This document shows, piece after piece, positions 1 through 64,000 of a DNA stretch of 64,000 nucleotides (within the stretch, counting starts at the first letter, position 1; the number at the start of each line of letters is the position of its first letter). The position numbers and the translations under genes were made by a program. Origin of the DNA: Acidobacteriota bacterium (GTDB lineage: Bacteria > Acidobacteriota > UBA6911 > RPQK01 > JAJDTT01); contig OZ242374.1 of the NCBI GenBank assembly GCA_965209055.1, positions 3,936,001 to 4,000,000 of the forward strand. Reading direction: 5' to 3'. The notes under the pieces were generated by a model. That model was not told where the DNA came from. It saw nothing but the letters and a program-made list of their open reading frames with translations, and searched no databases.

Positions 1-2
1 CG

Positions 3-683
3 GCTTTACTGCTCATCTCCATCGGGTGCGGGGGGATGGAATCGATGCCGACGACCACGGAGCGGATCAACACTTTCGACGCCGGCCGGGAGAGCTGGCA
101 GATCTACGACTACAACGGCGGAAGCGGCAACGAGAACGTCTTTTTCCTGACCAGTTGGGAAGAGACCGGTGGGGTGGGGAATTCCGGCTATGTCTGGGGG
201 GACGACTCCCGGTGGCGGATCGATACCCCGGAGGACCCCCATTCGATCCTGCCTCTGATCCTCTATCACCGGTGGATTGCCGAGGACCTGGAGGAAGGTC
301 CGAGTACGACTCCCCGGCCCACGGGATTTCGCCAGGAGGAAGCCCTCGACCTGCGGGGCGCCCGCGTGTCGGTTCACCTTCGAGGCGACGACCTGGATCT
401 GAAGGGCGCCCGGTGCTTTTTCTGGGTCCACTCCGGCGGCACGCGGTGGCACTACACAGGCCGGCCTCTCAAGATCCAGCAGGGGGAATGGGGCCCGCCC
501 GAGCACTTCGTCCTGGTCAACGACGAATCGCTCTGGCACCGGAGTTGGGCCCCGTCCATGACCTCCCTGAACGATCTGCTCAAGAACAGCGCCAGCTACG
601 GGTTTTCTTTCGTAGGGTTCTCGGAAGAGGTGACGGGTAAGCTCTCCATGGACCAGTTCGAACTCCATCTGGCGGGTCGGTAG
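3..683 (+). CDS. Hypothetical lipoprotein, 5'-truncated by the window edge
   Basis: The frame of the 36..683 ORF is open back to nt 3 and reads ALLLISIGC-GG-MESM, a hydrophobic stretch plus lipobox-like Cys. The Trp/Gly-rich body suggests a beta-sandwich; family not identified. Confidence 0.65.
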   Translation, partial: ALLLISIGCGGMESMPTTTERINTFDAGRESWQIYDYNGGSGNENVFFLTSWEETGGVGNSGYVWGDDSRWRIDTPEDPHSILPLILYHRWIAEDLEEGPSTTPRPTGFRQEEALDLRGARVSVHLRGDDLDLKGARCFFWVHSGGTRWHYTGRPLKIQQGEWGPPEHFVLVNDESLWHRSWAPSMTSLNDLLKNSASYGFSFVGFSEEVTGKLSMDQFELHLAGR

Positions 684-718
684 CCCGCTCTTCTTTGGTG
701 AATCGTTACTCCGGAGTT

Positions 719-737
719 CGGCGGTTGGAAACCGCCG
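719..737. terminator. GC hairpin between convergent genes (terminator or REP-like)
   Basis: CGGCGGTT-GGA-AACCGCCG, a perfect 8-bp stem lying between the stops at 683 (+) and 756 (-). Confidence 0.5.
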
Positions 738-755
738 CTTCGCATCGCCGCTACT

Positions 756-2507
756 TTATTTCTTGTTGCGAATCGATTCCTGCATCCGCTTCCCGAAGTC
801 CTCCCGGCCTCCGGCGGGGTTGGACTGGTGGCGCGGATGTGGGGGAACCCCCATCGCCGGCTCGTTGGAGTCGCGGCCCCAGTGACCGGACCGGTGAGTG
901 ATCACGTCCAGCCAGCGGGCGTTGGCCTGGCGCCGGGCCAGATCGCCGTCGGGATCGGGCAGCGTGTAGGTGTAGGAGTAGAGCTTCGCCCGCTTGAGAT
1001 ACAGCTTGAGGCAGACTCCGCCGTACTGTTCCACGCTCAGATCGTAGGGAGACCGTCCGCTTTTCCAGGTCAGCTTCTGGGCGATTCCGTCTGACGTCAA
1101 TGGAACCGAATCGGCCCGGGTGAAGTCCTGGATCGGTTCCCCGTAGGGCGTGACCAGCTCCGCCTCGATGGAGCCGCCCTCGGCGTCGGCGTTTACCAGG
1201 ATCTCGTAGGCCGGACCCCACGGCTTGGTCATCAACCAGCCCTCTTCTTCTCCGGCGTCCAGGGAGATCCAGTGGTCCTCGGGCATGCGGGCCACCATCA
1301 GCACGCACAGGTCACGGGTCCCTTGGGACAGGTCGTAGGAGAGCCAGTCCCACCAGGTGTGGTTCAGGCGGCTGGCCGTGTAGTAGATCCAGGTCTCGCC
1401 GTCGCGCACCAGGGGGTTCTCGGCCGGGTAGAGCATGCCGCCGTCCTGGTCGCCCGGCTTACCCACAGGCACCACCGGCGAGCGGTCGTCGGGACGATGC
1501 CACGTTCTGCCGTCGCGGCTGTAGGCCAGGGAGATTTCCAACTGGCCCACCTTGCCCCGGGGGTAGTCGGGCGGCTTGTGGTAGGCGCCGTAGGTGGGGG
1601 CGAAGGGATGAACGTAGTAGGGATTGATGATGCCCAGGAAGAAGTTCTCGTAGCGGAAGACCGGCATGTCGTAGATGTTGTAGAGCTCCGGCGGGTCCAG
1701 ATCGTCGCCGGCCACCAGGACGCGGCCCGTGTCCTCCCAGTTCACCAGGTCGTAGCTCTCGTACTGCGAGATGTCCCGCGGAGCGTTGGGTACCCGCCTG
1801 GTCATTAGAACGTATTTCCGGCGGTCCGGGTCGTAGAAGAGGGTGCAGTTGTCGTCGCTGATGCCACGTATTACCGGGTTGACGTGGCGGGGACGCTGCC
1901 AGTGCAGTCCGTCGTGGGAATAGGCCAGGTTCAGCGCCGAGTGGTGCCGGGCCCAGAGCGACTCTTCACCGAAGGTGTTGAAGATCATCTTGTAGCGGCG
2001 GGCGGCGATGTCGCTGGGGTCTTTGATGATGGAGTAGACGAATGTCCGCTTGAAGTCGATGACCATGTTGTGCTCGCGCGAACCGTTCACCTCCACCAGG
2101 CCCAGTTTCGGTTTCTCCCAGTTGAGTCCATCCCGGCTGACGGCGTAGGCCACGCCCCGGGGACCGTCGGACGTCTCCCCCTTCCAGCGCATGAGCGTGT
2201 ACCACATCTTGAAGATCTGCTCTTCCTCGTCGTACATCACCGAGACGTAGTTGAGCATGTCCCGTTCCGTCTCCCAGGGGGCGTCGAGACGCAGCACCGG
2301 ATCCTTGTGCTTGGCCGCCTGATTCACCTTGCGTCGCAAGTTGTGGTGCTCCACCAGGGGGTCGTCGTCGATGAGGAGAAACTTGTAGCGGGCGAACTGC
2401 CGGTCCGGACTCGCAGCCGTTTCAGCAGTAGCCGTGTTTCCGCCAAGGAACGCCGCCGAGACCAGAATCGAGAGCACACTGCGACGGATGCGGGAGAGTG
2501 GGAGCAT
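756..2507 (-). CDS. Secreted five-bladed beta-propeller glycoside hydrolase-like protein (GH32/43/130-like)
   Basis: N-terminal signal peptide; repeated S-x-D-G-x-x-W boxes (SRDGLNW, SHDGLHW, SYDLVNW, SRDGRTW); FKMWY and ETWIYY motifs. Confidence 0.65.
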   Translation of the reverse strand: MLPLSRIRRSVLSILVSAAFLGGNTATAETAASPDRQFARYKFLLIDDDPLVEHHNLRRKVNQAAKHKDPVLRLDAPWETERDMLNYVSVMYDEEEQIFKMWYTLMRWKGETSDGPRGVAYAVSRDGLNWEKPKLGLVEVNGSREHNMVIDFKRTFVYSIIKDPSDIAARRYKMIFNTFGEESLWARHHSALNLAYSHDGLHWQRPRHVNPVIRGISDDNCTLFYDPDRRKYVLMTRRVPNAPRDISQYESYDLVNWEDTGRVLVAGDDLDPPELYNIYDMPVFRYENFFLGIINPYYVHPFAPTYGAYHKPPDYPRGKVGQLEISLAYSRDGRTWHRPDDRSPVVPVGKPGDQDGGMLYPAENPLVRDGETWIYYTASRLNHTWWDWLSYDLSQGTRDLCVLMVARMPEDHWISLDAGEEEGWLMTKPWGPAYEILVNADAEGGSIEAELVTPYGEPIQDFTRADSVPLTSDGIAQKLTWKSGRSPYDLSVEQYGGVCLKLYLKRAKLYSYTYTLPDPDGDLARRQANARWLDVITHRSGHWGRDSNEPAMGVPPHPRHQSNPAGGREDFGKRMQESIRNKK

Positions 2508-2549
2508 GGAGTGGTCCTCCTTCGTTCTGTTTGAAAATGATGACTCGAG

Positions 2550-5500
2550 TCAGAAGTAAAACTTCAGGGCCAACTGGATCTGCCGGGCGGCCAGCGTTTG
2601 GGCCAGGACGCCAAAGCCGGCGGTTCCGTAGAGGAGAGTCTGCTGCCTCGCGTTGACCACAAAGTTGGGCCGGTTGGTGGCGTTGAAGGCTTCCACCCGG
2701 GCCTCCAGCCGTTGAGTCTCGGCCAGACGGAAGGTCCGGCGCAGGGAGATGTCCAGGTTGAAGAGGCCGGGGGCCTCGACGACGCCGCGGCCGGAGTTTC
2801 CATATTCAAACGCTGCCGGCAGAGCGAACGCGCTGGTGTCGAACCAGCGGGCGGGAGTCCGCTCGTGGCCGGGCAGATTCGCGTCCCGGATGCGGTCCGG
2901 CCACTGGGACGCTTCCGACCCGGCGTCCAAGGGGTCGCCGGGCAGAGAGACCGTGCGCCAGCCGCCCTCCTGGAAATTGGCGATGGCCCGGATCGACCAT
3001 CCCCTCAACAACTGTGAGGCCAAGCCGCTCTGGAGCAGAGTCCGGTTGGGGCCAAAAGGCAGATCGAATCCGCCCGAAAGCATCAAACGCACCGGAATAT
3101 GGAAGTCCGCCACTCCCCGGGTCGCCTCCAGAGGCAGATTGCGGGACCGGTAAATTCGCCGGGAAGTGTATCCGGTCGTTCCCCCTCCGGTCTGAATCAG
3201 GCGCGACCAGCTCAATGAGGCCAGCAGGTACAGGCCGTCGGCGCCCGCGGCCTTTTCCACCTGGAAGTGCATGCCCTGGTACCAGGAATCGCCGGCTGCA
3301 AACGGGAAATAAACCGCTTGAAGATGAGGCCAAGGCCGCCGAAGCTGCCGGTCTCCGGTCCCCGGAACCGCGTCGTTCCAGGAGACCGTCTCCAGGAGAT
3401 CGGTCGATCGGGAGCCATGGTAGCCGGTGTCCAGCAGCCAGCGGGAAGTGAATTCGTGCTGGAGGCTGAGGCCCCAGGAATGGGTCCGGGACAAGGGCAG
3501 GGGAGTCTGGAATCCGTAGTGGTCGGGAACGGCCGCGTCCCGGTTCTCGTCGGGAAACGGGTCCGACAAGCGCAGGGAAGGGATCTCCAGAGGGCTGTTG
3601 AAAATGAGCCGTTCGGCTCCGGGCCGGGGATTCCGGCTCAGGCGGAGAATCATGTTCAGGTCCGGCTCGTTGCCATGAAGACCGTATCCGGTGCGCAGAA
3701 CGGTCTTGTCCGCCAGGCGAAGCGACAGGCCCAGGCGCGGCAATATTCCGTCCAGAGGGTTCCATCGGACCAGTGGATAGTTGGGTTGGAAGCGGCCCGT
3801 TTCCCAAGGTTTCAGATCCAGCTCGAGCAAGGCGGGGACCGTCTGTCCGGTCAGGGGATCCAGGTTCGACATGAAGCCCCGCCTTTCCCTCCATGGCAGC
3901 CGCAGCTCGTAGCGCAGGCCCAGGTTCAGCGTCAGCCGGGGGCCGGCCTTCCAGGTGTCCTGCAGGTAGAGGTAGTAGCTGTCCTGATGGAATCGCCCCC
4001 GGGAGCCCTCCCCTCCCAAACGGCTTTGAGACACGTAGCCCAGCAGAAAATCGGCGAAACCGTTGCCCGTATACCGGTCGAAGAAGTTGAACCGGCTGCG
4101 ACGGGACGTCACGTAAAGGTTGTAGTGCCGGCGGAAGTGGATGCCGGTTTTCAGGGAATGGTCTCCTTCCACCACCGTCAGGTCTTGATTCGCCTGCCAG
4201 TTGCCCAGGCTGCTGGGGCCGAGGAAGGAATAGTCGCCGATTCTGGTGTAACCCTGGATCTCGACGATGGGCACCCCGATTCGATCCACGTCGCTCTGCA
4301 GGAGTTCCCGAATTCCCAGATCCAACTCCCTGGCGTGGGAGGATATCCGGGACTTGTAGGGACGGCGGAACCAATGGAGGCTGGTCACGGCCTGGACTCT
4401 CGGGCTCAGGCTGCGAGTGTGGGAAAGGGACTGTCCCAATGTGGCCAAGGGGTGGCGGGTGGAGAAGATGCTGATGGGCTGGGTCGAGGTCCAGTGGTTG
4501 GTGTCCAGGACGAAACGTCCGGCCCAACGGCTCACGTCGGATTGTTTCACGTCGATGCGGGCGATGACCTGCGAATTGTCCAAGGGACTGTGGGAGTCGG
4601 GACTGGTGAAGTTCAGGGCTCCGGGTGTGTTGGGTTCGGGCCAGTAACGGAGGAGTTTCAAGGCGACGGGGTCCAGCCGATTTGCCGGGATCCGGTTTTC
4701 CGGGAAAGAGCCTCCCGTCAACGGGTCCCGGATGGGAACGGCGAACCGGCCCTGTTTTTCGCCGGCAGTCGGGACCACTCCGGTGAGAGGCTTGGTCTCC
4801 CGGATCGCACGCAACTGGTAGGAGACGAAGAACCAGGCCCGGTCCCGCCCGTTCAGCAGGCCGGGAAAAAGAAGGGGTCCTCCGAGAGTGGCCCCCAACT
4901 GGTTGCGCTTGAACTCCGCCTTTCGCTGCTCGAAGAAATTGCGGGCGTCCAGGTTGTCGTTCCGGTGAAACCAGAACCAGCCGCCGTGGAATTCGTTTGT
5001 GCCGCTCTTGGTCACCGCCACGATCTGGCCTCCGGGCCGGATGCCGAATTCCGCGGAATAGAGCCCGGTCTTGACATCGAATTCCCTGAGGGCGTCGGTG
5101 CTGGCGTTGAAGGAGGGGGTTCCGTCGCCGTGAGTGAAGAGGGTGCCGTCGATGAAGATCAGGTTGTCCTTGCGCCTCATGCCCAACACTTTGACGCTGC
5201 GGCTGCGGCTTTCGTGGCTGGTCGCGGCCCCGGCCGCCAAGGTGACCAACTGGCCCACGTCACGGGTATTGACCGGCATGCTCTCCAGCTTTTCCTGGTC
5301 GATCAGTTGCCCCCGGTCCTCCCGGCCGGTCCCCGCCAGCACCGTACCGCTGCGGATCGACTGCCGGATCCCGGGATCTCCGGGGACCAGGAGAAAATCT
5401 TCCTCACGAATCTGTTCCACGAGAAGCCGAATGTGGGTTCGGACCTGGGTTTCGTAGCCTGGGAGCGACGCCGTAATCTCGTAGTGGCCGGGAGGCAGAC

Positions 5501-5777
5501 CGCTTCGCCGGTAGTTTCCGTTGGCGTTGGTCAGCAGCAGGAAGGCCTCGTTGGTGTCGACGCGGTGGATTGCCACCTCAACTCCGGCCGCGGCCTCGCC
5601 GTTTTTCTTGCCCACGTGCCCCACCAGGGTTCCGGTGCCCATCTGGGCCAGAGCCTCACCGGGACTCGAGAAGAGAAAGGCGGGCAGTAGAGCCAGGAGC
5701 CGGAGCTGCTGCGCGCGCCGGCGGACGAACGCCGCTGCACGACCGGAGCGCTGCGTAAACCGCATCTGGGGAATCAT
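2550..5777 (-). CDS. TonB-dependent receptor, Oar-like, with carboxypeptidase-regulatory-like N-domain
   Basis: TNANGNY...GHYEITASLPGY N-domain; YSAEFG, TKSGTNEFHG, NLDARNFF, YLQDTWK, LNLGLRYE; ends RQIQLALKFYF. Confidence 0.92.
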   Translation of the reverse strand: MIPQMRFTQRSGRAAAFVRRRAQQLRLLALLPAFLFSSPGEALAQMGTGTLVGHVGKKNGEAAAGVEVAIHRVDTNEAFLLLTNANGNYRRSGLPPGHYEITASLPGYETQVRTHIRLLVEQIREEDFLLVPGDPGIRQSIRSGTVLAGTGREDRGQLIDQEKLESMPVNTRDVGQLVTLAAGAATSHESRSRSVKVLGMRRKDNLIFIDGTLFTHGDGTPSFNASTDALREFDVKTGLYSAEFGIRPGGQIVAVTKSGTNEFHGGWFWFHRNDNLDARNFFEQRKAEFKRNQLGATLGGPLLFPGLLNGRDRAWFFVSYQLRAIRETKPLTGVVPTAGEKQGRFAVPIRDPLTGGSFPENRIPANRLDPVALKLLRYWPEPNTPGALNFTSPDSHSPLDNSQVIARIDVKQSDVSRWAGRFVLDTNHWTSTQPISIFSTRHPLATLGQSLSHTRSLSPRVQAVTSLHWFRRPYKSRISSHARELDLGIRELLQSDVDRIGVPIVEIQGYTRIGDYSFLGPSSLGNWQANQDLTVVEGDHSLKTGIHFRRHYNLYVTSRRSRFNFFDRYTGNGFADFLLGYVSQSRLGGEGSRGRFHQDSYYLYLQDTWKAGPRLTLNLGLRYELRLPWRERRGFMSNLDPLTGQTVPALLELDLKPWETGRFQPNYPLVRWNPLDGILPRLGLSLRLADKTVLRTGYGLHGNEPDLNMILRLSRNPRPGAERLIFNSPLEIPSLRLSDPFPDENRDAAVPDHYGFQTPLPLSRTHSWGLSLQHEFTSRWLLDTGYHGSRSTDLLETVSWNDAVPGTGDRQLRRPWPHLQAVYFPFAAGDSWYQGMHFQVEKAAGADGLYLLASLSWSRLIQTGGGTTGYTSRRIYRSRNLPLEATRGVADFHIPVRLMLSGGFDLPFGPNRTLLQSGLASQLLRGWSIRAIANFQEGGWRTVSLPGDPLDAGSEASQWPDRIRDANLPGHERTPARWFDTSAFALPAAFEYGNSGRGVVEAPGLFNLDISLRRTFRLAETQRLEARVEAFNATNRPNFVVNARQQTLLYGTAGFGVLAQTLAARQIQLALKFYF

Positions 5778-5897
5778 TTGTCGACCGTGGCATCTCCGCG
5801 GCGCCGTTTCGCACTGTGTGACGGCGAGCGAAAACCGCGCGTCAGTCTACCACGCAGGGGGTGCGGTTCCGGTGCGGACAGCTCCCGGCCGGCCGCT

Positions 5898-7271
5898 TCA
5901 GTCAAAGAGATGGGCCAGGATGAGATCTCGGACTCCGGACGCCGGGACGCCGCCGTCGGGGACAAGTCCGGGTTCCGTGCTCAGGAAAACCGGTCCCTGA
6001 TTCGGATCTTCCGTGGGCCTGCCGTGGGAACCCTGGACCAGGTTTGCGTCCAGCGGGATGAGGTCCATGAGGTAGCGGAAGCCCAGCGCCTTCTGCAACA
6101 GTCTCAGTCCGACCTTGAGGAAGGGAAGCCGGATCCCCGGGTCCACGAAAAGTTCCGCGGGATCGTAGCCCGGCTTGCGGTGGATGTCCACGGTGCGGGC
6201 GAAATCGGGCGCCGACTTATCGTCGAGCCAGTAGTAGTAGGAGAACCACTTGTCGGCGTGGCTGATGGCCACCAGGTCTCCCGACCGCCGGTGATCGAGC
6301 CCCAATTCCCGCTGGTCCTCCCGGTCCAGGATCCGCTCGATGCCCGGAACCTGCTCCAGCAGTTTTCGGACCTGGGACCGGTGGGCCGGGTCCCGAACGT
6401 AGACGTGGGCGATCTGGTGATCTGCCACGGCGAAGGCGGGGCTGGCGCCCGGGTCCAGGATCTCCAGCCCCAGCTCCGGCCGGACGCGAATCCATCCGGC
6501 CTCGCGAAGGACCCGGTTGATGTGGATGGCGCCGGCTACAGGGGTGATCCCATACTCGGAGAGCACGATGACCCGCGTGTCCCGTTCCCGGAAGTAGTCC
6601 AGCAATCGGCCGCAGACGGCGTCGATTTCCCGGACGTCCTGGTGGACGCCGGGATGACCCGGTCCCAACCGCTGGAGGTTATAGTCCAGATGCGGCAGGT
6701 AGATGAGGGTCAGGGCGGGCCGGTGCCACTCCCAGACCCGCCGGCCCGCCCGGGCGATCCATTGGCTGGAGGCGATGCCGGCGCGGGGACCCCAGAAATC
6801 GAAGAACGGAAAGGGTCCGATGTCCGACTCCAGGCGCTGGGCCAGGTCGGCCGGGTGGGAGTAGATGGCCGGGATCTTCCTGCCGTCGGCCGGGTACATG
6901 GGACGCGGGGTCACGCTCCATTCGGCGCTGCTGTACATGTTGTACCACCAGAAGAGCTTGGCGCAGGTGACGCGGGGGTCGCGCCGACGGGCGGTTTCCC
7001 AGACCTTCTCTCCCGAAACCAGACGGTTGGATTGCCGCCAGAACCAGACCTCGGACAGATCGCGAAAATACCATCCGTTTCCCACGATGCCGTGGCCGGA
7101 GGGGGGGAGGCCGGTCAGGAAGGTGCTCTGGACGGTGGAGGTGACGGCCGGAGTCACCGTGCGCAGGGACCGGATGGCGCCGTTTTGCGCCAAGGCGCTC
7201 AGGTGGGGCGTGTCCGGTCCCAGGAGGGCCCGGGTGAGTCCGACGACGTTGATAACCGCGGTGCGGTGCAC
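5898..7271 (-). CDS. eboF: EboF-like alkaline phosphatase / nucleotide pyrophosphatase family protein
   Basis: VINVVGLT, PAVTSTVQSTFLTG, HGIVGNGWYFRD, YLPHLDYNLQR, LSEYGI, VADHQIAHVY, APDFARTVDIHRKPGYDP, GSHG. Same strand as eboA and eboB. Confidence 0.88.
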   Translation of the reverse strand: MHRTAVINVVGLTRALLGPDTPHLSALAQNGAIRSLRTVTPAVTSTVQSTFLTGLPPSGHGIVGNGWYFRDLSEVWFWRQSNRLVSGEKVWETARRRDPRVTCAKLFWWYNMYSSAEWSVTPRPMYPADGRKIPAIYSHPADLAQRLESDIGPFPFFDFWGPRAGIASSQWIARAGRRVWEWHRPALTLIYLPHLDYNLQRLGPGHPGVHQDVREIDAVCGRLLDYFRERDTRVIVLSEYGITPVAGAIHINRVLREAGWIRVRPELGLEILDPGASPAFAVADHQIAHVYVRDPAHRSQVRKLLEQVPGIERILDREDQRELGLDHRRSGDLVAISHADKWFSYYYWLDDKSAPDFARTVDIHRKPGYDPAELFVDPGIRLPFLKVGLRLLQKALGFRYLMDLIPLDANLVQGSHGRPTEDPNQGPVFLSTEPGLVPDGGVPASGVRDLILAHLFD

Positions 7272-7333
7272 GAGGAGCTATTCCGGATCTATCACGACAT
7301 GATGGTGGAGACGGGGCGCCGGATGGGGCTGCC

Positions 7334-7939
7334 TCACGTGGCGTCCGTTCGCTTGAGACTGCCGAGCAATCGCTGCAGACCCGCGACGACCTCGCGGTGA
7401 GCCTTTCCGGGGTCCCCGGCCGAGGCGATCATCAGAGCTCCCTCGCTGATCGCGCCGAGAAGCAGGTGGGCCATCGCTCGTACCGGCAGAGGCTTCATCC
7501 TTTCCGCTTTCATGATCGCCTCGAGGCCCCGACTCAGTAATCCCAGTCCGTATTCGGCTTCGACCGTCCGCCAGCGTTCGACACCGAGTACGGCAGGCGC
7601 ATCCAGGAGCAGAATCTGCCGGATTCCCGGCTCGGTGCAAGCATCGAGAACGGCCAGATACCCAGCCTCGAGACGCGCCCAAGGCTCCGCTTCGGCGTCC
7701 ACCGCCGCCTGGATGTGCCCGGCCATCTCGCGCTCCGACGCCTCCACGACGGCGACGAAAAGCGCCTTCTTGTCCCGAAACTGATGATAGAGGGCGCCGC
7801 GGGTGACGCCGGCTCGACGGACGATCTCCTCCGTACCCGTCCCCGCATAGCCCTTCGCTTCAAAAAGTTTCCGCGCTACGCGGACGATCTCTCCGCGCGT
7901 CTTCTCGGACTGAAGGGCTTTTTTGGTCTTTACATGCAT
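7334..7939 (-). CDS. TetR/AcrR family transcriptional regulator
   Basis: HTH: ARKLFEAKGYAGTGTEEIVRRAGVTRGALYHQFRDKKALF; C-terminal LLDAPAVLG. Start taken at ATG 7939 (MHVKTKK) rather than the ORF-track 7999. Confidence 0.93.
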   Translation of the reverse strand: MHVKTKKALQSEKTRGEIVRVARKLFEAKGYAGTGTEEIVRRAGVTRGALYHQFRDKKALFVAVVEASEREMAGHIQAAVDAEAEPWARLEAGYLAVLDACTEPGIRQILLLDAPAVLGVERWRTVEAEYGLGLLSRGLEAIMKAERMKPLPVRAMAHLLLGAISEGALMIASAGDPGKAHREVVAGLQRLLGSLKRTDAT

Positions 7940-7974
7940 ACAGTCTGTATGTATAATGCGTACAGGCTGTATGC
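7929..7974 (+). promoter_or_regulatory. Sigma70-type promoter of the biosynthetic operon overlapped by two palindromic operators
   Basis: TTTACA (7929-34)-17 nt-TATAAT (7952-57). Palindromes CATACAG-T-CTGTATG (7937-51) and GCGTACAG-G-CTGTATGC (7958-74). GGAG RBS at 8001 before ATG 8011. Confidence 0.8.
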
Positions 7975-8010
7975 TATCGCAAGCGGAGTCAGGAATCAAC
8001 GGAGTTATCG

Positions 8011-9876
8011 ATGATGAATGGATCTGTGTCCGGTGTGGTCATTGCCGCCATCAGCGAGGTCGTGCCCGATCTCGAGGTGAGCAATGAGTTCTTGCTTCAA
8101 GAGGGACGGCTGGTTCGGCCGCGCGCCCAGCGCGCCCTGGAGAAAATGGGCGTGGAAGGCCGAAGGCAATTCTCGGCCGAGCATTCGGATCCGATGGAAC
8201 TGCTTGAGGTCTGCGCCCGGCGATGCCTCGACCCTTACGGACCGGACGAAATCGGTCTGATCGCCACTTCCACCTGCAGCATCAAACGGCCCTCAGCCCG
8301 TCTCGTTCCCAATCCGGCATCCGATCTTCGCGTGCGCCTGGGATTGCCCAATGCGGGCACGTTGAGCTCGTATGGCGGCTGCACCTCTTTTCTCGGTCTC
8401 CTCGGCGCGGCTGCGGACTTTGTTCGGCTGAATCAACTCGCTGCGTTCGTCGGCGTCGTCGAATTGGATAACCGGAATGTTCCCACTGGGGTTCCCCGCT
8501 ATCTATTTGGCGATGGATGCGTAGGAGTGCTGCTGAGACCATCCGAGGAGCCGGATTCGGGATTCGTCGCGTACGACCGGCGCACGGGAACCGATGGCAG
8601 CGCAGAGTCCGATCGCATTGAGCGCGATATGAATGAGGGGCTCGTTTTCCAAAGCTGGGGGCGCTATGCCAACGCGCTATACATGAATGGAGCGGCAGTA
8701 AACAATTTCATCCAAAAAAAGGTCGCCCCGGCGCTGATAGGTTTTCTCGAGCGGTGCAACGCTTCTCCGGACAGTGTCGACGTCTTCGTCCCGCATCAGG
8801 CCAACCTGAGGGCCATTCGGTTTTTGCATCGCCGGTGCCTTCCCAACTCTCTGCTGGTGGAAACGGTCCGGCGCCGAGGAAACAACGCGGGAGCCAGCCT
8901 CGGCATCGCGATGGCCAAGGCCTTCACCGGTCTGATCCAGCGGGGCCAGCGGATCCTGCTGAGTGCCTTTGGATCCGGACCCAACATCGTCAATATGCTG
9001 TACCACGCAACCGGGCAGGAGGTTGTTGTCCGCGAGACGCTTACGCCAAGTGATGCCGGCGCCGGTAACCGGCCGACCGAATGGTTGGTGTCCCCGGGGA
9101 ATGCGGCTCCCCGTTATGCGCTGCTCACCCCGCCGGTTTTCGACCGCTACGAAGGAACCGGGATCCGGGTCCTGGTGGAGGATCCATGGCAGATCGACTT
9201 TTTTACCCGAGTCCTGCCCGGCCCCTGTTTGCTCATCGGCGCCAGCGCTCCCGCATCCGAGACCGAGTTCCGGCTGCAGCGGTGGGCAAACGGTCGCAAG
9301 CGAGAGCGGACAATTCGAACGGAGCCCGAGGTTGCGGGCGACTACGACGATAAGATTCAGGGTTTGCTCCTTCGCGTTTCCCCATTCGATGCGCCCTCCC
9401 TTCTGGACGATCTGCGCCAGAAGGGACGGATCGATCGTTGGATGGTCCACAAGCGACACGAGGCCAACGTCATGTTGTCCGGTGCTGTGCAGGTAGGAGG
9501 GCTCATTCATTTCCTGGCCTCGCCCCTGACAGAGGAGTTCCGGTTTGATCACGAGTCGGGGCATCTACAGGGGATGGCCCTGATGGAGATTGTTCGCCAG
9601 GCAATGATCGCTTCTTCGCATGTCATCGGAGTGCCCCGGGGGTGGGGGATGGTGATGACGAGTTTCCACGCGGATTACCACAAATTTGTCGACGGCGCAG
9701 CGCCCATCATTGTGAGGACGCTTCCCGGTCTCGGTAAGAGTTGGGCGCGACGAATGGAGGACTGGCAAAACAAACGTCCACATCGCGCCTGGGGTGTCGC
9801 CCAGGTCTTCCAGAACGGCCAATGTTGCGTTAGCGCCCACGTGACCGGAATGCTGCGGCCGTCGCCTGCCAAATGA
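8011..9876 (+). CDS. Fusion: FabH/KSIII-type ketoacyl synthase plus C-terminal AfsA-like hot-dog domain
   Basis: KSIII triad motifs GGCTSF, VPHQAN and GNNAGAS, plus LFGDG and AFGSG. C-terminal VHKRHEANVMLS and FDHESGHLQGMALMEIVRQA match AfsA/ScbA-type motifs. Confidence 0.82.
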   Translation: MMNGSVSGVVIAAISEVVPDLEVSNEFLLQEGRLVRPRAQRALEKMGVEGRRQFSAEHSDPMELLEVCARRCLDPYGPDEIGLIATSTCSIKRPSARLVPNPASDLRVRLGLPNAGTLSSYGGCTSFLGLLGAAADFVRLNQLAAFVGVVELDNRNVPTGVPRYLFGDGCVGVLLRPSEEPDSGFVAYDRRTGTDGSAESDRIERDMNEGLVFQSWGRYANALYMNGAAVNNFIQKKVAPALIGFLERCNASPDSVDVFVPHQANLRAIRFLHRRCLPNSLLVETVRRRGNNAGASLGIAMAKAFTGLIQRGQRILLSAFGSGPNIVNMLYHATGQEVVVRETLTPSDAGAGNRPTEWLVSPGNAAPRYALLTPPVFDRYEGTGIRVLVEDPWQIDFFTRVLPGPCLLIGASAPASETEFRLQRWANGRKRERTIRTEPEVAGDYDDKIQGLLLRVSPFDAPSLLDDLRQKGRIDRWMVHKRHEANVMLSGAVQVGGLIHFLASPLTEEFRFDHESGHLQGMALMEIVRQAMIASSHVIGVPRGWGMVMTSFHADYHKFVDGAAPIIVRTLPGLGKSWARRMEDWQNKRPHRAWGVAQVFQNGQCCVSAHVTGMLRPSPAK

Positions 9877-10529
9877 GCTGCATCAAGCGACAGGCGCCGG
9901 TGCTCTTCCTGATTGGGGGTATTCCCTGCCTGTTGGGAATCACAGTCCACCGCCTGCTCACACAGCCGTGGCCTCCTCACTGGGTGACGCTGGTTGTGGC
10001 AGGGATTTATCTGGGTTGGCTGCTTGCCGAAGCGGGCATCACGATGCGGGAACCGAGGAAGGAAGAGGCAACCGACGATCGGAGCAGTCTCGGACTATAC
10101 GCAACGGCGCGATGTGCGACTGTTCTCGGGACCGTTCTTTCGCCGCCCATGGAGGGAACGGTATCGGTGCGGTGGGTCCTGGTAGTCGCCGGAGTCACGA
10201 TCATGATCCTGGGCGTGGGCTTACGTCTGGCCGCGATCCGGAAACTGGCCGCCACCTACAGTCACAGCGTTCGGATCCCCTCTGACGGCATCGTCCGAAG
10301 CGGCGTCTATCGCTATCTTCGGCATCCCGCCTATACGGGGATGGTACTGGGTAATCTCGGATTCGTTGTCGCCCTGGCCAGCCCATGGGGAATGGCGGCA
10401 TTGCTCGGGCTGCTCCTACCCGCCGTGACTTATCGGATCCTGGTCGAAGAGTCGCTATTGCTTTCTACGCTGCCCGAGTATCGGGAGTTCGCAAAGGCGA
10501 GAAAGCGCCTCATCCCATTCCTATGGTAA
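9873..10529 (+). CDS. Isoprenylcysteine carboxyl methyltransferase (ICMT/PEMT) family membrane methyltransferase
   Basis: Several TM helices; GVYRYLRHPAYTG, RILVEESLL, YREF...RLIPFLW; ATGA overlap with the upstream stop. Confidence 0.9.
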   Translation: MSCIKRQAPVLFLIGGIPCLLGITVHRLLTQPWPPHWVTLVVAGIYLGWLLAEAGITMREPRKEEATDDRSSLGLYATARCATVLGTVLSPPMEGTVSVRWVLVVAGVTIMILGVGLRLAAIRKLAATYSHSVRIPSDGIVRSGVYRYLRHPAYTGMVLGNLGFVVALASPWGMAALLGLLLPAVTYRILVEESLLLSTLPEYREFAKARKRLIPFLW

Positions 10530-11503
10530 TGAACGGTTGCGACTTGGTCCTGATCGGCGCAACGGGGTACGTCGGCACCGCCGTCCGGCGCAAACTGATC
10601 GAGGCTTGTCCCCGGAGCAGGGTGCGCGTCCTGGCCCGAAAGCGGCCGCCTCAGGGCACGCCGGCTATCCGGTGGATCCGATGTTCTCTCCCCGAAGTGC
10701 CGGATGGTGCGTTTCCACGCCGGCCCTACTTGCTCGTACATCTCGCCACCAGGCAGATCGATCCGGATGGCACAGGGTTTGTGGCCACAAACGTCACCGG
10801 TACGCTGAACCTGCTCCGCAAGTCAGATGCCAACCTTCGCGGCGTCGTGTACGGCAGCTCGGCGTCCGTGTACGGGCAGGGGCCCTTGCGGCCGGCGTTG
10901 GAGGTGGATCGTCCGAACCCGGTTACACCCCTGGCCAGCAGTCGAAGGGGGGCCGAGAAGGTGATTCTCAAAATGGCGGCAGAACGAGACTTCGGTGCGT
11001 ACCTTTGTCGGCCTCGCTTCATTATTGGCGGTGGGGATCGTTTTCTGGTTCCGCTGCTGGTTCGACTCGCCAGGATGCGACTGGCTGGTAGCCAAGCCGT
11101 GTCCTATTCCTTCATTCACGTTGACGACTACGCCAAAGTCATTCTCTTCATGCTGCAGAGGCTGGCAACCATACACGGGAATGGATCCAATCCGGAACGG
11201 CTGGCCGTCAACGTCGCCTACAGATCCGCACTCCCGCAGGAACAGATCCTGTCCACCGTACGTGGTATGGCGGGGCTTCCGGGTCCCCTGGTGAAATTGC
11301 GCTGCCCGCGTTCCCTTCTTGCCGGTCTCAGAGCGATGCCGGGTCGACGGCCGGACCGGCTGGCTACCCGCCTCGAGTTGCTGATGCAAGATCAGATTCT
11401 CTCCTGCCGCCGTCTCTCCGAGATGGGTTGTGACATTCCATCGCGTTCTCCCCAAGGACGGCTTGAGGTCGCCATTCGCCAATACCAAGAGGTCGGAAAA
11501 TGA
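10529..11503 (+). CDS. NAD-dependent epimerase/dehydratase (extended SDR) family protein with atypical active site
   Basis: LIGATGYVG Rossmann motif, HLA, NVTGT, SSASVYG, IHVDD. TAATG coupling gives the start at 10529. The YxxxK position reads LASSR. Confidence 0.8.
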   Translation: MNGCDLVLIGATGYVGTAVRRKLIEACPRSRVRVLARKRPPQGTPAIRWIRCSLPEVPDGAFPRRPYLLVHLATRQIDPDGTGFVATNVTGTLNLLRKSDANLRGVVYGSSASVYGQGPLRPALEVDRPNPVTPLASSRRGAEKVILKMAAERDFGAYLCRPRFIIGGGDRFLVPLLVRLARMRLAGSQAVSYSFIHVDDYAKVILFMLQRLATIHGNGSNPERLAVNVAYRSALPQEQILSTVRGMAGLPGPLVKLRCPRSLLAGLRAMPGRRPDRLATRLELLMQDQILSCRRLSEMGCDIPSRSPQGRLEVAIRQYQEVGK

Positions 11504-14163
11504 CCAGGACCGCCACTCCCTTGTTCGTTGTCGACTATCGGTCGAAGCTGCTGCAGGCTGCGGTGGGGCCAAAACTTGCGAATCTTGCTGCATTACACGC
11601 CGCCGGGTTTGCGGTTCCCCCCTTCTTCTGCCTGACGACGCACGCCTATGAGGCGGTGCTGTCTGCCCTCCGGCCCCAGGTCGAGGGTCTGTTCCGGGGT
11701 TGCGGCTCGTTTGACGCCGTGGCGGTACAGTCCTTGTCACGGAGAATCCAGCGGATGTTCCTCGACGTCCGCCTGCCCAACGGATTGGAAGAAGCGATCA
11801 AGGCTTCGTTTGAGGATCTCTTCGAGTACGGGGAGTTCGTGGCAGTTCGCGCGTCCGTGGCAGGGCACCGCGCCGAGGAGAGTGAAGACAGCGCGCACCA
11901 TCCCATGGCCGGCATGAGTGATTCGTTCCTGTTTGTTGGCGCCACGCAACTGGTTGCCAAAATCCGTCGCTGTTGGGCCTCGGGGTACGCCCCTGAAGCG
12001 ATCACCTATAGACGGCGGCTCGGGATCGCCCCTCACGGGTTCTCCGTTGCAGTGGGGGTACAGCGCATGGTCGCGTCGGCGCGATCCGTAGTGGCCTTCT
12101 CCTGCGACCCGCGGACAACTCTGAGGCAGACCGTCATCGCGGCAGGCTACGGAGTGGGGGAAGGCGTCGTCCAAGAGAGAGTGGGTGTGGATCACTTTTT
12201 CGTCAATCGAAAGTCCAGGGCCATCACCATTGAGATTGGTCCCAAGACGACAAAGCTGGTAAGGAACCCCGACGGCGACGGGTCCCCGCTCGTTGCCGAA
12301 CCCGTCCCCGTCAAGGCGGTGCGGGAACCCTGTTTGACCACGCGCGAGATTCTGAAACTCGACGCTATCGCACAAAAGGTGGAATGCCTGCTGGGATCGC
12401 CCCAGGACATCGAAGGCGCGTACGATTCGAAAGGCCGCCTCTATCTGCTGCAGAGCCGCCCGGTGCACCTGGACCATCGCACCATCCGAGTGTGGAGTAG
12501 CGCCAACGTCTCCGAGAGCTTTCCAAACGTTACGACCCCGCTGACGTACAGCATGGCGCGGCTCTTTTACCGCACCGTATTCTACGACTTCATCCGGCGC
12601 AGCGGGTGCCCGCCCGGCGTCCTTTACGAACAACTCCCCGACTTCGAACGCATGCTCGGCTTCATCAACGGTCGTGTCTACCATTCCTTGACCTACCTGC
12701 TCAGAGTGAACGGCATGGTGCCCATCGCCAAATGGTTCATAAGCGATCTGGAGGATGTGCTCGAGATGCCGGCTTCGATCGCTCAGGAGGACAGCGGTGG
12801 TGGAGGACTGTGGGCGACCTGCCGCGCGTCAATGATTGCCGGGCGCTGCGCGATGCGCTTGGGAAGGGAGTTTCGCGGGTTTGAAAGGTGGTGGCGGGAA
12901 TACCTCGGAGACCTCCGTCAGATCGAACTCGACGGCGCCGATCCGATGGTGGCGATGGCCACGTTTCGTGAAGTATGGAAGCAAGTCGGCCGCTGGTGGG
13001 GACTGACGCTGATCAACCACTGGTTGATCAACACCTACTTTGCCGCCGCCCGGAAACTGATCGGGAAATGGAATCTTGAGATCAACCTGAGCGATCTACT
13101 GTGCCGGGAGGATAACGCCGGCTCCCGTGCGATCACTTCCGCCATAAGGATCGCGGAACTCATTCGGGCCGATCCTCGTTCGGTAGAACTGTTCGAATCC
13201 ATGGACGATCAGGCGGTGTGGTCGGCCATCTTGACCCAGCCCGATTTTCGAGAGCTTCGAGGGTTAATCCAGCACCATCTCCGCAAGTACGGTGATCGTG
13301 GGGTAGCCGAACTCAACATGGAGGCCCCCGGCTTTCGACGCGAGCCCAAGCTGTTCGTCCGGACTTTGCGATCCTGCGTCTCCAAGGGACTGGTTGCGGA
13401 TGAGCTGGCGCACTCGGAGAAACAGATACGCGACCGCGCCAAAGAGCAGGTCTGGGCCGCACTGGGACGCCGCTCGATCCGCAGCTTCCTGTTTCTGGGG
13501 CTGATACACAGGCTCCGGATCACCGTCAACCAGCGGGAGGACAGCCGTTTCTGGCGCGGTGAGCTCTTCGGGTACTGCAAAGACATTTTTGACGTTCTCG
13601 CCAGCGCGCTGGTGAAGCAAGGTGCTCTGGACCGTCGTGCCGATGCCGTGTTTCTGACCCATGGGGAGATCTTCGGGTTCTTCGACGGCACGGGGGTGAC
13701 CGGCGACTTGCAAGCCTTGGTGGGAATTCGCCGGAGGGAGAAAGAGCGCCATGAACTCGATGCCGGCCCTCCTCGGGACTTTACGACCTGCGGACCCGTG
13801 CAGCCGGCAATCCCGAAAAACAGATCCGCGCTTGGGACCGACCGGGTCCTGCGCGGCATCGGATCGAGCGCCGGCGTCGTGGAGGGGCGCGCCAGGATCG
13901 TCCTCGACCCCACCAATGTCTGCATCGAGGCCAACGACATACTGGTGGCGCGCGAAACGGATCCCGGTTGGTTATTCCTCATGCTGGCGGGCCGGGGGAT
14001 TGTCGTTGAACGTGGCAGCATGTTGTCGCATACGGCGATCAGTGGACGGAAATTTGGCATTCCGACCGTTGTCGGGGTTCCGGACGCGACGCGTGTCATT
14101 CCCGAAGGGGCACGCGTCAGGCTGGATGGTGCGGGCGGTACGGTCACCATCGTGGAGGGCTGA
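11500..14163 (+). CDS. PEP-utilising / rifampin-phosphotransferase-like ATP-dependent phosphotransferase
   Basis: N-terminal ATP-grasp (VGPKLANL, AVRAS, ED, VQRMV, GVGEGVV, PQDIEG, LQSRP); large central helical domain; C-terminal His-swivel (TDPGW, GSMLSHTAISGRKFGIP). Confidence 0.88.
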   Translation: MTRTATPLFVVDYRSKLLQAAVGPKLANLAALHAAGFAVPPFFCLTTHAYEAVLSALRPQVEGLFRGCGSFDAVAVQSLSRRIQRMFLDVRLPNGLEEAIKASFEDLFEYGEFVAVRASVAGHRAEESEDSAHHPMAGMSDSFLFVGATQLVAKIRRCWASGYAPEAITYRRRLGIAPHGFSVAVGVQRMVASARSVVAFSCDPRTTLRQTVIAAGYGVGEGVVQERVGVDHFFVNRKSRAITIEIGPKTTKLVRNPDGDGSPLVAEPVPVKAVREPCLTTREILKLDAIAQKVECLLGSPQDIEGAYDSKGRLYLLQSRPVHLDHRTIRVWSSANVSESFPNVTTPLTYSMARLFYRTVFYDFIRRSGCPPGVLYEQLPDFERMLGFINGRVYHSLTYLLRVNGMVPIAKWFISDLEDVLEMPASIAQEDSGGGGLWATCRASMIAGRCAMRLGREFRGFERWWREYLGDLRQIELDGADPMVAMATFREVWKQVGRWWGLTLINHWLINTYFAAARKLIGKWNLEINLSDLLCREDNAGSRAITSAIRIAELIRADPRSVELFESMDDQAVWSAILTQPDFRELRGLIQHHLRKYGDRGVAELNMEAPGFRREPKLFVRTLRSCVSKGLVADELAHSEKQIRDRAKEQVWAALGRRSIRSFLFLGLIHRLRITVNQREDSRFWRGELFGYCKDIFDVLASALVKQGALDRRADAVFLTHGEIFGFFDGTGVTGDLQALVGIRRREKERHELDAGPPRDFTTCGPVQPAIPKNRSALGTDRVLRGIGSSAGVVEGRARIVLDPTNVCIEANDILVARETDPGWLFLMLAGRGIVVERGSMLSHTAISGRKFGIPTVVGVPDATRVIPEGARVRLDGAGGTVTIVEG

Positions 14164-15059
14164 TGCCGGCGGCACCTGTCCGTAGTCTGATTCGCTTCGT
14201 CTGGCGTCGGTATCCCCCCCTTCCGTATGTGGCCTGGGTATCCCTTTGGACCTGTGCGCTCGAGGGTCTCCTCGAACGACCCGAGCGCCTCGTCGACAGG
14301 CTGGATGTTCCCTTTGTCTTGACCGGGCTCAGCCTGTTCCTCGTCTCCTTCTTCATGCGGGTCGTCGATGAGATCCGCGACTACGAATACGATCGGGTGC
14401 ACCATCCTGAACGGGAGTTGGCCGCCGGCGTCGTGTCGTTCAGCGACCTGTACCTGCTGCTGGCGGTCACCGCCGTGATCCTTCTGGCTCTAAATGCGGG
14501 GAGGCCCGTCGGGGCCGGGCTGCTCGGCGCGATCATGGCGTATTCTCTCTTCTTGTGGTGGCTGGAAGTGCGTTGGCGCTTCTATCGCGAGCGGATGTTC
14601 TTCGCCATCGGCGTGGCCATTCAACTGCATGTGTTGCAGGCGATCTACGTTTGGGTTGTTCGTCCGGACTCAACGGCAGCCGCGCCGGCCATGAGCGTGG
14701 TCTTCGCAATCGCCTCCTTCGTTCTCGCCTACCTGCACTGGGAGGTGGCCCGGAAGACCCGCTGGCCCACGGCGGGCACTCCAGCGGCGAAGCTCTATTC
14801 AACGGAAGTAGGCGCCGTAGCCAGCAGTGCGATCTCCTTGGGGCTGATGACCGCTGCCGTAACGTTTCTCTCGTTCATTCTGCAGCCGTGGCAGCAGTGC
14901 GGCGCCGGCGTCGGTTGGCTCGTTCTGGCTCCTTGGGTTTGTTCGCTGCTCAATACGCTTGGATTCCTGTTGAGGACTCCCGGCGAGCATCGGCTGGGAC
15001 CGGGCGCGGCGATCGCCTATTTTTCATTTCTGGGAATTGTTGTCTTGGGTACTCTTTAG
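14163..15059 (+). CDS. UbiA-family membrane prenyltransferase
   Basis: Multiple TM helices; Asp-rich motif RVVDEIRDYEYDRVHHPERELAAG; WEVARK...LYS; TGATG coupling. Confidence 0.78.
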   Translation: MPAAPVRSLIRFVWRRYPPLPYVAWVSLWTCALEGLLERPERLVDRLDVPFVLTGLSLFLVSFFMRVVDEIRDYEYDRVHHPERELAAGVVSFSDLYLLLAVTAVILLALNAGRPVGAGLLGAIMAYSLFLWWLEVRWRFYRERMFFAIGVAIQLHVLQAIYVWVVRPDSTAAAPAMSVVFAIASFVLAYLHWEVARKTRWPTAGTPAAKLYSTEVGAVASSAISLGLMTAAVTFLSFILQPWQQCGAGVGWLVLAPWVCSLLNTLGFLLRTPGEHRLGPGAAIAYFSFLGIVVLGTL

Positions 15060-15272
15060 ATTCTATCGCGCTGGCGCGCATCGTGGATGGAATACGTATC
15101 GGGTCAGGCGCTAGGAGTCTGCGCCGTAGAAATGATCGTAGCGAGAAAGTGGAGAATCGAGGACAGATTTTCACGATTTTGAGGTGCATAGTTGTTCTAT
15201 TCGCCGAGAAATCGGGGAAATATGGACCGATTCGCCGCTTTCGCAGTAGATTGATTTCTGCGGAGCAGGCTC

Positions 15273-16160
15273 CTAGGTCTCGACGACCGGGGTCTGGCCG
15301 CCTCGCAGGACCGTACTTCCTCCGTAGAACTCCGTCTGGTCGATGCTGGGCCGGGTGTCGATGCCGGCCAGGTCCAGCCGCTGGCTCTGGGAAAAGAAGT
15401 GGGCGGGATTGTCCCAGACGATGGTTCGGATGGTCCGGAGCGTGATGCCGCTCTCCAACATCAGGTCGGTGGTCTTGGGGACCTTCAGGGGATCGCTGAT
15501 GCCCCAATCCGCGGCGCTGTTGATGAGGATCCGCTCGCTGCCGTACTCCTTCACCAGCTTCACCATCCGGACCTCGTCCATCTTGGTGTGGGGATAGATG
15601 GTGTGGCCGGCCCAGCAGCCGGTGTCCAGCACCAGGGGCAGCGTCTCTTCCGTGTTGTGGTCGATGAGGGCCCTCTCCTCGGGGAAGCCGACGTTGCGGA
15701 TGAGGTCCAAGGAACGGATGGTGCCCCGCTTCTTGTCCCGGTGGGGCGTATGCACCAGGACCGGCAGATCCATTTCCATGGCCAGTTCCAACTGGCGGGC
15801 GAAGATGCGCTCCTCCGCATCGGTCTGATCGTCGTACCCGATCTCCCCCACGGCGACCACGCCATCTTTCTGCAGGTAGCGGGGAAGCAGCGAGAGCACT
15901 TCCTCAGCCAGCCTGGGGTTGTTGGCCTCCTTGGGGTTCAGTCCGATGGTGCAGAAATGACGGATGCCGAATTGCGACGCCCGGAACCGCTCCCAGCCCA
16001 CGAGGCTGTTGAAGTAGTCGATGAAGGAGCCGACGTTGGTTCTGGGCTGCCCCAACCAGAAGGAGGGCTCGACGATGACGAGGATCCCGTTTTGGGCCAT
16101 GGCCGAGTAGTCGTCCGTGGTCCGGGAGGTCATGTGAATGTGAGGATCGAAGATCTTCAT
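15273..16160 (-). CDS. eboB: EboB-like TatD-family hydrolase
   Basis: DPHIHMTSRTTDDY, EPSFWLGQPRT, GLNPKEAN, GEIGYD, VHTPHRDKKRGT, IDHN, NSAADWGISDPL; directly downstream of eboA. Confidence 0.92.
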   Translation of the reverse strand: MKIFDPHIHMTSRTTDDYSAMAQNGILVIVEPSFWLGQPRTNVGSFIDYFNSLVGWERFRASQFGIRHFCTIGLNPKEANNPRLAEEVLSLLPRYLQKDGVVAVGEIGYDDQTDAEERIFARQLELAMEMDLPVLVHTPHRDKKRGTIRSLDLIRNVGFPEERALIDHNTEETLPLVLDTGCWAGHTIYPHTKMDEVRMVKLVKEYGSERILINSAADWGISDPLKVPKTTDLMLESGITLRTIRTIVWDNPAHFFSQSQRLDLAGIDTRPSIDQTEFYGGSTVLRGGQTPVVET

Positions 16161-16169
16161 GGTGGAAAT

Positions 16170-17030
16170 TCATTGGACCATCTTGGCCAACGAGGCGTCA
16201 ATAGCGGCCAGAACGCGGTCGTCGGATTCAACCGTTCTCCGCTGCTCGAGCTGCGCGCGGCTTCGTTGGTCCCGGGCGTATCCCAGAGCCCGCGCAGCCC
16301 AATAGCGGTGACGGGAATTGCCCTGCTGCAGATAGGGGTAGATGCGCCCGATCCTCTCGGGAGCGATGCGCGGCGCCACGGCCCACCAGATGTCGGGAGG
16401 AACGTCGCGTCCGGCCGCCTCCCGTTCGCTGGCGTAGTCGTCGGCCATCCGGGAGAGCTCCGGATTGAAGCGGGCTTCCAGCCCCATGATGCGATCCATG
16501 CGGATCGCGTTGAACAGGCTCTTGAGCACCATCTGGTTGAAGTTCAGTTCCGGGAAGTGCGCCGCAGGGTAGGGATTTTCGCAGGCGATGGCTTCCAGCA
16601 GGGGAACGATGTTGGTCCGGCAGGCGTCGACGGCCGCGTCCAGGAACCGACTGCGTTGGGGAAGCAGATTGATTCCCCGGAGCCAGCTCTGCTGCTCGCG
16701 GCTGTCACCCTGCCGATAGCATTCCAGCACCGTTTCGGAATATTCGTCCGGAGGCAGATGGGCAATTCTCAGCAGGAGGATGGCCCGTCCCAGTTCGTCC
16801 AGGCCCCAGTGATCGAGGGGAAGATCGGGCCGCAAGGTGCTCCAGCGGAGAGCTTCTTCCGGGTCCTGGGCAAGAGCTTTCTTTCCTAACCAGAAGGAGG
16901 CTCCCGCGTAGTTGCCCAGCAGCCGGTTCAGATCGACAGGAGCCGCCGTGCTTCGGCAGGCCTTTTGAAACCAGCTCCAGCCGCGGGAGGAGGCGCGGGC
17001 CCTTAGAATCCGGGTCAGAAAATCGATCAC
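16170..17030 (-). CDS. eboA: EboA domain protein with a C-terminal HEAT-like extension
   Basis: WGLDELGRAILL, GDSREQ, DACRTN, NPYPAAHF, FNQMVLKSLF, DYASEREAAGRDVP. Confidence 0.88.
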   Translation of the reverse strand: MIDFLTRILRARASSRGWSWFQKACRSTAAPVDLNRLLGNYAGASFWLGKKALAQDPEEALRWSTLRPDLPLDHWGLDELGRAILLLRIAHLPPDEYSETVLECYRQGDSREQQSWLRGINLLPQRSRFLDAAVDACRTNIVPLLEAIACENPYPAAHFPELNFNQMVLKSLFNAIRMDRIMGLEARFNPELSRMADDYASEREAAGRDVPPDIWWAVAPRIAPERIGRIYPYLQQGNSRHRYWAARALGYARDQRSRAQLEQRRTVESDDRVLAAIDASLAKMVQ

Positions 17031-17128
17031 GGTTCGTGGATCCAGCGAACGAATTATGGCGAAAACGGGATGTTATGGTCCCCAAGACGGAAATTCTTGT
17101 CAAACGCGGTCCAACCCCGTTTCTTGCC

Positions 17129-19006
17129 ATGTGTACCCGCCTGTTGCATCATGCTCAGGCTGTGCCGGCGCGTCGAAGCTGCTTCAGGCTTGGATTATTC
17201 CTGGGGGGACTTCTCCTGCTCTTCTCCGCCGAGGGACGGAGTGAGGAGTTCCGCCGCCTCGACCAGGAGCAGACACCCCCTGAGTTCGCCACGCTTCAAG
17301 ATTGGATGGCGCGGGCGCACGAACTCCGAACCCGGATCATGGTCAGCGCGGGACTGGAACCGTTGCCTGCCAGGACGCCCCTGAATCCCCGGCTTTCGCC
17401 GCTTGTGACGCGGGACGGTTATACGGTTCAGAATGTCACCCTGGAGACCCTGCCCGGTTTCTACCTGACCGGGAATCTCTACCGTCCGCTGGGGATGGAT
17501 CCTCCCTATCCGGCCGTCCTCGGTCCTCACGGCCATTGGAAGAACGGAAGGCTGGAAAACAGCGAGCTTTCCTCGGTTCCGGGGCGCGCCATCAACCTGG
17601 CGCGGCGCGGCGCCGTGGTCTTCACCTATTCCATGATCGGATACGAGGAGACCAAGGGGCTTATCCCCCATCGTTTCGACGAATCCCGCTATCAGCTCTG
17701 GGGCTTCGGACCGGCGGGCCTTCAACTCTGGAACAGCGTCCGGGCCTTGGACTTCCTCACCTCCAGGACCGACGTGGACGCCGGCAGGATCGGAATGACC
17801 GGGGCGTCCGGCGGCGGCACCCAGACGTTCCTGCTGATGGCGGTGGAACCCAGGATCTCGGTGGCGGCGCCGGTGAACATGATCTCGGCCCACTTCCAGG
17901 GGGGATGCATCTGCGAGAACGCTCCACTCTTGCGTCTGGATTCCATCAACACGGAGATCGGGGCGATGATGGCGCCCCGGCCGTTGATGCTGGTCTCCAC
18001 CAGCGGCGACTGGACTTCCAAGACACCGGACGTTGAGTTTCCGGCCATCCGCTCCGTCTACCGCCTCTTCGGCGCGGAAGACCGGGTTGCGAATGCCCAT
18101 TTCGACTACCCGCACAACTACAACCGCGATAGCCGGGAGGCGGTCTATGGATGGTTCGGGAGATGGCTGTGGGACGAGGAGCGGCCCGGTGAAGTGCCGT
18201 TCCAAGTGGAGCCGGCCGATGCCCTGACGGCAGAGCTTCCGGCTCGGCCTCTGCCTCTGGAGGAACTTTTCTCCAACTTCGCCGCTCGGGCACGCGGACA
18301 GATCGAGATCCACAAGCCCGGGGATTGGAAGGAGATCTTTCGCTACCGGGAGGTCTATGGCCCCGTCCTGCGGCACTCCCTTTCGGTGCCTCCGTCGCCG
18401 GATCTCGTCGAGATGGAGGTTCAGCTGCCCGATCCCCATCACCGCGCCGGCCGAGCCGTTCTCGTGGTGCATCCGCGGGAAGAGGAGGAACGTGCCCGGG
18501 CTTTGGCGCACCGATACCGCGGCGACGGGCGCTTGGCGTTCCGGATCAGCCCTTATCCCCAGGTCGAGGCGCTGATGCCTCCTGAGGACGTGAATCACTG
18601 GACGACCTACAACCCGACGCCGGCGTCGCGGCGGATTGACCTGGTGCGGCGGGCCTGCCGCGTCATCCTGGACCGGGGGGACGTGACAGGGCTGGACTTG
18701 GTGGGGTTGCGGGAAGCGGGGGCGTGGGTCCTTCTGGGCGCCGCCACCGGACCCCGTGTCGGCCGCGTCTCGGCCGAGCTGGAGATGTTCTCCGGCGACA
18801 CGGATCAGGTCTTTCTGGATCGGCTCTTCGTGCCTCTGCTGCGGCGGTCCGGAGACCTGAAAACAGCGGCAGTTCTTTTGGCCCCCGGGCAACTCACGCT
18901 CCACGGGCTGGATGAAGGGCCGTTGAAGCTTTGGTTCCAGGAGGTCTACGGGGCGGCCGGCGCATCCGGAATGCTGGAATTCCGGAACGGACCCATCGGA
19001 AACTAG
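17129..19006 (+). CDS. Secreted alpha/beta-hydrolase (acetylxylan-esterase-like)
   Basis: Signal-like segment; GNLYRP, LGPHGHW, RALDFL, nucleophile elbow GASGGG, GCICE, HNYN. Start uncertain (17036-17129). Confidence 0.82.
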   Translation: MCTRLLHHAQAVPARRSCFRLGLFLGGLLLLFSAEGRSEEFRRLDQEQTPPEFATLQDWMARAHELRTRIMVSAGLEPLPARTPLNPRLSPLVTRDGYTVQNVTLETLPGFYLTGNLYRPLGMDPPYPAVLGPHGHWKNGRLENSELSSVPGRAINLARRGAVVFTYSMIGYEETKGLIPHRFDESRYQLWGFGPAGLQLWNSVRALDFLTSRTDVDAGRIGMTGASGGGTQTFLLMAVEPRISVAAPVNMISAHFQGGCICENAPLLRLDSINTEIGAMMAPRPLMLVSTSGDWTSKTPDVEFPAIRSVYRLFGAEDRVANAHFDYPHNYNRDSREAVYGWFGRWLWDEERPGEVPFQVEPADALTAELPARPLPLEELFSNFAARARGQIEIHKPGDWKEIFRYREVYGPVLRHSLSVPPSPDLVEMEVQLPDPHHRAGRAVLVVHPREEEERARALAHRYRGDGRLAFRISPYPQVEALMPPEDVNHWTTYNPTPASRRIDLVRRACRVILDRGDVTGLDLVGLREAGAWVLLGAATGPRVGRVSAELEMFSGDTDQVFLDRLFVPLLRRSGDLKTAAVLLAPGQLTLHGLDEGPLKLWFQEVYGAAGASGMLEFRNGPIGN

Positions 19007-19041
19007 CCTGATTCGGCGGTATAAATTAATCGAGGAGAGCC

Positions 19042-20391
19042 ATGACCGACCCATCTCATGCGGAACAGACACAGACAGCGCCCCGGGGATTCTGGCCCGT
19101 CCTGCGCAAACTGGGTCCGGGGCTCATCATCTCCGGATCCATCGTTGGTTCGGGAGAACTCATCGCCACCACGACCCTCGGCGCCGAGGTCGGCTTCGTC
19201 GCTCTCTGGCTCATCATCGTCAGTTGCGGCATCAAGGTGGTTGTCCAGGAGGAACTGGGCCGGTACGTGGTCTCCTCCGGGGAGACCACCCTGCAGGGAT
19301 TGAACCGGGTCCCGGGACCCCGATGGCGCGTGTCATGGGTGGTCTGGTGCTGGTGGATCATGACCATGGGAGTCATCATCCAGGGAGGAGGCATCGTCGG
19401 CGGGGTCGGTCAGACTTTCCATCTCTTCGTGCCCCAGATCAGCGGGACCGCCTGGGCCATGGTCGCGGCGGTCACGGTGATGGCGCTTCTGTTCCGGGGG
19501 CACTACGGAAGGGTGGAGAAGATCTGTATCGGCATGGTGGTCAGTTTCACCTTTGTGACCATCGCCTGTGCCGTCCTGCTGGGTTGGACCCCCTTCGCCC
19601 CCACCACGGAAGACTTTCTCTCCGGCCTGCGGCTGGGACTTCCGGAGGGAGGAATCGCCGTCGCTTTCGCCGCCTTCGGAATCACCGGCGTTGGAGCGAC
19701 GGAGTTGATCATGTACCCCTACTGGTGTCTGGAGAAGGGCTACGCGCGATTCGTGGGGCCTCGGGAAGACGGCGCCGCCTGGGAAGGACGGGCGCGAGGC
19801 TGGATACGGGTCATGCAGGCGGACGTGCTCATGGCCATGGTGGTCTACACCACGGCGACGGTGGCCTTCTACATCTTGGGTGCGGCGGTCCTTCACGGCA
19901 TGGGGACGGTCCCGGCCGGTTACGAAATGGTCTCCACCCTGTCGAACATGTACACCTCCACCCTGGGACAGGGAGCCTTCTACCTCTTTCTGGTGGGCGC
20001 CTTCTTCGTGCTCTACTCGACTCTCTTTGCCGGCGTCGCCAGCAGCTCCCGGGTCATCACCGATTTCCTGCGATTGGTGGGAGTGGCCCGGATCGAAAAT
20101 GAGAGCCAGCTCCTGTTCTGGAGGCGGGTGGTGATCGTGGTGGTCCCCACACTGTACGTCGTGCTTTACGGATTCGTGGCTCAGCCGGTCTTCATGGTGA
20201 TCATCGGCGGGATTTTCCAGGCCTGCATGCTCCCCATCATCAGCTTCTCGGCCATCTACCTCCGTTATCGCCACACCGACCGGGCGATCCGCCCGAGCCT
20301 CACGGTCGACGTGCTGCTCTGGGCCTGCTCCTCCGTCATGCTGCTCTTTGCCGTCTACTATGTGGCAAAGAGGCTCGGGTTGGGCGCCTGA
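19042..20391 (+). CDS. NRAMP-family-like membrane transporter
   Basis: LGPGLIISGSIVGSGELI, GITGVG, YPYW; about 11 TM helices; GAGGAG RBS. Substrate not determinable. Confidence 0.82.
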   Translation: MTDPSHAEQTQTAPRGFWPVLRKLGPGLIISGSIVGSGELIATTTLGAEVGFVALWLIIVSCGIKVVVQEELGRYVVSSGETTLQGLNRVPGPRWRVSWVVWCWWIMTMGVIIQGGGIVGGVGQTFHLFVPQISGTAWAMVAAVTVMALLFRGHYGRVEKICIGMVVSFTFVTIACAVLLGWTPFAPTTEDFLSGLRLGLPEGGIAVAFAAFGITGVGATELIMYPYWCLEKGYARFVGPREDGAAWEGRARGWIRVMQADVLMAMVVYTTATVAFYILGAAVLHGMGTVPAGYEMVSTLSNMYTSTLGQGAFYLFLVGAFFVLYSTLFAGVASSSRVITDFLRLVGVARIENESQLLFWRRVVIVVVPTLYVVLYGFVAQPVFMVIIGGIFQACMLPIISFSAIYLRYRHTDRAIRPSLTVDVLLWACSSVMLLFAVYYVAKRLGLGA

Positions 20392-20409
20392 TCGCCGGTT
20401 TCGGGAAGC

Positions 20410-21138
20410 CTATCGGGCTGGCCTTTTGAAGATGACGATGTGCTGCCGGGGCAGGAGATCCAGCGTCTCGACCCAGACCAGGGGATGCACGGAGATCTCG
20501 CGCCGGACCTGATCCTGGCTCATCTTGTGGAGCCGGAGAATGGGAACCGTGGGGTCCTCCGCCCGGTACTCCACCAGGACCAGCCGCCCGCCCGGCTTCA
20601 GTGCGCGATGTATTCCCTGAATCATCTCCCAGGGATGGGAGAACTCGTGGTAGACGTCCACCAACAGCGCGAGGTCCACGCTTTCCGGAGAGAGTCCCGG
20701 ATCCTGGATGGTCCCTCGAATGGGCTCCACATTTTCGATTTTTCTCTGGGCGGCCCGGCGGCGGATGATCTGAAGCATCTCGTCCTGAATATCGACGGCC
20801 AGGACGCGTCCCCCGGCTCCCACCCTCCCGGCCAGGCGAAAGGAGAAGTATCCCGATCCGGCCCCGATGTCGGCGACCGTCATTCCCCTGAGGTTTCCCA
20901 GGGCATCCAGCAGAGCTTCGGGATTCTCTTCGGACTCCCGCTCGTGGCGATCCAGCCAGGGAGCGCCCCGGTGACCCATGACCTGCGAGATCTCCCGGCC
21001 CATGTAGAACTTGCCGGTCCCATGGGGATCCGTGCTCGTCCGATGCTCGTAACGGGGCGGTTCGGCGCCGGATATGCCTTGAAGCAGGAACGGAAGCAGG
21101 CAGGCAAGAAGATGAAATGGAGTCGGCGTCATGGCCAA
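20410..21138 (-). CDS. Class I SAM-dependent methyltransferase with a predicted signal peptide
   Basis: VADIGAGSGYF, AVDIQ, VDVYHEF, LKPGGRL; hydrophobic N-terminus. Confidence 0.88.
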   Translation of the reverse strand: MAMTPTPFHLLACLLPFLLQGISGAEPPRYEHRTSTDPHGTGKFYMGREISQVMGHRGAPWLDRHERESEENPEALLDALGNLRGMTVADIGAGSGYFSFRLAGRVGAGGRVLAVDIQDEMLQIIRRRAAQRKIENVEPIRGTIQDPGLSPESVDLALLVDVYHEFSHPWEMIQGIHRALKPGGRLVLVEYRAEDPTVPILRLHKMSQDQVRREISVHPLVWVETLDLLPRQHIVIFKRPAR

Positions 21139-21328
21139 CCAGTTTATCAGCAGTCGGGAGTCCAGGAGTTTGAACAGAGCAGCGTCTCGGTTGCAAACGG
21201 ACCGTTCGACAGTCCTGTGCCCCGGTTGATTTGGCCAGGGGGCTACGGTATAAATTTTTCAAGACCGCCGCGAAAACGGCAGCCTCGAGGCGGGATCCGC
21301 AGGCGGTTTTCGAATCGGGAGGAATTCC

Positions 21329-22705
21329 ATGCTGAGACTCGACGCCGACAAGCCCGTATCGTTCTGCGACGGTTTCAACCGGCGCGACTTCTTCCACATC
21401 GGGGCGCTTTCCGGGTTGGGACTCAGTCTGGTCGATCTCTACAGCCTGAAGGCGCTCGGGTCCGTCGATGCCGGGAAGGACCCCATGAACTGCATCTTCC
21501 TCTTCCTGGTCGGCGGCCCCAGCCAGTTGGACACGTGGGACATGAAGCCGGATGCGCCGGCCGAGATCCGGGGTCCGTTCAAGCCCATTCCCACCAATGT
21601 GGACGGGATCCGGATCAGCGAGATCTTCCCGCGGATGGCGCGCCACGCCGACAAGTTCTCCCTGGTGCGGAGCCTTTACCACGACGCGGCCGCGGTGCAT
21701 GACACCGGGCACCAGATGATGCAGACGGGCCGCCTCTTTCAGGCCGGCATGGAGCATCCGCACGCCGGCTGCGTCATCAACAAACTCCGGGGACCTCGCG
21801 GGGCCCTGCCGGCCCACGTCCTGATCCCCCGTCCCATCGGCAAGACCGGAGGCAACATGCCCCACGGCCAGGACGCCGGATATCTGGGCCGGGCGCTGGA
21901 CCCCTTCGTCCTGAACAGCGATCCCTCGCTGCCCGATTTCAAGGTGCGGGACCTCCTGCCGCCCGACTATATCTCCGCCAATCGGCTGAACCGGCGCCGT
22001 AACCTGAGAGAGATCGTGGACGGGGTCGTCGGCAACTTCGAAAACAGTGAGGACGCCCGGCTGCTGGATTCCAGTTTCCATCAGGCCTACACGCTGATTT
22101 CGTCCGACCGCGCCCGGGAGGCGTTCGACATCACCATGGAAGACGATGCGGCTCGTGACCGTTACGGGCGCAACAAGTTCGGACAGAGCTGCCTGCTGGC
22201 CCGGCGGCTGGTGGAGCGGGGTGTCCGGTTCGTCACCGTCAACATGTTCGAGACCGTCTTCAACGAGATCACCTGGGACATCCACGGGTCGGCTCCTTTC
22301 AGCCCCATCAGTTGCTACTCCGATCTGGTGGGACCCATGTTCGACAACGGTTTTTCCTCCCTGGTGGAGGACCTGAAGGATCGGGGCATGTTGGAGAACA
22401 CGCTGATCGTGGCCATGGGCGAGTTCGGCCGCACGCCCAAGATCAATCCGGCCGGGGGCCGCGATCACTGGCCCGGGTGCTGGACCACGGTCTTCGCCGG
22501 GGGCGGCATCCAGGGCGGACGGGTCGTGGGCGAGTCGGACGAGATCGGAGCCCTGCCCAAGGATCGTCCGGTGACGCCGGCGGAGGTGGTGGCCACCGTT
22601 TACCACTTGCTCGGCGTGGACCTGGAGACGGAACTGGACGGACCCGGAGGACGGCCCGTTCCTATCGTGGACTACAACGTCGAGCCCATCCACGAGTTGA
22701 TCTGA
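21329..22705 (+). CDS. DUF1501 family protein
   Basis: NRRDFF Tat-like motif, GGPSQLDTWDMKP, LLARRLVERGVRFV, WDIH, GEFGRTPKIN, GRDHWP. Confidence 0.92.
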   Translation: MLRLDADKPVSFCDGFNRRDFFHIGALSGLGLSLVDLYSLKALGSVDAGKDPMNCIFLFLVGGPSQLDTWDMKPDAPAEIRGPFKPIPTNVDGIRISEIFPRMARHADKFSLVRSLYHDAAAVHDTGHQMMQTGRLFQAGMEHPHAGCVINKLRGPRGALPAHVLIPRPIGKTGGNMPHGQDAGYLGRALDPFVLNSDPSLPDFKVRDLLPPDYISANRLNRRRNLREIVDGVVGNFENSEDARLLDSSFHQAYTLISSDRAREAFDITMEDDAARDRYGRNKFGQSCLLARRLVERGVRFVTVNMFETVFNEITWDIHGSAPFSPISCYSDLVGPMFDNGFSSLVEDLKDRGMLENTLIVAMGEFGRTPKINPAGGRDHWPGCWTTVFAGGGIQGGRVVGESDEIGALPKDRPVTPAEVVATVYHLLGVDLETELDGPGGRPVPIVDYNVEPIHELI

Positions 22706-22709
22706 GGTC

Positions 22710-24866
22710 GTGGCCAAGCGGTCGCCCGTCCTCCTGCTTTTCGTTCTGGCAATTGCCGTCGTCGAGGCGGCTCCGGATTCCCCCAGCTTCCGGAACGACG
22801 TCCTGCCTGTCCTGAGCAAGGCGGGTTGCAATTCGGGCCCCTGTCACGGCGCGCTGGCGGGCAAGAACGGGTTCCGGCTCTCGCTTCGCGGGTACGATCC
22901 GGTCACCGATTATTTTTCCCTCACCCGGGAGGCGCTGGGCCGCAGGCTGGTCAAGATGGCGCCCGCCCGGAGCCTGATCCTCCTGAAGCCGACCCTGACC
23001 CTTCCCCACGGAGGAGGGAAGCGGTTCGACGTCGACTCTCCCGAATACCGGGTGATCGCGGACTGGATCGCGGCGGGGGCGCCGGCCCCGAAGCCCGGCG
23101 ACCCTGTGATCGAGAACATTGAAGTCGATCCCGACAAGATCGTGCTCCACACGCCCGGTGACACGGTTCGGATCTCGGTGCGGGCCCGATTTTCGGACGG
23201 GAGTGTCCGGGATGTGACCCGCCAGACCAAGTTCAGCTCCACCAACGAAGGGGTCGTGGAGGTCGGGGACCGTGGTCTGGTTAGGGCAAAGGGCCATGGT
23301 GAGGGAGCGGTTTCTGTCTGGTACTCCAGCAAGGTGGCCTTCTCCCGGGTGACGGTGCCTCACGAACGCCAACTGGGCCCGGAGGTATTCGGCCAGGCTC
23401 CCCGCAACAATTGGGTGGACGACCTGGTCCTGGCCAAGCTCAACGAGCTGCGGATCCCTCCCTCCCCGCTGTGCGACGACAATACCTTCATTCGAAGGGT
23501 CTACCTGGACACGCTCGGAGTGCTGCCGAGCCGGCAGGATCTGAGCCGATTTCTCGGGGACACGCGCGGTGACCGGCGGGCACGGCTGATCGATTCGGTC
23601 TTGGACCGGCCCGAATACGTGGACTACTGGGCCTACAAGTGGTCCGACCTGCTGCTGGTCTCCAGCCGCAAGCTGGAAAAGGCCGCCATGTGGTCCTACT
23701 ACGACTGGATCCGGAACGGGGTGGCCGAGAACCGTCCCTGGGACCGGTTCATCGAAGAACTGGTCACCGCCACCGGAAGCAATCTGGAGAACGGGGCCGT
23801 CAACTACTGGCTGATCCACCAGCAACCTCAGGAGATCACGGAAAACCTGAGCCAGGCGTTCCTGGGGATCTCTCTGACCTGCGCCCGCTGCCATAACCAT
23901 CCCCTGGAGAAATGGACCCAGGATCAGTACTACGGGATGGCTAATCTGGTCTCTCGCGTTCGTCTCAAGAACGGACAGGCGGCAGGCGAGGTTACCCTGG
24001 TGCCGCGGCCGGTGGGAGAGGTCAGCCATCCCCGGCTGGGACGGCCCATGCCGCCGCAGCCTCTGGACGCCGAGGCCCTGTCGCTGGACGACCCGGCCGA
24101 TCGGCGGCGCCACCTGGCGCGGTGGCTGGTGGGGAGCGAGCATTTCGCACGAAGCCTGGTCAATCGAGTCTGGGCCCATTTCTTCGGGCGGGGCGTCGTG
24201 GACCCGGAGGACGATCTCAGGGCGACCAATCCGGCGTCGAACGAAGCTCTCCTGTCGGCTCTGACCCGGGATTTCATGGACAACGGGCACGATGTCAAGC
24301 GTCTGATCCGAACCATACTGAACTCGGCCACCTATCAACTCTCCTCCACGGGCGTTCCGGCGAATCGAAACGACGAAGAATACTTTTCCCACCATCGAAG
24401 CCGTCGGCTGCCGGCCGAAGTGGTTCTGGACGCCATGTCCCAGGTCACGGAAGTCCCAGAGGAATTCACGGGCTATCCCCTCGGGACCCGGGCTCTCCAA
24501 CTGCCCGAAACTCAGGTTGAGTCGTATTTCCTCGATTCTTTCGGGCGTCCTCCTCGACTCACCTCCGGAGCCGATGAGCGCAAGGGCGATGCCAACGTGG
24601 CTCAGGTCCTCCATCTGATCAACGGGGGGACGCTGAACCGGAAGCTGAGGGCGGAAGGGGGCGCCGTCGACCGGTTGCTGGAATTGGAGCTCCCGGCTCC
24701 CGAACTGGTGGAGCGTGTCTATGAGTCGGCCCTTTCGAGGCGGCCGTCCCGGCCTGAAGTCGCCCGTCTGGTCTCGGCCCTGGATCTGGAGCAGGCCAAC
24801 CGGGAGGGCGTCGAGGATCTTTTCTGGGCCGTCCTGACCAGCAAGGAATTCCTGTTCACTCACTGA
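22710..24866 (+). CDS. DUF1549/DUF1553 protein with Ig-like domain
   Basis: GCNSGPCHG, NGFRLSLRGYD, FIRRVYLD, CARCHNHP, VNRVWAHFFGRG, RRLPAE, EFLFTH. Confidence 0.9.
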   Translation: MAKRSPVLLLFVLAIAVVEAAPDSPSFRNDVLPVLSKAGCNSGPCHGALAGKNGFRLSLRGYDPVTDYFSLTREALGRRLVKMAPARSLILLKPTLTLPHGGGKRFDVDSPEYRVIADWIAAGAPAPKPGDPVIENIEVDPDKIVLHTPGDTVRISVRARFSDGSVRDVTRQTKFSSTNEGVVEVGDRGLVRAKGHGEGAVSVWYSSKVAFSRVTVPHERQLGPEVFGQAPRNNWVDDLVLAKLNELRIPPSPLCDDNTFIRRVYLDTLGVLPSRQDLSRFLGDTRGDRRARLIDSVLDRPEYVDYWAYKWSDLLLVSSRKLEKAAMWSYYDWIRNGVAENRPWDRFIEELVTATGSNLENGAVNYWLIHQQPQEITENLSQAFLGISLTCARCHNHPLEKWTQDQYYGMANLVSRVRLKNGQAAGEVTLVPRPVGEVSHPRLGRPMPPQPLDAEALSLDDPADRRRHLARWLVGSEHFARSLVNRVWAHFFGRGVVDPEDDLRATNPASNEALLSALTRDFMDNGHDVKRLIRTILNSATYQLSSTGVPANRNDEEYFSHHRSRRLPAEVVLDAMSQVTEVPEEFTGYPLGTRALQLPETQVESYFLDSFGRPPRLTSGADERKGDANVAQVLHLINGGTLNRKLRAEGGAVDRLLELELPAPELVERVYESALSRRPSRPEVARLVSALDLEQANREGVEDLFWAVLTSKEFLFTH

Positions 24867-24890
24867 TCCACCGCGAGGTGGAAATCGAAC

Positions 24891-26186
24891 ATGGGCGTGC
24901 GTATTTACGGTTCGGTTTCTCTGGCGGGGAGCCTCCTCCTGGCCGCCATGGTTTCGGGGAGCGCCGGAGGCCGGAGCCGACCGGAGGCGGCCGCCGCCGG
25001 CAAGATCCTGGCCCGCGAATGTTACTCCTGCCACAACCAGGTCAAGCGGGAGGGGGCCCTGAGCCTGCACACCTTCCAGACCCTCATGAAGGGGGGAAAC
25101 AACGGTCCCCCGCTGGTCCCGGGCAACAGCGACGAGAGCCGGATGATCCAGATGGTGGAGGGCCTGCTGGAGCCCATCATGCCCGAGGACGGCTTCCTGG
25201 AAGACCAGGACATCGAGGCCCTTCGCGCCTGGGTGGATGCCGGTGCTCCACCGTGGCAGGGCGATCTGGGAAGAATGCGCCTGGAGCGTCTGCCCGACAT
25301 CCGTCCCACCGAAACCGTCCGGCCGGAGGTGGCGAGCCTGGCTTTCCATCCCCAGGGGACGATGGTCGCAGCGGGCAGCTACGAAGAGATCCGGCTTCTC
25401 CGGCCCGGGGGAGGAGTCGATGCCCGTCTGACCGGATTGGCCGAGACGGTGCGGTCCGTCGCCTTCAGCCCGGACGGTTCGCGGCTGGCCTCCGGGGCCG
25501 GAATGCCGTCCCGCTTCGGAGAAATCAAGATCTGGGATCCGGCCACGCGCCAGTTGGTCCGTAGCTGGGAGGGCCACACCGACTGCATCTACTCGGTGGC
25601 CTTCAGTCCCGACGGCTCGGTCCTGGCCACGGCCAGCTACGATCGGCTGGTCAAATTGTGGGAGGTGACAACGGGCCGGGAGATCCGAACCATCTCCGGG
25701 CACGTGGACGCGGTCTATTCGTTGGCCTTCAATGCGTCGGGCGACCGCCTGGCCTCGGCCTCGGCCGACCGCACGGTCAAGGTCTGGGACGTCGCCAGCG
25801 GGCGGCAGTTGGGGACGCCGCTCTCGGGCGCAACGGCCGAGCTCTTCGCCATGGCGTTCTACCCGGGCGGCCGCAGGATCGCGGCCGCCGGCATGGACAA
25901 GATGATTCGGATCTGGGACTTGGACGAGGAGGGTGGCATCCTGGCGGTTTCTGTCTTTTCCCACGACGGACCGGTCGTCGACCTCTCCCTGACTCCGGAC
26001 GGGAACACCCTGATTTCGGCCGGAGCCGACGGACGGGTCAAATTTTGGGACGCGGACTCCCTGGAGGAGAGGAAGGCCCTGCAAGCCCAGCCCGACACGG
26101 TCCTGGCGCTGGCCGTCAGCCCCTCCGGAGAGACTTTGGCCGTGGGCCGCTATGATGGGATGGTGATCTTCGAACCGATACCATAG
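24891..26186 (+). CDS. Planctomycete-type cytochrome c domain plus WD40 repeat protein
   Basis: CYSCH...MP...WVDAGA heme domain, then WD repeats (GH...SVAFSPDG...ASYD..VKLWE). Confidence 0.9.
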   Translation: MGVRIYGSVSLAGSLLLAAMVSGSAGGRSRPEAAAAGKILARECYSCHNQVKREGALSLHTFQTLMKGGNNGPPLVPGNSDESRMIQMVEGLLEPIMPEDGFLEDQDIEALRAWVDAGAPPWQGDLGRMRLERLPDIRPTETVRPEVASLAFHPQGTMVAAGSYEEIRLLRPGGGVDARLTGLAETVRSVAFSPDGSRLASGAGMPSRFGEIKIWDPATRQLVRSWEGHTDCIYSVAFSPDGSVLATASYDRLVKLWEVTTGREIRTISGHVDAVYSLAFNASGDRLASASADRTVKVWDVASGRQLGTPLSGATAELFAMAFYPGGRRIAAAGMDKMIRIWDLDEEGGILAVSVFSHDGPVVDLSLTPDGNTLISAGADGRVKFWDADSLEERKALQAQPDTVLALAVSPSGETLAVGRYDGMVIFEPIP

Positions 26187-26198
26187 CCGAGCAAGCCG

Positions 26199-28619
26199 AT
26201 GATGAAACAAAATTCGATATTGCGGGGGGTTCTCATGGTGTCGCTGGCGGCGCCGTTGTTCGGCCAACACGCGCCGCCGACCCTGACCTCAACGGTTCCG
26301 CTGGGTGGTCAGCGGGGAACCAGCGTCACGCTCCTCCTGGATGGGACCAATCTGGGAGAGGTCCGGCGGATCCTCTTCGATCACGAGGGTCTGGAGGCCG
26401 TCATCGAGAAGCAGCAGGAATTGCCCAACCCGCGAAAGATGGAGGACGGGCAGACCCGGGCCCTGATCCTGGACGGCGCGACGCGGAACCGCCTCTGGGT
26501 GCGGGTTGAGGTCGACGAGTCGGTGCCGGCCGATCTGTATCACTTCCGGGTCTGGACGCCGCTGGGGGTGAGCAATCCGCTTCCCTTTGCCGTGGGAGCC
26601 TTTCCTGAAGCGGAGGAGACCCAATTCAACGACACACCCCGCAAGGCGCAGCCGGTGACGCTGCCGGTGACCGTCCGGGGCGACATTTCCAGCACCGGTG
26701 ACGTGGATCACTTTCGATTTCGAGCGCGGGAAGGGCAGCATCTGGCGTTTCGGGTCATCTCGTCGCCCTTGGGGTCGATCCTGAATGCCGAACTCCAACT
26801 CTTGGAGGGATCGGGGAAAAGGGTGGACGGGTGTGTGTCGCGTTCCGGACAGGCGGCCTTTCTCAGTTGCGAGATCCCGGAGCGCGGGATCTATGTCGTT
26901 CGGATCGCCGACAGGAACCGGGTCGGCGCCATGAGCGGTTACCAGTACCGGCTAGAAGCGGGTGAGTTCCCGCTGTTGGAAGGCGTGTTCCCACTGGGAA
27001 TCCAGGCGGGCCGGGAAACCCGTCTCAAGGTTTGGGGCGCCAACCTGGGGAACGCCGGTACGGTCCCCTTCACGGCTCTCGAAGAACAGGCGGGACGGGT
27101 CGTCCCTCTGGCCGTACCTCCGGCCTCCAACCGGATCCCTCTGGCCGTCGGGGCTCATCCTGAAACACTGGAGGTGGAGCCCAACGATACTCGGGAGACG
27201 GCCCAGCGGGTGAGCTGGCCCGTTACCCTGAACGGACACGTCAACTCCTTGGCCGACGGCTCTGCAGCGTCGAGCCCGGATCAGGACCTGTTTCGATTCG
27301 AGGCTCGAAAGGGACAGGTCCTGGTGCTGGAGGTGGAAGCCTCCAGGCTGGGCTCCTCCCTGGACTCCCTGGTGGAGATCCGGGATGCGGAGGGCCGGGC
27401 GGTCCGCCGCGCGGAAGTCCGCTGCCTCGCGCAGACCGAAGTCGTTCTCAGCAATCGCGGCTCGATCCGAGGGTCGATGCGCCTGGGCTCGACGGAGGAT
27501 CTGGCGTTGGACGACTATCTCATGGTCGGCTCGGAGATCGTACAGATCAAGGCGATGCCGAGGGGGCCGGACGACGATACCCGGTTCAAATCGATTCGGG
27601 GCGTCCGGCAAGCTCTGTTCGGGACGACGGCCGAGGGCCACGCCGTGGGGGACCCGGTTTACAAAGTTCGCTTGTTTCCCCCGGGAACCCGCTTCAGCGC
27701 CAACGGGATGCCCGTATTTCATCTCAACTACCGCAACGATGACGGGGGTCCCGGATACGGACGCGACTCCAATCTGGAGTTCACGGTGCCTGAGGACGGA
27801 GCCTACATTGTGGCGCTGCGGGATTCTCGCAGCCAGGAAGGGGCGGACCATCCCTACCGGCTGACGATCCGCGAGCCGAGTCCCGATTTTCGGATCGAGC
27901 TTCCCTCGCGCCGCGCGGGCCGCATTTTGAGCGGTACCGGCGATGCGACCCACTTCAATCTGCCGGTCGGGGGACGTCTCACCGTGGATGTCGCGGTGTA
28001 CCGTTTGGACGGATTCGACGGAGAAATCCGGGTGCAAATGGAGAATCTTCCCCCGGGTGTCAGCGCCGCAAACACGGTGATTCCGGCGCGTGCAGACACC
28101 ACCGTGATCCTCCTCGAGGCGTCCCGCAAGGCCTCGTTCGCGCCGACGCGGGTGAGGATCGCAGGCCGGGCCGAGGTGAACGGCCGGGAGTTGATCCGCA
28201 CCCCGGAGAACGATCCCGGAATCCTCCTTGCTCTCAACACGATCTCCGATCTCACCGTGGCCGTCGACCGTCAGGAGGTTCGTCTGGAGCCGGGGAAGGA
28301 GGCGCGCATCCGCGTTGACATCGACCGTCTCGGCGAGTTTCAGGGCCGGGTCCCGGTGAACGTACGCAATCTCCCTTACGGCGTCCGGGTGATGAACGTG
28401 GGACTCAACGGCATTTTGGTGACGAAGGAGGAGAGCAGCCGTGTGTTCACTCTCTACGCCGAACCCTGGGTGAAACCCCTGGTTCAGCCCATCTATGTCG
28501 TGGCTCGAGTCGAGACGAACTCATCCAATCCCCTGGAGCACGCGGCGGCAGCGGTCCATCTCCAGATCGCTGGTGATCCGGCGGCGGACCGATCATCGGC
28601 AAGCGGAGAAAAGCATTGA
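26199..28619 (+). CDS. Secreted PPC (pre-peptidase C-terminal) repeat protein
   Basis: PLGGQRGTSV, EVEPND, D.D.FRF, NDDG...DS.LEF, YRL motifs; typical companion of DUF1501/1549 clusters. Confidence 0.78.
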   Translation: MMKQNSILRGVLMVSLAAPLFGQHAPPTLTSTVPLGGQRGTSVTLLLDGTNLGEVRRILFDHEGLEAVIEKQQELPNPRKMEDGQTRALILDGATRNRLWVRVEVDESVPADLYHFRVWTPLGVSNPLPFAVGAFPEAEETQFNDTPRKAQPVTLPVTVRGDISSTGDVDHFRFRAREGQHLAFRVISSPLGSILNAELQLLEGSGKRVDGCVSRSGQAAFLSCEIPERGIYVVRIADRNRVGAMSGYQYRLEAGEFPLLEGVFPLGIQAGRETRLKVWGANLGNAGTVPFTALEEQAGRVVPLAVPPASNRIPLAVGAHPETLEVEPNDTRETAQRVSWPVTLNGHVNSLADGSAASSPDQDLFRFEARKGQVLVLEVEASRLGSSLDSLVEIRDAEGRAVRRAEVRCLAQTEVVLSNRGSIRGSMRLGSTEDLALDDYLMVGSEIVQIKAMPRGPDDDTRFKSIRGVRQALFGTTAEGHAVGDPVYKVRLFPPGTRFSANGMPVFHLNYRNDDGGPGYGRDSNLEFTVPEDGAYIVALRDSRSQEGADHPYRLTIREPSPDFRIELPSRRAGRILSGTGDATHFNLPVGGRLTVDVAVYRLDGFDGEIRVQMENLPPGVSAANTVIPARADTTVILLEASRKASFAPTRVRIAGRAEVNGRELIRTPENDPGILLALNTISDLTVAVDRQEVRLEPGKEARIRVDIDRLGEFQGRVPVNVRNLPYGVRVMNVGLNGILVTKEESSRVFTLYAEPWVKPLVQPIYVVARVETNSSNPLEHAAAAVHLQIAGDPAADRSSASGEKH

Positions 28620-29917
28620 AACCTTATCGATTCCGTCGATCCCAAGAGCTGTACCAGGAGGCATGCAAGGTTCTGGCCGGGGGCGTCAGCAGCCATTTTC
28701 GTACCCTGGGACGTCCCCATCCCATGTTCTTCTCCGAAGGGCGGGGAGCCCGGGTCCGGGACGTGGACGGCAACGAGTACATCGACTTCACCCTGAGCCA
28801 GGGACCCATGCTGCTGGGACATTCCCACCCGGAAGTCCTGGAGCGGGTCCGGGTCGAGCAGTCCAGGGGACAGCTTTTTGCGGCCCAGAGCGAGCTGGAG
28901 ATCGAGCTGGCGCGGCTTATGACCCGGGTTCTGCCCGGCGCCGATCTGGTGCGGTTCTCCAACAGCGGGTCCGACGCGGCTCATGCGGCCTTTCGCATGG
29001 CCCGGGCCCTGACCGGAAAGCGAAAGATCCTCAAGTTCGAGGGCCACTACCACGGATGGTTCGACGACATCTTCCTGGACGTCAAGCCGGCGGGGGACGG
29101 TTCAGGATACCGGACCTCTCTTCTCACCGGAGGGCAACCCGCCTCGGTTCTCGACCAGGTCGTCGTCCTTCCCTGGAACGATCTGCAGGTGGTCCGGGAG
29201 ACCCTGGAGCGGGATCCCGAGATCGCCGCTGTCGTCACCGAACCCATCATGTGCAACAACAGTTGCATCCTCCCGGAGCCCGGTTATTTGGAGGGACTTC
29301 GGGAACTCTGCACCCGGCACGGTGTGGTGCTCATCTTCGACGAGGTCATCACCGGTTTCCGTGTTGCCCTGGGAGGGGCACAGGAACTGCTGGGAGTCCA
29401 GTCCGATTTGTCGATCTACGGCAAGGCCATGGCCAGCGGCTTTCCCCTCAGCCTGGTCGCCGGAAGACGATCCTTCATGGAGTGCCTGGCGGACGGCCGG
29501 GTGATCCACGCCGGGACCATGAACGCGAATATCCCCGTTCTGGCGGCTTCTCTGGCTTCGGTCGAGATTCTGACCCGTGAGCGAAGCGAGTTGTACCCGA
29601 GAATCACCCGGCTCGGACGGCGTCTGATGGAGGGCCTTCAGGCCCGGGCCCGCGCTCAAGGCCTTCCCTTGCTGGTCCAAGGACTCGGGCCCGTGTTTCA
29701 CACCGGGTTTTCGACCCGGGAATCGATCCGAAACTACCGCCAGTGCGCCGGCTACGACGCCGGACTGATGGATGAGTTTGCTTACGGCCTGCTCCGAAGA
29801 GGGGTTCGGATCATCGGAAGGGGGCTCTGGTTCGTCTCGGCTGCCCTCACCGGGGACGACGTGGAAACGGTGTTGGAGACGGCGGAAGAGGTCTTCGAGG
29901 AGATGACGAGGAGGTGA
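28616..29917 (+). CDS. Class III PLP aminotransferase, glutamate-1-semialdehyde aminomutase-like
   Basis: DVDGNEYIDF, LLGH, RFSNSGSDA, FEGHYHG, IFDEVITGFR, GKAMASGFP; start overlaps the upstream stop. Confidence 0.88.
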   Translation: MKPYRFRRSQELYQEACKVLAGGVSSHFRTLGRPHPMFFSEGRGARVRDVDGNEYIDFTLSQGPMLLGHSHPEVLERVRVEQSRGQLFAAQSELEIELARLMTRVLPGADLVRFSNSGSDAAHAAFRMARALTGKRKILKFEGHYHGWFDDIFLDVKPAGDGSGYRTSLLTGGQPASVLDQVVVLPWNDLQVVRETLERDPEIAAVVTEPIMCNNSCILPEPGYLEGLRELCTRHGVVLIFDEVITGFRVALGGAQELLGVQSDLSIYGKAMASGFPLSLVAGRRSFMECLADGRVIHAGTMNANIPVLAASLASVEILTRERSELYPRITRLGRRLMEGLQARARAQGLPLLVQGLGPVFHTGFSTRESIRNYRQCAGYDAGLMDEFAYGLLRRGVRIIGRGLWFVSAALTGDDVETVLETAEEVFEEMTRR

Positions 29918-29922
29918 AACGC

Positions 29923-29947
29923 CGGAGCGGGTCGTCACCCGGCTCCG
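29923..29947 (+). terminator. Possible stem-loop after the operon
   Basis: CGGAGC-GGGT-CGTC-ACCC-G-GCTCCG, an imperfect hairpin 5 nt after the stop; no U-tract. Confidence 0.3.
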
Positions 29948-30021
29948 AATTCAGGCCGATTCTGGTCTTTCCGTATGGACTGTGCTAAAAATGACACATA
30001 TTTCCCACCAGGAGGGACACG

Positions 30022-30687
30022 ATGCGCGGTTTTAAGATCATCTTGATGTCTTTGGTCATTCTCTCGATTCCGGCTTGCTCCGGGCCGGCCGGAGGAGATG
30101 TCGCCAAGGCCCCGGAAGAAAAGCCCGAGCCGCCACCTCCGGCAGGGGATCCGGTGGTGACGATCCAGACCATCAAGGGGGACATCGTCATCCGATTGCG
30201 TCCCGATCTTGCGCCCAATACCGCGGAACGGTTCAAGATCATGGCGATGGCGGGATTCTACAACCGCTCCACCTTTCACTACGTGAGCCGGGGCTTCATC
30301 CAGGGAGGAGATCCGTTCTCCAAGGACAACGATCCCTACAACGATGGCAAGGGCAACGCCGCCGAGTGGATCAACGCGGAGTTCCAAGAGGATTACGACG
30401 TGGGGCGCGGGGCCGTGGGCATGATGCGCAAGGACACTCAACCCGACTCGTCGAGCTGTCAGTTCTTCATCGTCCTTCGCCGCAAGAGTGAGTGGGACGG
30501 CAAGTACAACATCTTCGGCGAAGTGATCGAAGGGATGGAGGTGGCCGACGCCATCGGAGACTCTCCCATCGTCAAGAACGACCGGAAGTTGAACAACTAT
30601 CCGACCGCCAAGATGACCATCAAGCGGATGAGAGTCGACTACCGGGAGTTCCCGGAAGAGACGGCCACCGAAGCCAGCGCGGGATAG
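30022..30687 (+). CDS. Cyclophilin-type peptidyl-prolyl isomerase, lipoprotein
   Basis: Lipobox IPAC; APNT, GFYN..TFH, FIQGGDP, QFFI, YNIFGEVIEGM. Confidence 0.92.
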   Translation: MRGFKIILMSLVILSIPACSGPAGGDVAKAPEEKPEPPPPAGDPVVTIQTIKGDIVIRLRPDLAPNTAERFKIMAMAGFYNRSTFHYVSRGFIQGGDPFSKDNDPYNDGKGNAAEWINAEFQEDYDVGRGAVGMMRKDTQPDSSSCQFFIVLRRKSEWDGKYNIFGEVIEGMEVADAIGDSPIVKNDRKLNNYPTAKMTIKRMRVDYREFPEETATEASAG

Positions 30688-31010
30688 CCGGGCGTCCTGA
30701 TCGAAACGGGTCAATTGGTCCCGCCGAAGCTGCAGACCGGCCGGCTCGGGAACGGACTGGCCGGAAGGTCTTTTCCTGCACGGCTGGATTGATTTCCGCC
30801 TGAGTCCCGGATCCAGATACAAATCCCAACTCTTCGGAATTTCTTCCGGCTGCCTCTCTCCGCGAGGTTGCCGCAGTCGGATCTCCGTCCGCTTCGATTT
30901 GACATTGTTTCGGGGGGTTTCGTACCTTGACACGCTATTGAACGGGTTCCGTGCCGGTGAGAATGCGGAAACCGGATCCGGGGCGGGAGCGGGAAACAAG
31001 AGGAGCACGA

Positions 31011-31769
31011 ATGAGCTTGTCAGGGAAAGTCGCCCTGGTCACGGGCGCCAATCGGGGGATCGGACGAGGTTGCGCTCTGGAGATGGCCCGCCGGGGGGCG
31101 GACATTGCCGTCAACTACCGGAGCCACGGAGACGAGGCGGAAGAGGTCGCGGCCGAGGTGCGATCCCTGGGCCGGCGGGCCATCGTGCTGCAGGCGGACG
31201 TGTCGGACCGCCAACAGGATCGGGAACTGGTCTCCGCCACGGTGGAGCAACTGGGACGGCTCGACATCCTGGTGGCCAACGCCGCGGTCAGCAGGCGCAA
31301 ACCATTCGTGGATCTGAGCGTCGCGGACATGCAGTTGACTCTGGATGTCTGCCTTTGGGGCGTGATCCATTGCTGTCAGTTTGCAGCCCGCCAGATGTTG
31401 TCCCAGGGCCAGGGCGGAAACATCGTCATCATCAGTTCGGTCCACGCTTATCTCCCCATCGTGAATTCCATTCCCTACAACATCGCCAAGGCCGGAATCA
31501 ATCATATGGGCCGGACCCTGGCCATGGAGCTGGTGAAGGACGGGATCAGGGTCAATGTCGTGGAACCGGGGTGGATCGACACGCCCGGAGAACGCAAGTA
31601 CGCCACCGAAGAACAGATCAGGGAAGCGGGGATGAAGCTGCCCATGGGCCGCCTCGGGACCATCGAAGAAATCGGCAAGGGGGTCGCCTACCTGGTCAGT
31701 GATGACGCCAGCTACGTGACCGGTTCGATCCTCCGGATCGACGGAGGCTTCGTGCTGCCCCGTCCCTGA
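31011..31769 (+). CDS. Classical short-chain dehydrogenase/reductase
   Basis: TGANRGIG, LDILVANA, YNIAK, IRVNVVEPGWIDT; GAGGAG RBS before ATG 31011. Confidence 0.93.
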   Translation: MSLSGKVALVTGANRGIGRGCALEMARRGADIAVNYRSHGDEAEEVAAEVRSLGRRAIVLQADVSDRQQDRELVSATVEQLGRLDILVANAAVSRRKPFVDLSVADMQLTLDVCLWGVIHCCQFAARQMLSQGQGGNIVIISSVHAYLPIVNSIPYNIAKAGINHMGRTLAMELVKDGIRVNVVEPGWIDTPGERKYATEEQIREAGMKLPMGRLGTIEEIGKGVAYLVSDDASYVTGSILRIDGGFVLPRP

Positions 31770-31848
31770 TCGGAATTCGGCCGCGCTATCACGACGGCGG
31801 CGGTCCAACGCCATCATTCAGACAGTCAAAGAACACTCTTCCCTCGCC

Positions 31849-32733
31849 TCAGACCCGGACGACGGGATTTTCCAGGATTCCGATGTCTTCGATTTCGATT
31901 CTGACCCGGTCTCCCGGCTGAAGGGAGAACTCCTGATGCGGAACGATTCCGGTTCCCGTCAGGACCACGGTTCCGTCCGGGACCGTATTGTGCCGGGTGA
32001 GGAATCCGGCCAGTTCTTCGCAGGTTCTGACCATCCGGGAGGTGGAAGTCTCCCCCGAGAATACCCGGTCGCCGTCGCGGAATATTTCGCAGCTTACGGC
32101 CAGGTTGTGGGGATCGGCAACGGACCCGGCGCTCACGATGCAAGGGCCGATGGAGCAGCATCGGCGGTAGATCTTGGCTTGGGGGAGGTAGAGGGGGTTG
32201 GCTCCCTCGATGGAACGGCTGCTCACGTCGTTGCCCGCCGTGAAGCCGGTGATTCGCCCGTCATGGAGGATGAAGGCCAACTCGGCTTCCGGCACGTCCC
32301 AGCCGGAATCCCCGCGAACGCCGACCGCCTCTCCGGGGCCGACGCAACGGGCCGGGGTCGCCTTGAGAAAAATCTCGGGTCGTTCGGCCCGGTAGACCTT
32401 GGCGTAGGGATCGGGGGTTTCGCTTTCCCGCTCCCGCTCGTCCCGGCTCTTGCGATAGGTGACGCCGGCCGCCCAGACTTCGGGTGGAACCAGTGGACGG
32501 CCGAGTTGCAGACCCTGGCCCATCAGCTCCTCGGACGAAACCCGCCGGTCGCCGTTCCGCAGCAGGTTCCCCACCAGGCCGTCCACGCTTTGGCCCATGA
32601 GACGGGCCCAGCGGACCAGATCGGTGAAGCCTTCAACGGGAGCATCGCGGGTCAGATCGAACAGTCCGCCTGTTCCGTCTTCCACGATGAGATGGACATC
32701 GCCCTGGGCGTTCCGGTAGCGGAAATACTTCAT
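31849..32733 (-). CDS. Fumarylacetoacetate hydrolase family protein, 2-keto-3-deoxy-pentonate dehydratase-like
   Basis: EVWAAGVTY..SR, YAKVYRAERPEIFLK, VPEAEL, GNDVSSRSIEGANPLYLPQAK, TGTGIVP. Confidence 0.88.
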   Translation of the reverse strand: MKYFRYRNAQGDVHLIVEDGTGGLFDLTRDAPVEGFTDLVRWARLMGQSVDGLVGNLLRNGDRRVSSEELMGQGLQLGRPLVPPEVWAAGVTYRKSRDERERESETPDPYAKVYRAERPEIFLKATPARCVGPGEAVGVRGDSGWDVPEAELAFILHDGRITGFTAGNDVSSRSIEGANPLYLPQAKIYRRCCSIGPCIVSAGSVADPHNLAVSCEIFRDGDRVFSGETSTSRMVRTCEELAGFLTRHNTVPDGTVVLTGTGIVPHQEFSLQPGDRVRIEIEDIGILENPVVRV

Positions 32734-32897
32734 GGAGTCCTCCAGCAGTTTGTCGAGGGTCTAATCTCACACGTTGCCGGACCGGTTCGCAACTGGACTT
32801 TTCGCGGGTACTTGTTGGACCATACCGGCGGTGCCGGGATCCGGCGTGCGGGCCGGCCGGCCATTGATGAGGCGGGTCCGTCCCCGGGGGAATCGAG

Positions 32898-34397
32898 ATG
32901 AGCGCATCGCAGGAATGGTTTGACGAGCAGAGCAGGGAACTGGTCCATCTGGAGAGCGTTCTGGAGGTGCTCGGCTGGGACCAGAATACCACCATGCCTT
33001 CGAGTGGAGCCGGTGCCCGGGCCCAACAGAGTGCCTCCCTGGCGGCCCTCTATCACCAGAGGCTCACTCGGCCCCGTTGGGCAGAGGTTTTGGACGAGCT
33101 CGAGTCCAGAGAGCAGGACGAGTGGACAGGAGCGGCCGTCCGGGAGATGAGGCGGAGATACGACCGGGCGACGCGCATCCCCGAGGCTCTGGTCCGGGAT
33201 TTGGCGGAAACGACGTCGCTGGGATACGAGGCCTGGGTCGCGGCCCGGAAGGACTCCGATTTCGAGGGATTTCGGCCCTGGCTGGAGCGAATTCTGCGTC
33301 TCAAGCGTCAGGAGGCCGCCTGTCTGGCGACCGGTGACTGTCTCTATGACGCTCTACTGGACGACTACGAACCGGGGATGACCGTCAGTGAGCTGGACCC
33401 TGTTTTCTCCCGCCTGCGGCCGGAGTTGACACGGTTGCTGGGCAGAATCCAGGAGTCGACCCGACAGCCACCGGCCGGGATGTTGAAGGGACACTATCCC
33501 AGAGCCGCTCAGGAGGCGTTCGGACGCAGTGTCCTGACCGCCATTGGGTTCGACTGGAAGGCAGGCCGGCTGGATGTGTCTCCTCATCCATTCTGCTGCG
33601 GATTCTCTCCTCAGGATGTACGCATCACGACCCGATACGGGGAAGACTCCTTTGTCTCCTCCTTTTTCGGCATCGTTCACGAGGGCGGCCATGCCCTCTA
33701 CGAACAGGGACTGGGTGGAGAGCGGTATGGTTCTCCCGCCTGCCAATCCATCTCTCTGGGCATACACGAGTCCCAGTCCCGGCTCTGGGAAAACCAGGTG
33801 GCTCGAAGCCTTCCTTTTTGGGAGTACTGGTACCCGAAACTTCGCAATGTCTTTCCCGGGCAGTTGGACACGGTCCCGCTGGATTCTTTCCTGAGAGGAG
33901 TCAATCAAGTCGAGGCCAGCCTGATCCGCGTCGAAGCCGACGAGGTCACGTACGGGTTGCACATCATTTTGCGTTACGAGTTGGAAAAGGCCCTTCTGGA
34001 CCAGGATCTTCCGGTTTCGGACCTGGAGGGGATCTGGGTCGAACGCATGCGGGAGTACCTGGGAATCGTACCCGGCAACGCCGCCGACGGGGTGCTCCAG
34101 GACACCCACTGGTCCTGCGGGCTCGTCGGCTACTTCCCCACTTACCTTTTGGGAAACCTGTATGCGGCGCAGATCTACGCCCGGGCGCGCCAGTTGTTCC
34201 CCGACCTGGACTCACAATTTTCTGCCGGCCGGTACCTTGCCCTGAGGGAATGGCTGCGGGAGCGGATCCACCGGAAGGGGAGAACCCGAACCGCCGGGGA
34301 GTTGATTCTGGAGATCAGCGGAGAACCCTTGGATTCTCGTTTCCTGCTGAACTATCTGGAGGGGAAGTTTTCCCGGCTGTACCAACTCGACGGCTGA
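32898..34397 (+). CDS. Carboxypeptidase M32 (Taq-like)
   Basis: HPF, DVRITT, HEGGHALYEQG, HESQSRLWEN, IRVEADE, QDTHW, GYFPTY. Confidence 0.95.
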   Translation: MSASQEWFDEQSRELVHLESVLEVLGWDQNTTMPSSGAGARAQQSASLAALYHQRLTRPRWAEVLDELESREQDEWTGAAVREMRRRYDRATRIPEALVRDLAETTSLGYEAWVAARKDSDFEGFRPWLERILRLKRQEAACLATGDCLYDALLDDYEPGMTVSELDPVFSRLRPELTRLLGRIQESTRQPPAGMLKGHYPRAAQEAFGRSVLTAIGFDWKAGRLDVSPHPFCCGFSPQDVRITTRYGEDSFVSSFFGIVHEGGHALYEQGLGGERYGSPACQSISLGIHESQSRLWENQVARSLPFWEYWYPKLRNVFPGQLDTVPLDSFLRGVNQVEASLIRVEADEVTYGLHIILRYELEKALLDQDLPVSDLEGIWVERMREYLGIVPGNAADGVLQDTHWSCGLVGYFPTYLLGNLYAAQIYARARQLFPDLDSQFSAGRYLALREWLRERIHRKGRTRTAGELILEISGEPLDSRFLLNYLEGKFSRLYQLDG

Positions 34398-34416
34398 TCC
34401 CCGAGGAAGGAAGCCC

Positions 34417-35844
34417 ATGGACAAGGAGGAACTCAGGCGGCAATTGGAGGCCATCGTGGGAGAGGACAAGGTCCAGTCCCACCCCTCCGAACTCGTGGTC
34501 TATGAGTGCGACGCGCTGATCTTTCACCGGCGCCCGCCCGATTTCGTGGTCTATCCGTCGACCGCCCGGCAGATCCAGGAGATCGTTCGGCTCGCCTATG
34601 CCAACGACGTTCCCTACCTTCCACGGGGCGCCGGAACCAGTCTCAGCGGCGGCGCTGTTCCCATCAGCGGCGGCATTCTGATCCAGCTCTCCCATCTGAA
34701 CCGGATCCTCGAGGTCAACGCCCGGGAGCGTTATGCCGTGGTGGAACCGGGCGTGATCAATCTGGAACTCTCGGAACAGGTCAAGCCGCAGGGTCTCTAC
34801 TTCGCGCCCGACCCGTCCAGCCAGAGCACCTGCACTGTCGGCGGAAACATCGGCGCCAATGCCGGAGGGCCGCACTGCCTCAAATATGGCACGACGGTTC
34901 TGCATGTCCTGGCCGCCGAGGTGGTGACCCCCGAGGGAGACCTGGTGCAGTTGGGGAGTCCTCAAGGCGAGAATGCCGGCTTCGACTTGACGGGACTGTT
35001 CACCGGAAGCGAAGGGACCCTGGGGATTCTGACCAAGGCCTGGGTCCGGCTGCTGCCACTCCCGGAGCAGGTCAAGACGTTCCTGGCCGATTTTACCAGC
35101 ATGGCGGACGCCACCCGGGCGGTGAGCGGCATCATCGCCCGGGGCATCATCCCGGCTGCCATGGAGATCATCGATCAGTTGACGATCCAGGCCGTGGAAG
35201 ACTCACACTATGCCGCCGGGTACCCCACCGATGCGGCGGCCGTGCTGTTGGTGGAACTGGACGGGTTGGGGTGCGAGATCGAGGACACCGAGGGTCTCAT
35301 CGACCGGATCCTCAGGAACAATGGTGCTCGAGAGGTTCTGGTGGCTCGCGACGAGGCGCAGCGGGCCAAGCTCTGGGCTGGCCGGAAGAAAGCCTACGGC
35401 GCCTTTGGGCGGCTGGCCAGGAACTTCTATCTCCAGGACACGGTGGTTCCCCGGACCCGCCTGACCGAAGTGTTGGAGAAGATTTACGCCATCGCCGACA
35501 AATACGACTTTTCGGTGATCAACGTCTTCCATGCCGGCGACGGAAACCTGCATCCCATGCTTCCGTACGACGCCAGCGATCCCCAGGACGTGGACCGGGT
35601 CCTGAAGGCCGCCGAGGAGATGGTCCGGGCTTCCATCGAAGCCGGAGGATCGCTCAGCGGGGAACACGGGGTGGGCCTGGAGAAGAGAGACCTCATGCCC
35701 TACCTGTTCACGGATGACGACTTGGAGGTCATGCGCGGCATCCGGCAGCTCTTCGACCCCAAGCAGCTCTGCAATCCCGAAAAGATCCTGCCGACGACCA
35801 AGGTCTGCATGGAGTTCCGGGAAAAGGGCGCCTTCATGCTCTAG
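34417..35844 (+). CDS. glcD: FAD-linked oxidase, glycolate oxidase GlcD-like
   Basis: RGAGTSLSGG, PDPSS, NAGGPHCLKYG, GSEGTLG, HAGDGNLHP, GEHGVG. No glcE/F adjacent. Confidence 0.85.
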   Translation: MDKEELRRQLEAIVGEDKVQSHPSELVVYECDALIFHRRPPDFVVYPSTARQIQEIVRLAYANDVPYLPRGAGTSLSGGAVPISGGILIQLSHLNRILEVNARERYAVVEPGVINLELSEQVKPQGLYFAPDPSSQSTCTVGGNIGANAGGPHCLKYGTTVLHVLAAEVVTPEGDLVQLGSPQGENAGFDLTGLFTGSEGTLGILTKAWVRLLPLPEQVKTFLADFTSMADATRAVSGIIARGIIPAAMEIIDQLTIQAVEDSHYAAGYPTDAAAVLLVELDGLGCEIEDTEGLIDRILRNNGAREVLVARDEAQRAKLWAGRKKAYGAFGRLARNFYLQDTVVPRTRLTEVLEKIYAIADKYDFSVINVFHAGDGNLHPMLPYDASDPQDVDRVLKAAEEMVRASIEAGGSLSGEHGVGLEKRDLMPYLFTDDDLEVMRGIRQLFDPKQLCNPEKILPTTKVCMEFREKGAFML

Positions 35845-35866
35845 GCCGCATTTCTACCAGGTCGCT

Positions 35867-37156
35867 ATGCGTTTGACGAAAGTGAGCCACTTTTTGAACA
35901 GATACGCGAGTTTTGACGGCCGGCTGCTTTCGATCCTGCTGGGAGTCTGGATCCTGGGCGCCTGCAGCGAATCGGCGCCGGCTCCGTCCCCGCCTTCCCG
36001 TCCGACGTTGCGTCTGGGCAGCGACCGGCTCTTCGAGGAACCGTATCTGGGCTGGATCCAAGGGAAATCGGTAGGGCTGATCGCCAACCACACGGCGCTG
36101 AACTCCAGGCTGGAAGCGGTTGCCGGCGTGCTCGCAAGCCGCCCCGGGATCAAGGTGAAGGCCATATTCTCTCCCGAACACGGTTTTTCAGGTGATGTCC
36201 AGGCCGGCGTGCTCGTGCCCCATCAGTCCCGGGTCTACAGCCTCTATGGAGCGCACCGTTCGCCGACGGCGGAAATGCTCCGTGGCGTCGATCTGCTGAT
36301 CTACGACATCCAGGACGTGGGAGTTCGTTTCTACACGTACATCTCCACACTCTACGAGTGCATGAAGGCGGCGGCCCGTGAGGGGATCCCCCTGGTCGTC
36401 CTGGACCGCCCCAATCCCATCGATGGCGACCGGGTCGAGGGACCGCTTCTGGATACGAGTCTCGTCTCATTTGTGGGCGTTCATCCCCTCCCCATCCGGT
36501 ATGGAATGACGGTGGGAGAACTGGCCCGCCTCTTCAATCACGAAGGGGAACTGGAATGCGATCTGAGGGTGGTCCCCATGCAGGGCTGGCACCGTTCCCG
36601 ATGGTTTGACGAGACCGGTCTGGTCTGGGTTCCTCCGTCTCCCAACATGCCCACCCTGACCACGGCGACTCTCTACCCCGGATTCTGCCTGGTGGAAGGA
36701 ACGAATCTTTCCGAAGGCAGAGGAACGACTCGTCCGTTCCAACTGGTGGGCGCCCCCTGGCTCGACGCCCCGCGTCTGGCGGAATCACTCAATGCCCTCG
36801 GGCTGGCGGGAGCCTATTTCCGGGTCCAATCCTTCACCCCGACCTTCTCCAAATTCAAGGGCCAGATCTGCCGGGGCGTCCAGATCCACATCGTGGACCG
36901 GGACCGTTTCGATCCCATCTCCTGCGTCCTGCACTTTCTCCGGCAGACGCTCGATCTGCACCCCGGGGAGTTGGAGTTCCAGGATCAAATGTTCGATCGG
37001 CTGGCGGGGCAACCCGGTCTCAGAACCGGTCTCCTGCAGGGGGTCCCGGTGGAACAGGCTGTGTCTTCGTGGCGGTCCGGATTGGAGTCATTCCGGGAAC
37101 GGAGAGCCCGGCATCTCTTATATCCGCAGGATGACGGGATTTGGAAAGAGAGATGA
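35867..37156 (+). CDS. namZ: Exo-beta-N-acetylmuramidase NamZ (DUF1343/YbbC) family lipoprotein
   Basis: Lipobox LGAC; FSPEHG, YSLYG, DIQDVGVRFYTY, LDRPNP, PSPNMP, EGTNLSEGRGT. Confidence 0.9.
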   Translation: MRLTKVSHFLNRYASFDGRLLSILLGVWILGACSESAPAPSPPSRPTLRLGSDRLFEEPYLGWIQGKSVGLIANHTALNSRLEAVAGVLASRPGIKVKAIFSPEHGFSGDVQAGVLVPHQSRVYSLYGAHRSPTAEMLRGVDLLIYDIQDVGVRFYTYISTLYECMKAAAREGIPLVVLDRPNPIDGDRVEGPLLDTSLVSFVGVHPLPIRYGMTVGELARLFNHEGELECDLRVVPMQGWHRSRWFDETGLVWVPPSPNMPTLTTATLYPGFCLVEGTNLSEGRGTTRPFQLVGAPWLDAPRLAESLNALGLAGAYFRVQSFTPTFSKFKGQICRGVQIHIVDRDRFDPISCVLHFLRQTLDLHPGELEFQDQMFDRLAGQPGLRTGLLQGVPVEQAVSSWRSGLESFRERRARHLLYPQDDGIWKER

Positions 37157-37190
37157 GGAGAGAACGGATTTGGCGGTTCCAGTGGACCAT

Positions 37191-37208
37191 GTCGAAAAGG
37201 AGCTTCAC
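37191..37208 (-). pseudogene. Six-codon remnant of a DUF5615/VapC45-like PIN toxin
   Basis: GTG overlaps the antitoxin TGA (GTGA) and reads MKLLFD, after which PIN similarity disappears and the frame runs antisense into namZ. Confidence 0.55.
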
Positions 37209-37432
37209 CGGGGCGGGATCGGAATGAGCCTGCGCTCACGCTCCGCGGCGAACGCCAGCACTGCTAGGATGTCTTCCTGTTCCAATGCCGGGAAATCCGC
37301 CAGGATTTCCGACTGTGTCATGCCGGAGGCCAAATACTCAAGAATATCGTACACCGTAATCCTGAGTCCGCGAATGCACGGCTTCCCGCTCCGCTTGTCC
37401 GGCTCCAGAGTGATGCGATCCAAATGGTTCAT
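37205..37432 (-). CDS. DUF433 family antitoxin
   Basis: RITLEPDKRSGKPCIRGLRITVYDILEYLASGMT.SEILADFPAL..EDI.A.LAFAA. Confidence 0.95.
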   Translation of the reverse strand: MNHLDRITLEPDKRSGKPCIRGLRITVYDILEYLASGMTQSEILADFPALEQEDILAVLAFAAERERRLIPIPPR

Positions 37433-37552
37433 GCCTCAGAGTAGCCTAAGGCCGGATCAAGGGTCAAAAGGCCCCAAAGAGCGACAACAAATTTCAGACT
37501 TGGTTGAGTCCACTTCGACTCTCCATCCAGTGCGGTCACAGGGGACTGCGCA

Positions 37553-38986
37553 TCAGGGATTCCCCGGTGACTGGGAGGACGGTGGAGTCTGCGGGTCCGG
37601 AATGGACTCGTATTCCTTGAGAAGTTCGTTGAAGTCCTTCCGGTAGCGGATCACGTCCAGGTCCGAAGTCACCTGCTTCAGAATCCGGCGCACCAAGGGG
37701 ACGTAGGTTTCCGGTTCCATGCGGATGGCTGCCGTCAGATGAACCATGGCCTCTTCCGGCTGCGATTGCACGGCGAAGAATTGGGTCAGCCGGAAACGTC
37801 CCTGCGGCCGGTCGACGCCACAACGGATCGCCTCCAGAAAATGTCGTTGAGACCCGTCGTGTTCCTTGCGCTGATCCAACAGCACGGCCAGACTGTAGTG
37901 AGCCCGGCCCTCCTGGGGACTGACCTTGATCGCCCGTTTCAGGAATTCCTCGGCCTTGTCCTTCATTCCCAGGCTCACCTGCATTGCGGCCATGTTGTAG
38001 AGAGTGCTGAAGTTCTCGTGGCCCAGGTCCAAGGCTTGCCCGTACGCTTCGACGGCTTCCTGGTGCTTTTTCTGGAAGCTCAGGACATCGCCCAGATTGG
38101 CCCACAGTTGATCGTTGTCCGGAGCCTCTGCCAGAGCCAGGCGCAAGTATCTCTCGGCGTCGGCATATCGCTTTTCCCGTCTCGCGATGAGCCCCAGGTT
38201 GCCCAGGTTCCACGCGTCGCCCTCGCCGGCCCGGGAAAGTCGCTTCTTCGCCTCGTCTGGATTGCCCAGCTCAAGATAAAGACCGCCCAGTTCCCGCAGA
38301 ACCGCTGGATCATCGGGTTTCAGCCGTTCCGCCTTCAACATTTCCTGTAGTGCTTCTTTTTTCCGTCCGGCCTCCACATGGAGCAATCCCAGGCGAAACC
38401 GGGCCTGGAAATCCTCCGGATGAGCTTTGAGAAAGGCTTCGTAGTGGGCTTGAGCTTTCTTGTCTTGACCCAGCCGCTGATACGCCTGCGCCAGATTGAT
38501 GTGGGGCTGGGACGTGGAGGGGTTCAACTTCAGGACTTGTTCGAAAGCGTCGATGGAGTCCTGATCCCGCCCCTGTTGGAAATGAATGACGCCCAATAGA
38601 TGCCAGGAGATGGGGTCCTGAGGATTGATCTGCAGCGCTCTGCCCAGATCCTCCCGCGCCGGCTGTATCTGTCCTTCTCCGAACCGGATCTGAGCCCGCA
38701 TCTGGAGCCCCCGGGCGTCCTCGGGCTCCAGCTCGATGAGGGCGTCGAGGTGCTCGACCGCCTGATCCAATTTCTTCTGCTGGAGGTAGATCACTGCCAG
38801 GTTGTAACGGGCGGAGGCGAAGGCGGGAGAAATATGGACCGCCCGCTCGAAGAACTCGGCCTGCCGGTCGGAAAACTGGTCGGGGGTCCCGATCAGTTCC
38901 TCCCCTTTTCGGAACCACTCCACCGCGCGCCGGTCGATCTGGGCGCCTGCTTGGAACAACAGCCAGAAGGCAAGAAGGAGGCTCAT
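37553..38986 (-). CDS. Secreted TPR-repeat protein
   Basis: Signal peptide; about 11 TPR units (e.g. ARYNLAVIY, WHLLGVIH, WANLGDVL). Confidence 0.9.
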   Translation of the reverse strand: MSLLLAFWLLFQAGAQIDRRAVEWFRKGEELIGTPDQFSDRQAEFFERAVHISPAFASARYNLAVIYLQQKKLDQAVEHLDALIELEPEDARGLQMRAQIRFGEGQIQPAREDLGRALQINPQDPISWHLLGVIHFQQGRDQDSIDAFEQVLKLNPSTSQPHINLAQAYQRLGQDKKAQAHYEAFLKAHPEDFQARFRLGLLHVEAGRKKEALQEMLKAERLKPDDPAVLRELGGLYLELGNPDEAKKRLSRAGEGDAWNLGNLGLIARREKRYADAERYLRLALAEAPDNDQLWANLGDVLSFQKKHQEAVEAYGQALDLGHENFSTLYNMAAMQVSLGMKDKAEEFLKRAIKVSPQEGRAHYSLAVLLDQRKEHDGSQRHFLEAIRCGVDRPQGRFRLTQFFAVQSQPEEAMVHLTAAIRMEPETYVPLVRRILKQVTSDLDVIRYRKDFNELLKEYESIPDPQTPPSSQSPGNP

Positions 38987-39002
38987 GATGGGTCCGTCCG
39001 AA

Positions 39003-39956
39003 TCAGGAGAGAAATTTCTCCCTGGGTTGCGCGAAGTCGTCGAAACGAGTCATTCGCTGAAGTTCATGGTAACGGATCTCGATTTCGGGGAGCGTCACCG
39101 CTTTGAGATGGTCCAGGGAGAAGCCCTCGACGGTGAAGCTGGCCATGACCGAGCCGAAGATGACGGCTTGCCGGAGGGCGCGGCGGTCAGACCGGCCGGT
39201 TCCGGCCAGATAGCCCATGAATCCGCCGGCGAAGGTGTCGCCGGCGCCGGTGGGATCCAGCACGTCTGCCAGGGGATAGGCGGGAGCGCCGAAGATGTCC
39301 AAGCCGCCTCCCTTCTCCCGGCGGAACATGAGCGCCCCGTACTCACCCCGCTTCACCACCAGGACGCGGGGACCCCAGTCCAGAATCTTCTCGGCTGCCC
39401 GGATCAGGTTCGATTCCCGGGAGAGCTGCCGCGCCTCGCCATCGTTGATGAGGAGGAGTCCCACCCCCTTGAGGGTCTCCAGCAGAGAGGTGAAGTGCTC
39501 CTCGATCCAGTAATTCATGGTGTCGCAGGCAACAAGTTTGGGCTTGCCGACCTGTCGCAGCACTTCTCGTTGCAGATCCGGATCGAAATTGCCCAGAAAG
39601 AGGTATTCGCTGCTGCGGTAATGCTTGGGGAGGTTGGGCCGGAAGTCGGCCAGGACGTTCAGTTGAGTGTCCAGGGTTTGGGCGTCGTTGAGGTCATATC
39701 CATAGTGCCCGGACCAACGGAAGGTCAGGCCCGGCAGGAAGTCGAGTCCGGCCAAATCGATGTTTCTGGATTCCAGAAGCGAGACATCCCTCTTTCTGAA
39801 ATCACTTCCCACGGCCCCGACGATCTGGACTTCCGTGAAATAGGCAGCCGCAATGCTGGCAAAAGTTGCAGCGCCTCCCAGTGCCTCCTCCACCTTGCCG
39901 AAGGGGGTTTCCACGGAATCGTAGGCGACCGAACCGACGACCACGAGGGATGCCAT
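39003..39956 (-). CDS. PfkB/ribokinase family kinase
   Basis: VVGSVAYD, LGGAA, DTMNYW, VKRGEYG, DPTGAGDTFAGG. Confidence 0.92.
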   Translation of the reverse strand: MASLVVVGSVAYDSVETPFGKVEEALGGAATFASIAAAYFTEVQIVGAVGSDFRKRDVSLLESRNIDLAGLDFLPGLTFRWSGHYGYDLNDAQTLDTQLNVLADFRPNLPKHYRSSEYLFLGNFDPDLQREVLRQVGKPKLVACDTMNYWIEEHFTSLLETLKGVGLLLINDGEARQLSRESNLIRAAEKILDWGPRVLVVKRGEYGALMFRREKGGGLDIFGAPAYPLADVLDPTGAGDTFAGGFMGYLAGTGRSDRRALRQAVIFGSVMASFTVEGFSLDHLKAVTLPEIEIRYHELQRMTRFDDFAQPREKFLS

Positions 39957-39998
39957 CCTGTCTCCTTTTCGAATCCTTCCTCTATCCGGCGATCGCCA

Positions 39999-40859
39999 TC
40001 AGCCCAGGTACTTTCCCACGATGGGCTCCAGACGCCGGCGCACCTCCGCGGGTATGGAATCCGGATCGGTGATGATGGCGTTTTGGAGGGCGTGGTGGCA
40101 GGGACAATCGAAATCGCGGGGTATCCGGGTGACTGTCCGGGCAATCAGGCGCTTCGCGTTTTGGCTGTTCTTGTTCAGGTAATCGATGAGCATTTCCACC
40201 GTAACCGGCTCTTCTTCTTCGTGCCAACAGTCATAGTCCGTCACCATGGCCACGGTGACGTAGCAGATCTCGGCCTCCCGGGCCAGCTTGGCTTCCTGGA
40301 AGTTGGTCATACCGATCAGGTCCATCCCCCAACTCCGGTACAGGCAGGATTCGGCGCGGGTGGAGAAGGCCGGGCCCTCCATGCAGACGTAAGTTCCACC
40401 CCGCTTGATGGGTAGATCGATCTCGCCCGCCGCCTGCTGCACGACATCCATCAGGTTGCCGCAGATCGGATCGGCCAGGCTCACGTGAGCCACGATCCCT
40501 TCCCCGAAGAAGGTGGAGACTCGACTGAACGTGCGGTCTACGAATTGATCGGGGAGGACGAAGTCCATCGGTGCATGCTCGATCTTGAGCGAACCGACCG
40601 CGCTGGCGGAAATGATCTGCTTCACGCCAAGTCGCTTGAAACCGTAGATATTGGCCCGAAAGTTCAATTCGGAGGGCAGCAGCCGGTGTCCTCTGCCATG
40701 CCGGGCCAGGAACGCCACCGGCTTGCCCTCAAGTTTCCCCAGCAGATAGGAATCGCTGGGATCCCCAAACGGCGTGGGCACGCGCAACATGCGGCTGTTC
40801 TCGAGCGGCATGTCGTAGAGTCCGCTGCCGCCAATGATTCCGACTCTCGCTTCGTCCAT
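39999..40859 (-). CDS. mtnP: S-methyl-5'-thioadenosine phosphorylase
   Basis: [58 protein letters not shown]. Start taken at MDEAR (40859). Confidence 0.93.
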
Positions 40860-41152
40860 ATCTGGTTCCCAATAATATCTTGGATTTCCTGCCTTTATCC
40901 AAAAAACATCTTCCACACCGAGTTTTTCTGGCGAAAGAGACCAGTACGGGAAATTTTCTGCACACTCACAAAAACCAGTTCCGACAAATCTCAATCTTCG
41001 AGGGCCGGCTGCATCCTGGTGAACGCGCAGCGTATCGGCAACGGATGCGGGAGGAGGAACCAGCAGCAGAGAGAGCTGGAGGAACGAATCGGAAAGCCTC
41101 GGCGGAATTTCGAACCGGATCACGAGCCCGACCCTTGGGAATTGGCCCTGGG

Positions 41153-41272
41153 CTGCGACTTCGAGACGCCGCGCTCTTCGCCACCATGTTGTACGGGCTG
41201 TTGCGATGCTCGGAAGCGTGCGGCCTCGACGTCTCCGGCTTTAGGAAGATGAACGACCCCGAAGACAAATGA
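41153..41272 (+). pseudogene. Tyrosine recombinase/integrase fragment
   Basis: Reads [30 protein letters not shown] and then stops. This resembles the box I (catalytic Arg) region RD.A......GLR.SE..GL.V.D; no HxxR or Tyr region follows. Confidence 0.55.
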
Positions 41273-41321
41273 GGTTGGCGTCAACCCCTGCTATATAATT
41301 CCCCATGTCAAACAAGGAGAA

Positions 41322-44111
41322 GTGAGGTTGAACGCCGGTTGTCCTGCCTGTGTGGTCTGTTTAGTCGTTCTATTTTCCCCCGTATCATCACTTCCGGCGA
41401 TCGCCGAAAATACTGGCAAGCAGAAAGAACGATGCCTTGAGGTCCAGGTTCTGGATCCTTCGTCCGCGACGATGCAAGGCGCCACGGTCACCATCGGGGA
41501 TCGGGAGGAGAGAACCGGCGACTCGGGTATTGCCTCCTTCTGTGGACTCGGCGCCGGGCCCCACTGGGTCATCGTGTCGGCGGCGAATTTTCAGGTCGAC
41601 GAAGGCTCTGTGGACCTGTCGGAGGGTCGGGTCACCATTATCCTCCAAGCCCGGCTGGAGACGGAACAGGTGGTGGTCGTCGGCAGCCGCGCGCAGCCGC
41701 GGTCGGTGACGAAATCCCCGGTTCCCATCGACGCCATTCCATTTCGCGATGTCATGAGCCAGGGAGCGACCACGCTCGACTATCAGCTGCGGAACCTGGT
41801 CCCTTCATTCAACGTCGCCACGCACCCGATCAGTGGCGCCGCCTCGCTCGTGCGACCTGCAAGCCTGCGCAACCTTGCCCACGACCATACGCTCGTGCTG
41901 GTGAACGGCAAGCGCCGCCACCGCTCGGCGATATTGGTCTGGTTCGGTGGCGTCACGGACGGCACGCAGGGATCGGATATCTCGACCATACCGTCGATCG
42001 CCCTGCGCCAGGTGGAGGTGCTGCGCGACGGCGCCTCAGCGCAGTACGGATCCGATGCCATCGCCGGCGTCCTGAATTTCCTGCTCAAGGATGCCCGCGA
42101 GGGTGGCAGCGTGGAGTTCAACACCGGAACCTATCGCGCGGGCGACGGCGATGCCTACAACGTCGCCGGCAATGTCGGACTGCCGCTCGGCGACAACGGC
42201 TTCGCCAACCTCAGCCTGGAGTATGGCAACGCCGATCCGACCGACCGCAGTGTCCAGCGCGCCGACGCGGCAGCGCTCATTGCGGCTGGCAACACCTCGG
42301 TGGCTGACCCGGCGCAGCCGTGGGGAAACACGACTAATGAGGACGACCTCAAGCTTTTCGTCAATTTCGGCCATCTGCACGCCAGCGGACTGCAGTTCTA
42401 CGGTCACGCCAACTACGCGAACAAGACGTCGACGCAGGGATTCTACTTTCGGAACCCGAATACTCGGGCCAACATCTTCAGTCTCGACGGTGGCCAGACG
42501 CTGCTGGTCGGGGACGTGCTCGATGCGCGCGACGGCGTCCGCGACGGCTCAGCCGGCTGTCCCACCGTGAAAATCACCGGCCACACGCCGGATCAGGCGG
42601 CCTTGGCGCGGGTGTTCGCCGACCCGAACTGCTTTTCCTTTCAGGAGATCGCCCCGGGCGGGTTCACCCCGTCCTACAGCGGAGTGATCACCGACCTGTC
42701 GTCGGTCGCCGGCCTGCGCCGCACCGCGGCCAACGGCCTGACCTGGGACGTCAGCGCGAGCTATGGCGCCCACCAGGCGGACTTCTTTCTTTTCAACACC
42801 GTCAACGCGTCGCTAGGTCCCGAAACCCCGCGCGATTTCGATCCCGGACTCTATCGGCAGGAGGAGGTCAATCTCAATCTCGATGTCTCGTATGCCGCCA
42901 CCGATATGGTCCACCTGGCCGGCGGCGCCGAGTGGCGGGACGAGCGTTTCACCATTCGCGCCGGGGAGCGCCCGTCGTGGGAGGTCGGTCCGTTCGCGGC
43001 GCAGGGCTTCGTCTCCGGGTCCAACGGCTTCGCGGGATTTCCGGATTACACGGCCGGTACCTGGACCCGCGCCAATGTTGCCCTCTACGGCGATGTGGAG
43101 CTGGGCAACCCCGACGACCGCTGGACCATCGGCGGCGCTCTACGCGTCGAACGCTTCGACGTATTCGGCGCGACGGCGAACGGCAAGCTGTCGGCCCGCT
43201 ACGGGCTGGGCGGCGCCGTCTCCGTGCGCGGCGGCGTGAGCACGGGGTTCCGTGCCCCCACGCCCGGTCAGCAGAACGCATTCAACGTGCAGTCGACCAT
43301 CAACCCCAAGACCCTGGACCTTGTCGATAGCGCCACCGTGCCGTCTACCTACAGAGCCGCGCAACTGCGGGGTGGCCAGCCGCTTGATCCCGAGACTTCT
43401 ACCAACGCAACGGCCGGTCTCGTGGTCGACACCGGAGCATTTACTCTGACCGCTGACTACTTTCATGTCGCCGTCTCGAACCGCCTTGCGCTGTCACAGA
43501 ACTTCACCCTCGGGGAGGACGAGCGCGCGTTGCTCCTGTCGGAAGGCATCACTTCGGCGCGCACGCTGGCCTTCTTCCGGTTTTTCATCAACGACTTTTC
43601 GACCGGGACCCGGGGGATCGACATCGTTTCGACCTATGCTCCCCCCGGGCTGGGTGGCGACACGGTTTTCAGTCTGGCGCTGAACCACACCGACACGGAG
43701 GTGACGGAAGAGTCGGACCTGCTTAGTCTCGGCGACGTGCTCGCCCTGGAACGGGGCGTACCGGAGACGCGATGGAATGTCGCCGTCAACCATCGCGCCG
43801 GCCGGGTTGGCCTGCTCGGCCGCCTGCACTACTTCGGATCGTGGGTCGATCACCTCGACGCGCGGTCCGCTCGCGGCGCCGCCGCGCAAGTTCTCGGCGG
43901 CCGTTTCATCGTCGACCTGGAGGCCAATATCGCACTGCGCCCGGGCGTGACGCTGGCGGTCGGCGGCCAGAATGTCTTCAACACATTCTCGGACCGGATG
44001 GACCTGTTCGCCGCGCGTTTCGGCCTGCCCTACAGCCAGTTCACGCCGTGGGGCCTGAGCGGCGGTTACTACTACGCCCGACTCAAGTATTCGTGGGGGA
44101 GCAGTTTCTAG
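41322..44111 (+). CDS. TonB-dependent receptor (classical plug plus barrel type)
   Basis: AAGGAG RBS and signal peptide; VVVGSR TonB-box-like, LVLVNGKRRH, EVLRDGASAQYGSDAIAGVLN, STGFRAP, PETS; C-terminal Phe. Confidence 0.93.
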   Translation: MRLNAGCPACVVCLVVLFSPVSSLPAIAENTGKQKERCLEVQVLDPSSATMQGATVTIGDREERTGDSGIASFCGLGAGPHWVIVSAANFQVDEGSVDLSEGRVTIILQARLETEQVVVVGSRAQPRSVTKSPVPIDAIPFRDVMSQGATTLDYQLRNLVPSFNVATHPISGAASLVRPASLRNLAHDHTLVLVNGKRRHRSAILVWFGGVTDGTQGSDISTIPSIALRQVEVLRDGASAQYGSDAIAGVLNFLLKDAREGGSVEFNTGTYRAGDGDAYNVAGNVGLPLGDNGFANLSLEYGNADPTDRSVQRADAAALIAAGNTSVADPAQPWGNTTNEDDLKLFVNFGHLHASGLQFYGHANYANKTSTQGFYFRNPNTRANIFSLDGGQTLLVGDVLDARDGVRDGSAGCPTVKITGHTPDQAALARVFADPNCFSFQEIAPGGFTPSYSGVITDLSSVAGLRRTAANGLTWDVSASYGAHQADFFLFNTVNASLGPETPRDFDPGLYRQEEVNLNLDVSYAATDMVHLAGGAEWRDERFTIRAGERPSWEVGPFAAQGFVSGSNGFAGFPDYTAGTWTRANVALYGDVELGNPDDRWTIGGALRVERFDVFGATANGKLSARYGLGGAVSVRGGVSTGFRAPTPGQQNAFNVQSTINPKTLDLVDSATVPSTYRAAQLRGGQPLDPETSTNATAGLVVDTGAFTLTADYFHVAVSNRLALSQNFTLGEDERALLLSEGITSARTLAFFRFFINDFSTGTRGIDIVSTYAPPGLGGDTVFSLALNHTDTEVTEESDLLSLGDVLALERGVPETRWNVAVNHRAGRVGLLGRLHYFGSWVDHLDARSARGAAAQVLGGRFIVDLEANIALRPGVTLAVGGQNVFNTFSDRMDLFAARFGLPYSQFTPWGLSGGYYYARLKYSWGSSF

Positions 44112-44120
44112 CTTGCAAAC

Positions 44121-44963
44121 TCAGTCCTCCCACGGAACCGGATCGACCACATACCGGCCCTCTTGGCGGCTCATGACGCCGGCCACCACGTCGGGATCAT
44201 GGTCGAAGAGCAGGAGCCACTTTTCCGCCGCCGCCCGGGAGTAGATACGTTTTCTGGTTTCGAGAGTGGTCAGCGGGAAGAGATCGTAGCCCATGATCCA
44301 GGGAAGCGGCACGTGGGCCGTGGTGGCGCAGAGGTCCCCCAGGAAGAAGACGGTCCCGCCGCCGGACCGGACCTTGACCGAGTGGTGTCCGGGGGTGTGG
44401 CCGGGAGTATGGACCAGCGAGACGCCCGGGACGATCTCCTGCTCTCCGTCGACGAGCCGGAGTTGATTCGCCTCCTGGAGCGGCAGCCAGTTCTCGGACC
44501 GGTAGGAGACCGCCGTCCTCTCGTTCCGGCCGGTTGCCGTCAGGTAGTCTTCCCGCGCCACGATGCAGGTGGCGTTGGGAAAGTTGGGCACCACCGCCTC
44601 ACCCTCCCGGCGGGTGTTGCCTCCGCAATGGTCGAAATGGAGATGGGTGTTGATCACCAGGTCGACGTCCGCCGGCTCCATTCCAAGGCGCCCCAATCGG
44701 GCGACAATGTCCGGCTCCTCGCCGACGCCGTAGATCTCCTGCTCCTTGGGGGAGTGTTTCCGTCCGGCGCCGGTGTCCACCAAAATGGCTTCGTGTGGCG
44801 TGCGGATCAGGAGGCAGTTGAGTCCCAGACGAACCCGGTTGCGGTCGTCCGGACGCAGCTTCCGTTCCCAGAGGACTCTGGGCACGATCCCGAATACGGC
44901 GCCGCCGTCCAAGCGGATGGAACCGTCGGAGATGTGGTTGAGTTGGAACCTTCCCAGCCTCAT
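44121..44963 (-). CDS. MBL-fold metallo-hydrolase (YtnP-like)
   Basis: LDGGAVFGIVP, THLHFDHCGG, GHTPGH, GD, HDP; ATGA overlap with the mce stop. Confidence 0.92.
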   Translation of the reverse strand: MRLGRFQLNHISDGSIRLDGGAVFGIVPRVLWERKLRPDDRNRVRLGLNCLLIRTPHEAILVDTGAGRKHSPKEQEIYGVGEEPDIVARLGRLGMEPADVDLVINTHLHFDHCGGNTRREGEAVVPNFPNATCIVAREDYLTATGRNERTAVSYRSENWLPLQEANQLRLVDGEQEIVPGVSLVHTPGHTPGHHSVKVRSGGGTVFFLGDLCATTAHVPLPWIMGYDLFPLTTLETRKRIYSRAAAEKWLLLFDHDPDVVAGVMSRQEGRYVVDPVPWED

Positions 44964-45373
44964 TCCTTCGGCGGGACGGGGGCCTGGGTCAGTTCCACCA
45001 GGACGCCGCCGGTGCTGCGCGGATGGATGAAGGCGATGAGGCGGCCTTCGGCCCCGGTACGCGGAACCTCGTCGATCAGGACCACGTTCCGTTCCCTCAA
45101 CCGCCTGAGATCTTCGCGGAGATCGTCGACTTCGAAGGCGATGTGATGGATGCCTTCTCCTCGTTTCTCCACGAAGCGGGAGATGACCGAGTCGGGTTCG
45201 GTCCCCTCCAACAATTCCACGGCCGTGTCTCCCACCGGCAGGATCGCTGCCCGGACCTTCTGGTCCGCGACGGTTTCGGTGGATTCCACTTCCAAGCCGA
45301 GGTCTTCGTAAAGGCGGGAGAGAGACTTCAGAGAGCGGGTGGCGATCCCCACGTGGGCCAGTCTTCGAATCAC
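44960..45373 (-). CDS. mce: Methylmalonyl-CoA epimerase
   Basis: HVGIA, QKV, VELLE, GEGIHHIAFEV, AFIHPRSTGGVLVEL. Confidence 0.92.
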   Translation of the reverse strand: MIRRLAHVGIATRSLKSLSRLYEDLGLEVESTETVADQKVRAAILPVGDTAVELLEGTEPDSVISRFVEKRGEGIHHIAFEVDDLREDLRRLRERNVVLIDEVPRTGAEGRLIAFIHPRSTGGVLVELTQAPVPPKE

Positions 45374-45375
45374 TT

Positions 45376-46335
45376 TCAGGACCTCGATCCCGATCGCTCA
45401 AAGATGCGATCCACCAGAGTATAGGGGTCCACCTCCCGATTGGCCATTTGCCGCGCCCATCGATCCAGTTCTTCCGATCCCAGGTCGTCCACGACTCGCT
45501 CGGCCACTCGGTCACGGATCATCTCAAGGACTTTCTGCCGGTAGAGGAAGACCCGTCGCTTGGAGGCCGTCTCGCGGCTGGTGAATCGCCGGAACGTTTC
45601 CACGGCTTCGGCCACCTCTTCGATTCCCTGGTCCCGTGTGGCCACGGTCTGAACGATGGGAGGGTCCCATCCGTCGTCACGAGCCGCCAGGGAGAGGACG
45701 GCGCGCAGTTCCCGCTCCGTCTTCATGGCTTCGGGGCGATCCGCCTTGTTGATGACGAAGATGTCTCCGATTTCCATGATTCCGGCCTTGATGCTCTGGA
45801 TCTCGTCTCCCATGCCCGGGACCAAAAGGACCAGGACCACCTCGGCGGTCCGCACCACGTCGACCTCGTCCTGACCCACCCCTACCGTCTCTACCATCAG
45901 CCGCTTGAAGCCCCCCGCGGCCAGCACCACCAGGGCGTCGTCCACGGCGCTGGAGAGCCCTCCCAAGCGTCCCCGGGTGGCCATGCTGCGGATGAAGACC
46001 CCCGGGTCGGTGAACAGATTCTGCATTCGAACCCGATCCCCCAACAGGGCGCCTCCCGAGAAGGGGGATGTCGGGTCCACGGCTACGATCCCCACCTTCT
46101 CGCCGGCGCCGCGATAGTGACGGGCCAGCGCCTCCACCAGCGTGCTTTTCCCGGAGCCGGGACTCCCGGTGATCCCGGTCACCCAGGAGCCGTCGGTCAG
46201 GGGAAAGAGAGACTTGAGCAGGCTTCGGGTCGCATGCGTCGGGGAATTCTCGACTTCGGAAAGGATGCGGGCGAGTTGACGGATGTCACCGCGGCAGATG
46301 TCGCGGATCTCGTCCAGTCGTTCCGGGTCGTTCAC
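45376..46335 (-). CDS. meaB: Methylmalonyl-CoA mutase-associated GTPase MeaB
   Basis: GSPGSGKST, VDPTSPFSGGALLGDRVRM, RSMATRG, ETVGVGQDE, KAGIMEI, NKAD. Confidence 0.95.
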   Translation of the reverse strand: MNDPERLDEIRDICRGDIRQLARILSEVENSPTHATRSLLKSLFPLTDGSWVTGITGSPGSGKSTLVEALARHYRGAGEKVGIVAVDPTSPFSGGALLGDRVRMQNLFTDPGVFIRSMATRGRLGGLSSAVDDALVVLAAGGFKRLMVETVGVGQDEVDVVRTAEVVLVLLVPGMGDEIQSIKAGIMEIGDIFVINKADRPEAMKTERELRAVLSLAARDDGWDPPIVQTVATRDQGIEEVAEAVETFRRFTSRETASKRRVFLYRQKVLEMIRDRVAERVVDDLGSEELDRWARQMANREVDPYTLVDRIFERSGSRS

Positions 46336-46357
46336 CTTCTTGATCCGCGGCGATGAC

Positions 46358-47446
46358 TCAGCCGTATCGTTGGCGCAGAATACGTGCCCCGTGGCACATG
46401 GCCTTGAGCTTCAGGTAGGCCTCGTCCAGGTCCATGGGATTGAGACTGGAGGGGGCGAATCCACAGTCGGGATTCAGGGTGATCCGTTCCGGGGGGACGT
46501 ACTCCATAGCCTGCTCGACCCGGCCGACCACTTCCCCGGGTGTCTCCACATGCGGGTCGGTGTGGTCGATCACCCCCAGCCCCAGGAGCTTGTCCGTGGG
46601 GAATCGCCTGAGGCTCTCGATGCTTCCGGCATCCGGGGTGGCGAACTCCATGGCGATTCGATCCACGTTCATCTCTCCCAGCGCGTCCATGATGAGGTGG
46701 TAGGGACCGCGGGTGGAGTGGGCGCGATTGAAATGGGCGTGGCAGAGATGGACGCTGATGAACGCGCCCTCGAATCCGCTCACCGTCGCATTGAAACACT
46801 CGACGCAAAGGGAGATCTCCTGCTCAAGATCGACGATATTTTCACGCTCCCGATAATCGGGGTCCACCAGCAGCGCCAACCAAGGGTCGTCCAGTTGAAT
46901 GGCATCGACCCCGATGGCCATGAGTTCCCTGATCTCGCGGCGCAGGAAGGGAATGCAGGCCCGCATGAAGGCTTCCCGGGTGGGATATGCCCCGGTCGAA
47001 AAACGGGGGTCCCACATCCGGCGGCCCAAGGTGTACGCGGAAGGAATGGCGGCGAGAACCCTGCGGTCCGTGTGCTCGCGGACGAAGCGGATCTCGTCCC
47101 CGGCGATGAATCGGTGCGCCTTCATCTCCGAGACCACCGACGGATATCGGAGCTGGGGGAAATCGGTGGCTCCCGCCGAGACCGTATCGATTTCGAAGCC
47201 GGAAACCGATTCGGAGAAGACCTTCATGTAGCTCTCGCGGCGCCACTCGCCGTCGGAGACGTAGTCGAGTCCGGCCCGTTCCTGCATCTTCAGGTTCGAC
47301 GGGATGGCTTCGTCGAGCAGCCGGTCCGTCTCAGTGGCAGCGATGAGCCCCGCCTTCCGGTCTTCGATCAACTCGCGAATCCACGCAGGCCGGGGGAGGC
47401 TCCCGACCACGAAGGTGGGGAAGGGGTGGGGAATCGTTTCCGTCAT
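46358..47446 (-). CDS. Cobalamin-independent methionine synthase II family (single catalytic barrel)
   Basis: VVGSLPRP, SDGEWRR, QLDDP; Zn ligands HLC, MEF and NPDCG. Confidence 0.88.
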   Translation of the reverse strand: MTETIPHPFPTFVVGSLPRPAWIRELIEDRKAGLIAATETDRLLDEAIPSNLKMQERAGLDYVSDGEWRRESYMKVFSESVSGFEIDTVSAGATDFPQLRYPSVVSEMKAHRFIAGDEIRFVREHTDRRVLAAIPSAYTLGRRMWDPRFSTGAYPTREAFMRACIPFLRREIRELMAIGVDAIQLDDPWLALLVDPDYRERENIVDLEQEISLCVECFNATVSGFEGAFISVHLCHAHFNRAHSTRGPYHLIMDALGEMNVDRIAMEFATPDAGSIESLRRFPTDKLLGLGVIDHTDPHVETPGEVVGRVEQAMEYVPPERITLNPDCGFAPSSLNPMDLDEAYLKLKAMCHGARILRQRYG

Positions 47447-47630
47447 GCCGCGTTCACTCCCGGGTGGCCGGCTGGCCCGGAAGTTCGTTCGGAACCTCGG
47501 GGGGGCCTGCCGGCGCCCAGTCTACTACGAGCCGGTGCGGCAAGTCGGAGAACCGGTGGGATCCGGTCAGGCCGGTCCGAATGCGGGACGCGGGTTGAGC
47601 GTCACGTCCGCATCTGTTAAACCGGGACCC

Positions 47631-48296
47631 ATGAGTTCTCCACGGAGCCTCGTTGCCGGCGGTTGTTTGGCGGTTCTCGTCCTGGTGTCCTTTCTGCAAG
47701 CTGAGACAGGTGACGCCATTGCGGTCGAGATCTCGCCCGGCCGGATGCAGGTCGAGGCGCCCGATTGTCTCACCCTCCTCTTCAACCGTATGACGCCGGT
47801 TCCGGTCCGTATGACAAACCGGACCGGGAAGGACGTCGAGCTTAATATCACGACACGTTCCGACGTCCTGGGCCTGGTTCCGTTTCGGGGAGAGGTTTCG
47901 GCCGGGGGCAACGGGGAAGGAGAGGAGTTGGTCCTGATTCCGCTGATGGCGGGAGAGTGGGATGACGACCTGATTCTGACGTCCGGGGACCGGACCCGGT
48001 CTTGGACGCAGCGATTCTGTGTATTGCCGCCGGCCCGATTGCACGCGCGGGTCCGCGATTCGAATGACCGGGTGGTGCCGGCCCGGGTCCGGGTGACCGG
48101 TGCGGACGGACGCGAATACACGCCGGACGGCCATGACTCGGGTGAGTTCCGGACGGAGGGGCTCTTCGAGTTGCTGGTCCCGGCCGGCGCCGCCACGATT
48201 TCCGTCCGTTCCGCAGATGGAGACGCTCCGGCGCGCAAGACACAAGTCGATCTTCCCGTTAACCGCACCGTATTCGTCGAACTTGCTCTCCCATGA
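47631..48296 (+). CDS. Secreted hypothetical protein
   Basis: Signal peptide from ATG 47631; PARVRVTGADG segment; ATGA coupling to the next gene. Confidence 0.65.
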   Translation: MSSPRSLVAGGCLAVLVLVSFLQAETGDAIAVEISPGRMQVEAPDCLTLLFNRMTPVPVRMTNRTGKDVELNITTRSDVLGLVPFRGEVSAGGNGEGEELVLIPLMAGEWDDDLILTSGDRTRSWTQRFCVLPPARLHARVRDSNDRVVPARVRVTGADGREYTPDGHDSGEFRTEGLFELLVPAGAATISVRSADGDAPARKTQVDLPVNRTVFVELALP

Positions 48297-50437
48297 GAGT
48301 CCTCCGCATCGTCTGGATTCTGTCGATCCTGGCCCCGGTTTCTCTCGTAGCAGCGGGGCGCGCCTGGAATCCCTACGGGCTGAGCGAGGATGAAGTGGAT
48401 GCCCTGCGCGTCCGGCATCCGGCCCTCCGGGAGTTCGCCGAGTTCTTTACGGCGCTGCTTCGTTATGAGGATGCTCCTCGGGACGAGAACCTCGCCGTTT
48501 ACCGTCCGATCCGGCGACTGGCCATGCGGCGCAGGACGGTTCGAGGCTCCGGGTCTCCCGAGGCGCAGGATGGGATCCAAGACCAGGTCAGCCAGGCTCT
48601 CTGGCGCCTGACCTCACCCGAATTGACGCGAATCGACCTCAACCCGGAGGTCCTCCTGACCCCTTCCGCCCGGGTGCCCGTCTTCACCGTGGGGCTGGAG
48701 AACCGGGTTCTGCTCCTGCTTCGCAACAACGGCAGGAATCCGGTGGAGTTGAGTCTGTCCCCCAACGGCGGCATGCTTCATTTTCCGCCTCGCGAGGCGT
48801 CTCTGGCTCCGGGACAGGTGACGGGAATACAGCTTCGGATCTGGGGAATGGGCGGCGACTCGCTGGGCCTGCGGCTGAACGTCCAAGGGACCACGGCCGA
48901 ACTCTCATTGCCGATTCATTGGCGTGAGGCGGCCCGTTTGGATCTGACCGTCAGAACTCACGACCGCGCCGGTTTCCTTCCTGCCCGGGTCTACGTGGTG
49001 GGGGCGGATCGCTTGGCGCGAGGCCCCGCGGGGACTTTTCTGAGGAGCACCTGGACCGAAGGGCACCAATATTTCCATACCCGGGGAGCCAGTCATTTGG
49101 TCCTGCCCTCGGGACCGGCTCGCCTCCTTGTGGTTCATGGATTCGAACACGCTCCCGTGACCATGAACGTGGATTTGGAGCCGGGAAGCAATCAGGTGGA
49201 GGTCATCCCTCAACCGGGGATCGATTGTGCCTCTCGGGGATGGTATTCGGGAGACATCCATATCCACCTCAATCTGGTCCACAAGACGCTGGACCAACTG
49301 GTCTCGACTCAGGACGCGCTTCTGCAGGCAGAGGCCGAAGACCTGGATGTTTCCAATTTGCTGGTCTGCAACTCGCTGGGCTCCATCACGTTCGATCGCA
49401 ACCGCTTCACCGGGTCGCTCCATCCACTATCGACGGTGGACCGGATTCTGTATTGGAACGAGGAGGTTCGGGCTGCCCTCTACGGTCACTTTGCCGCACT
49501 CAACCTCAAGACATTCCTGGAGCCCAACTTCACCGGGTTTCGGAACACCGACCACGCGTTCGACTATCCTTCCAACACCATTCAGGCCCGGAAAGGGAGG
49601 GAACAGGGGGCCGGGATCTTCTACGTTCATCCGGTCCACAATCCGGAGGCCAACGATCTGGCCGGGTCCAGCGCCAAGGCGGTTCCCGTGGACGCGGCGT
49701 TGGGCCTTGTCGACGGACTGGAGATCCTGGGGTACGGGCATCTCGCCGCCTCCCTGCGCCTCTACTACCGGTTGTTGAACTGTGGTTTCCGGTTGGCGGC
49801 CGCGGCCGGCACCGACGCCTTCAACAACATCCGGCGCCACAAGGTCATCGGCGGCGACCGCGTCTACGTGCATACGGGGGGCGTCTTCAACTATGACTCC
49901 TGGGTTCAGGGGCTCAAGGCGGGTCGAAGCTTCGTGACCAACAGCCCCCTCCTGTTCTTCGAGGTCGACGGCCGCTTGCCGGGATCGGAACTGGAATTGG
50001 ATGGGCCGGACCGGGTTCAGGTTCAGGTGGAAGCTCATTCCCATGCTCCCATGGATCGACTCGAGCTGGTCTTCAACGGGAAGCCGGTCCACACGGTGAA
50101 GGCTTCGGGAAACGGGAACCATCTGCTCTTTCGGGGCTCGCTTCCCATCACCGGGAGCGGGTGGCTGGCTGCGCGGATCCAGGGTGGTCCTCACCGTCTG
50201 GCCGTCAACAACACGGACCTGTTTGCCCATACGACCCCCGTGTACCTGACCGTGGGGGGCAAGCCGTATGCGGATCCCGATTCCGTGGCCCACTTTTTAC
50301 GCTGGATCGGAGATCTGCGGAAGCGGGCGCTGTCCGAGGGATTGTTCCAGGAACCGATCCAGAAGCGCGAAGTCCTGGATCAATTCCGGCGGGCCGAAGC
50401 GGTCTACCGGCAGAAGCTGGTTCAGGTCGAGGAATAA
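48293..50437 (+). CDS. CehA/McbA-family (PHP-like) metallohydrolase, secreted
   Basis: WYSGDIHIH, WNEE, YGH, VHP, YYRLLNCGFRL, GTDA, RVYV, GRSFVTNSP, FAHTTPVY. Confidence 0.82.
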   Translation: MRVLRIVWILSILAPVSLVAAGRAWNPYGLSEDEVDALRVRHPALREFAEFFTALLRYEDAPRDENLAVYRPIRRLAMRRRTVRGSGSPEAQDGIQDQVSQALWRLTSPELTRIDLNPEVLLTPSARVPVFTVGLENRVLLLLRNNGRNPVELSLSPNGGMLHFPPREASLAPGQVTGIQLRIWGMGGDSLGLRLNVQGTTAELSLPIHWREAARLDLTVRTHDRAGFLPARVYVVGADRLARGPAGTFLRSTWTEGHQYFHTRGASHLVLPSGPARLLVVHGFEHAPVTMNVDLEPGSNQVEVIPQPGIDCASRGWYSGDIHIHLNLVHKTLDQLVSTQDALLQAEAEDLDVSNLLVCNSLGSITFDRNRFTGSLHPLSTVDRILYWNEEVRAALYGHFAALNLKTFLEPNFTGFRNTDHAFDYPSNTIQARKGREQGAGIFYVHPVHNPEANDLAGSSAKAVPVDAALGLVDGLEILGYGHLAASLRLYYRLLNCGFRLAAAAGTDAFNNIRRHKVIGGDRVYVHTGGVFNYDSWVQGLKAGRSFVTNSPLLFFEVDGRLPGSELELDGPDRVQVQVEAHSHAPMDRLELVFNGKPVHTVKASGNGNHLLFRGSLPITGSGWLAARIQGGPHRLAVNNTDLFAHTTPVYLTVGGKPYADPDSVAHFLRWIGDLRKRALSEGLFQEPIQKREVLDQFRRAEAVYRQKLVQVEE

Positions 50438-50441
50438 ACGA

Positions 50442-51278
50442 CTATTCGGGAGCCGGCTCAGGCTCCTGGCTCGAGTTGGGAGGCGCCTCCGGCACCGGTT
50501 CCGGCTGCGATTCCGGCTGCGATTCCGGCTCGCCGACGACCTCGCCGAACTTGATTGAGGTCCCCACCTCGTACTTCTTGAAATCGGAATAGGTGATCAG
50601 CTCGCGGATGTGGACGCGGCGGCTCCGCCTGAAGCCTCCCCCGAAAACGAGGATGTCATCCGCCTCGCTCCAAGTCGGGAACCAGTACTTGCCGTCGACC
50701 TGTTGTCGGAGCGTCTCGAAGGCCGGAAACTTGTTGTTGCCCAGGTCCGGGACGGCTTTTCCCTTGGTCATCACGATCTGCAGATCCAGGTCGTCCACCC
50801 AGATTCGTCCCCGGAAGTAGCGCCTGTTGCGGCGGATCCGCTTTGGCTTCACGTCAAACACGTAGCAGTTGAGTTCGTCCACCTGCTCTTGCCCCTTGTA
50901 CTTGATCTCGTATTCGGGAAGGTCCTCGGTGGTCAGCGCAAAGGGTTGCAGGTTGAGGGCGTCGTCCAGATCTTCCCGGGTCAGTATGACTGACTCCAGC
51001 CTGCCCCGGTCGTAAACGATGCGGTGTTGGCGTTCTCCATCGCTGGTGAAGTAGATCTCGATGGTCATTTCCCGTTGCTCACGCACCCGGCCGGTACGGG
51101 TCAGGACCTGAAAGACGATATCTTGAGTGTATGTGTACTGTTGCCAGACTTCGCGGAATTCCGATTCTTTCTGGGCGAAGCGTTTGATGATGTCCTGGGG
51201 ATCCACCTTCGCTCCGGTCCCGGACCCCGTAGCAAGGAACAAGAGGAACGGAAATATCGGGAATGTTTTCTTCATCAC
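50442..51278 (-). CDS. Conserved exported protein (LolA/outer-membrane lipoprotein-sorting-like)
   Basis: Signal peptide; YTYTQD, CYVFDVKPK, YFRGRIWVDD, YWFP, YSDFKKY; Pro/Glu-rich tail. Confidence 0.7.
   Translation of the reverse strand: MMKKTFPIFPFLLFLATGSGTGAKVDPQDIIKRFAQKESEFREVWQQYTYTQDIVFQVLTRTGRVREQREMTIEIYFTSDGERQHRIVYDRGRLESVILTREDLDDALNLQPFALTTEDLPEYEIKYKGQEQVDELNCYVFDVKPKRIRRNRRYFRGRIWVDDLDLQIVMTKGKAVPDLGNNKFPAFETLRQQVDGKYWFPTWSEADDILVFGGGFRRSRRVHIRELITYSDFKKYEVGTSIKFGEVVGEPESQPESQPEPVPEAPPNSSQEPEPAPE
50499..50530. repeat. 12-bp tandem repeat encoding an ESQP linker
   Basis: TTCCGGCTGCGA x ~2.6 within the C-terminal tail of the 50442..51278 CDS. Confidence 0.7.
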
Positions 51279-51327
51279 ACCCTATTGGATGCATCGTCGG
51301 CCGAAAAGGGTCTTGATGACTCCCACT

Positions 51328-52314
51328 CTAACTCTCCCGAGGATGGGTCTTCAACAGGGACAGGACTTCGCCCAAGGGGGGGATGCCGGATCTGGCGCCG
51401 ACGCGGGTGCAGGCCAGGCCCGCGGCGGCACCGGCAAAGAGGAGGCAACGCTCCACGCTCCAGTCCTGGAAGAGGCTGTAGATGAAAGCTCCGTGAAAGA
51501 CGTCACCCGCTCCGTTGGTATCGACGGGACGGACGGGGAAAGCGGGGAGCTGGAAGATCCTGCCGTTCCAGATTGCGGCGGTCCCCTCACGGCCACGGGT
51601 CATGGCCACGAAACCGCGGCTCCGCCGGGCCAGTTCCCTCAATCCCGATCTCCAGTCCTCATGCCCGGTGAAATTCCGCACGAAGGCCTCACTCGGAATC
51701 AGAAAGTCGGTCAGCTCGACGACCTCGTGGATGCCCGGCTGGACGTCGTCCACGTCCAGGGACACCTTCATCCCAGCCTCTCTGGCCCAGCGGGCGGCGT
51801 GGAGGTTGGCGTCCGGATCGCAGCCGTCCAGGTGAAGGAGCCGGCCGGAAACGATCCACTCCCGTTTCAGTTCGCCCTCGGCGTATCGCAGTCTCCGGTC
51901 CCGGTGCCATAGGACGGTCCTCTCTCCCGTGAGGCGATCGACCAGGATGATGCCTACTTGGGTGGTCGCGCCGGGAACGACCCGGACACAGGAGAGGTCC
52001 ATGGGCTCCCGTCTCAGATCCGCAAGCGAGAACCGGCCCAGGTCGTCTCCTCCCACACTTCCGATGAATCTGGCCTTGAGGCCGTAACGTCCGCAGAGTG
52101 CTGTAGCCGTGGCCACCGGTCCGCCGCCCAGCTTCGTAACTTCGTCGCATTCGGTCCGGCTGCTGTGGGCCGGATAATGGGGAAGGAAGCACACCCAGTC
52201 CACCGCGTCCATCCCCTGTCCGATCACGTGAAAGGACCTGTCCCGGGGCCAGCGAATATCGAAAAAGGCGCGATGGAGAGGGCTGGAGGACGATTTGGGA
52301 TTTGGGCCGGTCAT
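51328..52314 (-). CDS. PfkB family carbohydrate kinase
   Basis: GGGPVATA, GSVGGDDLG, TRGREG, DTNGAGDVFHG; start uncertain. Confidence 0.9.
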   Translation of the reverse strand: MTGPNPKSSSSPLHRAFFDIRWPRDRSFHVIGQGMDAVDWVCFLPHYPAHSSRTECDEVTKLGGGPVATATALCGRYGLKARFIGSVGGDDLGRFSLADLRREPMDLSCVRVVPGATTQVGIILVDRLTGERTVLWHRDRRLRYAEGELKREWIVSGRLLHLDGCDPDANLHAARWAREAGMKVSLDVDDVQPGIHEVVELTDFLIPSEAFVRNFTGHEDWRSGLRELARRSRGFVAMTRGREGTAAIWNGRIFQLPAFPVRPVDTNGAGDVFHGAFIYSLFQDWSVERCLLFAGAAAGLACTRVGARSGIPPLGEVLSLLKTHPRES

Positions 52315-52369
52315 CCGGGCGTGTTCCCGGTTGCGGTGAGATGCGGGATATTCACGGTGGACGTCCCGA

Positions 52370-53044
52370 TCAGAGCAGGCCTTCGTCGGCGAAACTGAAG
52401 TACCGGTGGGGTCCGATGATAACATGGTCCAGAACCCGGATCCCCACCATCTCGCCGGTGGCCACGAGGCGGCGTATGATCTCACGGTCCTCCCGGCTCG
52501 GTGTCGGATCCCCGCTGGGATGGTTGTGAGCCAGGATGACGCCGACCGCCGCTTCCTCGATGGCCGGCCTGAAGACTTCCCGCGGGTGGACCAGAGACGA
52601 AGTCAGCGTTCCCTCCGAGACTTTCACCAGTTTCAGGGTGCGGTTCTTTCCATCCAGAAGGAGAGTCCAAAAGCATTCCTTGAGAAGCGCCGGGACCGAA
52701 CCTCGAAAGTGGCGGTAAACCTGGGCGCTGTTGTGAAGCGAGTCGCCGGCCGCAAGAGGAACGTTCCCCAATCGCTGGAAGAGGTGGGCCGCAGCCAGTA
52801 GGGCGTGAGTCTGTCTCCGGGTCATTCCGGCCTGCCGGAGAAGCGAGTAGCTTGCCCGGCGCAGCCTCCGGATCGAACCCAGCAGTTCCAGGATTCGCCG
52901 GGCCCGCGTAAGAGCCTGCTGATCCGAGTCGGTCGGAGCGAGGACCAACGCCAACAGTTCCACATCCGAGAGTGAATTCCAGCCGGACTCGAAGAGTCGC
53001 TGCGCAGGCAGGAGTTCGGCGCTTCCATTCATATTCAGTAACAA
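52370..53044 (-). CDS. radC: RadC (JAB/MPN) family protein
   Basis: LSDVELLALVL, GTLTSSLVHPREVF, HNHPSGDPTPSRED, VLDHVIIG. Confidence 0.93.
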   Translation of the reverse strand: MLLNMNGSAELLPAQRLFESGWNSLSDVELLALVLAPTDSDQQALTRARRILELLGSIRRLRRASYSLLRQAGMTRRQTHALLAAAHLFQRLGNVPLAAGDSLHNSAQVYRHFRGSVPALLKECFWTLLLDGKNRTLKLVKVSEGTLTSSLVHPREVFRPAIEEAAVGVILAHNHPSGDPTPSREDREIIRRLVATGEMVGIRVLDHVIIGPHRYFSFADEGLL

Positions 53045-53117
53045 CGAGTCAGATCGGCAATCAATGGGAAAAGATTTTCCGCGGAGACAACCTTCGTTTG
53101 CCCTGTCTTACGGTGAC

Positions 53118-53146
53118 TTGTGAGGGAACGGGGATGGTGGTATGGT
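53118..53146 (+). promoter_or_regulatory. Putative sigma70 promoter of the RRM gene
   Basis: TTGTGA-17 nt-TATGGT with a TGn extension; AAGGAG RBS before ATG 53270. Confidence 0.45.
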
Positions 53147-53269
53147 GATTTCAACCTGAATGACCTGCTCATTCCAAATAGCCTGATCCGAACATCCGGG
53201 ATTTGTGGCGTGGTCCGTCTTGGGGACAGACCGGCGTCGGGCGGGATTTCACTATCCTAAGGAGTCCGA

Positions 53270-53584
53270 ATGAACAAAATTTTCGTTGGCAATCTGAGCT
53301 TCAGCGTCAGTGAGAGCGCCCTGGAAATGTTTATCCGCGAGTTCGGTATAGAGGTCGAAGAGATTCGGATCATTCGAGACCGCTATACCGGCCGGTCCAG
53401 AGGCTTTGGATTCGTTGAGTTGCGCGAAGGCCAGGATCTGGATGAAGTCATTTCACAGTTGCACGGAAGGAATCTGGAAGGGCGCGACCTTCGGGTCGAT
53501 CGGGCCAATGAGCGCCCCAAGAGAGACTCGTACGGAGGCCGAAAGGATTCGTTCGGGGACCGGCCGCGACGCCGGTACTATTGA
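53270..53584 (+). CDS. RRM-domain RNA-binding protein
   Basis: RNP2 IFVGNL, RNP1 RGFGFVEL; Arg/Gly-rich tail. Confidence 0.95.
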   Translation: MNKIFVGNLSFSVSESALEMFIREFGIEVEEIRIIRDRYTGRSRGFGFVELREGQDLDEVISQLHGRNLEGRDLRVDRANERPKRDSYGGRKDSFGDRPRRRYY

Positions 53585-53589
53585 GACCC

Positions 53590-53608
53590 CGCGGTGAGCC
53601 TCACCGCG
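53590..53608. terminator. Hairpin between convergent genes
   Basis: CGCGGTGAG-C-CTCACCGCG, a perfect inverted repeat between the stops at 53584 and 53622. Confidence 0.55.
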
Positions 53609-53621
53609 AAACCCTTCCTCC

Positions 53622-54251
53622 TCAGCTCCGCTTGACGCTCACCGATACTCCGTCCCGAATCGGAATCACGGTGGAAACGTACTCTTCGTTCCGGAAGATC
53701 AGCCGCGTATACTCCCGCATTCCCCGGACATTTTCATCGGCGCCCGATTTCAGAACCCGCCCCTGACACAAGAGATTGTCCGAGATCAGCATTCCGCCCG
53801 CCTTCAACAATCTTGAGGCCTGAGTGAACACCAGCGGATACCGAGCCTTGTCCACGTCGTTGAAAATGATGTCGAACGGCCCGGAGACCTGCTTGAGTGT
53901 CCTTAGGGCATCCCCGACTCGAAATTCCGTGCGGCAGGAGATTTCTCCCCGTCTGAAATAACTCTCGGCGTCTCGAAGGTTCCGGGACGAGAGATCGGTC
54001 AGAATGAGCTGGCCGCCGGAGCCAACGGCAGAACCGAACCAGTAGCCGGAATATCCGAATCCCGAACCCAATTCCAGAATGCGTTTGGCTCCGCTGATGC
54101 AGGCAAGCTGAAACAGCAGGCGTCCCACCAATGGACCGACGATGGGAAAGGAGTCGGCCGCCGCCCGGGACTCCATTTCCGCCAGGATCGAGTCTCGCGG
54201 GGGGCAAGCCCGGAGCAGATACGCGTCGATGTCCGCCAAGAGCATGTTCAT
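53622..54251 (-). CDS. O-methyltransferase (COMT/CCoAOMT-like)
   Basis: FPIVGP, ILELGSGFGYS, GDAL, FNDVDK, ISDN, DGV. Confidence 0.9.
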   Translation of the reverse strand: MNMLLADIDAYLLRACPPRDSILAEMESRAAADSFPIVGPLVGRLLFQLACISGAKRILELGSGFGYSGYWFGSAVGSGGQLILTDLSSRNLRDAESYFRRGEISCRTEFRVGDALRTLKQVSGPFDIIFNDVDKARYPLVFTQASRLLKAGGMLISDNLLCQGRVLKSGADENVRGMREYTRLIFRNEEYVSTVIPIRDGVSVSVKRS

Positions 54252-54407
54252 GGGGGTATGTTGGCATCCGAGTGGGGTGGGGACAACCGGTGCTTGCGGG
54301 GAACCGTGTAAAACGAAAGAGGGCGCCCACGAGGAGTGCCCCTGCGTTGTTCCCGTAAGCGGAAACAAGGGTCAAGTTGAGGTGGGTGCGATCCAGAAAA
54401 TCGCGGT

Positions 54408-56171
54408 CTATGGCGGCGAACCGGTGGACGGGCCTGGGAGATCCATAGCCGAGGCCACCGGCGAAAAGATGGGATCGTCCTCACGCCAAGGGCGCCGGCA
54501 GGGTTGTCGGCTTTGGTAAAGCGCGAGGTTTTCGTTCAGGAGCCGCGCCAGATCGAAGCGCTGGTTCCGCTGTAGATCGGAAATCATGGCCCGTTGCATC
54601 TCGGCTGCCCGTTCAAACTGCCCCGTTGCGGCGAAGGCCATCGCCAGAGTTTCGACGTATTCCAGTTCAAGCTCGCCCTGGCCCTCGAACAGGCCTTTGA
54701 GAATCTGCAACGCTCTCATTCCATTTCGGATCTTTGGGTCGGGAGAAGCGGCGAGCAGCCGAGCCACGGCGTGCGTCATGTCGGCGTGGCCTGGAAAAGC
54801 CTGCAGTCCTTGCTCCAATACCTCTAACGCCTGCTCATGCCGGCCCAATTGGACCAGGGCCATGGCCCGCATGAAATGTGCCAGGATGCTCATTTGCCGG
54901 ATCTGTCCGCCTCCAGCGCTATCGGCCGGGGACCGGCTGGCGAAACCGGAATCGAGTTCGGCGACGGCCGCGTAGCGGGGGATGGCCTGATCGAAACGCC
55001 GGAGGCGCATCAGCAGATTGGCCAACTGAAAGTGCGCCTCCATGAACCCCGGGTTCGCCTCAATGGCTCGCTGATAGTGCCTGGCCGCTTCCTCTTCGGA
55101 CTGCAACCCCATCAACGTGGTTCCCAGGTAGTAATGGAGCATGGGATTTCCGGGCGAGACCCGCAGCGCCTGAGCGTATTCCCGCGCCGCGCCTTGGAGG
55201 TCCCCCATTCGAGCCAACGCCGAACCCAGATCGGTGAGCGGAACCGGGTTCTTGGGATCCAGAGCCACCGAGGTGCGGTATTCCTTGACGGCCTCCGCAA
55301 ATCGCCCTTTTCCGAACGCCCGCATTCCACGGACCCAATGATGGCGCCAACCTGTGGTCAGATCGTCCAGGGCTTCCATCAGGGGATCCGGATAACCGGC
55401 GGTGGCATGGCCGCGCCGGAGCCTCTCCAGCATGGCGACCTGCTGGAAATGGGCCTGGGCCTGGTCCAGGTCTCCTTGCCTTCGGTAACTCATGGCCAAC
55501 AGGTAGTGGATGCTGTTGGCTTCCGGTTGCAACGCCAGGGCGGCCTCGAAGTTGCGGATGGCTTCCTTGGTGCTCCGTCTTGAGGAGGCGATCTTTCCTA
55601 TCCCCACCAGGGCGGGAGCACAGTCTTCGTCCAGTGCCAGCGCCCGCTCGAACAACGGCTGCGCCCGGTCGTAGCGGTTCAAGCTGAGGTGGCCTTCAGC
55701 AGCGCCCAATATGGCCGGGACGTTCTCGGGTTGGTGCTCCATGGCCCGCTGGTAAGCGGCGATGGACTGCTCGAGATCACCCTTGTTCCGAAAGATGTGA
55801 CCCAGGTAGTAAGGCCAGCGAAAGTCTGTCGGCGCCAGTGACTCCGCATTGAGATAGCTGGCCTCGGCCGCGCCCAGGAAATCCTGGACGTGGTAGAGCT
55901 TGCCCATCTCACCGTAGGCTTGGGAGAGTTCCTCGGAGCTGGCCTTTCCCGCTTTCGCCATCGAATCCAGCCCCGCCCGCGTGTCCCTGATTCGCTTCCG
56001 GGCGGCAGGCTCCAGGCGGCTCAAATCCGGGTGGGGAATCGGCTGAATCGAATCATTCGATGGGGAGACCGGCGCGGATTCTCCCGCGGCCGCGAAGGGC
56101 AGGACGCCGAGCCCCAAGAGCAACAGGGCGCCGGCACGAAACCGGTTGCGGTGCTTCGTCGAATCACTCAT
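54408..56171 (-). CDS. Secreted TPR-repeat protein
   Basis: Signal peptide from ATG 56171 (overlapping the upstream CRTAC1 end); about 10 TPRs; C-terminal ARLLAASPD...PWREDDP domain. Confidence 0.88.
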   Translation of the reverse strand: MSDSTKHRNRFRAGALLLLGLGVLPFAAAGESAPVSPSNDSIQPIPHPDLSRLEPAARKRIRDTRAGLDSMAKAGKASSEELSQAYGEMGKLYHVQDFLGAAEASYLNAESLAPTDFRWPYYLGHIFRNKGDLEQSIAAYQRAMEHQPENVPAILGAAEGHLSLNRYDRAQPLFERALALDEDCAPALVGIGKIASSRRSTKEAIRNFEAALALQPEANSIHYLLAMSYRRQGDLDQAQAHFQQVAMLERLRRGHATAGYPDPLMEALDDLTTGWRHHWVRGMRAFGKGRFAEAVKEYRTSVALDPKNPVPLTDLGSALARMGDLQGAAREYAQALRVSPGNPMLHYYLGTTLMGLQSEEEAARHYQRAIEANPGFMEAHFQLANLLMRLRRFDQAIPRYAAVAELDSGFASRSPADSAGGGQIRQMSILAHFMRAMALVQLGRHEQALEVLEQGLQAFPGHADMTHAVARLLAASPDPKIRNGMRALQILKGLFEGQGELELEYVETLAMAFAATGQFERAAEMQRAMISDLQRNQRFDLARLLNENLALYQSRQPCRRPWREDDPIFSPVASAMDLPGPSTGSPP

Positions 56172-57903
56172 TCCCGCTGACTGTCCGGCCACTGCCCGCC
56201 AGAAGTGTGGAATAACGGCCAATGGGAAGATCGGTCCACTCCTCGACACCGCCGCCGGGCCAGGTGACACGGACGGCGTCGACTCGGTTCCGGTTCCCCA
56301 GCCCCACCAGCACCCGGGGATCGTTGGCGGAACCGTAGCTGCCGTCGGTCCTGACACGCCGTAGCAGCGTGAGGCCATCAGGGAAGACGACTTCCACCCG
56401 CGCTCCCAACATGTCCCGCGGGAGGTCTTTGCCCAGCAGCCGCAATCCCAACCAGTGACGGCGAGTCCCCACGTTGTTGATGAGCAGGCGTGCCGGACCG
56501 TTGTTGTTGACGATCAGCACGTCCACGTCTCCATCGTTGTCGACATCCCCAAAGGCGCCGCCGCGGCTCACCTCGGAGAGCTGGAAAACGGCTCCGCCTC
56601 GTTGGGTGACCTCCTCGAAACTTCCGTCGCCCAGGTTGCGGAAGAGCTGGTTGGGTTGATGCAACGGATAGGGATCCCGCAGTTTTTCCAGGGCCTCGAT
56701 GGTGGCCACCTCCCCGTGCAGGGCCAGAATGTCCAGCCAACCGTCATTGTCGTAATCCAGGAAGGCGGTCCCGAAACCGGTGTAGGGCATGCTCGCGACC
56801 CCCAATTCGCTCTCGAAGGTCTGGTCTTCGAACCATCCCTGTCCATTGTTGAGGTAGAGCGTATTGGTTTCCCGGATCAGATGGGTCATGAAGAGGTCTT
56901 CGTCGCCGTCGTTGTCCAGGTCTCCGGCGTCGACTCCCATGCTGGCCTCGGTCTTCCCGTCCCGGTTCAGGGCGCAGCCGGCCACCAGCGCTTCCTCCCG
57001 GTAACTGCCGTTTTTCTGGTTCATCCACAGGTGATTGGGACGTTGATCGTTGGCGACGTAGAAATCGATCCAGCCATCTCCGTTGAAGTCGGCGCTCACC
57101 ACCCCCAGCGCGCCGCCGTGCCTGGTGGCGACGCCGGTCCGGGAGGACACGTCCTGGAATGTCCCGTCACCCCGGTTGCGATAGAAACGGTTGGACTGGG
57201 CCGGGTAGCTGCGGGGTCCACAGTAGTCGATGGCGCCGGTACTGGAGTAGCACTTCTTGGGATTGGACAGCCGGTAGTCCACGTAGTTGCCCACGAAAAG
57301 GTCCAGCCAACCGTCCCGGTCGTAGTCCAGGAAGGAGGCGCTCACGCTCCACGCCGTATCGGCGCCGTCACCCACGGGGACCTCGGTGAAGGTGCCGTTG
57401 CCGTTGTTGCGGTACATCCGGTTCCTGCCGAAGTTGGTGACGTAGAGATCGACCCAGCCATCGTTGTCGATGTCTCCCGCCGCCACGCCCATTCCGTAGC
57501 CCAGCGAGACGATCCCGCTCTCGGCGGTCACGTCGGTAAAGCGCAGGTTGGGCGTCCCGTCCGGGTTCGACGTCAGGTCGTTTCGAAAGAGCCGGTCACG
57601 GAGCGGAGGCTCTTCCGGCGGCGGAAAGAGGGCGTCGTCGATGGTCTTGTCCGGGCCCAGCATCTGTCCCTGAACCAGGTAGACGTCCAGGTCGCCGTCG
57701 TTGTCGAAGTCCAAGAGGGCGCCTCCGGGACCCATCATCTCGCAAAAATAGTATTCCCCGGACATTCCGTTGAAGTGGCGGAAGTGGATTCCGGCTGCCG
57801 GGGCGACGTCCTCGAACCAATCGGCGCCGGTGTCTCCCGTCTTGGACGGGTGCGTCCACGAGGTGAAGAACCCCAAGGTGGCGACCCCGATCAGCAGGAT
57901 CAT
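56164..57903 (-). CDS. CRTAC1 family protein (FG-GAP/VCBS repeats plus ASPIC/UnbV)
   Basis: Multiple DxDxDGxxD loops (DFDNDGDLD, DIDNDGWVD, DYDRDGWLD); C-terminal GARV...GSY...GLG...VTWP. Confidence 0.92.
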   Translation of the reverse strand: MILLIGVATLGFFTSWTHPSKTGDTGADWFEDVAPAAGIHFRHFNGMSGEYYFCEMMGPGGALLDFDNDGDLDVYLVQGQMLGPDKTIDDALFPPPEEPPLRDRLFRNDLTSNPDGTPNLRFTDVTAESGIVSLGYGMGVAAGDIDNDGWVDLYVTNFGRNRMYRNNGNGTFTEVPVGDGADTAWSVSASFLDYDRDGWLDLFVGNYVDYRLSNPKKCYSSTGAIDYCGPRSYPAQSNRFYRNRGDGTFQDVSSRTGVATRHGGALGVVSADFNGDGWIDFYVANDQRPNHLWMNQKNGSYREEALVAGCALNRDGKTEASMGVDAGDLDNDGDEDLFMTHLIRETNTLYLNNGQGWFEDQTFESELGVASMPYTGFGTAFLDYDNDGWLDILALHGEVATIEALEKLRDPYPLHQPNQLFRNLGDGSFEEVTQRGGAVFQLSEVSRGGAFGDVDNDGDVDVLIVNNNGPARLLINNVGTRRHWLGLRLLGKDLPRDMLGARVEVVFPDGLTLLRRVRTDGSYGSANDPRVLVGLGNRNRVDAVRVTWPGGGVEEWTDLPIGRYSTLLAGSGRTVSGNE

Positions 57904-57931
57904 CCGGTTGTGTTGTGGGTTTGAATGAGGA

Positions 57932-59569
57932 CTAGCCACCTTTGACTCGGAAGCTGTCTCCGACCTGAGTCCTGGCATCGTTGAGCTGATCCCAAGCTTC
58001 GACTTCCACCCGGTAGGTTCCGGGTTCCAGGCCCCCCAGGTGAAAGCCCTTCACCAGGACCAGTCTGTCCGGCGAGAAAAACTGAACCGACTCCCCGTTG
58101 TTGTCGGTGGTTTCGTGAATGAGGTCGCCGCCGCGCCTGATCTGATAACGCACCTTCAACTCGGGCGCGTTGGAGGATTGATCCAGGCCGAAATTGTACA
58201 GATGCAGGTAAACCGCCAGCAGGGACTTGGGGGAAAAACTCTTGTCCATGCTGGGCCGTATTTTGACGTCTCCCAAAACGAACATCTGGTTGTCTTCGGG
58301 GACCTGGTCCAGCTTGCGGATGAAGTCGGAAAGAACGAGCGAACTGTTGCTCAGTTTCGCTCCTTCCTTCAATCCCGACGGCGGAATGATGGCTTGTTTG
58401 ACGGCGCCGATGTTGCTGCTTTCGACGTCCTTCACGACCAGATCGAGCTTGTATCGGGTCTTGTTGTCCAGAATCAGGACTTTCTGGTACATCGATCGGC
58501 CCCTCAAACTCCTTTCAAACTGCTCCGGCGTGTATGAGATCACCAGTTCATCGTCGAATTCCTGGATCAACTGATTGTCCAAGCTGGTCACGGCGCCGTA
58601 GAGGCCGATTCGAGCGGTATGCAGATCTCCCTTTCGCTTGAAGGTCATGTCCTTGTTCTGGAGTTGCAAGGTGACGGGAACCAGAAGCTTCTCCCGGTTG
58701 AGCTTGAAGTAGTCCCTTCGAACCTGGAAAGCGAGGTTTGAATAGCCGATGTTGACCTTCACCAACTCCTTCAGATCGTTGTACTTGATCTCCTTGGGGG
58801 TCTGCACCTTGGAGAAAATCTCGTAGCGGTAAAAGGGGTTGTTCCGAAAACTGCCGGTGTTGTAGGCGGGGTTGTGGCGTCCCGGAGCAAAATAGGGGCG
58901 GTCCTCTTTTTTGGTGAGACCTACCTGCTCGGCCCAGGTCAGGCCCTGACCCGGCATGTGCAGTAGGGCGTCCTTTTCTTCCGGATTGAGAGCCAGGTGG
59001 TAGTCTCCGGTGAAGGACTTGTCCACGAATTCCAACTCGATGTCGTCTCCGATGCCCTCCAGGTGCCGATAGCGCCACCGTTCGAATGCATAGACGGTCG
59101 TCTGTCCGCCACCCTGTTCGAATTCGCGGTCGTAGAAGCTTCCTGCGGCGTAGGTCTCGATTTCAGCCGGTTCCCCGTGAATGATGTAGACACGGCCCCG
59201 ATCCGAGCGCCATCCCTCCTTGCCGGAGTGGAATCGCTCATTGGCATAGGCGATGCGCCGATAGTGTTCTTCCTTGAACTCGTTGAGCGCCGTCCGGGGA
59301 TCGGGGTCTCGCCGGCGCCAGAACTGTTCGATGAAGCGTTCCTTTTCGTCCTCCGTCGTCAGCTTTGCAAAGACCGACTTCTCCTCTTCCGTAATAATGT
59401 AGACGGCATCCCGTTCCAGCCAGTTCTTGAAATAGTCCTCACTTTCCTCACGGCGAACGTCGGGATCCACCTTTTGCTTTGCCGCCATCGCGGGAAAGAA
59501 AGGCCCCAGCGACAGAATCATCAATAGGGGAGGGAATAGAAGACGCACGGCTCTGGCCCTTCGTTCCAT
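57932..59569 (-). CDS. GWxTD domain protein
   Basis: WLERDAVYIIT.EE, FIEQFWRRRDPDP, NEFKEEHYRRIAYANERF, GWRSDRGRVYI..G.P. The real start is near 59569, not the ORF-track 60727. Confidence 0.9.
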   Translation of the reverse strand: MERRARAVRLLFPPLLMILSLGPFFPAMAAKQKVDPDVRREESEDYFKNWLERDAVYIITEEEKSVFAKLTTEDEKERFIEQFWRRRDPDPRTALNEFKEEHYRRIAYANERFHSGKEGWRSDRGRVYIIHGEPAEIETYAAGSFYDREFEQGGGQTTVYAFERWRYRHLEGIGDDIELEFVDKSFTGDYHLALNPEEKDALLHMPGQGLTWAEQVGLTKKEDRPYFAPGRHNPAYNTGSFRNNPFYRYEIFSKVQTPKEIKYNDLKELVKVNIGYSNLAFQVRRDYFKLNREKLLVPVTLQLQNKDMTFKRKGDLHTARIGLYGAVTSLDNQLIQEFDDELVISYTPEQFERSLRGRSMYQKVLILDNKTRYKLDLVVKDVESSNIGAVKQAIIPPSGLKEGAKLSNSSLVLSDFIRKLDQVPEDNQMFVLGDVKIRPSMDKSFSPKSLLAVYLHLYNFGLDQSSNAPELKVRYQIRRGGDLIHETTDNNGESVQFFSPDRLVLVKGFHLGGLEPGTYRVEVEAWDQLNDARTQVGDSFRVKGG

Positions 59570-59827
59570 TGGAGATCTCATCGAGTCGAGCCCGGTTCGG
59601 ACTAGTTTAGGCAAGATCCGATTGGGGTTCAATGACGGAGCGCCGTCGATCTGCAGGGCCGTCGCACGGTGGGTGACCGGTACCTGAAGAGGGACAGCCG
59701 CAGGGTTGGTCCCGACTTGACCGGTTTGACGGTCAGGCCGCAGGATGGGTTCGGTGGCGGCAATCGTCATTTCAATTGAGACAGACCGCAGATTCGGAAA
59801 TCTCTGCCCCCTGCTTGAGACAAGCCG

Positions 59828-62050
59828 GTGAAGCTTTACAGATCGGGTCGGCCCCTTCAGCGGAGATTCAAGGCAACCATTGCTTTTCCCATCATCTTGG
59901 GGACCCTGTTCGGCTCGAGTTGGATCGGATGCACGCAATCGGAACCGCCGCAACCGCCACCTTCCGCGACAGATTCCGGCACTGAAGAAGCAGCGGAAAC
60001 CAGGGAGCCCGAGCCTCCCGTGGGCTTGACTTTCACCCGGGACATCGCGCCCATCGTCTTCCGGAACTGTTCTCCTTGTCACCGGCCGGGCGGAGCGGGT
60101 CCGTTCGATCTGCTCAGCTACGACGACGTCAAAACGCGGGCCCGGTTGATGGTCGCGGTCACGCAGAGTCGCTTTATGCCTCCCTGGCAGCCCGAGCCCG
60201 GCTATGGAGAATTCATCGGCGAGCGCCGGCTCGGCGATGAGCAGATCGAGATGTTTCAGGAGTGGGTGGCCCAAGGGTCGGTAGAAGGGGATCCGGCCGA
60301 CCTGCCCAGTATCCCGGAGTGGCCCACGGGATGGCTGCTGGGGCCGCCCGATTTGATAGTGACCATGCCCCGGCCATACACCCTGGCCGCCGAGGCCGGC
60401 GCGGCGGGGAAGGACGTCTTTCGCACCTTCGTGCTGCCGGTTCCGCTGGAGTCCATGCGTTACGTCCGGGCGTTGGAATTGAGGCCCGGAAATCCCAAGG
60501 TCGTGCATCACATCGTGGGTGGTGTCGATCCCACACCGCGCTCCCGGCAACGCGACCAGCAGGACCAGACACCCGGTTTCGATGGGATGAGGTCCACGCA
60601 GACGGCTCGTCCGCCCGGAGGCCATATCCTGGTCTGGACCCCTGGAAAGGTCCCCACGGAGTACGCCGAGGGCTTGGCCTGGGGACTCCGGGAGGGGACC
60701 GATCTGGTGCTGGAACTGCACATGCAACCGTCAGGCCGGCCGGAACCGGTTCAGCCCAGCGTCGGTCTTTATTTCAGTGAAGAGGCGCCCACCAAGACCC
60801 CGTTCATCCTGATTCTGGGCTCCGTCGCCATCGATATTCCGGCGGGCAGCAAGGACCACCGGGTCGAAGACAGCTATGTGCTGCCGGTGGACGTGCAGGT
60901 GACGAGTCTCTATCCGCACGCCCATTTCCTGGGCAAGCAGATGGAGGTCTTCGCGCGCCTTCCCGACGGGAGCCGGCGCTGGCTCCTCTACATCAAGGAT
61001 TGGGACTTCAACTGGCAGGACGATTATCTCTACTCTGAGCCCGTCTCGCTCCCGCGCGGCACCGAACTGACCATGCGCTACAGCTACGACAACTCGGCCG
61101 ACAATGTTCGCAATCCTCACAATCCGCCCCGGCGAGTGGTCTACGGCCCCAATTCCTTCGATGAGATGGGCGAGGTGTGGATCCAGATGTTGACCCGGGA
61201 CCAAGGCGACCGGACAACGCTGCAGAGTGATTATCGGCGCAAACAACTCGACCTGGGCATTGCCGGCTTCCGGCATTCCCTGGACACCAGGCCCCAGGAC
61301 GCCAAGACCCATCTGCAACTGGGTCAGGCACTGTACGTCCAGGGAAAGATCGACGAGGCCATCAAGCATTTTCGCCAGGCGCTGGACTTGCAACCTGTCA
61401 GCGCAGAAACGCACGCCTATCTGGCCAACGCCCTGATGCAAAAGGCCAATCCGGAGCAGGCGATTCGGCATTATTCCCGGGCGTTGGAGATCAAACCGGA
61501 CTTTGTGGAGGCTCACCTGCATGCCGCCAACGCGCTGATGGGGATCGGAAGACACGCTCTAGCGGAAGGGCACTATGCGCGAGTCGTCGAATTGAAAGGC
61601 GGCCACGCCTTCGCCCGCTACATGCAGGCCATGGCGCTGATCCGGCTGGGCCGCTACCGGTCCGCCCGGTCCCGCCTGGAAGAGGGCCGCCGGGCGTTGC
61701 CCGGCGATATCGACATCACTCACGCCCTGGCCCGGCTTCTGGCGGCGGCTCCCGACGACAGCGTCCGCAACGGATCGCTGGCCCTGCAGCTGTTGCAGCA
61801 GGTGTTTCAAGCCCAGGAGGAAGTCTCCTTCGAACACGTTGAAACACTGGCGATGGCCTTCGCGGAGACGGGGCAGTTCCAGCGGGCGGTTCAGATGCAG
61901 CAGGCCATGATCGAGGACGTCAGCCGGGGCGGCCGATTGGATCTTGCCCAAATGCTGCAGGAGAATCTGGGCCGGTATCGCCGGGGACAGCCCTGCCGAC
62001 AGCCGTGGAAGGACGATGATCCGGTCTTTTCACCGCTTCCGGGGGAATAG
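59828..62050 (+). CDS. Lipoprotein: cytochrome c plus copper type II (PHM/DBH-like) monooxygenase plus TPR
   Basis: Lipobox WIGC; CSPCH...MPPW; VVHHI, ELHM, PHAH, WDFNWQ, DEM; TPR C-terminus. Confidence 0.8.
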   Translation: MKLYRSGRPLQRRFKATIAFPIILGTLFGSSWIGCTQSEPPQPPPSATDSGTEEAAETREPEPPVGLTFTRDIAPIVFRNCSPCHRPGGAGPFDLLSYDDVKTRARLMVAVTQSRFMPPWQPEPGYGEFIGERRLGDEQIEMFQEWVAQGSVEGDPADLPSIPEWPTGWLLGPPDLIVTMPRPYTLAAEAGAAGKDVFRTFVLPVPLESMRYVRALELRPGNPKVVHHIVGGVDPTPRSRQRDQQDQTPGFDGMRSTQTARPPGGHILVWTPGKVPTEYAEGLAWGLREGTDLVLELHMQPSGRPEPVQPSVGLYFSEEAPTKTPFILILGSVAIDIPAGSKDHRVEDSYVLPVDVQVTSLYPHAHFLGKQMEVFARLPDGSRRWLLYIKDWDFNWQDDYLYSEPVSLPRGTELTMRYSYDNSADNVRNPHNPPRRVVYGPNSFDEMGEVWIQMLTRDQGDRTTLQSDYRRKQLDLGIAGFRHSLDTRPQDAKTHLQLGQALYVQGKIDEAIKHFRQALDLQPVSAETHAYLANALMQKANPEQAIRHYSRALEIKPDFVEAHLHAANALMGIGRHALAEGHYARVVELKGGHAFARYMQAMALIRLGRYRSARSRLEEGRRALPGDIDITHALARLLAAAPDDSVRNGSLALQLLQQVFQAQEEVSFEHVETLAMAFAETGQFQRAVQMQQAMIEDVSRGGRLDLAQMLQENLGRYRRGQPCRQPWKDDDPVFSPLPGE

Positions 62051-62071
62051 GGGGGACAGGAATGTCCCCCC
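62050..62071. terminator. GC hairpin between convergent genes (terminator or REP-like)
   Basis: GGGGGGACA-GGAA-TGTCCCCCC, a 9-bp stem with a GNRA loop. Confidence 0.6.
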
Positions 62072-62075
62072 TCAT

Positions 62076-64000
62076 TCACCAGGCGATCCTTAGCCGGAAC
62101 TGAATAATTCGGGCGAGAGCCGTATTGCGATATCGTGCGAAGGCGCTTGGGTTCGCGAGGGAATAGCTCGGGCTATAGAACTGCGCCCGGTTGAAGATAT
62201 TGAAAATTTCTGTCCCGAACTCCAGACGCACTCCCTCCAGGACCTGAAAGTCCTTCAGGATCGACAGGTTCTCGGTCGAGTATCCGAATTTGCGAATGTC
62301 CGGCAACTGTCGGGTGTCCGCAAATCCGATCACTCGATTCTCAGGCGCAAAGGCGTCCACGTTGAGCGTGTTTTTCTGCGAGCCGTTGGGATCGTAGCTC
62401 CCATGGCTGACCCCGCCGCCCAAGCCTCTTCCCGTGCGATTGACTCGCCCCAGATCGATGGGGTCTCCCGACATGTAGTTGTGCCACCCCATGACCCGCC
62501 ATCTCCCGATGAAGTGGTTGAGCACGGTGGAGGCGTCGGCACCCCATTTCTGACCCCGGCCGAAGGGCAACTGCCAGGTCCAGGTCAGGGCCATGTTGTG
62601 GGTTCGATCATAAGGCGTCAGGAAATTGACATTGCCCCCTCCGTACCCCTCATGCGAGACACCGGGAGCGCCGAATACACCATAACCTCGGCCCGTGGCA
62701 ATGTTCTTGGAAAGGGTGTACGCCAGCAGAAAACTGAGTCCCCCGCCAAAACGCTTCTGGGCACTGATGTTGGCGGCATGGTAGGAGGTATTCCCTCCGT
62801 GGGCGCCTCTCAGGTTGACTCCCGTGTATTGGGGATAGGGACGCGAAGCCTGCCGGACACTACCGGTGAACCCGGCATAGGGCACGCCGACGCCGGTCGC
62901 CATGCCTGCGGGGGAGGACAACGGCTGATCGATGACCGGTCCCAGCCTGAAGATCCCGGGCGGCACCTCGTTGCGTTCCCAATTCAAGCGGTAATGGCGG
63001 CCCATTTTGCCGACGTAGTCCCCCTTGAGCAGGAGATTCCACCCGACCTCCCTTTCAATCCCGAAACCGAAGTTATTGCTGGTGGTCCACTTGTTGTCCT
63101 GGGGATGAATCCAGTGCACCGCGGTCCCGTTGGCCAGGGTCGGGTCGAGGTTGGGAAGACTGGCGACGATCTGGAGTCCTTCGGCCGGAAACCCGTCGTT
63201 CCAGTTGAAGGCCGGAGTCACGCCTCCATCGGTCGAGCTGTAGCGTGGCTCGGCGGCCCACCCCAGAGCCGCTACATTCCCACCGCCCTGCAACTCGGCG
63301 CCCGGATTGGCGTAGGTGATTCCCGCGTAAGCTCGAATCACGGTCCTGTCGTCCAAGGCGTAGGCCAGACCAATACGGGGCGACCAGGCGCCCCAATCCC
63401 GATCGTAGGCCCGGGTTCGACCGTTTCGCCCCGGTCCCTCGCCGTTGAAAGTCAAGGCGCCCAGACGTCCGTCCGCCCCGGCATTGGGAATGTCGGGACT
63501 GAAGTAGCCCATCCGGTGATAGGTTTCGCCGAAGGGGGTCCACCAGTTGTATCGAAGCCCGTAATTGACGGTCAGTTGGCGGGTGGCGCGCCACGTATCC
63601 TGCAAATAGATGGCATAGACGCGATTGTTGACCCTCTTGTTGTCAGAAGGCCTCATGAAGGCGGTGTTCACTTCGCCCAACAGGTAGCTGGCCCAGCCGC
63701 GGCCGGTCAGCGCGATATCGGGGAATGCGGAGACGTTGCCTCCCGCATCCATCTGGTTGCCGCCGGCCAATCCCGTCGTGATGTCGCTGAAGGTGAAATT
63801 GCCGTTGGTGAAAATCTGGACGTTCCGTCCCACGGCGGCATACCTGCCCTGGATGCCGAACTTGTAGTTGTGGCTCCCTTTGACCCAGGTCAGATCCGTG
63901 TAAACCGGGTAGGTGAACTCGGGCATGAAGAGGTTCAGGAAGAGGAAGCCGAATCCGGAGGCGCCCTGGATGTTGGTGAAGGGAGTATCGGGCGTCACCA
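62076..64000 (-). CDS. TonB-dependent receptor, Oar-like, 5'-truncated by the window edge
   Basis: KGSHNYKFG, YLQDTWR, NYGLRY, SPRIGLAY, EIFNIFNR; ends RIIQFRLRIAW. Confidence 0.9.
   Translation of the reverse strand, partial: VTPDTPFTNIQGASGFGFLFLNLFMPEFTYPVYTDLTWVKGSHNYKFGIQGRYAAVGRNVQIFTNGNFTFSDITTGLAGGNQMDAGGNVSAFPDIALTGRGWASYLLGEVNTAFMRPSDNKRVNNRVYAIYLQDTWRATRQLTVNYGLRYNWWTPFGETYHRMGYFSPDIPNAGADGRLGALTFNGEGPGRNGRTRAYDRDWGAWSPRIGLAYALDDRTVIRAYAGITYANPGAELQGGGNVAALGWAAEPRYSSTDGGVTPAFNWNDGFPAEGLQIVASLPNLDPTLANGTAVHWIHPQDNKWTTSNNFGFGIEREVGWNLLLKGDYVGKMGRHYRLNWERNEVPPGIFRLGPVIDQPLSSPAGMATGVGVPYAGFTGSVRQASRPYPQYTGVNLRGAHGGNTSYHAANISAQKRFGGGLSFLLAYTLSKNIATGRGYGVFGAPGVSHEGYGGGNVNFLTPYDRTHNMALTWTWQLPFGRGQKWGADASTVLNHFIGRWRVMGWHNYMSGDPIDLGRVNRTGRGLGGGVSHGSYDPNGSQKNTLNVDAFAPENRVIGFADTRQLPDIRKFGYSTENLSILKDFQVLEGVRLEFGTEIFNIFNRAQFYSPSYSLANPSAFARYRNTALARIIQFRLRIAW

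Follow-up and report, generated by a model that had tools for sequence, protein, structure and literature searches.

The closest characterised system to the locus described here is the salinipostin cluster spt1-9 of Salinispora. As given in the available parts of two reports, Spt1 combines PF00391 and PF01326, Spt7 is a UbiA protein and Spt9 an AfsA homologue, and 91 'spt-like' clusters are found in actinomycetes (PMC8209734; bioRxiv 10.1101/2020.10.11.335315). We confirmed the Spt1, Spt7 and Spt9 assignments on a Salinispora locus, and the link to salinipostin that the preliminary description had drawn, an AfsA homologue paired with a PEP-utiliser-type enzyme, agrees with both sources. Spt9 and Spt6 have been shown in vitro, ring closure of a GBL pyrophosphate with release of phosphate is proposed, and the part of the preprint available puts forward a fatty alcohol for salinipostin, with no isoprenoid (bioRxiv 10.1101/2020.10.11.335315). 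We found no paper giving Spt1 or Spt7 a role. The accessible portion of a 2025 screen states that seven strains with spt-like clusters yielded no phosphotriester; the same portion sets out the chemistry of the AfsA/BprA pathway, which starts with acyl transfer to dihydroxyacetone phosphate (DHAP), after which beta-keto products cyclise spontaneously (PMC11877004). AfsA is described as related to FabA/FabZ (PMC8209734, in part). In Burkholderia gladioli, PKS-fused AfsA-like domains release the chain of gladiostatin/gladiofungin (PMC7756379 and PMC7756420, each in part).

In the 64,000-nucleotide stretch of Acidobacteriota DNA that we analysed (the window), a TetR-family gene diverges from five translationally coupled genes (8011-15059). 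The features are:

7334-7939, minus strand: TetR-family repressor, divergent from the operon; the ORF extends to 7999
7929-7957, plus strand: candidate operon promoter, TTTACA-17-TATAAT, 11/12 matches in a promoter scan
~7937-7951 and 7960-7972, plus strand: two palindromic operator-like sites, overlapping and then following the promoter
8011-9876, plus strand: KSIII-AfsA fusion gene, first of the five-gene operon
8011-9015, plus strand: KSIII (FabH-like) domain of the fusion, residues 1-335 (NCBIfam FabH model, PDB FabH matches)
9016-9441, plus strand: middle region of the fusion, about residues 336-477
9442-9876, plus strand: single AfsA hotdog domain, residues 478-613, then the stop codon (Pfam AfsA)
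9873-10529, plus strand: ICMT/PEMT-family integral-membrane SAM-dependent O-methyltransferase (Pfam ICMT, PEMT)
10529-11503, plus strand: atypical extended SDR of the bprA-position type (Pfam Epimerase); the ORF opens at 10385
11500-14163, plus strand: three-domain PEP-utiliser enzyme, Spt1-like (ATP-grasp, central and His swivel domains)
14163-15059, plus strand: UbiA-fold integral-membrane protein of the Spt7 subfamily (NCBIfam, AlphaFold, Foldseek)

All four overlapping stop/start junctions are as previously described: AAATGAGC at 9873 (ATGA) between the KSIII-AfsA and ICMT genes, GGTAATGAAC at 10527 (TAATG) between the ICMT and SDR genes, AAATGACC at 11500 (ATGA) between the SDR and PEP-utiliser genes, and GCTGATGCC at 14161 (TGATG) between the PEP-utiliser and UbiA-like genes. 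Because the genes overlap, the operon has no space for an ACP or an exporter, as had also been stated, and domain searches upheld the families that had been named (TetR, KSIII-AfsA, ICMT, SDR, PEP-utiliser, UbiA). The TetR gene and the five operon genes are syntenic in five of five close relatives and the flanks are common to only one of them, so we treat the six genes as one cassette.

The TetR protein matches Pfam TetR_N (6.9e-18) and TetR_C_41 (6.2e-29); among NCBIfam models the ScbR family scores highest, but its 58.3 bits come from the HTH region alone and fall short of the cut-off of 150. Since the start region is kept in five relatives, translation more likely begins at ATG 7939 than at TTG 7999, judging from sequence. 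Over 8.1 kb the scan returned 2 promoter-like sites where shuffled sequence gave 1.7 +/- 1.5, a number not above chance. Even so, the site at 7929-7957 is the best-scoring one, lies in the divergent intergenic region, and has both hexamers and both palindromes (CATACAGtCTGTATG and TACAGgCTGTA) conserved in the window and five relatives. Sitting on the two palindromes over the promoter, TetR would free the operon upon binding a ligand, perhaps the product. Outside the close relatives, the TetR gene accompanies the wider cassette in just one weak distant match.

The fusion protein (621 aa) matches Pfam ACP_syn_III_C (1.4e-14) and AfsA (4.2e-17; 62.9 bits, where the cut-off is 24; positions 1-131 of the 133-position model). 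The NCBIfam FabH model aligns over residues 8-323 at 108.9 bits, below its cut-off of 249, PDB FabH matches reach 7e-19, and the Cys (GGCTSF), His (VPHQAN) and Asn (GNNAGAS) that align with FabH active-site positions are all intact. The middle region has no Pfam match and an AlphaFold pLDDT below 50, and aligns solely with the N-terminal part of stand-alone Corallococcus AfsA-like proteins. The AfsA domain, the sole one in the genome, carries the invariant motif F-D-H-x3-H and gives a confident hotdog model (pLDDT 76-88); it has one repeat instead of two and scores 30.5 bits against the ScbA/BarX cut-off of 200. Among the sequence clusters searched, the KSIII-AfsA architecture was found in this clade only: 10 of the 11 clusters at no less than 79% identity carry both domains, the eleventh being a 383-aa piece with AfsA only, with plain FabH following at 27%. 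Related cassettes show other arrangements: a fusion of AfsA to a type-I KS beside an AMP-binding enzyme (L038, L050, L053), a fusion to a megasynthase with AMP-binding, carrier, KS, AT and thioesterase parts (L060), and an AfsA that has a separate KSIII nearby (L081).

The second protein matches Pfam ICMT (1.9e-14) and PEMT (3.1e-12) and has hydrophobic segments. By the name of NCBIfam model TIGR04571, the ICMT family contains a phosphate O-methyltransferase, LmtA; the match to this model is not significant (0.0054; 16.5 bits, where the cut-off is 325). ICMT relatives methylate carboxylates too. The SDR (Pfam Epimerase, 6.6e-18) starts at ATG 10529 or 10523, not at 10385. Its assignment to an Epimerase-type family holds, but a canonical ketoreductase is ruled out: GxxGxxG is kept, but all 11 aligned members carry L-A-x-S-R in place of Tyr-x-x-x-Lys. 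Over 257 aa the window SDR shares 28% identity, and the invariant columns, with the gene that immediately follows a canonical afsA in one Streptomyces genome, a comparison with a gene in the bprA position and not with BprA itself.

The PEP-utiliser enzyme matches Pfam PPDK_N (1.6e-62) and PEP-utilizers (1.5e-21), and its swivel His (H844) is invariant. It had been called an RPH-like kinase. The broad family stands, but the enzyme is closer to the Spt1-type model NF004881 (top NCBIfam match, full length, 476.6 bits) than to the models for RPH (288), RedH (256) and PigC (238), all of these scores lying below cut-offs; Salinispora Spt1 itself passes NF004881 at 1449.6 bits and is 27.5% identical to the window enzyme over its full length (E 7.7e-73). 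The nearest PDB structures, at about 200 bits, are presumably of the RPH type.

The UbiA-like protein has no Pfam match; NCBIfam places it in the UbiA fold (5.6e-9), a profile match to DGGGP synthase reaches 1.3e-9, and its AlphaFold model (pLDDT 88.8) puts DGGGP synthase (TM 0.69/0.72), a membrane phosphoribosyltransferase and UbiA homologues at the top of a Foldseek search, the archaeal lipid synthase 6m31 being the nearest solved UbiA-fold structure. The fold also serves the membrane phosphoribosyltransferase 8j8j. The protein is 29% identical to Spt7 over 233 aa (E 7.9e-19) and has the motifs R-x2-D-E-x2-D-x2-Y-D and F-L-H-x-E-x2-R-K in common with it. The first Asp-rich motif is intact and the second is replaced by H-x-E-x2-R-K in 16 of 16 aligned members, Spt7 included; in pairwise comparison neither the window protein nor Spt7 matched a canonical UbiA at E <= 0.01. 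This loss, and the fatty alcohol proposed for the spt product with no isoprenoid in the available part of the preprint, speak against the prenylated product suggested by the preliminary description.

Pattern-based scans listed 80 matches as related loci. The order AfsA-ICMT-(SDR)-PEP-utiliser-UbiA-like recurs in 71 of these 80, across about 10 phyla, and the other nine are cut off upstream, with at most 4,038 bases before the PEP-utiliser gene; an ICMT homologue is present in 73 and the SDR in 52. The gene set is thus not peculiar to one genome or phylum. Within Acidobacteriota its spread is patchy: 6 genomes out of 401 have a match, as do only 2 of the five other congeneric genomes. Cassette-bearing Streptomyces genomes also hold a separate canonical afsA, with 6 above-threshold matches spread over 4 of the 5 genomes. 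We found no paper on the cassette, which is widespread yet apparently undescribed. Streptomyces lavendulae produces cyclophostin. Neither the 80 nor the 18 loci listed by capped, pattern-based scans include an S. lavendulae record, which is weak evidence against the pathway proposed below.

Our tentative proposal is that the operon is a TetR-repressed pathway to a phosphorylated gamma-butyrolactone of the salinipostin/cyclophostin type, the product being most likely a methylated, phosphorylated butyrolactone. Because the ICMT, PEP-utiliser and UbiA-like genes accompany this AfsA type in a constant order at 71 of the 80 loci listed, their enzymes are expected to act on the AfsA product. An AfsA-derived phospho-butenolide or phospho-butanolide is probably the core on which the Spt1-like and Spt7-like enzymes work; a cyclic methyl phosphotriester as end product is possible, if rather doubtful. 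Based on homology and on three independent kinds of KS-AfsA fusion, KSIII would condense malonyl-ACP, supplied by fatty-acid synthesis, with an acyl-CoA primer and pass the beta-ketoacyl thioester to the fused AfsA domain, which would form the ester with DHAP, aldol closure then giving a butenolide phosphate. Given its resemblance to the bprA-position gene, the SDR would reduce this to the butanolide phosphate, like BprA. Using ATP and its swivel His, the Spt1-like enzyme would add a second phosphoryl group, either to the phosphate, so that a diphosphate forms (in Salinispora Spt6 does this), or to the enolate oxygen, in the manner of PEP synthase acting on pyruvate. In the weakest step, the Spt7-like protein might bind the activated phosphate through its one Asp-rich motif and the Arg-Lys motif, and close a cyclic enol phosphodiester. 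Finally, the ICMT-type enzyme would use SAM to methylate the remaining phosphate oxygen, so that the product would be a neutral, cyclophostin-like methyl phosphotriester. Salinipostin carries a fatty alcohol at this position, for which Spt2-5 and a second kinase are required. A Pfam search found no Spt6 (NDK) in the cassette, so that the one late step shown in vitro for spt lacks a direct counterpart. The LmtA match at 0.0054, the single AfsA repeat and the SDR's missing catalytic Tyr count against the pathway, as do the seven strains with spt-like clusters that yielded no phosphotriester.

An ordinary butyrolactone or butenolide autoregulator is an unlikely alternative, in which AfsA and the BprA-like SDR would make a dephosphorylated diffusible hormone with TetR as receptor, and the other three enzymes would tailor or recycle it without forming a phosphotriester. 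The arrangement of TetR, divergent AfsA and SDR mirrors canonical Streptomyces loci, locus L095 brings the SDR together with a TetR gene and an AfsA gene of two repeats, HTH matches to the window TetR adjoin 4 of 6 canonical afsA loci, and ScbR is the top model for TetR. However, that ScbR score is sub-threshold and confined to the HTH, the TetR gene lies outside the wider cassette, the three extra enzymes are tied to this AfsA type, and cassette-bearing Streptomyces keep their canonical afsA separately. Still less probable is a prenylated, methylated butenolide lipid, in which the UbiA-like protein would prenylate the core or its phosphate, the PEP-utiliser would phosphorylate a hydroxyl as RPH does and the ICMT would methylate. 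The UbiA fold with its first Asp-rich motif, two integral-membrane enzymes suggestive of a lipophilic substrate and the PDB structures that we take to be RPH-type would fit; the second Asp-rich motif, which holds the diphosphate in canonical UbiA prenyltransferases, is however gone from all 16 members, the sole relative with a known product (spt) has a proposed fatty alcohol, a Pfam search found no isoprenoid-precursor gene in the cassette, and the Spt1-type model outscores RPH.

We consider a membrane-lipid pathway very unlikely. Here the AfsA-type domain would only acylate DHAP, the SDR would convert acyl-DHAP by reduction into an acyl-glycerol phosphate as in ether-lipid synthesis, and the membrane enzymes would make an unusual methylated phospholipid from it. 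AfsA chemistry does open with acyl transfer to DHAP, and the two membrane enzymes and the likeness to 6m31 are compatible with it. Yet the patchy spread argues against a core lipid, TetR-repressor control is typical of accessory metabolism, and the KS partners all give beta-keto acyl chains, which, as far as the accessible text describes, cyclise spontaneously after AfsA (PMC11877004). Scarcely credible, and already contradicted, is a fatty-acid module made of FabH and a FabA/FabZ-type dehydratase beside unrelated neighbours: the hotdog model does match FabZ and thioesterase structures (E 8e-6 to 6e-4), and AfsA is kin to FabA/FabZ (PMC8209734, in part), but Pfam reports AfsA and no FabA/FabZ family at E <= 0.01, in line with the original reading of this domain, the AfsA-family motif is present, and the five coupled genes co-occur across phyla.

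Our preferred phosphorylated-butyrolactone pathway touches several known systems. The A-factor/SCB systems of Streptomyces (afsA/scbA, bprA, ArpA/ScbR) likewise have a divergent TetR-family gene, AfsA and an atypical SDR with the same invariant residues, and their chemistry should coincide over the first two steps; the cassette differs in its three extra enzymes, its AfsA and TetR fall below the ScbA/BarX and ScbR cut-offs, and Streptomyces genomes carry its AfsA as a paralogue distinct from the canonical copies. Gladiostatin/gladiofungin, in the parts of the reports available, likewise joins a ketosynthase-bearing enzyme to AfsA and carries a beta-ketoacyl chain onto a C3 phosphate unit to a butenolide, with a large trans-AT PKS in place of the window's single KSIII domain. 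RPH and the PigC/RedH ligases have the same ATP-grasp, central substrate and swivel His domains as the PEP-utiliser enzyme, with lower-scoring models than the Spt1 type. LmtA of Leptospira, reportedly an ICMT-fold membrane enzyme that O-methylates the lipid A 1-phosphate, resembles the proposed ICMT role in methylating a phosphate oxygen, but its substrate is unrelated and the match non-significant. With spt, the cassette has in common the AfsA homologue (34% identity to Spt9 over 62 aa), a PPDK_N/PEP-utiliser enzyme with the same top NCBIfam model as Spt1, and a UbiA-fold protein with the unusual motif set of Spt7. The cassette lacks the NDK (Spt6), AMP-ligase, Spt3, ACP and thioester reductase (Spt2-5) and Spt8. 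Its own ICMT, SDR of the bprA-position type and AfsA-fused KSIII had no match in the Salinispora locus. Moreover, the fusion has one AfsA repeat where Spt9 has two, the gene order differs and, unlike the spt-like clusters, the cassette ranges well outside the actinomycetes.

Open reading frames and junction reads confirmed the preliminary description of five translationally coupled genes with a divergent TetR gene, and the statement that the window's version of the cassette encodes no exporter also holds. The five genes specify, in order, a KSIII-AfsA fusion (gene 1), an ICMT (gene 2), an SDR (gene 3), a PEP-utiliser enzyme (gene 4) and a UbiA-like protein (gene 5).

Features of the cassette and its surroundings
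2550-5777, minus strand: gene for a large TonB-dependent-receptor-like outer-membrane protein, behind the TetR gene and on its strand
5898-7271, minus strand: type I phosphodiesterase/nucleotide pyrophosphatase gene, directly behind the TetR gene and on its strand
7334 to the likely start ATG at 7939, minus strand: TetR gene, the start being kept in relatives
7929-7957, plus strand: promoter TTTACA-17-TATAAT, 11 of 12 matches, within the 72-bp gap
72-bp gap: two palindromes, CATACAGtCTGTATG and TACAGgCTGTA
8011-15059, plus strand: the five open reading frames, with an overlap at each junction
9873 (ATGA), 10527 (TAATG), 11500 (ATGA) and 14161 (TGATG), plus strand: junctions with overlapping stop and start codons
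15273-19006, downstream: TatD-family hydrolase gene (minus strand), weak HEAT-repeat protein gene (minus strand) and a 656-aa alpha/beta-hydrolase-like protein

The promoter hexamers and both palindromes are conserved between the window and five close relatives. Promoter-like sites in the region are no more numerous than in shuffled sequence (2 versus 1.7 +/- 1.5), so the case for this promoter rests on its quality, place and conservation. A terminator scan gave 7 sites, where shuffled sequence gives 7.3 +/- 2.6, and no site follows the last gene. The TetR protein scored 58.3 bits with the ScbR/ArpA receptor model NF041196, below the cut-off of 150 and through residues 31-107 only, and control of the cassette by TetR appears so far confined to one Acidobacteriota clade.

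All five close relatives carry TetR and the five genes in order, and the flanking genes are common to only one of them. Judged by this conservation, TetR and the five genes are one unit, and one that is rare in Acidobacteriota: a gene 5 match at E <= 1e-10 was found in 6 of 401 genomes of the phylum, the window's own included, and in 2 of 5 other genomes of the same genus. We considered the phosphodiesterase gene as a cassette member and rejected it; since they are common to just one of the five relatives, both it and the outer-membrane protein gene probably lie outside the cassette. The downstream genes are likewise shared with one relative of five, and all esterase matches of the alpha/beta-hydrolase-like protein were sub-threshold. 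Cassette DNA (window 7900-15100) was also detected in 'sponge metagenome' runs from four studies (P2, P5, P6, P7), at 0.69-0.20 of sampled words, and in the probable source sample; among the matches listed, no RNA run contained it.

A search with an alignment of gene 4 relatives returned 298 related stretches, and the best 80 loci, five of them from the close relatives, were scored by tblastn with the window proteins and by an HMM built from 15 AfsA sequences.

Cassette genes in the best 80 of 298 related loci
UbiA-like gene: 77 of 80 loci
ICMT gene: 73 of 80 loci
AfsA, ICMT, PEP-utiliser and UbiA-like genes on one strand and in that order: 71 of 80 loci
SDR gene: 52 of 80 loci
AfsA, ICMT, SDR and UbiA-like genes together with the PEP-utiliser gene: 48 of 80 loci

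In each of the nine loci of these 80 that lack AfsA, the sequence ahead of the PEP-utiliser gene amounts to 4,038 bases or fewer. By their record titles, the best 80 loci come from Acidobacteriota (two of them Bryobacterales), Myxococcota, Actinomycetota, Cyanobacteria, Gamma- and Betaproteobacteria, Desulfobacterota, a Syntrophomonadaceae genome, Planctomycetota, Chloroflexi and Bacteroidota. The gene set is not restricted to the genome or phylum of the window, one gene order being shared by 71 of 80 loci from about ten phyla. The cassette families were borne out when 114 neighbouring ORFs were scanned with Pfam. Corallococcus has the proteins closest to the window's five (37-47% identity), and its one-repeat AfsA has the same N-terminal extension as the window fusion.

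Gene 1 encodes a protein of 621 aa. Its KSIII part aligned with the FabH model over residues 8-323 (108.9 bits) and fell short of the FabH family cut-offs (108.9 versus 249 for NF006829; 88.8 versus 292 for TIGR00747), which points to a divergent KSIII rather than a housekeeping FabH. Alignment with three solved FabH chains showed that the Cys-His-Asn triad, positions with an established catalytic role in FabH, is kept (GGCTSF, VPHQAN, GNNAGAS). For the C-terminal domain a FabA/FabZ-type dehydratase had been the alternative to AfsA, and the evidence favours AfsA: residues 478-613 matched PF03756 at 62.9 bits (gathering threshold 24) over model positions 1-131 of 133, and the Pfam scan of gene 1 reported no FabA/FabZ model. 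When the domain is aligned with 16 other AfsA proteins, every sequence has the block F-D-H-x3-H, and a whole-genome search identified this domain (66 bits) as the sole AfsA domain of the genome. Foldseek with the hotdog model returned generic thioesterase and FabZ matches only. The fusion holds one AfsA repeat, compared with two both in Spt9, the AfsA protein of the Salinispora salinipostin cluster (spt1-9), and in the canonical Streptomyces afsA locus L095; with the ScbA/BarX model NF041195 it scored 30.5 bits, under the cut-off of 200, and canonical Streptomyces copies scored 204-322 bits. The middle region, considered as a possible second, degenerate hotdog, comprises approximately 140 residues with no Pfam match and an AlphaFold pLDDT below 50.

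The fusion gene is present at 84-94% identity in five Acidobacteriota genomes. A word-based, length-limited cluster search with the protein found 11 representatives of at least 79% identity, ten with both domains and the eleventh a 383-aa AfsA-only piece; beyond these the best matches were plain FabH proteins at 27%. The fusion thus appears so far to be confined to the window's clade, and AfsA takes several other forms elsewhere.

Forms of AfsA in cassette loci
Stand-alone: about 240-410 aa
Fused behind a type-I KS, adjoining an AMP-binding enzyme: loci L038, L050 and L053
At the end of a 2,500-aa megasynthase (AMP-binding, carrier, KS, AT, weak DH, thioesterase): locus L060
With a separate KSIII nearby: locus L081
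Fused to KSIII: window's clade only

Since several of these ketosynthase-AfsA unions are independent, they provide good comparative evidence that the cassette AfsA takes a beta-ketoacyl thioester, the substrate that AfsA itself is reported to use (PMC11877004). In the cassettes with a type-I KS-AfsA fusion (L038 7433-8952, L050 7595-8925, L053 7534-8899) the ICMT gene is present twice in tandem, together with an AMP-binding enzyme, suggesting a second methylation or a divided function. Other loci have genes of further kinds beside the cassette: an MMPL-type transporter and a fatty-acid hydroxylase-family gene in two gammaproteobacterial loci (L060 13734-16995, L027 6310-7302), cytochrome P450 genes in two actinomycete loci (L057 13296-16659, L081 5912-7201), and in a Streptomyces locus (L030 7498-8259, minus strand) a PEP phosphomutase-family gene directly upstream of the cassette AfsA and on the opposite strand. 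L057 also has a nitroreductase gene; some spt-like clusters are described as carrying an extra nitroreductase (PMC8209734).

The second gene encodes a membrane methyltransferase of the ICMT/PEMT type (PF04140, 54.3 bits versus a gathering threshold of 24). Its score with the protein-S-isoprenylcysteine methyltransferase equivalog, 44.9, did not reach the required 160, and its match to the model for LmtA, a lipid A 1-phosphate O-methyltransferase, was not significant. The name of that NCBIfam model does indicate that a phosphate O-methyltransferase exists in the ICMT family.

Gene 3 specifies an extended SDR that keeps GxxGxxG and in which, as in all 11 aligned cassette members, L-A-x-S-R replaces Tyr-x-x-x-Lys. 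It might be a counterpart either of Spt5, the PF07993 reductase of the salinipostin cluster, or of the gene at the bprA position, directly downstream of afsA, which bprA is reported to occupy in S. griseus (PMC11877004). With PF07993 it reached 15.5 bits (E 0.01), missing the cut-off of 20.1, and tblastn on the spt locus gave no match at a meaningful E. It did find the L095 gene directly downstream of afsA (28% over 257 aa), which shares the invariant columns of the cassette SDRs, with Arg for the SDR Lys and Tyr absent. These comparisons group gene 3 with the bprA-position gene and not with Spt5; position and likeness together support a BprA-like role without proving it.

The 887-aa product of gene 4 combines a PPDK_N with a PEP-utilizers domain, and its swivel His is invariant. 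It had been described as an RPH-like kinase, a reading that gives way to an Spt1-type assignment: the best of 26 NCBIfam models was NF004881, which is of Spt1 type, at 476.6 bits, compared with 288 bits for RPH and 256/238 for RedH/PigC. The equivalog cut-off of NF004881 (883) was not reached, nor were those of the RPH equivalogs (288 versus 999 for NF041857; 226 versus 1700 for NF000283). In two of the five close relatives (L003 13520-16180, L004 12341-14776) the tblastn match to the PEP-utiliser gene was in several pieces, suggesting frameshifts or assembly errors.

The last gene encodes 298 aa without a Pfam match, UbiA included. Its AlphaFold model (pLDDT 88.8) was best matched in Foldseek by the DGGGP synthase 6m31 (TM 0.69/0.72), with a membrane phosphoribosyltransferase and the UbiA homologues 4od4/4tq3 among the other matches, and the gene 5 family profile matched DGGGP synthase at 1.3e-9, so the protein is predicted to have a UbiA fold. 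The first Asp-rich motif (D69, E70, D73, D77) is invariant in 15 cassette UbiA-like proteins and in Spt7, the UbiA protein of the salinipostin cluster. A second Asp-rich motif is a defining feature of canonical prenyl-diphosphate-binding UbiA members; here the second conserved block is F-L-H-x-E-x2-R-K, not Asp-rich, in 16 of 16 aligned proteins (15 cassette members and Spt7). The preliminary assignment to UbiA therefore stands for the fold and the first motif and fails at the second. Of 1.84 billion representatives, the subfamily profile matched no more than 149 at E <= 1e-30. Besides its Spt7-like gene, one cyanobacterial locus (L023 5009-5893, minus strand) has a canonical UbiA gene (Pfam 1e-58), which lies roughly 1 kb upstream of the cassette; neither gene 5 nor Spt7 matched this canonical UbiA at E <= 0.01.

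AfsA domains have been reported in 12 phyla (PMC8209734), so AfsA chemistry outside actinomycetes will not surprise a specialist. In five cassette-bearing Streptomyces genomes, six matches exceeded the ScbA/BarX cut-off, in four of the five genomes; lower matches scored 35-72 bits, those placed at cassette loci 35-48 bits. The helix-turn-helix of the window TetR finds partners beside canonical afsA genes in 4 of 6 loci. The cassette is related to the A-factor genes as well as to spt.

PEP synthases turn pyruvate into an enol phosphate, their PigC-type relatives activate oxygen by phosphorylation, and the ester group of cyclophostin is methyl. In the A-factor pathway, AfsA couples DHAP with a beta-ketoacyl thioester, the resulting ester cyclises to a butenolide phosphate, and BprA reduces this (PMC11877004). 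For salinipostin it is reported that Spt6 converts butanolide phosphate to the pyrophosphate, and proposed that the pyrophosphate loses phosphate on cyclising and so yields a cyclic phosphodiester, which is then esterified with a fatty alcohol; cyclophostin and salinipostin have the phosphotriester ring motif in common (bioRxiv 10.1101/2020.10.11.335315). In the cassette, on the most likely reading, the KSIII-AfsA fusion and the SDR would carry out the first steps, the Spt1-like enzyme would add a second phosphoryl group, the Spt7-like membrane protein would handle the activated phosphate and close the ring, and the ICMT would cap the phosphate with methyl to give a cyclophostin-like product. 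By this route the cassette would need neither fatty-alcohol genes nor a second kinase. We tentatively suggest, as a possible though on balance doubtful reading, that the cassette represents an unrecognised cluster family of many phyla making cyclic enol-phosphate methyl triesters (cyclophostin-like serine-hydrolase inhibitors or signals), in which ICMT methylation stands in for salinipostin's fatty-alcohol arm and second kinase. No record titled Streptomyces lavendulae, the cyclophostin producer, is among the best 80 loci or the 18 loci listed in another scan, a result that is uninformative as these scans were pattern-based. Seven strains with spt-like clusters are reported to have yielded no phosphotriester in a 2025 screen (PMC11877004).

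Searches for a description of the cassette in print found none: the AfsA-PKS literature gave only gladiostatin-type fusions, and the cassette's key terms are absent from a 2026 review (PMC13500789). We regard the cassette family as broad and as one for which no printed description was found, with the earlier observation confirmed and its interpretation supported in part. Phosphotriesters are rare among natural products; for salinipostins, cyclipostins and cyclophostin, which belong to this kind, the reported properties include antimalarial activity and inhibition of hormone-sensitive lipase and acetylcholinesterase, and the cyclophostin and cyclipostin gene clusters were stated in 2020 not to be known (bioRxiv 10.1101/2020.10.11.335315); our search found no later paper naming them. 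A cassette as compact as this one makes the construction of the phosphotriester ring, beyond the first steps, directly testable. If the methyl-triester reading is true, the cassette would be the missing cluster type for cyclophostin and a minimal five-enzyme system for solving the late steps, including the roles of Spt1 and Spt7, and organophosphate triesters would be made far beyond actinomycetes, including by Acidobacteriota with DNA in sponge metagenomes. Spread over about ten phyla, the cassette would carry AfsA phospho-lactone chemistry far outside the actinomycetes, the sole source of spt-like clusters in a 2021 survey (PMC8209734).

The published salinipostin cluster comprises Spt1 (PF00391 and PF01326), Spt2 (AMP-binding), Spt4 (ACP), Spt5 (PF07993), Spt6 (NDK), Spt7 (UbiA), Spt8 (PF00296) and Spt9 (AfsA), and the 91 spt-like clusters reported, all from actinomycetes, each have spt1, 5, 6, 7 and 9 (PMC8209734; bioRxiv 10.1101/2020.10.11.335315). 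We located the Salinispora spt locus through a stretch of the published spt9 primer (five Salinispora loci) and confirmed its make-up by Pfam; 21 bases taken from the published spt6 primer had no match in genome contigs. The Salinispora locus bears out the preliminary statement that the salinipostin cluster pairs an AfsA homologue with a PEP-utiliser-type enzyme. The cassette ICMT and SDR have no counterpart in it, and Spt3, considered as a hidden ICMT, was rejected: it has no ICMT match and is listed as a hypothetical protein with a gene of 1,674 bp, about 557 aa (PMC8209734 supplement). Conversely, the window's six proteins include no match to an NDK (PF00334) homologous to Spt6, for which the overlapping genes leave no space, and a PF07993 homologue of Spt5 is absent from the window cassette. 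Without an NDK and a PF07993 reductase, the cassette falls outside the published definition of an spt-like cluster. Gene 4 aligns with Spt1 along its whole length (27.5% identity, E 7.7e-73), both Pfam domains (PF00391 and PF01326) being present, and NF004881, on which Salinispora Spt1 scores 1449.6 bits (cut-off 883), also ranks first among models for two further members of the cassette family. Gene 5 matches Spt7 (29% identity, E 7.9e-19) with motifs in common, and the window AfsA matches Spt9 directly but weakly (34% over 62 aa, E 3.7e-5). From these alignments we conclude that the cassette is related to spt via three proteins, of the Spt1, Spt7 and Spt9 types, keeping this trio with one methyltransferase instead of the fatty-alcohol genes and, in the window, placing five enzymes behind one putative promoter.
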